Shown here in pieces: positions 1-64,000 of a stretch of 64,000 bases of DNA. The DNA comes from Macrostomum lignano. Its lineage: Eukaryota. The notes under the pieces are model-generated. The model saw only the letters and a program-made list of their open reading frames with translations, was not told the origin of the DNA and did not search any database. The stretch is from contig NIVC01002302.1 in assembly GCA_002269645.1 (NCBI GenBank), forward strand, positions 1-64,000. The letters run 5' to 3'. Positions within the stretch are counted from its first letter, which is position 1. The number at the start of each line of letters is the position of its first letter. The translations under genes and the position numbers were made by a program.

Positions 1-8876: not shown

Positions 8877-10179
8877 CTGAGCCCGGCGGCCAGCTCTGTG
8901 AGTAGCGGGGATCCGTGGGCTGACGAAAGAATCGAGGAGGGAAGCTGATTGAGGGGGCAAGAGAAGATGTGGAAAACTTGTGTGCTGGGAGCTTTATTCC
9001 CTATTATATATTTCAGGGGCCTCTTCAATCTTGAATTGGAGGGTTGGGGGGCTTTTTTCAAAGGGGGGTTGGCGGAGCACAAAGAGCGACCTTCCGCTCG
9101 GGTTGGTCGGCGGGCCCCATCAGGCGCGCCCCTATAGCTTTTAGCTAAGGCCCTATATCGCTTATGAGTGGTTTAGACTGGGGGAGGGGGTGCCCCAGGA
9201 CTCCTCTCTGCTGAATCACTCCTCCTGTTGTTTAGTTTCAACTTGGGGGGAGAGGGGCCACGTGGAGGCAGAGGGGGGAGCAGAAGCACACAAAGACAGG
9301 AGGCGGCCCCCTGGGGGGCTTAACGAAGCAAACGCGTGGCTTGGGGAAAATGGGACTGATGGGACTGGGGGCAGCGCGGGAGAAGAGGGAGCGGAGCAGT
9401 GGAGTGATAGCGGATTTGCCCTGCAGCCTATTTTAGCCTCGATCTGAAGCGAAGGAGGAGAGGCTGGGCTGGATGCGGGCAGCCCGCCGCCTTCCCTCCT
9501 TCTCCCCTTTATCGGGATTTCTTCCCCACCCAACTTACTGCGGGGGGAGGCGCTGCCGCAGCTTCGGTGAACGATGAAGAGAGACAGGAAGAGCCAGAGA
9601 GCTGTGGGGCCGCACACTGGGCTGAGGGGCTGAAATAGCCTTCCTTCGGGTATAGCCATGCGGCCCATGCCCAGCGTTAGCATTGGGGAAACGGATCGAT
9701 ATTTCCCACACTGGGGACTGCAGCTTAAGCAATTGGGAAGAGAAAGCCCAGAGCCTGCCGCCCTCCTCCTCCTCCTCCTCCTCCCTGATCCTCTCTGCCC
9801 GCATGCATTTGCTTGATCCCCCAGATAATCTCCCTCCTACCCCTGTCCGCTGCCTGCAAGTGCTCAGTGTACAGTGAATATGAGCGTACAGTGCAGTCAC
9901 GGCAGTTGCGTACACTGGAGGCAATTGCTGAGTTTAATCGAAGGCAACGACTCAAGGAAAATAGTGAGTGCAAGTCTTCAAAAAAAAATAAATAAAATTG
10001 CGCGTGAATAATTTCAGGCACCAATTTCAGTTTTCTTTAGGAAAATTTGTAGCTAAGGTTTAATGTGAATTAAACATGAATAAGTTCTCCGTAATTCGTA
10101 GCCTTCAAAGCGGCAGTTTCTTGTATTAGTACTCAGTGAACTTTGGAAACGACTTTTTTTTCAGTTTTGATGCTTGACT

Positions 10180-10742
10180 TCTAACGGGTAATCCTGCCTG
10201 TCTAACGGGTAACCCTGCCTGTCTAACAGGTAAACCTGTCTTGTCTAACGGGTAATCCTGCCTGTCTAACGGGTAATCCTGCCTGTCTAACGGGTAACCC
10301 TGCCTTGTCTAACGGGTAACCCTGCCTGTCTAACGGGTAATCCTGCCTGTCTAACGGGTAAACCTGCCTGTCTAACGGGTAATCCTGCCTGTCTAACGGG
10401 TAATCCTGCCTGTCCAACGGGTAAACCTGCCTGTCTAACGGGTAAACCTGCCTGTCTAACGGGTAAACCTGCCTGTCTAACGGGTAATCCTGCCTGTCCA
10501 ACGGGTAAACCTGCCTGTCTAACGGGTAATCCTGCCTGTCTAACGGGTAATCCTGCCTGTCTAACGGGTAATCCTGCCTGTCCAACGGGTAAACCTGCCT
10601 GTCTAACGGGTAATCCTGCCTGTCCAACGGGTAAACCTGCCTGTCTAACGGGTAATCCTGCCTGTCCAACGGGTAAACATGCCTGTCTAACGGGTAAACC
10701 TGCCTGTCTAACGGGTAAACCTGCCTGTCTAACAGGTAAACC
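10180..10742. repeat. 21-bp minisatellite
   Basis: Unit CTAACGGGTAATCCTGCCTGT. Confidence 0.95.
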
Positions 10743-11371
10743 TACCTATAACCATAAGTTTAACATGTAATAGTTAGTATATAGATGCAGCGCAGGTCCC
10801 CCTATAGGGACATAATTGCCAGTTTAACTATAAAACTCCCCATGCCTGAGACGCAGTGCAACAGCTTGCTGACTGGAGTCTTATGCACACAAATTTATTA
10901 TAAGGCTTGCAAATTGGCTTACTGGTTACAGTTGGTTGGTGAAGTAACCTGCAGATATGCTCATTACTCATTTTATCAGGGAGCGCTGTGTATAGGCTCC
11001 GGCTTATGGCAAAATCCAACAGCTGCATTCTTTCCCATGGGTAGTGGTGTTGAGCAGCTGATTTTTATTAATATTATTATATTACTCGAAATAAAACTAT
11101 AGTAAGTTTTAAAGCCTGCTCCGCTCACGGCTCTGTGTCCGTGGCCTGTGAGTGAGTAAGCTCGTATCTAACTATATCGATTTACGGGCTATAACTGTCA
11201 GCTCACAAATTCAAAAGCGTACGAGTATAGCAGGTGCAGAAATTGAAACTCGAGTGCTGTGACGACAACTGATAGCATAAATATAAAATTAATTAGATTC
11301 TTATATGTACCCATGGCTGGGATCTTTATAACTGGCACAATGATACTTCTCCGGCATACTGCATGTACTAT

Positions 11372-11915
11372 CAAATCTCATGGGTACTGAGATCCAATCT
11401 CATGGGTACTGAGATCCAATCTCATGGGTACTGAGATCCAATCTCATGGGTACTGAGATTCAATCTCATGGGAACTGAGATCCAATCTGATGGGTAGTGA
11501 GATCCAATCTCATGGGTACTGAGATCCAATCTTATGGGTACTGAGATCCAATCTCATGGGTACTGAGATTCAATCTCATGGGTACTGAGATCTAATCTCA
11601 TGGGTACTGAAATCCAATCTCATGGGTACTGAGATCCAATCTCATGGGTACTGAGATCCAATCTCATGGGTACTGAGATCCAATCTGATGGGTACTGAGA
11701 TCCAATCTGATGGGTAGTGAGATCCAATCTGATGGGTAGTGAGATCCAATCTCATGGGTACTGAGATCCAATCTTATGGGTACTGAGATCCAATCTCATG
11801 TGTACTGAGATCCAATCTCATGGGAACTGAGATTTAATCTCATGGGTACTGAGATCCAATCTCATGGGTAGTGAGATCCAATCTCATGTGTACTGAGATC
11901 CAATCTCATGGGTAC
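11372..11915. repeat. 22-bp palindromic minisatellite
   Basis: Unit ATCTCATGGGTACTGAGATCCA, with an ATCTCA/TGAGAT stem. Confidence 0.95.
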
Positions 11916-11995
11916 AGAGGTCCTGTTGCTAGTTTGCAGTACCTACATGGTCTGTAAGGTTAGTACGTAACAGGCGAGACCCACTTGTATTTTGA

Positions 11996-12256
11996 CCAGA
12001 GGGTTGGTAAGCTTTTTTTCCTCAAGGACCAGATAAAGAATCCAGCTCATGGCTGCGGGCCATGCTGATGAGAGAGGAAATGAGAGGGAATATAGGAAAG
12101 AGAATAGGAAAAAGGAGATGAGAGATGAGAGGGGAGAGGAGGGATGAGAATGGAGAAGAGAGATGAGGAGAAAGAAGAGACATAAACCTTGAGCTGGCTC
12201 GAGGGCCTGATAGAGAGGCTTCGCGGACTCAGGCAGGCCACAGGTTGCAACCCCTG
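11996..12256. mobile_element. hAT-type MITE with GA-rich interior, same family as 55346-56181
   Basis: Ends CAGAGGGTTGG..CAACCCCTG. Interior CCTCAAGGACCAGATAAAGAATCCAG..CTGCGGGC matches the copy at 55847. Confidence 0.5.
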
Positions 12257-13259
12257 GTTAAGACAGATGCGCGTTATTTTGGTCATACAGTCTGCCGCTT
12301 AGAGCCGTCAGACATGGTGGGCCTAATTTATTCCTCATTCATTTTTTTATCTCACATTCGAGTTTGTTCACTTGGACAGAGAGGGGGGGGGTGGGGCTGA
12401 GTAAATATTCGAATTCTGGTGAGGGGATGTAGGAGATGGGAGATGTGAAATGAGAAGAAGCAAAAGGAAGGAAGGCCTGGATGAACAGAAATGGGGGGGG
12501 GGTTGCCAGATGTCGTGACTATTAAGGAAAATAACTGGGGCTGGCGGGAGGTTGAGGGGAGCTGGGAAGAGGAAGACCTAAAAAACACCGTCAACCCAAC
12601 GGGCTGAGCACGTATATGAGTTGAGTTAAGGAAGAAATAATAAGGGACCTGATAAAAAAGTGAGCAAGATAACAAATCGTACCGAAACCCCCAGCCCCCC
12701 CCTGCAGGTAGATCAGTTCGATGCCTTCAGCTGCCCTTAGCATAATATAATATCGAATATATAGGCAAAGTTGGCGCTGACTCACGAACAAATCCCACCA
12801 ATTTATATTCTGAACAAAGACCTTCACCCCATCCCCGTAATAAAACTGATCTGTGTCGCGTGGCAGGGAAAGGAATGGGATTAAGCTCTTGTATTCTCTA
12901 TGCTGGGAGGGGAGGGTAAGAGGGGATTTTGCGATGACACAGCCGGCCCGACCCTAACAGCCCTTCAAGCCAGTTCCTTTCTTTCCTGGCCTGAATTCGA
13001 GAACAAAGACCTTCCGGACGGGCGCCTGCAACAGCTGCCGGAGCCGCTAGCCCAGCTGTTTGAATGGGAAACATGAAATCCCGCGAAACTCGAAGGGGAA
13101 CGCAAACCATCTGGAGAGTGGAGAGAAATTTTATAGGGGCAAATCATATATTTTCGCTGGCTAACGAGCTCAGTTATGGCGTGGATTGAACTCGAAAATT
13201 CGTTTTTTTTTGTCCAATTTTGATCGCCTAGTCTTAAGCTTACGCAAGATTACTTGGCT

Positions 13260-13474
13260 GCTCAAAATTTCATAACGTCGAAAAGCAGATTCTTTCACAA
13301 GCTTGAAATTTCACAACGCAAAAAAGCAGATTCTTTCACAAGCTCGAAATTTCACAACGCAAAAAAGCAGATTCTTTCACAAGCTCGAAATTTCACAACG
13401 CAAAAAAGCAGATTCTTTCACAAGCTTGAAATTTCACAACGCAAAAAAGCAGATTCTTTCACAAGCTCGAAATT
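13260..13474. repeat. 41-bp satellite, left part (interrupted by the LINE)
   Basis: Unit GCTCGAAATTTCACAACGCAAAAAAGCAGATTCTTTCACAA. Confidence 0.95.
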
Positions 13475-13670
13475 GTGAAACTTGTGGGGGGCAAACGGCA
13501 ACTTAAACCGAGGGACTCTGTGACATCCGCCAGCTTTTCGTTTTTCGAGGAGGCTCTTCCCCCTCCTTTTCGTTCTGGCCTGGCGTGGAAGCGGCTAGCT
13601 TCCTCGTCTTGGTCTGCTGGTGGGGGACGGATCCCCCCTGCTGCTTTTTTGCGGGGCAGGTGGCTGCTAA

Positions 13671-18775
<5,105 letters not shown>

Positions 18776-18868
18776 TCCTTGTGCTCTTTTACCTTGGGGT
18801 TGCGATAGGGGCCTCGCGGCCTATTCGCGGCGCCTGCGCCCCCCGTCAGTAGTAAGTAGTAAGTAAGT

Positions 18869-19455
18869 AAGCTCGAAATTTCACAACGCAAAAAAGCAGA
18901 TTCTTTCACAAGCTCGAAATTTCACAACGCAAAAAAGCAGATTCTTTCACAAGGTCGAAATTTCACAACGCAAAAAAGCAGATTCTTTCACAAGCTCGAA
19001 ATTTCACAACGCAAAAAAGCAGATTCTTTCACAGGCTCGAAATTTCACAACGCAAAAAAGCACATTCTTTCACAAGGTCGAAATTTCACAACGCAAAAAA
19101 GCAGATTCTTTCACAAGCTCGAAATTTCACAACGCAAAAAAGCAGATTCTTTCACAAGGTCGAAATTTCACAACGCAAAAAAGCAGATTCTTTCACAAGC
19201 TCGAAATTTCACAACGCAAAAAAAGCAGATTCTTTCACAAGGTCGAAATTTCACAACGCAAAAAAGCAGATTCTTTCACAAGCTCGAAATTTCACAACGC
19301 AAAAAAGCAGATTCTTTCACAGGCTCGAAATTTCACAACGCAAAAAGCAGATTCTGTCACAAGCTCGAAATTTCACAACGTCGAAAAGCAGATTCTTTCA
19401 CAGGCTCGAAATTTCACAACGCAAAAAGCAGATTCTTTCACAAGCTCGAAATTTC
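18869..19455. repeat. 41-bp satellite, right part, about 14 copies
   Basis: Same unit as 13260-13474, resuming in phase after the TSD. Confidence 0.95.
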
Positions 19456-20304
19456 TCACGTCGATCTTGTGAAGTTTCAACTTTACGAAGTCCCTTACTA
19501 GAGTTTTCGACGTTGTGTTGTGAAATTTCGTGTGTGTGTTAATTTAATGTTTCACAATAAAACAAAGGCAATGGCAATTCAGTTGCGACTTCTTTTCTTC
19601 GAAGTAAATAGTCGTAGTCTTTGTGTCAAATTTGATGCAATAATGACTCGAATATTCGGACTATGGTGTCTCCGGAATAATCGCAGCAGTGCGTGGAGTT
19701 GAAGAAAGAATTTTAACGTCTAAAAATGTTACTGAGATACAGTTAGTGGACAAGGCAACTGTGTTCCTACTAACAGCTGGAAGACAGACAATACAAAGAA
19801 GCAGTCTGAAGTAAAACTAAAACAGTATAGTAAACATTCTTCCCTACTGCGGACTGAAAGATTTTTTTATTTAATGCCTTCTTTATGTCCAGAAAATGTC
19901 CCATGAATGCATGCGCTTCCATTTTAGAAAGGAAATTTTCAACAAATTTGTTACACACATAATTTCGTTACAATTTATACTCTTAAACCTGGGCTTCTAA
20001 AGTTGAAAAAATGAAATAATATGCAGTGTCATTACTGCATGGATTGGCTTAGTGTGTAGTGTTAATCAACTTCCATCCATCCTTATCCGATAGGCTCTAA
20101 CTTTCCTATATTCTACAAACAGACACATACTCTATTAATTTTCTGTATTATAAACTTTAAAACAGTTAGAGACATGAAAAAATGACATTTACAGAGGCAA
20201 AATGGAGCAAGCGTATATTGTGTTTTTTTATGTTCCTTCAGATCTCAACTACTAACAGTAAAACAAATTTTCATAATCGACTGAAAACACACTCCACAGC
20301 AACT

Positions 20305-20376
20305 TCCTCGATAGTATAGTGGTCAGTATCTCCGCCTGTCACGTGGAAGGCCCGGGTTCGATTCCCGGTCGGGGAG
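20305..20376 (+). tRNA. tRNA-Asp: tRNA-Asp (GTC)
   Basis: TCCTCGATAGTATAGTGGTCAGTATC-TCCGC CTGTCAC GTGGA-AGGCCCGGGTTCGATTCCCGGTCGGGGAG; 72 nt, A and B boxes present, T7 Pol III terminator at 20380-20386. Confidence 0.95.
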
Positions 20377-20688
20377 AGGTTTTTTTATTCCTACGAGAAT
20401 GTGATTTGGTGCAATAAATTTATTATTTTATACCTCACGAAGTCTTTATTTCTTTTGTTTATCATATTTAAGTCATTTTTACGTTTTTTAAATTTGTCGA
20501 TGTGGAGATTGCTGGCAGTTTTTTTATTCTACTATTAAGTAGCACAATGAGACTATAACTGCATAGTTTGAAAAAAGTTCGGAAAAGCCCTAGATAATTG
20601 TGCATAATTAGGCTGATGCGTGGCTGATGGATGTATTTCGAAATAAAAAATAGTGATAAGGAAGAAAATTTTCTGTGGAAAAAAATTA

Positions 20689-20715
20689 CTCCCCGACCGG
20701 GAATCGAACCCGGGC
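20689..20715 (-). pseudogene. Inverted 3' fragment of tRNA-Asp (T-arm plus 3' acceptor strand)
   Basis: 27/27 reverse-complement match to 20350-20376, followed by its own T-run. Confidence 0.85.
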
Positions 20716-22323
20716 GTAAAAAGTATAAATATTTTAGTTAATTAGGCATTTAAGCAATGATAATATCAGTGAGCTCTTAGTTTCAAACTTTATCTTTGCC
20801 GAGTAGCAAATTGCCTTGATGGTTTAAATAATTTTTTTGAGTACCCTTTTTTATAAAAGTCCGTAAAAAACGAGCTGATAATAACAGCGTACATTTAAAT
20901 TGATTTTTTGAATGTGACGTGTTACCTCCGACGCTTTGCAATGTTTTAGTTGTTTTCAAAATATTTTACTGATGAATAATTTCTATTTTAGTTAGCCACG
21001 TTAGAGAATGACTGCAGCACCTCCATCGAGTCAAGGGTATGTATATATGCTTAACAAATGTATCATCATTCTTTTAATTTGGCTGATTAACTACAGAATA
21101 ACTTTTTGTCTTACTCTTAGTTTAGCCTAAAGTACTATACTCGAAACTATATTGTCAGTATAGAAGATAGGCCCTACTGGTAGCGGCCTAAAAGCTACAA
21201 ATTTGTAAGGAAGTGCTTATCCCCACGGTTCTGTGAAAAATAATTCCAATTTGTTGATAATTTCCAGCTTAGCCCCATGGTAGCTTATTGAAATAGCTGC
21301 CACAATTCTAGTCTATAGGCTATGTCAATAATTCCGATTTTATCCATCATATAGATCCATGTCAATAATTTTTAGCTTATCCCCATGGCTAAGATTGTGC
21401 AGTTGTTTGTGTTTAGTTTGTATATTGACACTAAATGTTGCTACTAGTCTTTAATTGTAATATATATGGTATAGGCCTAGCTTAAAGTAATTGTTATTAT
21501 AATGTTATATGACTTTTGTCAATTTCTATTGAATTGTCACAGTATGACAGTGTCATTTTAATATCTTGCTAACTCTATCCAAAATTGATATTATCATTAT
21601 TGTTAGTATTATTATCATTATATTATTACATTTTGAATTTTTAATTTTGCAAGTCTTGTTTGCCTTAATCTTAGGGTCATTTGGTCATATTTAAAATGAA
21701 CCCTTTAACAATAAAAAAGTTTTAACAAAGTTCATTTGTCCTAACTATGACCAATACTCACTTTTACATTCAATTTACTGCTTATGCAAAATGAAATGCA
21801 TGTATATGTAGCAGAAATTAGTATATATTTAGCGATTTTTAGACGCTTCCAAATTTTGACTTCTAATTTTATTCGGCAAGGGGCTTGAAACAATAGTTTA
21901 AACAATTTGTTTCACTTAAATATCTCTAGTAAAATGACTATGGCAAAAACTTCTACTCTGCAGAAAAAAAACAAAAATGACATTAGCCTATCCTGATTCC
22001 CAAAATAAAAGTTTTTGGGATCGGGATCGGGATCCCATCCGACCCCTACTTGATACTATTCAATATTCAATAGTTTATTTGGAAGATATAAAACTGTGAA
22101 AACAAAAAGATGGTTTTTGAAAGATCATTTTAAGGTTCTCTATTCTAATAAGCTGCCGTAGGGAGAAGCTGAAAATTATTGACATAGATCCGTATAGATA
22201 AAATTGGAATTATTGATATGGCCTATAAACTTGTAATATGCAGCGCAGTGGTGACTATGTGGAAAAGCCTCAAGACAATGTTGATGATTAACTTTTGACA
22301 GTTCCCTCAGAAAATTCGTAGTA

Positions 22324-23666
22324 CAAGGGTTGTCAGAAAAGTTCTGTGTATATTGTAATAACTTGAGAACAATAAACAGTTTAGAAACATGAAAAGTTAC
22401 AAATGTCTTCCTTAATATCTATTCACTCAAAGTATGAGCCCCCAGCTTAAATGCACTTCTCCCAATGCCACACTAGCCCGTCAATGCCTGCAGTCATGCC
22501 ATTGTTCGTCACGGCGGCAATGCCAGCCTTGTAGGCTCAATTCACGTCTTTCTCTGCGCTGAAATGCTGGCCCCGCATTGACTCCTTGATGCAAAGGAAG
22601 AGAAAAAAGTTGTATGGACTTAAGTCCAGGGAATAAGGCCGATGCAGAAGAATTTGCCATTCCCACAACTTGATCGTAGCCAGCACGCTTTGCTTTCAGT
22701 GTGGGGCTGCATTGTCGTGAAGCAGAATTGGGCCAGCCGCGTGAAGTGCAGGCCTTTTGTCCCGAATGGCACACCAAACTTTCATTAGAACCGACAAGTA
22801 GAAATCACCATTGACCATCTGCCCCACTGGCACAGGCTGATTGAACAACAGACCCTCCCAGTCAAAGAAAGTCAGGTGCATGACCTTCAATTGGCCGATG
22901 CTCCAGATGGCCTTTTGAGGTTGCAGAGAACTTGGCCTGCACCATGTGGCACTCTGCCACTTCAACTCCGCCTCTCAAGAATGTGCCCAGGTTTCGTCGC
23001 AGGCAATGATCCTTTGCAGGAACGCCATGTCCTCCTGCCAACACTGCTGCAGGTTGGATGCGCACATGGCAACCCGCCGAGCTTGCTGATTGTCAGTGAG
23101 TAGATGTGGCACCCACTTGGCACAGACCTTGCGCATCCCAAGGTCCTTGGTCAGGATCTTGTGAACTGAGTTGTAGGACACCCCTATGGAATCAGCCAGC
23201 TGCCTGGTGGTCAGTCTCTGGTCCTGCAGCACGGCTGCCTCCACCTGACTCACCAGGTTGTCAGTCTGAGCACTTGTTGGTTGTCCACTGCGTGGCTTGT
23301 TGTTGAGGTCTTCTTTGCCATTGCGAATGGCAATAGCCCAGTGGCAAATCGTCTCATAAGATAGGCAAAAGTCTCCTATGGTCTGCCGCATTTCTTCAAA
23401 AATCTTGGTTGCTGAATGCTCCTGAAGGACATGAAACTTGATGATTGCTCAATTGTCGCATTTAGAAAAACTCTCTTGCGGGATAGAATGCGCCATGGGT
23501 GTGGTTGAAAAAATACTGCTACATAGGCTAGAAATGATCTGGTGCTCTAAAACTGAAGCTAGCAACTCTTTATATATGTATATATCTATGGCTAAAACCC
23601 CAACTCCTCAGCTATTCATAGAGCTGAGCTATTCTCTAATACATAGAACTTTTCTGACAACCCTCA
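22324..23666 (-). mobile_element. Degenerate mariner (Tc1/mariner) transposon with transposase pseudogene
   Basis: TIR (C/T)(A/G)AGGGTTGTCAGAAAAGTTCT(G/A)TGTAT with TA at the left end. Fragments PRSGQP, KVCAKWVPHLLT, IIACDETW and LLHDNAAPH, with stops and frameshifts. Confidence 0.9.
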
Positions 23667-24851
23667 TTTATATGTTGCTTCTGTCAGTTTGTAATTGAGC
23701 AGTTGAAGGTTAATATGTTGATTGGAATTGATTCAAGTTAGTGCACTTAAATGCAACTGGGATACTGAGTTAATTAAATATTTGGACCCAAAATAAGTGA
23801 AAATGAGTACGCATATGTTCAAATCCATTTGACATGCAGCATTATATGGCTCGTACTTGAGGTAGTAAGGGCTACTGGCTAAGGTTAAGATGAATGCAAT
23901 ATTAGCTAGCCATTCTTCTTAATACAATAACTAATTAAGATTTTAGCGAATGAAGGTTAAACTATTGCTATCATTCTTTACTTCATCACTTTGTTATAGT
24001 AAATAATAAACTGTTGCCATTGATTTAACATCATTAAAGTTATAGTAAATTTTAGTAAATTAATTAGTTATGGATATCGTATATAGATTAACTATAGAAA
24101 GATTAGATATAGGGCATATAGCTATAGATAATAGATAAAGGAAAGGTATAGCAGAGCTCTAATAGACAAATAAGTTATTTCAAATATAATAGTCTCTGGT
24201 CTATTTAAAGCCTAAAGGTGTTAAAGCTAGTAAAATTTCCAACAAATTACTTCTTAAACTATATAAACTAAGTGTGCCAACATTCCACATTGGAAATTGT
24301 GTAGGATATAAGAAATCTCTAGTATTAATTTAAGTTGAAATATATTTAATGTGATATTTTTATTGGCATATTATATTGCCCATGATATACCTATAAGTCA
24401 TATTTCAAGAAGGGATATAGTGAATATAAGCCCATTAATTTAAAAAAGGTCAAGATTAAGAAAATGAAAAATACAATGTATTATTTATTATCAAATATGA
24501 AATTTGTAGTACAATAAGTAGTAAAAGTTTATTTACATTAGCATGTATTTTATTAGTGACAGTAACTTTCAACAAACAAAAAACAAATTCTTAACAATCC
24601 ATAAATGTATGCCAACCTATATGCTAGCAATGTTGATCAATCTTTTATATATGCCAATCTATATGCCAAAGCCACCCAAAATCTTGCAAATTTTGCATAC
24701 CAATTTCAACTGGAATCCCCCAGCTGTGGCTGAGCTGCCAGCTGCACATCTGCCCATTAGCGCTAATCAATTATTATTATTAAATACCCATGCTTGCATA
24801 AACTGATTGCTAGTCTAATAGTCAATTTGTGTATCTTGGTCTCGATCCATA

Positions 24852-24885
24852 CTTACTTACTTACTTACTACCGACGGGGGGCATG
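24852..24885 (-). mobile_element. 34-bp ultra-truncated 3' end of the LOA-like LINE family
   Basis: Reverse complement CCCCCCGTCGGTAGTAAGTAAGTAAG matches the LINE end CCCCCCGTCAGTAGTAAG. 12-bp TSD TCTCGATCCATA at 24840-24851 and 24886-24897. Confidence 0.8.
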
Positions 24886-24956
24886 TCTCGATCCATAGTC
24901 TCATATGATAATCAAATTTCGCACCTGCCCCCAGTTGGTCTCACCAGACGCCTCCT

Positions 24957-27900
24957 ATGGCTGCCACATCTGTGCAATCCAGTCAGCATGGCTGGCAGCA
25001 GCAGCCGCCGCCTCATGGCCCGCCAATGCCGCCACACTCGTCAGGCGGCCCTCCGCCGCAGCATCCGTCTATGCCGCCGATGCCGCCAAATTCGTCTATG
25101 GGAGCAGCTGCTCCATCGTCTGCGTTTGGCCCGTTAGTCTGCTGCTTTTTATTTGACTTTGCTTTTCTGCACTGGTTCTAAATTCATTTATCTCTATTCA
25201 CAATGCACATGACTCAGAAAGTTTTGTGTTCTCTATCCCAAAATCTGGAGGCCTCTCCAAAATCTAGAGGTCTCTATCCGAAATCTAGAGGTCTCTATCC
25301 GAAATCTAGAGGTCTCTATCCGAAATCTAGAGGTCTCTATCCGAAATCTAGAGGTCTCTATCCGAAATCTAGAGGTCTCTATCCGAAATCTAGAGGTCTC
25401 TATCCGAAATCTAGAGGTCTCTATCCGAAATCTAGAGGTCTCTATCCGAAATCTAGAGGTCTCTATCCGAAATCTAGAGGTCTCTATCCGAAATCTAGAG
25501 GTCTCTATCCGAAATCTAGAGGTCTCTATCCGAAATCTAGAGGTCTATACGAAATCTAGAGGTCTATACGAAATCTAGAGGTCTCTATCCGAAATCTAGA
25601 GGTCTCTATCCGAAATCTAGAGGTCTCTATCCGAAATCTAGAGGTCTCTATCCGAAATCTAGAGGTCTCTATCCGAAATCTAGAGGTCTCTATCCGAAAT
25701 CTAGAGGTCTCTATCCGAAATCTAGAGGTCTCTATCCGAAATCTAGAGGTCTCTATCCGAAATCTAGAGGTCTATACGAAATCTAGAGGTCTATACGAAA
25801 TCTAGAGGTCTCTATCCGAAATCTGGAGGTCCATATTCAAATCCCAGTGTTCTCTATTCAAAATCCCAGTGTTCTCTATTCCAAATCCCAGTGTTCTCTA
25901 TTCCAAATCTGTGTTCTCTCTTACAAACTGCAGTGTTATCTATCAAATGCCAGGGAGATTTAATTGTGAATTGAATTAATTGTGTATCCTTATTAAGTTA
26001 AAAAATTGAATGAAACGAATGCAAACAATCTTTACTAAATCAGACCGGTCGGCCACGCTAAGCCAGCTATGGGCCAGCCGCCAATGCCGCCGCAGTCGCA
26101 GCCTCAGCAACAATGGACTGGCCATCCGCCTATGTAAGCGCTCTGTGCTGTCTGTACATCTCAGCTTTGCTTTTTCAGTATTTTATGTCAAATATCAATA
26201 TTATCTTGACCAGAATCACAGGGGCCAGGGCCTTCTCACTTTCATATTTTTGTAAGTAGCCGCTAGCGGCTGCTGCCATGTTATTTTTGCTTAACTGTGT
26301 TACTGTGTAACTGATAGCGGCAGTGCAATCTCTGCATAAGCAACTCTGTGGCAATGCCACACAAACAGGTCACTCTAAATTGCAATCTTAACAATAATTG
26401 AAGCTATTTGCTAAATTTTAGAGAAGTTGGACTCAGGAGAGGGTGCGGTGCAGATAACAGGCAGCTAGTAGCCTGGCTTGGCAAGAGTGTCTTGCCCTAC
26501 ACATTGCAGTGAACTGTACTGCTATAGTCGCGCAGCACTTTATTTTTGATAGTTGATGCAATTTTAATTGTAAAATTTGTTCTTTAAAATAATTTGCTCT
26601 CAGGCCGCCCAACTCTGGCTGGCACGGCGGTATGCAGAACGGCCAGAACGGGCAGACGCCGCCTCCGCAGCCGCCAATGCCCGGACAGCAGCATCAGTCA
26701 ATGAGGCCGCCGATGCCGCCCCAGCAGATGATGCAACCTCCAATGCCGCCAACTTCAATGCCGCCGACTTCAATGCCACCGACTTCGATGCCACCGCCTC
26801 CGAATCTGCGACAGCAGCAGCAGCCGACGCCGCCGCTTCACGCACAAAATCAGCCGCCGCCAATGTACAGCGGCGGAGGCGGAGGCGGCGGCCCAGGCGG
26901 CGGAATGCCGCCGCCGCCAATGCGCGGTCCGGCGCCAGGCAACCCGCCAATGATGATGCAGCAGCAGCCAAAGCCGCAAGCGTCTGTGCCTTATCCCCCA
27001 GGACCGTATCAGCCTGGCCACGGCCAGCAGCAGCAGCCGCCGCCGCCTATGATGCCGCCCAGTTCAGTTGGTCACAGGCCGCCTGGGTATGTCAAAAAAG
27101 TGTTAATTCCCTCAAAAGTGATGACTAGAAATATAACATTATGTAAGGGGTAGAGCTGCACCAAATTTCGGTTCTCTCGACTCACCCGATTTCCACTTCG
27201 AGTGCGAAAGACTTCGCATTGAAAGAGAGAAGAAAATAAGAAAAATGCCAAACTCAACAACAGGCGAGCAACATGTCGATTTCCGCGACGTCTTTTGCTT
27301 GCGGTCTCACTGCAGTTTCTTCTGCATTCTTCTGCTACATGATCTATTCTCCTTGAGACTTGAAATGTGTCGCTAAGAAACCTTTAATTGCCTTCACTTG
27401 CTCTCAGACCGCCAATGCCGCCGCCGCCGCCCGGCAGTCAGGCCGGACCTGGCGGCTCTCAATGGGCACCGCCGGCCGGGCCAACGCAGGGTTACGGAGG
27501 CTTTCCCGGACAGCCGCAAATGCCGCAGCAGCCGGCGCCGCCCGCCGCTAAATCGTTGGATCCGGACCAAATGCCCTCGGCTGTACAGGTAAGTAGCATT
27601 GTACGAGCTATATTGTCTACTATTTTTACTAAAGCTTTGCTTTCAGCAGGAAATTTTTCTCAGAGAATAGTTGCTAATGAGTTTAGCCCCCCCCCCCCCC
27701 TTATGCTAGCTTTCCTTTTAGTAATCTTCAAGTTTGCTTTTGACTTTGTTTGTTTGGCACTTCGAAATTTTTAGCTACTTATACAAAAACGTCAAGGTTT
27801 ACCTCAGTCCAAGTGCCGAATAAACAAAAATTTGGCACCCCTTGGGGGGGTTGGCCGTCATGGGCCCAGCCTGTAATGCATTTAAACTCCTCCATTATTA

Positions 27901-30900
27901 CCAATGCGATAACCTCTGACGCTTGCAGGTGATGGAGGAGGACCGGCGCAAGAACTCCGGCCAGTACGAGACCGGACAGCAGCTGGGCCAGCCGCCACCG
28001 CTTGTTAGCACAGATTTTGTTGCGGTCGATCGCGGCGGCTGCTCGCCCCGCTTCATCCGATCTACTCTGTACACCGTGCCCTGCACGTCCGACTTATTGA
28101 AATCCACTCACATACCTCTGGGCCTGGTTGTGTCTCCGATGGCCGAACTGGCGCCAGGCGAGGCGCCAATCTACCTGTCTGACCTGGGCGCCAGCGGCCC
28201 AGTTCGCTGTATCCGATGCAAGGCCTACATGAGCCCCTACATGACCTGGCTAGACGGTGGCCGACGATTTCAATGCGCCCTGTGCGGCGGCACAACCGAC
28301 ACGCCCGAGACGTACTTTGCCCATCTGGACCACACTGGCCGCCGGATGGACACCTATCAGAGGCCCGAGCTGCACCTGGGCTCCTACGAGATGCTGGCCA
28401 CTGCCGAATATTGCAAAGGCGGTATCTTGCCCGGCACGCCTGGCCTAGTGTTCATGATCGATGTCGGATATCGGGCCGTGAAATCCGGTCTAACTGCGCT
28501 TGTATGCGCTCACATCCGTGATAGGGTGCGCACTTGTTTCATTTGTCTTTAGTATATGTTTAGTTGCATCACTATATGAAATGTCCAATTCCAGAATCAA
28601 CATGTCCATTTCCGGAATCAAAATGTCCAATTCCAGAATCAACATGTCCATTTCCGAAATCATAATTTCTTTTCCGGAATCAAAATGTCCATTTCCAAAA
28701 TCAAAATGTCCAACTCCAGAATCAACATGTCCATTTCCAAAATCAAAATGTCCATCGCTGGCATCAAAATGTATATCTTCGGAATCAACATGTCTATCTC
28801 CGGAATCATCATGTCCATATCCGGAATCATCATGTCCATCTCCGGAATCATCATGTTCATCTCCGGAATCAACATGTTCATCTCCGGAATCATCATGTCC
28901 ATCTCCGGAATCATCATGTCCATCTCCGGAATCATCATCATGTCCATCGCTGGCATCAACATGTTCATCTCCGAAATCATCATGTCCATCTCCGGAATCA
29001 TCATGTCCATCTCCGGAATCATCATGTCCATCTCCGGAATCATCATGTCCATCTCCGGAATCATCATCATGTCCATCGCTGGTATCAACATGCTCATCTC
29101 CGGAATCATCATGTCCATCTCCGGAATCAACATGTCCATCGCTGGTATCAACATGTTCATCTCCGGAATCATGTCCATCTCCGGAATCATCATGTCCATC
29201 TCCGGAATCATTATGTCCATCTCCGGAATCATCATGTCCATCTTTAAATAATTCGAATGTCTCCATTCCCTAAATCAAAAGTCGCCATTCCCTGACAAAA
29301 GTCCCCATTCCCTGACAAAAGTCCCCATTCCCTGACAAAAGTCGCCATTCCCTGACAAAAGTCGCCATTCCCTGAATCCCTGACTCCTGCGCAGATCCTG
29401 GACCTTCTGCCGCGCGAAGAAGGCCAAGAAGATTCGCCCAGCGCGCTGCGCGTTGGATTCGCCACCTACGATCGAGTGATCCACTACTACAACCTGAGCC
29501 CGGGCCTGTCCCAGCCCCAGATGCTGCTAGTGACCGATCTCGAAGACGTGTTTGTGCCTCTAGTTGACGGTTTCTTAGTCGATCCGAGCGAGTCCGAGTC
29601 TCAAATCGGCCAGCTGCTCGAGGCCATCCCGCAGCTATTCAAGGACACGGCCGAGACCGAGTCGATTCTTGGCCCAGTAATCGAGAGCGGTATCGACGCG
29701 TTCAAATCGGCCCAGTGCCCGGGCAAACTGATCGTGTTCCACACCGGATTGCCGACTGCCGAGGCGCCTGGCAAGTTGAAGAATCGCGACGACAGAAAAT
29801 TGCTCGGCTCGGACAAAGAGAAGACTCTGTTGAGTCCGGCTTCCGACTATTATACTCAGCTGGGACAGCGCTGTGTTGAGGCTGGGGTCGGAGTTGATTT
29901 GTTTGTCTGCTGCGACTCCTACGTTGATTTGGCTAGCATTGGCCAGGTGCCATTTGTCACTGGCGGCTCGTTGTACAAGTACACCTACTTCCAGGTGCGT
30001 CCGCTTGCTTAAAGTTTTATCTTAACACTCATGGGGCTATTTACAATACAATGAAACCAGTGAAGGAAGGTGTTCATTAATCAAGAGTGGCCGTTTATGA
30101 GGCTGTTTATTTAGTCCATTGGGCAATTCATCATGTCATGGAGGCTGTTTATTCAGCCAAGAAGGGTATTTATGTTTTGAAGTAGGCTGTTCATGTATTC
30201 AATGAAACTGTTTATTAGCGAATGGACAATTTATCAAGTCATGGAGGCTGTTTATGTACTCGTAGTTAAGGCAGCTGCTTATGTAGTTATGAAGCCAATG
30301 AGGCTGCTAATGTACATGCAGTCAAGTAGGCTATTTACATGTGCAGTCAATTAGGCTATTTACATGTGCAGTCAAGTAGGCTATTTACATGTGCAGTCAG
30401 GGAGGCTATTTACATGTGCAGTCAGGGAGGCTATTTACATGTGCAGTCAGGGAGGCTATTTACATGTGCAGTCTGGGAGGCTATTTACATGTGCAGTCAA
30501 GTAGGCTATTTACATGTGCAGTCAAGTAGGCTATTTACATGTGCAGTCAAGTAGGCTATTTACATGTGCAGTCAAGTAGGCTATTTACATGTGCAGTCAA
30601 GTAGGCTATTTACATGTGCAGTCAGAGAGGCTATTTACTTGTGAAGTCAGGGAGGCTATTTACATGTGCAGTCAGGGAGGCTATTTACATGTGCAGTCAG
30701 GGAGGCTATTTACATGTGCAGTCAGGGAGGCTATTTACATGTGCAGTCAGGGAGGCTATTTACATGTGCAGTCAGGGAGGCTATTTACATGTGCAGTCAG
30801 GGAGGCTATTTACATGTGCAGTCAGGGAGGCTATTTACATGTGCAGTCAGGGAGGCTATTTACTTGTGCAGTCAGGGAGGCTATTTACTTGTGAAGTCAG

Positions 30901-33900
30901 GGAGGCTATTTACATGTGCAGTCAGGGAGGCTATTTACATGTGCAGTCAGGGAGGCTATATTTGTAGTCAGGTAGTAGCACAGCCTGCCCGCTCTCCTCT
31001 CCCCAAATCCCAGGCCAGCACCCAGGGCCGCCAGCTGTCCCTGGACATGGAGCGCGCTGTCCAATCCAGCCGGGCTTTCGACTGCGTCATGCGCGTCAGA
31101 ACTAGCGCCGGCACTCGGCCAGTTGATTTCTACGGCGGCATGTACATGGCCAACACTACGGACGTTGAGACTGGCGTATTCGGCTCTGACAAAGCCGTAG
31201 CGCTCGAGATTAAACACGACGACAAACTGGCCGAAGGTGAATCGGTGCTCATCCAGTGCGCTCTGCTCTACACCGGCATCGGTGGTCAGCGCCGGCTTCG
31301 AATTCACAATCTGGCCCTGGCAACTAGCGCCCAGATGCCCGACGTGTTCCGCTCCGCTGAACTGGACGCCCTAATCAACCTGTTGGCTAAATCGTCTCTT
31401 CATCAGTTGTTAAAACGCGGGCCTAAAGAGGTGCGCGAATCGTTAATTAGCCGCTGCTCAAACATTCTGGCGGCTTATAGGAAGAATTGCGCCAGCAATA
31501 CCGGGCCTGGTCAGCTGATTCTACCCGAGCTGATGAAACTGCTGCCGCTCTATATCAATGCTATCATCAAGAATGACGCCTTCCAGACCGGTGAGTGTTT
31601 GACCGGGTTGCTGTTATCCAGCCACCCCGGAGTTCTTGAGCGGCTTGCTGCTATCCAGCCATCCCGGAGTCCTTGAGCGGGTTGCTGCTATCCAGCCATC
31701 CCGGAGTCCTTGAGCGGGTTGCTGCTATCCAGCCACCTCTGAATCCTTGACCGGGTTGCTGTTATCCAGCCACCTCTGAATCCTTGACCGGGTTGCTGCT
31801 ATCCAGCCACCTCTGAGTCCTTGACCGGGTTGCTGCTATCCAGCCACCTCTGAGTCCTTGACCGGGTTGCTGCTATCCAGCCACCTCTGAGTCCTTGACC
31901 GGGTTGCTGCTATCCAGCCACCTCTGAGTCCTTGACCGGGTTGCTGCTATCCAGCCACCTCTGAGTCCTTGACCGGGTTGCTGCTATCCAGCCACCTCTG
32001 AGTCCTTGACCGGGTTGCTGCTATCCAGCCACCTCTGAGTCCTTGAGCGCCACCTCTGAGTCCTTGAGCGCCACATCTGAGTCCTTGAGCGCCACCTCTG
32101 AGTCCTTGAGCGCCACCTCTGAGTCCTTGAGCGCCACCTCTGAGTCCTTGAGCGCCACCTCTGAGTCCTTGAGCGCCACCTCTGAGTCCTTGAGCGCCAC
32201 CTCTGAGTCCTTGAGCGCCACCTCTGAGTCCTTGAGCGGGTTGCTGCTATCCAGCCACGAGTCTGCATCAGAGACAAGTCAGTTGTTGCCTGTTATCTAA
32301 ACCCTATGCGATTAGGCGTACACAATGCTGAAATATTAATTAGAGTTAATGCTTTAAAAACCAACGGCAGCGTACACTAAACATTAGCTACATTGTTACG
32401 AAATCATTTATTAAACGGATCAATTGGCACACATTATGTGAAATTTTTTGCAAAATTACTAAAAATTTAAGGCTTCTGCGCCGCCTTCATGCCAGAGATT
32501 TGCCACCCATCCGGTGGAATTGGTAAATGGCGGATTATCTTTGTAACTAAGCGTATTTATTGTCTATAGTTAATGGGATGGTAAAGGTACTTCACTGCCC
32601 GATTATTGGTTAACTTTAACTCGACTCTTAAAGACGAAAATTCTAACTCTACATGCACAATATGGTGTTGGATTGCCTTATTTAATAAAACTAGCTAAAT
32701 GGTCTGGTGTTTTTACTCGTACTTATCGCGCTACTGTCAGTAGGCTAAAATGACAATCATTATTTATTGTGCACAAAACAATCACCCGGGCAGGCTCGGA
32801 TGTATCTACTGACGATAGATCCTACCTGATGTACCTGTGCGAGAGCATGGACGTCTTAGCCTCGAATGTGTTCTTCTATCCGCGCCTGATGCCGCTGCAC
32901 GATCTGCCACCAGACTCTCCGGATAGTGAGCAGCCGACTCTGCCAGCGTTCATTCGCTGCTCCGTTGAACGTCTGGATCAGCGCGGCGTCTACCTGCTCG
33001 GTGAGTGGTCTGCGACACAATTGTTGTTTTTGCACAACTAGGGTCAACTGGCAGGCGCGTCGCCACCGGGGGGGGACATGCCAATGCTTCCCCACCACCC
33101 CATCTTGTGACCCGTTGTGGTAATCAAAATAATTTTTCTTCAGGGCGCCAAAATATAGTGCCTGCGGTGCTAAAATGAGTGCCTGTAGTGCTAAAATGAG
33201 TGCCTGCGGTGCTAAAATGAGTGCCTGTGGCGCTAAAATGAGTGCCTGTGGCGCTAAAATGAGTGCCTGTGGCGCTAAAATGAGTGCCTGCGGTGCTAAA
33301 ATGAGTGCCTGCGGCGCTAAAATGAGTGCCTGCGGCGCTAAAATGAGTGCCTGTGGCGCTAAAATAAGTGTCTGCGGCGCTAAAATGAGTGCCTGTGGCG
33401 CTAAAATGAGTGTCTGCGGCGCTAAAATGAGTGCCTGTGGCGCTAAAATGAGTGCCTGTGGTGCTAAAATGAGTGCCTGCGGCGCTAAAATGAGTGCCTG
33501 TGGCGCTAAAATGAGTGCCTGTGGTGCTAAAATGAGTGTCAGTGTCAAAATGAGTGCGTGCTAAAATGAGTGCCTGCGGCGCTAAAATGAGTGCCTGTGG
33601 CGCTAAAATGAGTGACTGCGGCGCTAAAATGAGTGTCTGCGGCGCTAAAATGAGTGCCTGTGGCGCTAAAATGAGTGCCTGTGGTGCTAAAATGAGTGTC
33701 AGTGTCAAAATGAGTGCGTGCTAAAATGAGTGCCTGCGGCGCTAAAATGAGTGCCTGTGGCGCTAAAATGAGTGACTGCGGCGCTAAAATGAGTGCCTGC
33801 GGCGCTAAAATCAGTGCCTGTGGCGCTAAAATGAGTGCCTGTGGCGCTAAAATGAGTGCCTGCGGTGCTAAAATGAGTGCCTGCGGTGCTAAAATGAGTG

Positions 33901-35127
33901 CCTGCGGTGCTAAAATGAGTGCCTGCGGCGCTAAAGTGAGTGCCTGCGGTGCTAAAATGAGTACCTGTGGCGCCAAAATGAGTGCCTGCGGCGCTAAAAT
34001 GAGTGCCTGTGGTGCTAAAATGAGTGCCTGTGGCGCTAAAATGAGTGCCTGCGGTGCTAAAATGAGTGCCTGTGGCGCTAAAATGAGTGCCTGTGGCGCT
34101 AAAATGAGTGCCTGTGGCGCTAAAATAAGTGTCTGCGTCCTGCGGCGCTAAAATAAGCGCTAACAGCCGGATTCTAAAATAATGGAAATGTAGGAATTTA
34201 GTCATGTACATGTTGAAGCCTTGGTTTTGTCCCCCCCACCATAAAATCCATGGCGACGACCCTATCAACTGGGGTATTTTGTGTCAAAGTTGATTTTTTT
34301 AATTGTAATTTGTTGAATTGACCGCCGCTTGACAACACTTAATTTTCAGACAACGGCCTGGTCATGTTCCTGTGGGTAGGACCGAGCGTTGATCCGCACT
34401 GGATTAACCAGGTGTTCGGCGTTAATTCGCTTGAAGAAATTCAAAAGGACATGGTGAGCTTCAACGGCTTGATTAGGCACCCTATTTTTGCTGCTGATTA
34501 AGCTGTAGCAGTAGTGTAAATAGTACACGCGAATTATTCTTTTTAGACTGAACTGCCCGAGTTGGACACGCCGCTGTCTATGCAGATTCGCGGCGTTATC
34601 GATCTAATCAGGCGGAAACGACGGCGTCATATGAGGGTAAATCACTTACTTATTGCCTTTCTGCACCTGCTTTTCTCCTTTTTAGCCACATAATAAATAC
34701 TGTAATAACTAGATGGGCCAAGCAAATATGCGTGTAAGCTACTTTCAGTTCAGTAGTAAGTTAAGAAATGCATTTAAATGTATCTTTTTTTATATCTTTG
34801 AACCCCTACCGCGTCTTCCCAAACAAAAATGTACATTCTATTTGCTAATCATCACTCCAACTGTCCTTCTTTGCCTAAAATAGCTTACTCATTCTTCCTT
34901 ACTACTGAGAGTAGAGAAACAGCTATATATTATATAGTATGCGACTCTAACTAATCATGACTTTAACGTGTCGAATTCTGCAGCTCTTCGTAGTCCGCGC
35001 TAGGGACAAAATGGAGCCCTGGTTCCTCAACTTCCTGGTAGAAGACCGCGGCGTCAGCAACGGCTCGTCCTCCTACGTTGACTTCCTGCTGCACATTCAC
35101 AAGGAGATTCGCAGCCTACTCAGCTAA
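24957..35127 (+). CDS. SEC24C: COPII coat protein SEC24C/D; exons 24957-25132, 26044-26133, 26604-27086, 27408-27588, 27929-28525, 29395-29994, 31014-31590, 32794-33000, 34350-34453, 34547-34636, 34984-35127
   Basis: Pro/Gln-rich N-terminus; GCSPRFIRSTLY; zinc finger RCIRCKAYM...CALC; trunk FMIDV, VGVDLF; AFDCVMRVRTS; GPGQLILPELMKLLPLY; DNGLVMFLWVG; ends YVDFLLHIHKEIRSLLS*. All introns are GT-AG and phase-compatible. C versus D subfamily is not resolvable. Confidence 0.93.
25245..25830. repeat. 21-bp intronic minisatellite (SEC24 intron 1)
   Basis: Unit TCCGAAATCTAGAGGTCTCTA. Confidence 0.95.
28575..29245. repeat. About 21-bp degenerate intronic minisatellite (SEC24 intron 5)
   Basis: Unit CCGGAATCATCATGTCCATCT. 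Confidence 0.9.
29262..29375. repeat. Short 21-bp array just upstream of the 29395 acceptor
   Basis: Unit CCATTCCCTGACAAAAGTC(G/C)C. Confidence 0.85.
30315..30960. repeat. 25-bp intronic minisatellite (SEC24 intron 6)
   Basis: Unit CATGTGCAGTCAGGGAGGCTATTTA. Confidence 0.95.
31598..32260. repeat. 37-bp minisatellite contracting to a 21-bp derivative (SEC24 intron 7)
   Basis: GCTGCTATCCAGCCACCTCTGAGTCCTTGACCGGGTT, then GCCACCTCTGAGTCCTTGAGC from about 32040. Confidence 0.95.
33145..34160. repeat. 21-bp intronic minisatellite (SEC24 intron 8)
   Basis: Unit GCGCTAAAATGAGTGCCTGTG. Confidence 0.95.
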
Positions 35128-35339
35128 TTTATTAGCCAGTTTATTATAAACTAGTGTCAAAGACTTTTGCTGGCTCTTGGAGTTTTTCGACTTTCTGAGA
35201 CTTGACCAATTAATATAGCTTAGATATTGATTCAATTACTATTAATTAATACTTGTGTCCCAGCAATCACACCTTCACTACTAGGCCTAGTCTAGAATTG
35301 TCCCGTTAAAAACGTTTCCGTGAAAAGATTCGCTAAGGA

Positions 35340-35760
35340 CTCAAACTCAAACGACTGTAATGCCACTGTTGAGTCACGAGTGCATCACGTGAGTTGCATA
35401 ATAGTAAGAGTCTTGAAAAAGTCGTCAAAGGGTCGTTGTGTTAACACTTAACTTTCTACTTAAGCAGACTAAAGAGTTGTTATAAATGCGAAATGCGATT
35501 CTAATTCATAAATTGACGCAGATGCGCTTTAGACGCAACTCAGTGATTCTGCAGCACGCCTCAGATAGGACTCTACGGCCCCAGAGTCATTATAGAAGTG
35601 CCTCAGCTGTTTCAGAGTCGCAGACTCTTTGACGACTTGTACCGAGACATCTCATCGTTTTAGAGTCGTCTAAGAAGAGTCTTTCCTATTTTACCTGTAA
35701 CGACTTTTAACACGACTCTGGGGGCGACGCTTCTTTGCCTAGGTACCGTTTTCATCGGGT
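35340..35760 (+). mobile_element. Dispersed non-coding repeat; inverted copy at about 57545-58020
   Basis: Shared TTGACGCAGATGC(G/A)CTTTAGACGCAACTCAGTGATTCT...CTCAGATAGGACTCTACGG...GTTTCAGAGTCGCAGAC...GGTACCGTTTTCATC. Confidence 0.75.
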
Positions 35761-35899
35761 GTGCCCAGATCAATTAATATGTTGAGAGAGAGTTCCAAAA
35801 CCATTGCTAGAGCATCAGTTATAGACTAGGCCTGTTTAGGTTTCCCCTACTGTTGAAAATGTCCCCAATTTTATTTCTGCATGTCAGCCCGAGTGTGCG

Positions 35900-36600
35900 A
35901 GCGAATATAATAGTTTAATGTTATTGAACTTGTGTCTGTCTGCTTTTTCGTGTGCGCCCAGACTTACTATAGGTATTTGTAGCCTACCAACTCTCTCCCA
36001 TATCGGTGTCTGGTCAGAGTACAACACAATACGCATGCTTTATTCTATAATTGTTTTTCCCTGTTTACCTGCCTCCTTCCACCCTTCCGTATCCGATTGA
36101 TTTTTGGTTGATAATTTGATCCGCTATCGTTGTTGCTTTTCTGTTAGATTTTCATTAAGGGGATTCAAAAGGCCTTGCCAAGTTGAGCATGCAAATTCGA
36201 ACTAAAGCCTGCTTATAATAGTTCCAGATTGTCTTGAAATGCCAGCGTGTGGCTTCTTGAGCTTCTATATGCGCTCAGTTTATTTAGCTTTTTCATTATT
36301 TTTCTGCGGTTATCTTCAGCCTGTCCGCATCTGTTGCTGTTTAATCCGAGAATGCTATTCTGATTCTGTTCTGTCGTTATTTATTTAATTGTTAGCACTA
36401 GGGCTCCGTTATCCATCATCTTTGTCCAGCCTCCTCATTTTTTTGTTTAACCGCGGATATTGGTTTTCTTGTGCTCTCCCGCTTTTTTGGGTAATCTTTG
36501 TTCATTTGACTGTGTTAAATTTACCCTGGTCTCTGTGCTTGCTCGCAATAGAGAACTGTGCTCGCTAATATTTTAATTTACAGTTCTCAGTCCCCCCCAA
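35900..36600 (-). pseudogene. Highly degraded non-LTR (CR1/L2-like) RT C-terminal remnant
   Basis: Minus-strand peptide ERI*KLKKPHAGISRQSGTIISRL*FEFACSTWQG resembles the R..L.KLK...IY...LEYAC.VW motif. Many stops; boundaries are approximate. Confidence 0.3.
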
Positions 36601-36994
36601 TCCATGGGACACAGTAGTTACTCCCCTGCTATTTAATGATTGTGTTTAATTGCTCGTCTGCCGTTCAACCAAGAGCTAGATTCTCTATCTGTGACAGTAC
36701 CTTTGGTTATTGAAAAAGAACTACATTATATGAAGCACTTTTAAACGCCGCGTACAATTCATTATACAATTATTATTATTACTATAGAGAGAGTTTACGA
36801 ACGTCTTTGTTTTCTCGCTTTTCTCTCTCTGTGTTGCAGTTTTGTTGTGGGCCGGTCGTTGAATTATCCGAAATATAAATGCACTAGAAATCGCTGCTAG
36901 CACGGGAACTCCTTGCTGCTGGCCAAATAAAGTAGAGGTTCAACTCTTCAAATGTGGTTTTTGTTCATTAGTTTCTTATCACTTTAACCCATAC

Positions 36995-37819
<825 letters not shown>

Positions 37820-37985
37820 TAACCCATACTGAGTAGGACTGTGGCCTGCATGGCGCAGCAGTGTGATCGGTTGTCGCTCAAATAACCATCACGAGCGTAT
37901 CGGGTGTCCCAAAATTTTTTAACCATTTTAGCTGACTCCTGTTATGCTCTGATCTTCACCTACGCTGTATAACCGATAGAAAATA

Positions 37986-38641
37986 CGAGGGGTGTTCGGA
38001 AAGTTCTGACACTTAATCACAGAGCAAAAGCAGCAGCAGCTGCAAGCACAACTTGGTGTCAGTTTAAAGCGGCACATTTCTTTCCAATGAATTCAGCCGC
38101 GTATATTTTTATTTCATTTAAAAGTTGCGTCAACTCAAATGTACAGTACATCCCTCTTACCGTCCACTCCTGTGTAGAGTATATACTCCGTCACTTCTAA
38201 ACAAATCGCACTGTTTTGCACCTTGCGAAATTTTGCTTAGTGTTTTGATTTTTGTGACTATTGACACCATCATGAGTGTGCAATCGAAAGAAGGCCAAAG
38301 GCACGGAATTCTCAAGCCATGGGAAAAGTTTGTAGCTACAGGTTGAAACTATGTTGAGAAGGCTGCCTTGAAGGTTGATGATGATGATGAATGACTACAA
38401 TTAGTTTCTTCGCTGACAAAGTATCGCTTTTAATATTTTTTAACTTTTACTGTAAGACTATCAGGGCATATTGCGATGGTTTTTCACACAACACGCATAC
38501 AAAAAGCAACTTTTGATTGAAATGACCAAAATACACGCGGCTGAATTCATTGGAAAGAAATGTGCCGCTTTAAAATGAGACTAATGTTGTGCTTGCAGCT
38601 GCTACTGTGATTAAGTGTCAGAAATTTCCAGACATCCTTCG
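37986..38641. mobile_element. Mariner-type MITE with about 140-bp TIRs
   Basis: TA|CGAGGGGTGTTCGGAAAGTTCTGACACTTAATCACAG...GCGGCACATTTCTTTCCAATGAATTCAGCCGCGT mirrored at 38527-38641|TA. Confidence 0.85.
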
Positions 38642-39644
38642 TATTAAAACTACTTTAAAAGAGACAAGAAGTCCTTAACTATACCAAACGCTCTCCCCTT
38701 ATGTGTATACATATATATGTACGAGTAGAGTGCAGTTAAGATTCCATCATCCAATCAATGTCAATCAATTACTAAGGTTGGTGCCGGACTGTCTCAAAAT
38801 TCGCCTTTCAAATTATTACATTACCGGAAGTTATAGTTGCGTGCACTATCCCTGACAAAATACTACCGTGTAAACAAAATAAATAAGTGTAAGCTACTTT
38901 CAGTTCAGTAGTAAGATGCGAGGTCGTAACTAGCAAGTAACCCAACAAACTTACCCTAGAGTAAGTCCATTTATAGTGAGTCAATTGTTGGCAACTACAA
39001 GCCAATATCAAATAAAAAAGTCGAGCTTTTTTAAGAAACCGAATTAGCACTTAGTATTGTAGAAAAGAACTGATACACAAATTGTATTATTAGAATAGGC
39101 TGACACTAACGCACGCACTATTTACAATACAACACAGTGCAATATCGGTGCGGTGTGTGAATTTCTAATTGGTCAGGTTTACACAATAATAACTGATTAA
39201 CGCGATTCTTGGAATACAAAATTGAAACCCGCGGCTACATGTAGTGTAGCTAACAAAAGCTGAACAACAACATGAGGAATGAAGTAGAAGCAGAAACGTG
39301 TGTAGCTTTGCAACACAAGAAAGCATACATCACTATTCCTGCTTCGTTTGGTCTTTGTTTATTCTTCTTTCTACTGCAATAGCCAAAATGAATGCATTGT
39401 AATGCTGCAAAGCGTAAAAAAGTACATGAAATAGCCAAGCAAAGCAGAATAAATTCATTTTAAACATTTTCTATTAAAAATCTAATCCGAAACCGACTTC
39501 ATAGAAAACCACAGATACTACTTGTATATAGATGTGCAAATTAAGTTGTCTAAAAGTAGAGCGTCTAATCTTTTTCAGTAGTTTATCGGCGCAGTATGAC
39601 TTAAATTTCATGTGGCTATCTTTTAAGTGACTATCTAGATATAG

Positions 39645-40160
39645 CTCAGCCAATGAGAAAGCAGTAAGGAAAGAAGTCAAAGTTAGACGGACGAAACTCA
39701 ACCAAGGGGGCAGACCCAATCTAGCTTAGCCAATAAGAGAGCAGTAAGGAGAGAAGTCAAAGTTAGACGGACGAAACTCAACCAAGGGGGCAGATCCAAT
39801 CTAGCTTAGCCAATGAGAGAGCAGTAAGGAGAGAAGTCAAAGTTAGACGGACGAAACTCAACCAAGGGGGCAGACCCAATCTAGCTTAGCCAATAAGAGA
39901 GCAGTAAGGAGAGAAGTCAAAGTTAGACGGACGAAACTCAACCAAGGGGCAGATCCAATCTAGCTTAGCCAATGAGAGAGCAGTAAGGAGAGAAGTCAAA
40001 GTTAGACGGACGAAACTCAACCAAGGGGGCAGACCCAATCTAGCTTAGCCAATAAGAGAGCAGTAAGGAGAGAAGTCAAAGTTAGACGGACGAAACTCAA
40101 CCAAGGGGGCAGATCCAATCTAGCTTAGCCAATGAGAGAGCAGTAAGGAGAGAAGTCAAG
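39645..40160. repeat. 80-bp tandem repeat with alternating A/B variants
   Basis: Unit CTAGCTTAGCCAAT(A/G)AGAGAGCAGTAAGGAGAGAAGTCAAAGTTAGACGGACGAAACTCAACCAAGGGGGCAGA(T/C)CCAAT. Confidence 0.95.
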
Positions 40161-40685
40161 TCAGACACAAGCGGGCAAGAGGAAAACCTAAGAGGATCCT
40201 CGACTGTCGGTCTTAAGTTAATTTAAAATAATAATAATTTCGATTCTGGGGTAGAAGCAGGATCAAGATGTTAATTTAATGGGTTGCTTGTAGAAAGCGA
40301 GAGGCGATTGTTGCAGCTTTTAAAACTTTCAATATAGGCAAAACGCTAATTTGCTACTGAAAAGTAGATTAGTGCATTTTTGCGAGTGGCATATCTAGTT
40401 ATTGTACTCTTAGTATCTGTGATGAAAAAAAAAAAACTTAAGAAGAGTTATAAATAGCTCAAGACTGGCCCTGCCCTGCAGTTTCGCAGCTATAATAAAT
40501 AATCTACTAAAAACAACTACTTTATATACCTGGGTTGCTGTGGCTACTTTAAAAAAGACGTTTCAGTTTTCAGTTTTGGTTGAAGCTCTCAAACTGTCGG
40601 GAGTAATTATATACTAGAGTGGGAGAGGGCTCAAAATCCGCTGATTAGGCCAATCAATGATTGGCAGTCAGAAACTGTCAGGCGC

Positions 40686-50375
<9,690 letters not shown>

Positions 50376-51664
50376 TATAATTGAAAAAAGAAACTTAAAA
50401 AGATGCAAAACCAGAATTATAAACAGAAATAATTGATTCACGAATACTTATTAAAATGTAGAACACAATAAATTCACTAAAATAGCAATACACTACCTAT
50501 CATGTTGATAAAAAATGATGATGATAATACTTAAATTGTACGCTTTAAGTGATTTTAAAATTTCACAATAAATAAATATGCAAATCATATGCAGGCAAAT
50601 GCTTTTTCTTACAATTCTATGTACTACTAAAAATATAATTTAAGCTTTAGCATAGAAATTAACAGTTCTTTTACTTTTTATACTTTGTTCTATTGCTCTA
50701 ATAGCTATCGTTTTTAAAGGTTGAACTTCGTGGAATTTTCTCAAACTATCATAGTAGATGTATAATGATACTCAGTCGGGCAGATTGTAAGTGTTAAATG
50801 CTTATCTTGATAGTTATCACTTAAAAATCCTTTCTATTTAAATGGCAATAGCAACAATGTGATATATTGGGATAGGGTTATTTCTTCTATCCTAAAACTG
50901 TCACTAAGAGAAGACCTATCAAAAGTATAAGTATAAATCTAAACATTTTTTTTCTTTTTGAAAACTAATTAATTTACTATATTATAATAATCCTAGGCCT
51001 AGTGAAGTCCACCGATGTTGTGATAGAGCTGAATTTATTTTTATCTTGGCCCTTGCCACAAAAGTTTTGCTACTTTATTATAAAATTCATGGTTTATCCC
51101 TTATATATTTTATATATACCCATATTATAAATATTGATTATTACAAGATTTAAACAAAATGTACTCATTGAAAAGTCAAAAGCAATTTATTACTTTGCAT
51201 TTGTGTAATACATTGCTCTTAAAAATTAGGAATCTTGGCTGTTTTATCCTTAAACAATTGTGGCCATGGGGGACAATTTGCCTTTAGTAAGACAATTTCA
51301 CCCATAGTCTATTTTGTTTACAAACCAGTTTAGCTATAAGCATTTTGGCCATAATGCTGAATGTATAGTATACAGATACATATTTTAGTATTAAGCTATT
51401 GTATTATAGTATAAATAAGCTATTGAAATCTATAGATTTTGAACCCATTGAATTCTAATCCCTAGAACTATTTTTGCAAAAAAATAAAATTAAAGTCATA
51501 AACAAAAACTTGTTAATAGTTAAGAGAGAAGTTTGAAAATATAGAATAAATTCATGTTAAATTAAGATTTCAGGCAAGAATTGATCATATTGTCTAGGAT
51601 GCCACTCAAAATAAGTCTAGGCCTTATCTAAACATGTCCTATGTTAGCTTTAGCAAACTGTTGG

Positions 51665-52385
51665 CCTCTGCCTTTCTTTCTGTCCCTTGGGTTCTTTAAA
51701 ATTTCTTTCTTTTCTTTCTTTTTTATTTTATTTATCATCTTGCCTTTTATTTCCTCTCTCCTCTACTTTTTTCTCTTTCCCTTTTTTCTCTTTTCTCTGC
51801 TTTCTCTATTGCTCTTTCATCCTTCTCACCCTTTCTACTCTCTCTCTTGTTTCTTCTCTCTCTTCTCTGCTCTCACATCTCTCTTTTCCTCTCTTCTCCC
51901 TTGTCTCTTATTTCTTCTCTGCTCTCATACCTCTCATTTCCCCTCTCTCCTATCTTCTTTCTCCTTTTGCTTTCACACATATTCTCTCTTCTTTCTCTTC
52001 TCTCTATTCTCCTATCTCTCTTCTCTATTCCCTCATCTTTTCTCTCCTCTTGTCTTTCTTCTGTTGTCATTGCTTCATTATCTGTTCACTCATCTCTCTA
52101 TTATGTACTTTTCTCTTTTCCCTCTTCTGACTCCTCTCTGTCCTTACTTCTCTCTTCTCTTCCTTGTTCTATACTCTCTCCTCTCATCTCTATTGTCTTC
52201 TCTGTCAACTCTCTTCTCCCCTCCATCTCTGATTTCTTTGATCTCTTTCATCTCTACAATCTTATTTTTTCTCTCTCCTTCCCTTTCATTTACTTTCTTG
52301 TCTTTCCTTTCTCCTCTCTCCTCTTTCTTATATCTATTTCCTCTCTTTTCTCTCTTTTTTCTCCCTTTTCTCTCCTCTCTCCTCG
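51665..52385. repeat. CT-rich low-complexity polypyrimidine tract
   Basis: About 700 bp of (CT/TTC)-rich sequence; it produces spurious Leu/Phe/Ser and Arg/Glu ORFs. Confidence 0.9.
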
Positions 52386-55158
52386 AGAAATTCAAATCAG
52401 GATGCTCAAAGTCACTTGGTGTTATCTGTTGAAGGAGCAGCTGGTATTGGGGTGATAATGGAATGCTGGAAAGACTAGCTGAGGATGTCTAGCAGTTGAG
52501 GCTTGCCCATTGTTGAGGCTTAATCAACAAAACTAGAGAAATTCGCATCAGGATGTCTATAGTCACCTGGTGCCACTTGTTGAAGGTCCAAAAGCTCCAT
52601 CTGGATGAAGGCTAGTGACCAACAAAGGCAGAGCTGATGTAGACATGTGGTCAATATGCTAATGAAATTTGGAGGCTTGGCAAGGCTACATGCCATGATA
52701 CATGATACAAAAACCTACTTATGTGTTAATGTAATTATTGAATTAAATAAATGTTGGCTAAGATTGCAATCCTGTTTAACAAGGGTAGGCAAGAATTAAA
52801 AAGTTATTTTTACCCAAAGAACCCACCTTGAACCTTTTACATTGCTGTGAGTAAAAATAAAATCCTGATTTTGATAAGTTTATCCTGTGTAATCCCACAG
52901 CACTTACACATGATTAATTTAATACTTGGTAAAGAAAACTGTAGGTTCTATGAACTATAAATCGAGATGCTTAGAGTACTACTAATATCGTCCCAATCTT
53001 CTTGCCAACTGGTTACTGACTTATAATAAGTTTGTTTTATCTATACTTAATCACATTATTGAATTGCTTTATACTGTTCATTTTTGTACCAAGGTGAGAT
53101 CAAATTTCATTCTTTAATATCTAGTATTATGCTGGTCTAGTTTACTATGCTCCAAGCTTGCTGTCTAATCTCTTGTCATTAAATTATTCTTTTTTCTTTT
53201 ATGCTGTGCATATATTAAAGTTCGGCGGACCGACTCCCGATTTCGCATAAACTTCTGCCTTTGGGGCGATGCACTTTGCTCAGCGCCGGAGCCGATTCAC
53301 TTTTTTGTGCACTTGCCAATCGCATTCCTGCCGGCGTCGCCTTCGCGCGAGGAATGAGTCTCGTCCGCCTTCGCCCGAGATAATTCGCTTATCTGGCATT
53401 CGAGAAAATTGAGGCAAAAGAAAATTCTAAGCTCGCTGCTTGTCTGCTTTTATTCTATAGAATTTCCCTACTCATCTCCTTGGTTTGCCAGCTTTGAGCC
53501 ATCGTATAGGAGGAAGATGATGATCGCGCGTGCTGGTGCGGCAGGCTTGGATCTGTGAGTCTATCGCTGTCCCAATACGACTTTGGTAGTCCGTCCGATA
53601 TTATTCCCTCCCTGGAGTTCCTGTGGTTGGTTCGATTTCTCCTGAAGAGCTAAGAGCTTGCACGAGGAACTGGGAGCTGGAGAGACGCGTATCGATGGAG
53701 AATGGAATCCAGCCACTTCCCTCCTATCCTTCTCTCTCCTGTTCCTCATTTCCGATTTCCGCGCAAGTTCCACTGGGCGCTGTGGCTAACCCTCTCCGGG
53801 GATTAAATGAGCTGGCCGGATGGAAAGGGATAACAGAAAGGCGTGACTGACCTCAGCTGCCCTCTGTCCTGGCCGACTCCATTTTTCGTCGCCAAAGTTT
53901 CATTTTTTCCTTTCCTTCTCTGTTAATTTTATGCAAAAAACGCTGGACTAACGCTGGAAGGTTGAAGCATTTCAGGTCACACGAAGCTATAAAGGTTATT
54001 TATGGACCCTTTTAGGCTGAGTATCTCTGGTTTATTTATGATTCTGAACTGCACTTTTATTATCAAGTACCGTCGACAAGTACCGAGCTGCATGTAGCTA
54101 GAAAAGAGACATTAAATACACTACGAGTATTTTGCAACCGATTCTTTGCACTGGATGGTTGTCTAGGTACAGTCTTGCTTCCGGACTTCTCTATCATGTT
54201 TGAAAAGCTGCAGGCCAATGTTTATTGCTTTTTTATCTCCACTAGATGTTGAAATCGTTAGTCTAAAATACCAAACCTTTAAGCAAATTTCTGTTTAAGT
54301 TCCCCCATGTTCTTTCTGGTTTGTACTTTATAAACAGCATTAAAATTAGTAATCTTCTATAATATTAGTGCAGCTATTCTGACGCCAAGTCACAACTGTC
54401 TCCTAGAAGCATCTGTCTTTAAAACTCCCTCCATCATCGGATTCATCGCATCGATGCTTGCTCCCCTTCGACCAGCGCGTGAGTGACGGCTGCGAAACAT
54501 TTCTTAGAAACTTAGAATATTTTCAAAACTTTAGAATGCTTATTTTGTTATGTTAAATAACCGGACACTTTGGATTTTGAATGTGTTTTAAAATATTTTT
54601 CTGCCCGCTACTTTGGTTTCTATGAAAGTAAGATGAACTGGCAAGAGTTACTTTCAAGCGCATGTTTCTTGCCAGTGTACTTTGTTTGTAGGCTATCGGC
54701 ATTGCTGGCGGTTAGGCCTGTTTTTCGCTTGACGTGATCCGCTATTGTGTTTTTTTAGTCCTACCGAAAATTGATGACCACTTATGGTGACCGTGTGGCC
54801 TTCAGAACGTTGCTTTTTCTTTTCCTTTCCATCCGAGCCAATCAGATGCAGCTCAGCAGTCGACTGGTTCAGTACGAAGCTTAGTATAAAAACTAAGGAA
54901 AGGTTCAAGCGCATAGATAGCTGCTTTGCGGTGACATTTTCTTCTTCTAGAGGATTGGCTGGAGCTAGGAATACATTAAAGTCTGCCGCTGGCCCTTTGC
55001 TTGCATTTTGTGCGAGTTAGACCTATTCTTGGTTGGTTATTTCCGATCAGTTTATTCTACCTATCTGATTCAAGGTGGTCTGCCGTGCTCCGGGTAAGCA
55101 GCTGTGAATTGGTCTATAGAGACATCATTTTGAATTATTAATACTGTTTTTGTCCTGC

Positions 55159-55335
55159 TATGTGGAACAGTGGGCATGCAAAACGGAGCGGCCTATCGTT
55201 CCGGCTTCTATTCCGGCTCATCCTTTCATATAGCATGACAAATCGACTTGTCTATGGCCTGCTTTCTCGAGTTAATTCAAACGCTTGGCCATAGAATTCT
55301 ATAGGCCATTCCGTTTCCGTCCACTGTTCTACATA
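55159..55335. mobile_element. Small TA-flanked MITE
   Basis: TATGTGGAACAGTGG ... CCACTGTTCTACATA, with inner CGGA..GGCCTAT / ATAGGCC..TCCG symmetry. Confidence 0.6.
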
Positions 55336-55345
55336 CGAGCTAGCA

Positions 55346-55838
55346 CATGGGTCGGCAAACTCCGGTCCGCGGGCCATACGCGGCCCTCAAAGCCTCTATC
55401 CGGCCCTCAGGTCCTTTGAAGCTTCACAGTGGCGATCCGGCCCGCTCAAGGTTTGTGTCTCTGCTCAGCTCTGTCTCTTCTCTCTTCTTTACCCTCTCCC
55501 CCCTCTCCCCTCTCCCCTCTCTTCTTCTCTCCCCTCTCCCTTCTCTTCTTTCCCCTCTCCCTTCTCTTCTTTCCCCTCTCCCTTCTCTTCTTTCCCATCT
55601 CCCGTCTTTTCTTCTCTCCTCTCTTCTCCACTACCCTCTCTCTCTATCTCTTCCTCTTCCCTCTCTCCCCTCTTCTCTCCTCTTTTACGACGTATCTTTT
55701 CTCTCATCTCATTCCCCGCCTCTCCTCTCCTCTCATCTTTCGTCTTCCATTCCCTTTTCTTTCCACTCTCATCTGGCCCGCAGACAAGAGCTGCATTCCC
55801 TATCTGGCCCTTTAGGTAGAAAAGTTTGCCGACCCCTG
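55346..55838. mobile_element. hAT-type MITE copy A (CT-rich interior) with 8-bp TSD
   Basis: CATGGGTCGGCAAAC...GTTTGCCGACCCCTG; TSD AGCTAGCA at 55338-55345 and 55839-55846. Confidence 0.75.
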
Positions 55839-55846
55839 AGCTAGCA

Positions 55847-56181
55847 CATGGGTCGGCAAAACTTTTTTACGAGTACCTCAAGGGCCAGATAGAGAACCCA
55901 GAGAATGACTGCGGGCTAGAGGGGGGGGGAGAGGAGAGGGAATAAAGGAGAGAGAAGGGAGATAAGAGAAAGGAGAGGCGATAGAATAAAAAAGAACAGA
56001 GGAGGAGAAAAGAGGAGAGAGGAGAGGAGAGAGAAAGAGAGTACAGTGGAGATTACATGTAGAGAGAAGAGCGCTGAGAAGAGATATAAACATTGAGTGG
56101 GCCGGGTTGCTATTGTAAAGTTTCAAAAGACCGGAAGGCCGGATAGAGAAAGGCTCTGCGGGCCGGAGTTTCCGACCCCTG
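55847..56181. mobile_element. hAT-type MITE copy B (GA-rich interior, opposite orientation)
   Basis: CATGGGTCGGCAAAAC...GTTTCCGACCCCTG; interior is the reverse-complement relative of copy A. Confidence 0.7.
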
Positions 56182-57544
56182 AGTCATAGCAGGGCAAAAA
56201 GCAATGCTTCGTAAGTTATTAAGTTGCTACGCGGCCTAGAGGAATAAATGAACATATCTTTCGCACAAAAGACACTAGAAATTGGAGCGTATCGGTCTAT
56301 TTACAATTCTTAGGATTTGCATCTAGAATATGGCAGCAGATTTTTTATCAATAAAAGTACAGATTATACTTGGTTTACAGATAAGATAAGTGATTTCCTG
56401 TCTGGCCATTCTATTTACACAGCTATTTCTGTGAGCTCTGTGCTCAGAAGTAGTATTCTGGAGTAGCTGTGAGGCTTGCCCCCTAGCCTTGATTGTATTA
56501 TGTCTTCTCGTCTAAGGCCTCGGAGCCCTCGGGCGTTTTCGGGAAGATCTTTTTTCTTCAGGGTCTCTGCCTGAGTGCCTGCATTTCCTTGCTTTATAAG
56601 TCACACGGTGTCTGCAAACTTTAGTCGCGCGTAGGACGGGGCCGGGAGCCGTCTCCAAGCGTTTCATCATGATGTTTTACCCTGCTGACGCTTCTTGCTG
56701 TCCCCTCTGTCTCGGTTGCCTCTATTTTGATCGAACGACTTTTTCTTTTTCAACTGTTCTTTTAGAAGTGGCTGGACTCTTCTAGTCTGCGCCTAAAACA
56801 CTTTTTCTTTTTTTCTCTGGATTCTAATTACACAGTTTCCTTGCCTACGGAAGCTCGGTATAGTGTTTCATAGGCTAGCACTAGTGCCATTAATCATATT
56901 ACCAGCCATACGGTGAGCCTGAGCGGTGTTCTCTTCACTCAAGTCTTTTCCATCATCCACACGGCTCGGGCTTGATTACCTATCGAATTCGAGTGTCCGA
57001 GTGGCAGCCCCCCCCCCTGCTGCCGCCGATATGACGGAAGAGCATTTTTGTTGTGGCGAAATAGGAAAGGCAGACTGGGGATTTATAAAAGTGCATCGTC
57101 TCGCTAGCGCTGGATCCGCTCTCTTCTCTCCCTCTTTGGATTAATACGGGTCTGTGTTATGTCAATCCTCAACCCTGGACAGTTGCCTCTGTGCCTCCCA
57201 GTCTTGTTAGCTTGCCCAGTTCAAGAGTCCAGCGCGTTAATTGCATCCGTGTACAGTTCTCCCGGCTGACCCTGCCGCAGAGGCGCGCTATCAGCTGTTA
57301 GAATCAGCGGGTCGGCTCGATTGCAGTGCTACGGCCAAAATAGATTGCTTCTGTTGGATAGTATAGCATTATTTTCGATATATCTGTTTATTACTATATC
57401 AGAGCTTTAGCCTTGACGTCTGCAGATTATTGCCCGCGAAACTGCTTGCCTAGTATTCGTAAGCGGCATTTTTCTTCCGAAACCAAGGTGTTCATAAAAA
57501 TTAGATTCATTATAATAAGTACTGCAGATATTTACTAAATACTT

Positions 57545-58020
57545 GACCAGATGAAAACGGTACCAAGGCCAAGAAGCGTCCCAGTGAGTCTCTTGCATCG
57601 GCCCAGAGTCGTTTCAGAGTCGTTGCAGGTAACACAGATGAAATAGGAAAGAAGTGACTATAGAGACTACTCTTAAAAGATGAAATGTCACGGTACAAGT
57701 CGCCAAGAAGTCGTCTAAGAGTCAATTTGAGGCGTTTTATTGTCTGCGACTCTGAAACGACTTTAGGGCGACGCAGGTGACTTTGGGACCGTAGAGTCCT
57801 ATCTGAGACGTGCCAGAGTCGCTATAGAATCACTGAGTTGCGTCTAAAGTGCATCTGCGTCAACTATTTAGTCTACTTGAGTTAGTGGAAAGTTAAGCGT
57901 TAACACAACTGAATTTTAAACAACTTTTTCGCGACTCTTACGATTTTGCAACTCGCGTGATGCTGCTCTCCTGACTCGTCAGTCGCCTCTCCGTCGCATT
58001 ACAGTCAATTGAGTAATTAA
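57545..58020 (-). mobile_element. Inverted copy of the 35340-35760 dispersed repeat
   Basis: Reverse-complement similarity over about 400 bp. Confidence 0.75.
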
Positions 58021-58269
58021 AAATTCACAAGAGTCGCTAGTGAGTTGTTTGTAATCACTCTAGCGATTCTTGTCACTGTAACGTCAATGATGATCCATTC
58101 CAAGTATCCAGTAATCCAGCCTTGCTGCAGAATTCTTTTCCCTCTCGATTTCAGAGTCTCGCCGTTCTGGAACTGACAAATAGCTATTAATTAGTCAAGG
58201 GCGTCAGCGAGATTGAATGCGGCGCTAAGGCTGGCACCGCGGACAGTTTGCCTGAAGTGAACTGGCGCA

Positions 58270-58998
58270 ATGGCATCGGCAAAGACTGACGCCGAGGCCG
58301 GAGTTAAAGTGGCCAATAATGCGGAGTTTTTCGTTTGCAATGCCAACATAGTTGGGCATAGGAATCGAGTTTGGGGCCACAGGAACACGGTGACAGGGAA
58401 TGGCAACCAGGTGTACGGCAATTGGAACCGGGTGGCCGGCACCCGCAACACTGTCCGGGGCATCAACAATCGGGTTGTCGGTGTCAAAAATGACGTCATC
58501 GATGCTAGCACTCTTGGCAGCGCCGGCTCCTCCGCTCCGTCCTCGTCGACATCCTCGGCCGAGGAATCGGCGTCGAACGATGGCGAATCTGCCGCGGCGG
58601 CCGAAGTCCTTGTCAGCGTCTGCAAGCGGGTCCGAGTTCGAACCGACGCCAATGGGCGGCGCCAGCGCGAAAATTTTCACGTCGAACTGGTCGAGCGCCG
58701 ACTATTTGGGGTGGATTTGTCCTCGTCTTGGACGGCCAGCTCGCCGTTGAAAGGATTCAACAATCCAGACACTCTGTACGATTTGTCCGGTCTGGATGGC
58801 GCGGACTCGGACGCCGCCGGCCTGCCCTGCTGCGTCTGCCTCGGCCGGGAGCGCTGCGTCAAGCTGTCCCCCTGCCGGCACGTGCCGGTGTGTCTGGCCT
58901 GCGCCAAGCGCCTGTTTAACGGGGCTCGAACCCGGACTGTCGCTTGTCCGCTGTGTCGCTCGCCTGTTGAATCGGTTGAACGACTGTTTTTGAACTGA
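58270..58998 (+). CDS. Intronless protein with N-terminal VxGxxNx heptad (beta-roll-like) repeats and C-terminal IAP/MDM2-type RING-HC
   Basis: Seven heptads VGHRNR/VWGHRNT/VTGNGNQ/VYGNWNR/VAGTRNT/VRGINNR/VVGVKND; CCVCLGRER...PCRHVPVCLACA...CPLCRSPV..V.RLF; GC-rich coding-like composition. Confidence 0.8.
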   Translation: MASAKTDAEAGVKVANNAEFFVCNANIVGHRNRVWGHRNTVTGNGNQVYGNWNRVAGTRNTVRGINNRVVGVKNDVIDASTLGSAGSSAPSSSTSSAEESASNDGESAAAAEVLVSVCKRVRVRTDANGRRQRENFHVELVERRLFGVDLSSSWTASSPLKGFNNPDTLYDLSGLDGADSDAAGLPCCVCLGRERCVKLSPCRHVPVCLACAKRLFNGARTRTVACPLCRSPVESVERLFLN

Positions 58999-59099
58999 TT
59001 GAATGCGAGTTTAGTCTAAATATGTGGGAGAGATATCTGAGCATTTACCAGCTGCTCAACTCGTATGGAAGCTGATCTTATCTTAGCCGGTAGACGCTT

Positions 59100-59810
59100 A
59101 GATCACCTGGAGGCTACTGTACTGCTTAGCTCACCTGGAGGCTACTGTACTGCTTAGCTCACCTGGAGGCTACTGTACTGATTAGCTCACCTGGAGGCTA
59201 CTGTACTGATTAGCTCACCTGGAGGCTACTGTACTGATTAGCTCACCTGGAGGCTACTGTAGTGATTAGCTCACCTGGAGGCTACTGTACTGCTTAGCTC
59301 ACCTAGAGGCTACTGTACTGATTAGCTCACCAGGAGGCTACTGTACTGCTTAGCTCACCAGGAGGCTACTGTACTGCTTAGCTCACCTGGAGGCTACTGT
59401 ACTGCTTAGCTCACCAGGAGGCTACTGTACTGCTTAGCTCACCTGGAGGCTACTGTACTGCTTAGCTCACCTGGAGGCTACTGTACTGATTAGCTCACCT
59501 GGAGGCTACTGTACTGATTAGCTCACCTGGAGGCTACTGTAGTGATTAGCTCACCTGGAGGCTACTGTACTGCTTAGCTCACCTAGAGGCTACTGTACTG
59601 ATTAGCTCACCAGGAGGCTACTGTACTGCTTAGCTCACCAGGAGGCTACTGTACTGCTTAGCTCACCAGGAGGCTACTGTACTGCTTAGCTCACCTGGAG
59701 GCTACTGTACTGCTTAGCTCACCTGGAGGCTACTGTACTGCTTAGCTCACCTGGAGGCTACTGTACTGATTAGCTCACCTGGAAGCTACTGTACTACTTA
59801 GCTCATCTGT
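59100..59810. repeat. 28-bp minisatellite
   Basis: Unit AGCTCACCTGGAGGCTACTGTACTG(C/A)TT. Confidence 0.95.
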
Positions 59811-60639
59811 AAGCTCCATAGCGCAGCTTAGCGTTACGTGGGTCACAGAAGATATTAAGCTGCCCTATAATAAGCAGTTTATCTCCACCTCGAAACTGCC
59901 CCAATTCAAATAAATCCTTTTTAACCCGCCTTTCTAAGCAAATTAATTGGTCCGTTTTTACAAAAGAAAAATAGCATCTCTCTCCTATTGTGTTTGCTTT
60001 GATTGTGACTAAAAAATGATTGATCATCAGTTAGGATTTATTGATAGTCTAGACTATAGTCTCTACTGCATTGAATTGCATCGGGCATTGATTTTCGCAG
60101 AGCTTTTTCTCTCTTGACAAAAGATTTCTTATAATTTAGCTTATACCAACAATTCTGCACTGTTCTGTCTGTTTTCTACACAAATCTAGTCGTTATTTAT
60201 AAAAATGATATATTACAATATTTCATGAAAAAATACATTTTGCTGGAGATTTTCCTCAGGTTTTGTCATAGATGTGTTATCGAATTAGCTTTATTCGAAT
60301 TTTTGCTATTGCTGCTACATAGTGCCGCAAACTTCAATGGTCTCGAGTAAGAGTTTTTTTAGGATTTATTTTAATTAGATATTGGATTAAAGTCAAAACT
60401 TTTTCGTCTGATGACGTTTTGAGATCAAATAGCTCTGATTGCTTAGTTATTTTTTAAGTTTTTCTCTTCTTTTGCTGCTTTTCTCAAAGCCATCCTGTTT
60501 TTTTTCATCAGTCATTTTTCAGTTGTTTTAGTGCTGCCACAAGTTCAATGCATATTTTGCACTTGATGCATCTTTCATAGTTTATAATTACAGCATAATC
60601 CCAAAAGGCATGCGTAGCACTCCCAAACCCTCAGTTTTT

Positions 60640-61410
60640 GGGACAGTCTCCCAGATCCTCAGTTGTTGGGCCACCTTCCCAGATCCTCAGTTGCTGGGCC
60701 ACCACCCTCCCAGATCCTCAGCTGCTGGGCCACCACCCTCCCAGATCCTCAGTTGCTGGGCCACCACCCTCCCAGATGCTCAGTTTTTGGGCCACCCTCC
60801 CAGATGCTCTGTTGCTGGGCCACCAGCCTCCCAGATGCTCAGTTGCTGGGCCATCACCCTCCCAGATCCTCAGTTGCTAGGCCACCAGCCTCCCAGATGC
60901 TCAGTTGCTAGGCCACCACCCTCCCAGATGCTCAGTTGCTAGGCCACCACCCTCCCAGATCCTCAGTTGCTGGGCCACCACCCTCCCAGATGCTCAGTTG
61001 CTAGGCCACCACCCTCCCAGATCCTCAGTTGCTGGGCCACCACCCTCCCAGATCCTCAGTTGCTAGGCCACCAGCCTCCCAGATGCTCAGTTGCTGGGCC
61101 ACCACCCTCCCAGATGCTCAGTTGCTAGGCCACCACCCTCCCAGATCCTCAGTTGCTGGGCCACCACCCTCCCAGATGCTCAGTTGCTAGGCCACCACCC
61201 TCCCAGATCCTCAGTTGCTGGGCCACCACCCTCCCAAATGCTCAGTTTTTTGGGCCACCCTCCCAGATCCTCAGTTACTAGGCCACCACCCTCCCAGATG
61301 CTCAGTTGCTGGGCCACCACCCTCCCAAATGCTCAGTTTTTTGGGCCACCCTCCCAGATCCTCAGTTACTAGGCCACCACCCTCCCAGATGCTCAGTTGC
61401 TGGGCCACCC
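60640..61410. repeat. 31-bp minisatellite
   Basis: Unit CTCCCAGAT(C/G)CTCAGTTGCT(G/A)GGCCACCACC. Confidence 0.95.
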
Positions 61411-61984
61411 CATATCAGATTCTAATTTCCCAGTTACTCATATTTTTCCTGGCAAATAGACTTGCAGCATTGTGCGCCGCAGACACTTCAGTATTTCCTT
61501 CTTTGACAGGAACCGTTGACTGAACTTTTAGAGTCCGTTGATTTATACACAAACTGTGACACAGACGTCCCCAAGTCAATACTGTCAATCATATTTTCAA
61601 TTCGAATTTCTGCTGCTAAGTTTCGCGCCCGGCTCCATTTCGTCCAAGCTTTATTAAATTTTCGTGTTCAGTCATAACTAGCAATAAATCGAAAGATACT
61701 CTATCTCTGTCTACTTTTCAAATTGTTGTTTAAAAGATTGCAATTGCCATTTACTACACGTGTTACTATTGGAAAAATCGATTTTTCTTATACTTTTTAT
61801 TATTGAAATCATTCAGCTAGGGCTGGTTTTTATAGCTAATGCAGAAATCTAACTAGTAACTAGTTTGTCACAGTGCCACCAAAGTCCAACGACCCAGGAC
61901 CAGTTGTTGAATTGGGCAGTACGTCTGGTATAACTTTTTTTTATATCCCATATCACCTCTAGCTCAGCCACCACGCTCAGAAAC

Positions 61985-62390
61985 CCTTAGGCTGAGTAGC
62001 TAGCTTCCCAGATCCTCAGGCTGAGTAGCCAGCTTCCCAGATTCAGGCTGAGCAGCCACACTCCCAGATCTTCAGGCTGGGTAGCCAGTTTTCCAGATCC
62101 TCAGGCTGAGTAGCCAGCTTCCCAGATCCTCAGGCTGAGTAGCCAGCTTCCCAGATCCTCAGGCTGAGTAGCCAGCTTCCCATATCCTCAGGCTGAGTAG
62201 CCAGCTTCCCAGATCCTCAGGCTGAGTCGCCAGCTTTCCAGATCTTCAGGCTGAGTAGCCAGCTTCCCAGATCTTCAGGCTGAGTAGCCAGCTTCCCAGA
62301 TCCTCAGGCTGAGCAGCCACACTCCCAGATCCTCAGGCTGAGCAGCCACACTCCCAGATCCTCAGGCTGAGTCGCCAGCTTTCCAGATTG
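61985..62390. repeat. 29-bp minisatellite
   Basis: Unit CTTCCCAGATCCTCAGGCTGAGTAGCCAG. Confidence 0.9.
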
Positions 62391-62463
62391 GTTGCAGCAT
62401 GCCTCAATATCTAAATGGGCAGTCATTGACCTCGGATCGTATTTATTGCATGCAACAGACACA

Positions 62464-62799
62464 ATGAACGCGCCCCAGCCCTGGGAGTCATTCCTACTAG
62501 AAGAAGGCCAGAAGAAAGTCGTGATGCAGCGCGACACCAAAGTGCCCAACGCGGCCCTGTTCATCATCAACAAGGAGGATCACACCCTGGGCAACCTGCT
62601 CACCACGCAGCTGCTCAAAGACCCCGGCGTAATTTTCGCCGGCTACAAGATGCCGCATCCGATGGAATTCCGCGTCATGATCCGGGTGCAGACTGTGCCA
62701 GACTATCTGCCGCAGGACGCCTTCAATCACGCCATCTCGGATTTGATCTCCGAGATCTCCGGCCTGGAGGAGGGATTCAAGGCTGGCCTGTACTCATGA
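62464..62799 (+). CDS. POLR2J: RNA polymerase II subunit RPB11, single exon
   Basis: [18 protein letters not shown]...[21 protein letters not shown]...[18 protein letters not shown]...[20 protein letters not shown]. Confidence 0.95.
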
Positions 62800-63629
62800 C
62801 AGGCTGTTTTGCCGATTCCTGATGCCTGCATTTTTTACCTTTTTGACAACTATGCAACTGTCTCTTGTTGTGCTTTACGAGCTAATGCTATTCAAAACTA
62901 TTTTGCCTGTCTAAAATGCGTCTAAAACGTTTCCTAATTTGCTACTTTCAGTAGTATGTACTAGTACTCGTAGCTTAATATTATCTGAAATGTGAAAAAT
63001 AAAATTTTGGGAAGTTGTTAAAATCCGAACCATTTTCCGGTTGTAAATTATTATAGAAAAATCCCAGCTGAAATTGACTGCTTCTTCTATTAAATAATTT
63101 CGACAATTTTGTGTACCGGGGGAATCTTCTGAAATAAAATGTTGTTGCAAGCAGCTCACATATGCTCACGTCAGTCAATGAAATGCTGGTGGTCATGGCT
63201 GACTGTACAGTTTTGGATACAAGCGAGAGAGAAGTGTGCGGCTCCAGTGAGTGTTCCCGCATAGCCAGCCAGCTCTGCACTTGTAGATTCAGCTGGTCTA
63301 GCGGCCATCGATCGCACAGCTATTATACTCTAGGGGAAGGCACAATAGACTTCAGAGGCGAATGTCCACTGGCTCTGCTACAAGTCTCTGAAGTAGTCGG
63401 AATCTGCACACTTAAACTGGAGTCGGCTTGAAACTGTTTTGCATTACGAATAACCGGATTGCAATCCTGCACTTTCGACTATAAATCTGCTTTTTTTGTG
63501 AGTATGATGGAAATGGTGCTTGATTTAATAATAGTACGAGCGTAGATTAATATAATAACCGACAGCTCAGCCGCAGCTATTGCGAGGCGCATCTGAAGGC
63601 TGCGTACGGCTGTTCAGTCCAAGGACTGG

Positions 63630-63750
63630 GGGGTCTCCACACACAGCCTCAATTACCCCAGCTAATGCTGGCACCAATTTTACAGCTTTTACTGCAATGC
63701 AGATTTAAGTGTCTTGCTCAAGGACACAAATTGTTCCCGAGTTGGGTCGA
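63630..63750 (-). mobile_element. Possible SINE central-domain fragment
   Basis: GCTGGCACCAATTTTACAGC...AAGTGTCTTGCTCAAGGACAC resembles a motif common in invertebrate SINEs. Confidence 0.35.
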
Positions 63751-63857
63751 GAATAAATCAATGATTCAGCAGATATGGATGCCAGCCACTTTACGAGCGT
63801 AAACTAATCAAAGTTAATAATTCCTCATTCTCCAGGTAGATGCCACATTGACTAATT

Positions 63858-64000
63858 ATGCTGCTCTCCTGGCTGCTGAACCGTTCGCTGGTGGTGGTGC
63901 TGCCTCTGATGCTGCTGCTTGACTCTTCAGCCGCCAAGGTCAGCCAAACTGGAGGCTGCTTGGTCGGCGCCGGCGCTCTCGACTTGAAAGCTGCCGACGT
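63858..64000 (+). CDS. 5' end of a probable secreted protein, running off the window
   Basis: MLLSWLLNRSLVVVLPLMLLLDSSAA|KVSQTGGCLVGAGALDLKAAD: hydrophobic signal-peptide-like N-terminus; acceptor-like TCTCCAG just upstream. Confidence 0.5.
   Translation, partial: MLLSWLLNRSLVVVLPLMLLLDSSAAKVSQTGGCLVGAGALDLKAAD

Follow-up and report, generated by a model that had tools for sequence, protein, structure and literature searches.

A beta-roll-RING gene of the flatworm Macrostomum lignano, probably acquired horizontally, belongs to a giant-virus-type family of predicted ubiquitin ligases

The flatworm Macrostomum lignano carries a gene whose product joins a beta-roll of antifreeze and adhesin type to a C-terminal RING domain. 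We think it rather likely that this is a real, resident and transcribed flatworm gene, encoding a modular RING E3 ligase of a giant-virus-type family and captured horizontally. The gene lies in a 64-kb stretch of contig NIVC01002302.1 (the window; Table 1), and its open reading frame (ORF) is identical to a called gene on that contig. An in-frame stop codon precedes the ATG by four codons. Full-length alignments place the protein in a family with co-linear roll and RING, which is large and has no characterised member.

Table 1. The beta-roll-RING gene, the parts of its product and neighbouring sequence features, in window coordinates
Feature	Position	Strand	Description and basis
Complete single-exon CDS, beta-roll-RING protein	58270..58998	+	242 aa plus stop, ATG to TGA
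N-terminal beta-roll, aa 10-78	58297..58503	+	Predicted; ten 3-5-residue strands spaced 7 residues (AlphaFold2)
Overt heptads, aa 23-78	58336-58503	+	
Disordered acidic Ser/Ala-rich linker, aa 79-118	58504..58623	+	pLDDT 32-41; composition
Basic beta-hairpin, aa 119-137	58624..58680	+	Predicted; AlphaFold2 strands 119-125 and 131-137, moderate pLDDT; BLASTP with P0003
Second spacer, mostly low confidence, aa 138-185	58681..58824	+	pLDDT <50 at aa 137-162, 60-86 at aa 163-185
C3HC4 RING, IAP/MDM2/IDOL class, aa 186-236	58825..58977	+	Pfam, Foldseek, Zn ligands
Short C-terminal tail past the RING	58978..58995	+	Aromatic residue F240 third from end
28-bp minisatellite, 25.5 copies	59096..59809	.	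Begins 98 nt past the stop codon; a neighbour, gene membership not implied
Small inverted repeat, upstream of the ORF	57587-57782		
Pyrimidine tract plus AG	58133..58154	+	116 nt 5' of the ATG; from sequence

The N-terminal region is built from heptads in perfect 7-residue register. Eight units follow in the order CNANIVG, HRNRVWG, HRNTVTG, NGNQVYG, NWNRVAG, TRNTVRG, INNRVVG and VKNDVID. A sequence-only reading of this DNA had counted seven perfect heptads. The pattern N-x-V-x-G is strict in six (equivalently, six strict VxGxxNx); the seventh is a variant in which Ile replaces Val, and the eighth unit is degenerate. The longest in-register run is 6, against 2 in 200,000 shuffles of the protein. 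At the DNA level the 21-nt units have diverged, so the repetition is one of protein sequence and not a recent tandem array of DNA. AlphaFold2 models the roll as a regular solenoid of ten short strands with pLDDT 93-97, in agreement with the beta-roll first proposed; modelled by itself, the domain reaches pLDDT 88 and pTM 0.77. The geometry would be five turns made of ten 7-residue half-turns, in which Asn forms a ladder, Val fills the core and Gly sits at the corner.

The suggested likeness to the rolls of grass ice-recrystallisation-inhibition (IRI) proteins and to YadA-type adhesin heads holds at the level of fold class. Pfam LbR_Ice_bind (PF21300) matches the flatworm protein at aa 22-76 (E 5.3e-5) with a score of 23.7 bits, under the Pfam cut-off of 30. 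Taken with the matches of its family, this supports the PF21300 fold class and not strict membership in PF21300. Searched against the PDB, a profile of the family's N-terminal region matches the Lolium perenne IRI protein (LpIRI, 3ult) at E 4.4e-25, a likeness of sequence profile rather than of coordinates. The same profile matches the head of the trimeric autotransporter BpaC (7o23) at E 3.3e-15, and further matches are the heads of CbpF and UspA1.

The C-terminal domain is a RING of the IAP/MDM2 type, as the sequence-only reading had also recognised. Pfam zf-C3HC4_3 (PF13920) matches it at E 2.5e-10, with 40.4 bits against a cut-off of 27, and the Mdm2 RING is matched by sequence at E 3.5e-5. 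All eight Zn ligands are present in C3HC4 order and cross-brace spacing (C187, C190, C202, H204, C208, C211, C226, C229). The RING model (AlphaFold2, pLDDT 86-96) superposes in Foldseek on cIAP2, IDOL, cIAP1, BIRC7 and XIAP with an rmsd of 1.2-1.7 A over 56-58 residues. The protein thus shares with the IAP/MDM2/IDOL/MUL1/MEX3C ligases (cIAP2 3eb5, IDOL 2yhn, BIRC7 4auq, Mdm2 2hdp) the zf-C3HC4_3 subfamily, the placement of the RING at the extreme C-terminus and a short tail, and the cIAP2 alignment reaches the penultimate residue of both chains. Unlike that group, it has no FERM, KH or p53-binding domain by Pfam, and no BIR domain in a Pfam scan at E<=10; in their place a beta-roll stands on the substrate side. 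From the fold and the conserved residues we infer an E3 ligase of zf-C3HC4_3 type, able to bind an E2 and transfer ubiquitin.

The architecture defines a widespread but uncharacterised family and not the one-off that it had seemed. An exhaustive search (50% clustering) returned 609 relatives at E<=1e-3, and the beta-roll and the C-terminal RING were both matched, separately, in 111 of 155 proteins examined. Among 46 aligned members, 45 match LbR_Ice_bind at E<=0.001 (best 6.5e-18) and 45 match zf-C3HC4_3; the seven Zn-binding Cys are conserved in 46/46 and the His in 40/46. The tail is equally constant: 13 residues follow the last CxxC in the flatworm protein and 11-16 in all 46 members, with Phe or Tyr in the F240 column in 40. 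P0004 aligns to the flatworm protein at E 7.5e-16 over about aa 12-242 with 31% identity and the same C-terminal end. Metagenomic members such as P0004, P0155, P0018, P0028 and P0103 show 21-33% identity in full-length alignments and have the same plan: an Asn/Val/Gly heptad roll stands at the N-terminus, the spacer that follows is variable, and a C3HC4 RING closes the chain, which stops 11-16 residues past the last CxxC and has an aromatic residue in the third-to-last position. They differ in their spacers, which are unrelated to that of the flatworm, and in their setting, since they lie in dense intronless virus-like genomes whereas the flatworm gene sits between intron-bearing animal genes. 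The repeat differs as well: across the family Asn is strong only at every second heptad (40-45/46 vs 20-22/46), a 14-residue period, whereas in the flatworm it recurs in every heptad.

Other searches recovered little of the family. A word-indexed search with the whole protein returned only the near-identical genomic copy and one RING-only match, missing the family, and the same kind of search with the family alignment returned mostly YadA-like adhesins of Veillonella and Fusobacterium, with no two-domain member from a named organism. IMG/VR scans with the single members P0153 and P0016 gave no relatives. Foldseek searches of the full model against the PDB and the predicted viral structures of BFVD were dominated by RING matches. 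BFVD held no clear beta-roll-RING protein; the N-terminal model found there one marginal beta-roll match, from Marseillevirus LCMAC202 (E 2.4e-4). The literature search found nothing relevant on the gene, on Macrostomum together with giant viruses, or on IRI together with RING.

The relatives sampled outside the flatworm lie on virus-like DNA. Ten carrier contigs (L003, L005, L008, L010, L011, L012, L014, L015, L016 and L017) have a density of 1-1.5 genes per kb, with genes on both strands; they are intronless and rich in ORFans, and the majority of their genes have no Pfam match. Genes with a Pfam match include zf-MYND, DUF4116, F-box, Ank, SET and ubiquitin; a histone, DHFR-TS, dUTPase and a furin-like protease are also encoded. 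One of the ten, L008, encodes a homolog of the major capsid protein (E 5e-6 to Pfam Capsid_NCLDV; E 2e-10 to the major capsid protein chains 7yjl and 6ojn in the PDB), and the other nine are marked by virus-typical gene density, ORFans and domain content only. Large neighbouring ORFs on the carrier contigs gave no PDB or Pfam match pointing to a virus family. On the explanation we favor, the contigs are, by their gene content, of giant-virus (Nucleocytoviricota) type.

In the flatworm, the gene is at home in the host genome. A second copy, 99% identical, lies on another contig, where it too is a called gene, and the neighbours are the same at both copies: the gene for a PKA regulatory subunit lies upstream and that for Rpb11 downstream. 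The genes around the ORF are intron-bearing host genes. A paralog, P0003, shares 42% identity and has kept both the roll and the middle hairpin, so the gene is old in the Macrostomum lineage. High GC of the ORF was considered as a mark of foreign DNA and rejected, since its GC3 (0.69) equals that of host exons (0.67-0.82).

Age and fully host-like composition would also fit vertical descent, in which the fusion arose in cellular eukaryotes, giant viruses took it from protist hosts and Macrostomum is among the few sampled animals that keep it. Host RING genes are often captured by giant viruses, and the beta-roll occurs without a RING in the cellular organisms Amorphochlora (P0007) and a Marinicaulis MAG (P0010). 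Three observations make this descent unlikely. Among 30 clusters looked up, M. lignano is the only named organism with both domains. The closest non-Macrostomum match is only 31-33% identical, and it lies on a virus-like contig. Finally, the CDS is intronless, as the sequence-only reading had noted and as its full-length co-linearity with intronless relatives such as P0004 bears out, whereas M. lignano genes average about 5 introns (PMC5730564). The architecture was initially described as unfamiliar from animals, and no other animal in the protein collections searched has it; because these collections cover eukaryotes unevenly, its absence from other animals and from protists is provisional. 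The flatworm probably acquired the gene horizontally, because environmental DNA of giant-virus-like character is almost the only place where the family occurs. A viral or horizontal origin, raised as one option in the sequence-only reading, is the best-supported one.

How the roll contributes to the ligase admits a second reading. It may be an oligomerisation scaffold that clusters RINGs as in trimeric adhesin heads, with targets chosen elsewhere, for example by the basic hairpin. Many RING ligases are activated by clustering, and the trimeric autotransporter heads matched by the family profile are of a related repeat type. The hairpin is shared by the M. lignano paralogs, and only P0003 keeps it. 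We nevertheless hold this role to be rather improbable. Pfam Hep_Hag (PF05658) matches 0/46 members at E<=0.001 and is absent from the flatworm protein at E<=10, against 45/46 for LbR_Ice_bind, a monomeric roll. The middle region is, moreover, not conserved across the family. Compared with YadA-like adhesins, the flatworm protein lacks both the YadA membrane anchor and a signal peptide, is intracellular and is not encoded by a bacterial gene. The Ser-rich linker described at the outset is indeed there (Ser/Ala/Thr/Gly 67.5%, five acidic residues, pLDDT <50), and it is not conserved beyond Macrostomum. A word-indexed search with the non-repeat middle (aa 100-185) had no matches, missing even the 99% identical copy, and is therefore uninformative about flatworm orthologs.

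Transcription of the ORF is inferred from the way the genome was annotated. The sole source of this assembly's GenBank gene set is RNA-seq-guided transcript assembly, from which transcripts that overlapped repeats or had low expression were left out (PMC5730564). The pyrimidine tract and AG upstream of the ATG could, judged by their letters, act as a cis- or SL trans-splice acceptor of a 5' UTR; trans-splicing affects 38.8% of the genes of M. lignano (PMC5730564).

That the ORF is a relic, either the decaying remnant of a viral genome that had integrated or a spurious gene model that happens to be open, we regard as improbable. It is a single orphan gene with no other virus-like genes nearby, and the case for its expression comes from the annotation method, not from reads. 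The two genomic copies are too alike for a test of constraint: they differ in the ORF by 5 nt (2 non-synonymous, 3 synonymous) and their flanks are equally similar, so the pair has no power to show selection. Against decay, the ORF is open and intact in both copies, the solenoid ladder is complete, as is the set of Zn ligands, and the diverged paralog retains roll and hairpin. Composition has become fully host-like, which takes long, and the frame is still open. The gene model, too, passed an annotation that excluded repeat-overlapping and low-expression transcripts.

Repeats at the locus are uninformative on mobility of the ORF. The sequence-only reading had described the gene as flanked by repeats, which is right insofar as a minisatellite lies downstream and a small inverted repeat upstream; terminal repeats bracketing the ORF are absent, and no LTR, TIR or target-site duplication pair was found around it. 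The minisatellite is shorter at the second genomic copy. About 30 such repeat arrays occur in the window, and repeats beside an ORF are therefore the norm for this genome.

The roll is predicted to share the fold class of an ice-binding protein without its surface. It is like the Lolium protein in that the half-turn has 7 residues, among them Asn, an aliphatic residue and Gly, the roll being a prediction here. The Lolium protein is secreted, has no RING and binds ice through a flat face of small residues, whereas the flatworm protein combines a fused RING and a Pfam score below cut-off with exposed residues rich in Arg, Trp and Tyr. Heptad position 4 carries N, R, T, Q, R, T, R and D, and position 6 carries V, W, T, Y, A, R, V and I, so that the exposed residues are R, W, Y, Q, T, A and V in place of a flat small or hydroxyl face. 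The proposed absence of a signal peptide also stands, with a top 15-residue Kyte-Doolittle mean of 0.87 among the first 20 windows. An ice-binding or cold-sensing ligase, whose roll binds ice or ordered water in the manner of grass IRI proteins and couples this to ubiquitination, is thus very improbable despite the LpIRI likeness in sequence and predicted fold, because the exposed positions are bulky or charged with no flat Thr/Ser array, the grass proteins are secreted, the same repeat builds adhesin heads unrelated to ice, and the relatives come from varied environments on contigs of 31% to 59% GC. The finding gives no evidence for antifreeze biology in animals.

For the captured, resident ligase that we favor, the parts suggest a working model. 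The RING would recruit an E2 charged with ubiquitin and, by analogy with IAP-class RINGs, would probably do so as a dimer formed through the tail. The rigid roll, with its exposed Arg, Trp, Tyr, Gln and Thr, may be a target-binding or self-association module that does not bind ice. In viruses, beta-roll-RING ligases would divert the ubiquitination of the host. The flatworm may have gained its copy by horizontal capture, either from such a virus or from the organism that the virus infects; the copy would then have taken on the codon usage of the flatworm, undergone duplication and persisted.

What defines a RING ligase is the binding partner of its non-RING part, and an ice-binding or adhesin-type beta-roll as the recognition module of a RING ligase is undescribed in the papers searched. 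The family is large and apparently mainly one of uncultivated giant viruses, and it may be a common, unstudied viral tool for steering ubiquitination in the host. M. lignano is a tractable model for which genome and transcriptome resources exist, which makes its copy convenient for describing how one member is expressed and structured. The copy is, in addition, a candidate for virus-to-animal gene transfer, a kind of event rarely documented. More tentatively, the gene could be a domesticated giant-virus ubiquitin ligase in a free-living flatworm, from a never-studied family whose hundreds of diverged members would form a new RING E3 class, with an antifreeze/adhesin-type beta-roll as recognition module, by which large DNA viruses manipulate host ubiquitination. 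If true, this would be indirect evidence of giant viruses infecting the Macrostomum germ line or being in intimate contact with it.

The window gene encodes an N-terminal beta-roll and a C-terminal RING. Its ORF is intact (242 codons) and is preceded by an in-frame stop four codons 5' of the ATG. Eight heptads occupy residues 23-78 (CNANIVG, HRNRVWG, HRNTVTG, NGNQVYG, NWNRVAG, TRNTVRG, INNRVVG, VKNDVID), six of them strict N-x-V-x-G units in perfect register; the longest such run in 200,000 protein shuffles was two. The 21-nt units coding the heptads differ from one another, so the periodicity is kept at the protein level and does not stem from recent DNA duplication. Ser, Ala, Thr and Gly make up 67.5% of residues 79-118, which include five acidic residues. 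Residues 186-236 match Pfam zf-C3HC4_3 above its curated cut-off (E 2.5e-10) with all eight zinc ligands, and sequence analysis found no hydrophobic N-terminal segment. The sequence-only reading, of seven heptads and a Ser-rich linker leading to an IAP/MDM2-type RING without a signal peptide, was thus accurate, except that its "seven perfect" heptads are six strict units and a seventh with Ile for Val. Two antisense ORFs overlap the gene; neither has its own homologs, and both most plausibly arise as a side effect of GC-rich third positions in the sense frame.

Structure prediction supports both domains. An AlphaFold2 model built from an alignment of 46 family members places ten short strands at exact seven-residue spacing in residues 10-78 (pLDDT 93-97), followed by the RING (pLDDT 86-96); both spacers are disordered, save for a weakly supported hairpin at 119-137. 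Modelled by itself, the N-terminal domain reached pLDDT 88 and pTM 0.77. The RING superposes on those of cIAP2, IDOL, cIAP1, BIRC7 and XIAP (1.2-1.7 Å over 56-58 residues), and its nearest relative by sequence is Mdm2. A profile of N-terminal domains matched the Lolium perenne ice-recrystallisation-inhibition protein 3ult (E 4.4e-25) and, more weakly, trimeric autotransporter adhesin heads (BpaC at 3.3e-15, then CbpF and UspA1). Pfam LbR_Ice_bind is matched by 45 of the 46 members, the window protein scoring 23.7 bits against a cut-off of 30; Hep_Hag is matched by none of the 46. The proposed likeness to ice-recrystallisation-inhibition and adhesin repeats therefore holds for repeat type and predicted fold. 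Ice binding itself is unlikely, because the exposed surface is bulky and charged and the protein intracellular, and the suggested ice sensor finds no support.

The architecture, first taken as possibly novel, is not unique but belongs to a large family. An exhaustive search over 1.84 billion cluster representatives returned 609 relatives at E<=1e-3. When each query half was tested separately against the best 150 of these plus cluster mates (155 proteins), 111 carried roll and RING, 30 the RING only and 14 the roll only. Members are mostly 190-420 residues long. The alignment with the metagenomic relative P0004 (31% identity) starts at residue 12 and runs through the final residue, the two C-termini coinciding. 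None of 46 aligned members lacks any of the seven zinc-binding Cys, and 40 have the His; every chain ends 11-16 residues past the last CxxC, with Phe or Tyr third from the C-terminus in 40. Gly corners are kept in 40-46 members. The heptad Asn is kept in 40-45 at every second heptad versus only 20-22 at the alternate ones, implying a 14-residue turn like that of the Lolium protein. The spacers show no conservation beyond Macrostomum.

Family members probably reside mainly in Nucleocytoviricota, on good but not conclusive evidence. Among 30 clusters looked up, all two-domain members came from ENA, JGI or Logan metagenome or read-archive assemblies. Three entries carried organism names: the M. 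lignano paralog P0003 (roll and middle region, without the RING in its deposited model), the alga Amorphochlora and a Marinicaulis MAG, the latter two with the roll only. Ten carrier contigs inspected have tightly packed, intron-free genes on both strands. Most products lack a Pfam or PDB match; those that match are of kinds typical of large eukaryotic DNA viruses, including zf-MYND, DUF4116, DUF5757, F-box, ankyrin, SET, ubiquitin, histones (one apparently fused), bifunctional DHFR-TS, dUTPase, a homing endonuclease and a furin-like protease. One contig (L008) has a gene for a homolog of the major capsid protein (Capsid_NCLDV, E 5e-6; PDB chains 7yjl and 6ojn, E 2e-10). Carrier GC spans 31% to 59%, so several lineages are involved. 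Against this residence count the BFVD library, with a single marginal beta-roll match (Marseillevirus LCMAC202), and IMG/VR, where queries with two single members returned no relatives. Histone-fold proteins lie near the beta-roll-RING gene on two contigs, one of 515 aa with a core-histone domain and possibly a fusion. Recurrent zf-MYND neighbours, some with DUF4116 or TPR, suggest local clusters of host-interaction genes, and L003 carries an additional RING-only zf-C3HC4_3 gene.

Horizontal acquisition, with a giant virus or that virus's host as donor, is the best-supported and most economical origin for the flatworm gene, a reading we favour with some reserve and one that the sequence-only reading had raised as a possibility. 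Its coding sequence has no introns, in a genome averaging about five per gene (PMC5730564); the protein collections searched showed this architecture in no other animal; and its nearest non-Macrostomum relatives, 31-33% identical, lie on virus-like contigs. A word-indexed search with residues 100-185 did not recover even the near-identical (99%) protein of M. lignano, so negatives from this kind of search with short or low-complexity queries do not equal absence. Vertical descent with wide loss, and viral capture from protists, is a less likely alternative. Contamination is ruled out, since the gene is syntenic with host genes on two contigs and its codon composition is like that of the host. 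After horizontal acquisition the gene would have resided for long in the flatworm, ameliorated and duplicated; M. lignano has two lineages, 42% identical, that share the roll and a basic hairpin.

The gene sits in ordinary host surroundings. It is a called gene on NIVC01002302.1 (GCA_002269645.1), and its 99% identical counterpart, BOX15_Mlig030838g1, is found on NIVC01002002.1 among the same neighbours. The assembly is known to be redundant, with duplicated blocks sharing 95% identity or more adding up to 180 Mb (PMC5730564), and the second copy is in keeping with this. The copies differ at five bases (two non-synonymous, three synonymous) and their flanks are about as similar, too little to resolve selection between them. 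The GenBank annotation derives only from genome-guided RNA-seq transcript assembly, with low-expression, non-coding and repeat-overlapping transcripts discarded (PMC5730564); this implies transcript support for the two models, the copies being indistinguishable at 99% identity. The remaining window genes (SPRY, Sec24, PKA-R, Rpb11) are intron-bearing and host-type. GC3 is 0.69 in the ORF and 0.67-0.82 in host exons, so its GC excess over the flanks is an exon signature of this genome. Of the description "intronless and flanked by repeats", the first part stands; the repeat is a 28-bp minisatellite typical of a window with about thirty such arrays, and no bracketing terminal repeats were found in the flanks. 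This array differs in length between the duplicates: on contig L001, which carries the second copy, it is shorter by about 450 nt. An inverted repeat upstream of the ORF, in a GAGTCG-motif-rich stretch and conserved between both copies, may belong to the promoter region or represent a small element of foldback or MITE-like type.

Other window elements are listed in the table. The tandem arrays span the whole window (16-82-bp units, up to 60 copies, 90-98% identity), several giving long spurious ORFs in multiple frames. A 428-aa ORF1-like frame without Pfam match precedes the retrotransposon ORF2; as neither is interrupted, this may be a young insertion. The phospholipase A2-like frame is, by sequence, a candidate virus-derived or mobile-element part.

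Features in the window and on metagenomic carrier contigs
Feature	Sequence	Position	Strand	Details
Beta-roll-RING ORF	window	58270-58998	+	
Antisense ORFs	window	58191-58680	-	two, 151-153 aa
Inverted repeat	window	57587-57782		36-nt pair, 83% complementary, 124 nt apart; ~500 nt upstream of ORF
28-bp minisatellite	window	59096-59809		25.5 copies; just 3' of stop codon
PKA regulatory subunit gene	window	upstream of ORF	-	neighbour on both contigs
Rpb11-type RNA polymerase subunit gene	window	downstream of ORF		neighbour on both contigs
Phospholipase A2-like frame, parvovirus VP1 type	window	1929-2663	+	PF08398, E 1.3e-13
ORFs opposite that frame	window	1418-2186	-	nearby frames without Pfam match
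Non-LTR retrotransposon	window	13671-18772	+	unbroken 1277-aa ORF2: endonuclease, reverse transcriptase, RNase H
tRNA-Asp (GTC) gene	window	20304-20377	+	Rfam 58 bits; isolated, AT-rich surroundings
Mariner-type transposase N-terminus, fragment	window	22978-23448	-	HTH_48 and HTH_32 matches
Tandem arrays (examples)	window	3769-4555, 7066-8395, 33144-34137, 42314-43953, 60648-61409		
Histone-fold protein	L010	2569-4116		
Histone-fold protein	L017	3512-3979		
zf-MYND proteins	L003	6607-10798, 11519-12409		
zf-MYND proteins	L014	165-1415, 15888-17726		
zf-MYND protein	L015	39-1145		

The analyses establish the domain order, folds, conserved ligands and tail of the window protein, and we infer the remaining mechanism. 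The probable role of the RING, together with its short tail bearing an aromatic residue, is to recruit a charged E2, likely as a dimer by analogy with IAP-class RINGs. The flexible acidic linker would supply reach, and the rigid roll, its surface rich in Arg, Trp, Tyr, Gln and Thr, would bind a target or drive self-association. For viral members, the natural guess is that they redirect host ubiquitination. The beta-roll-RING proteins are an unstudied, virus-associated family, and the window protein is a putative RING E3 whose recognition module is unusual.
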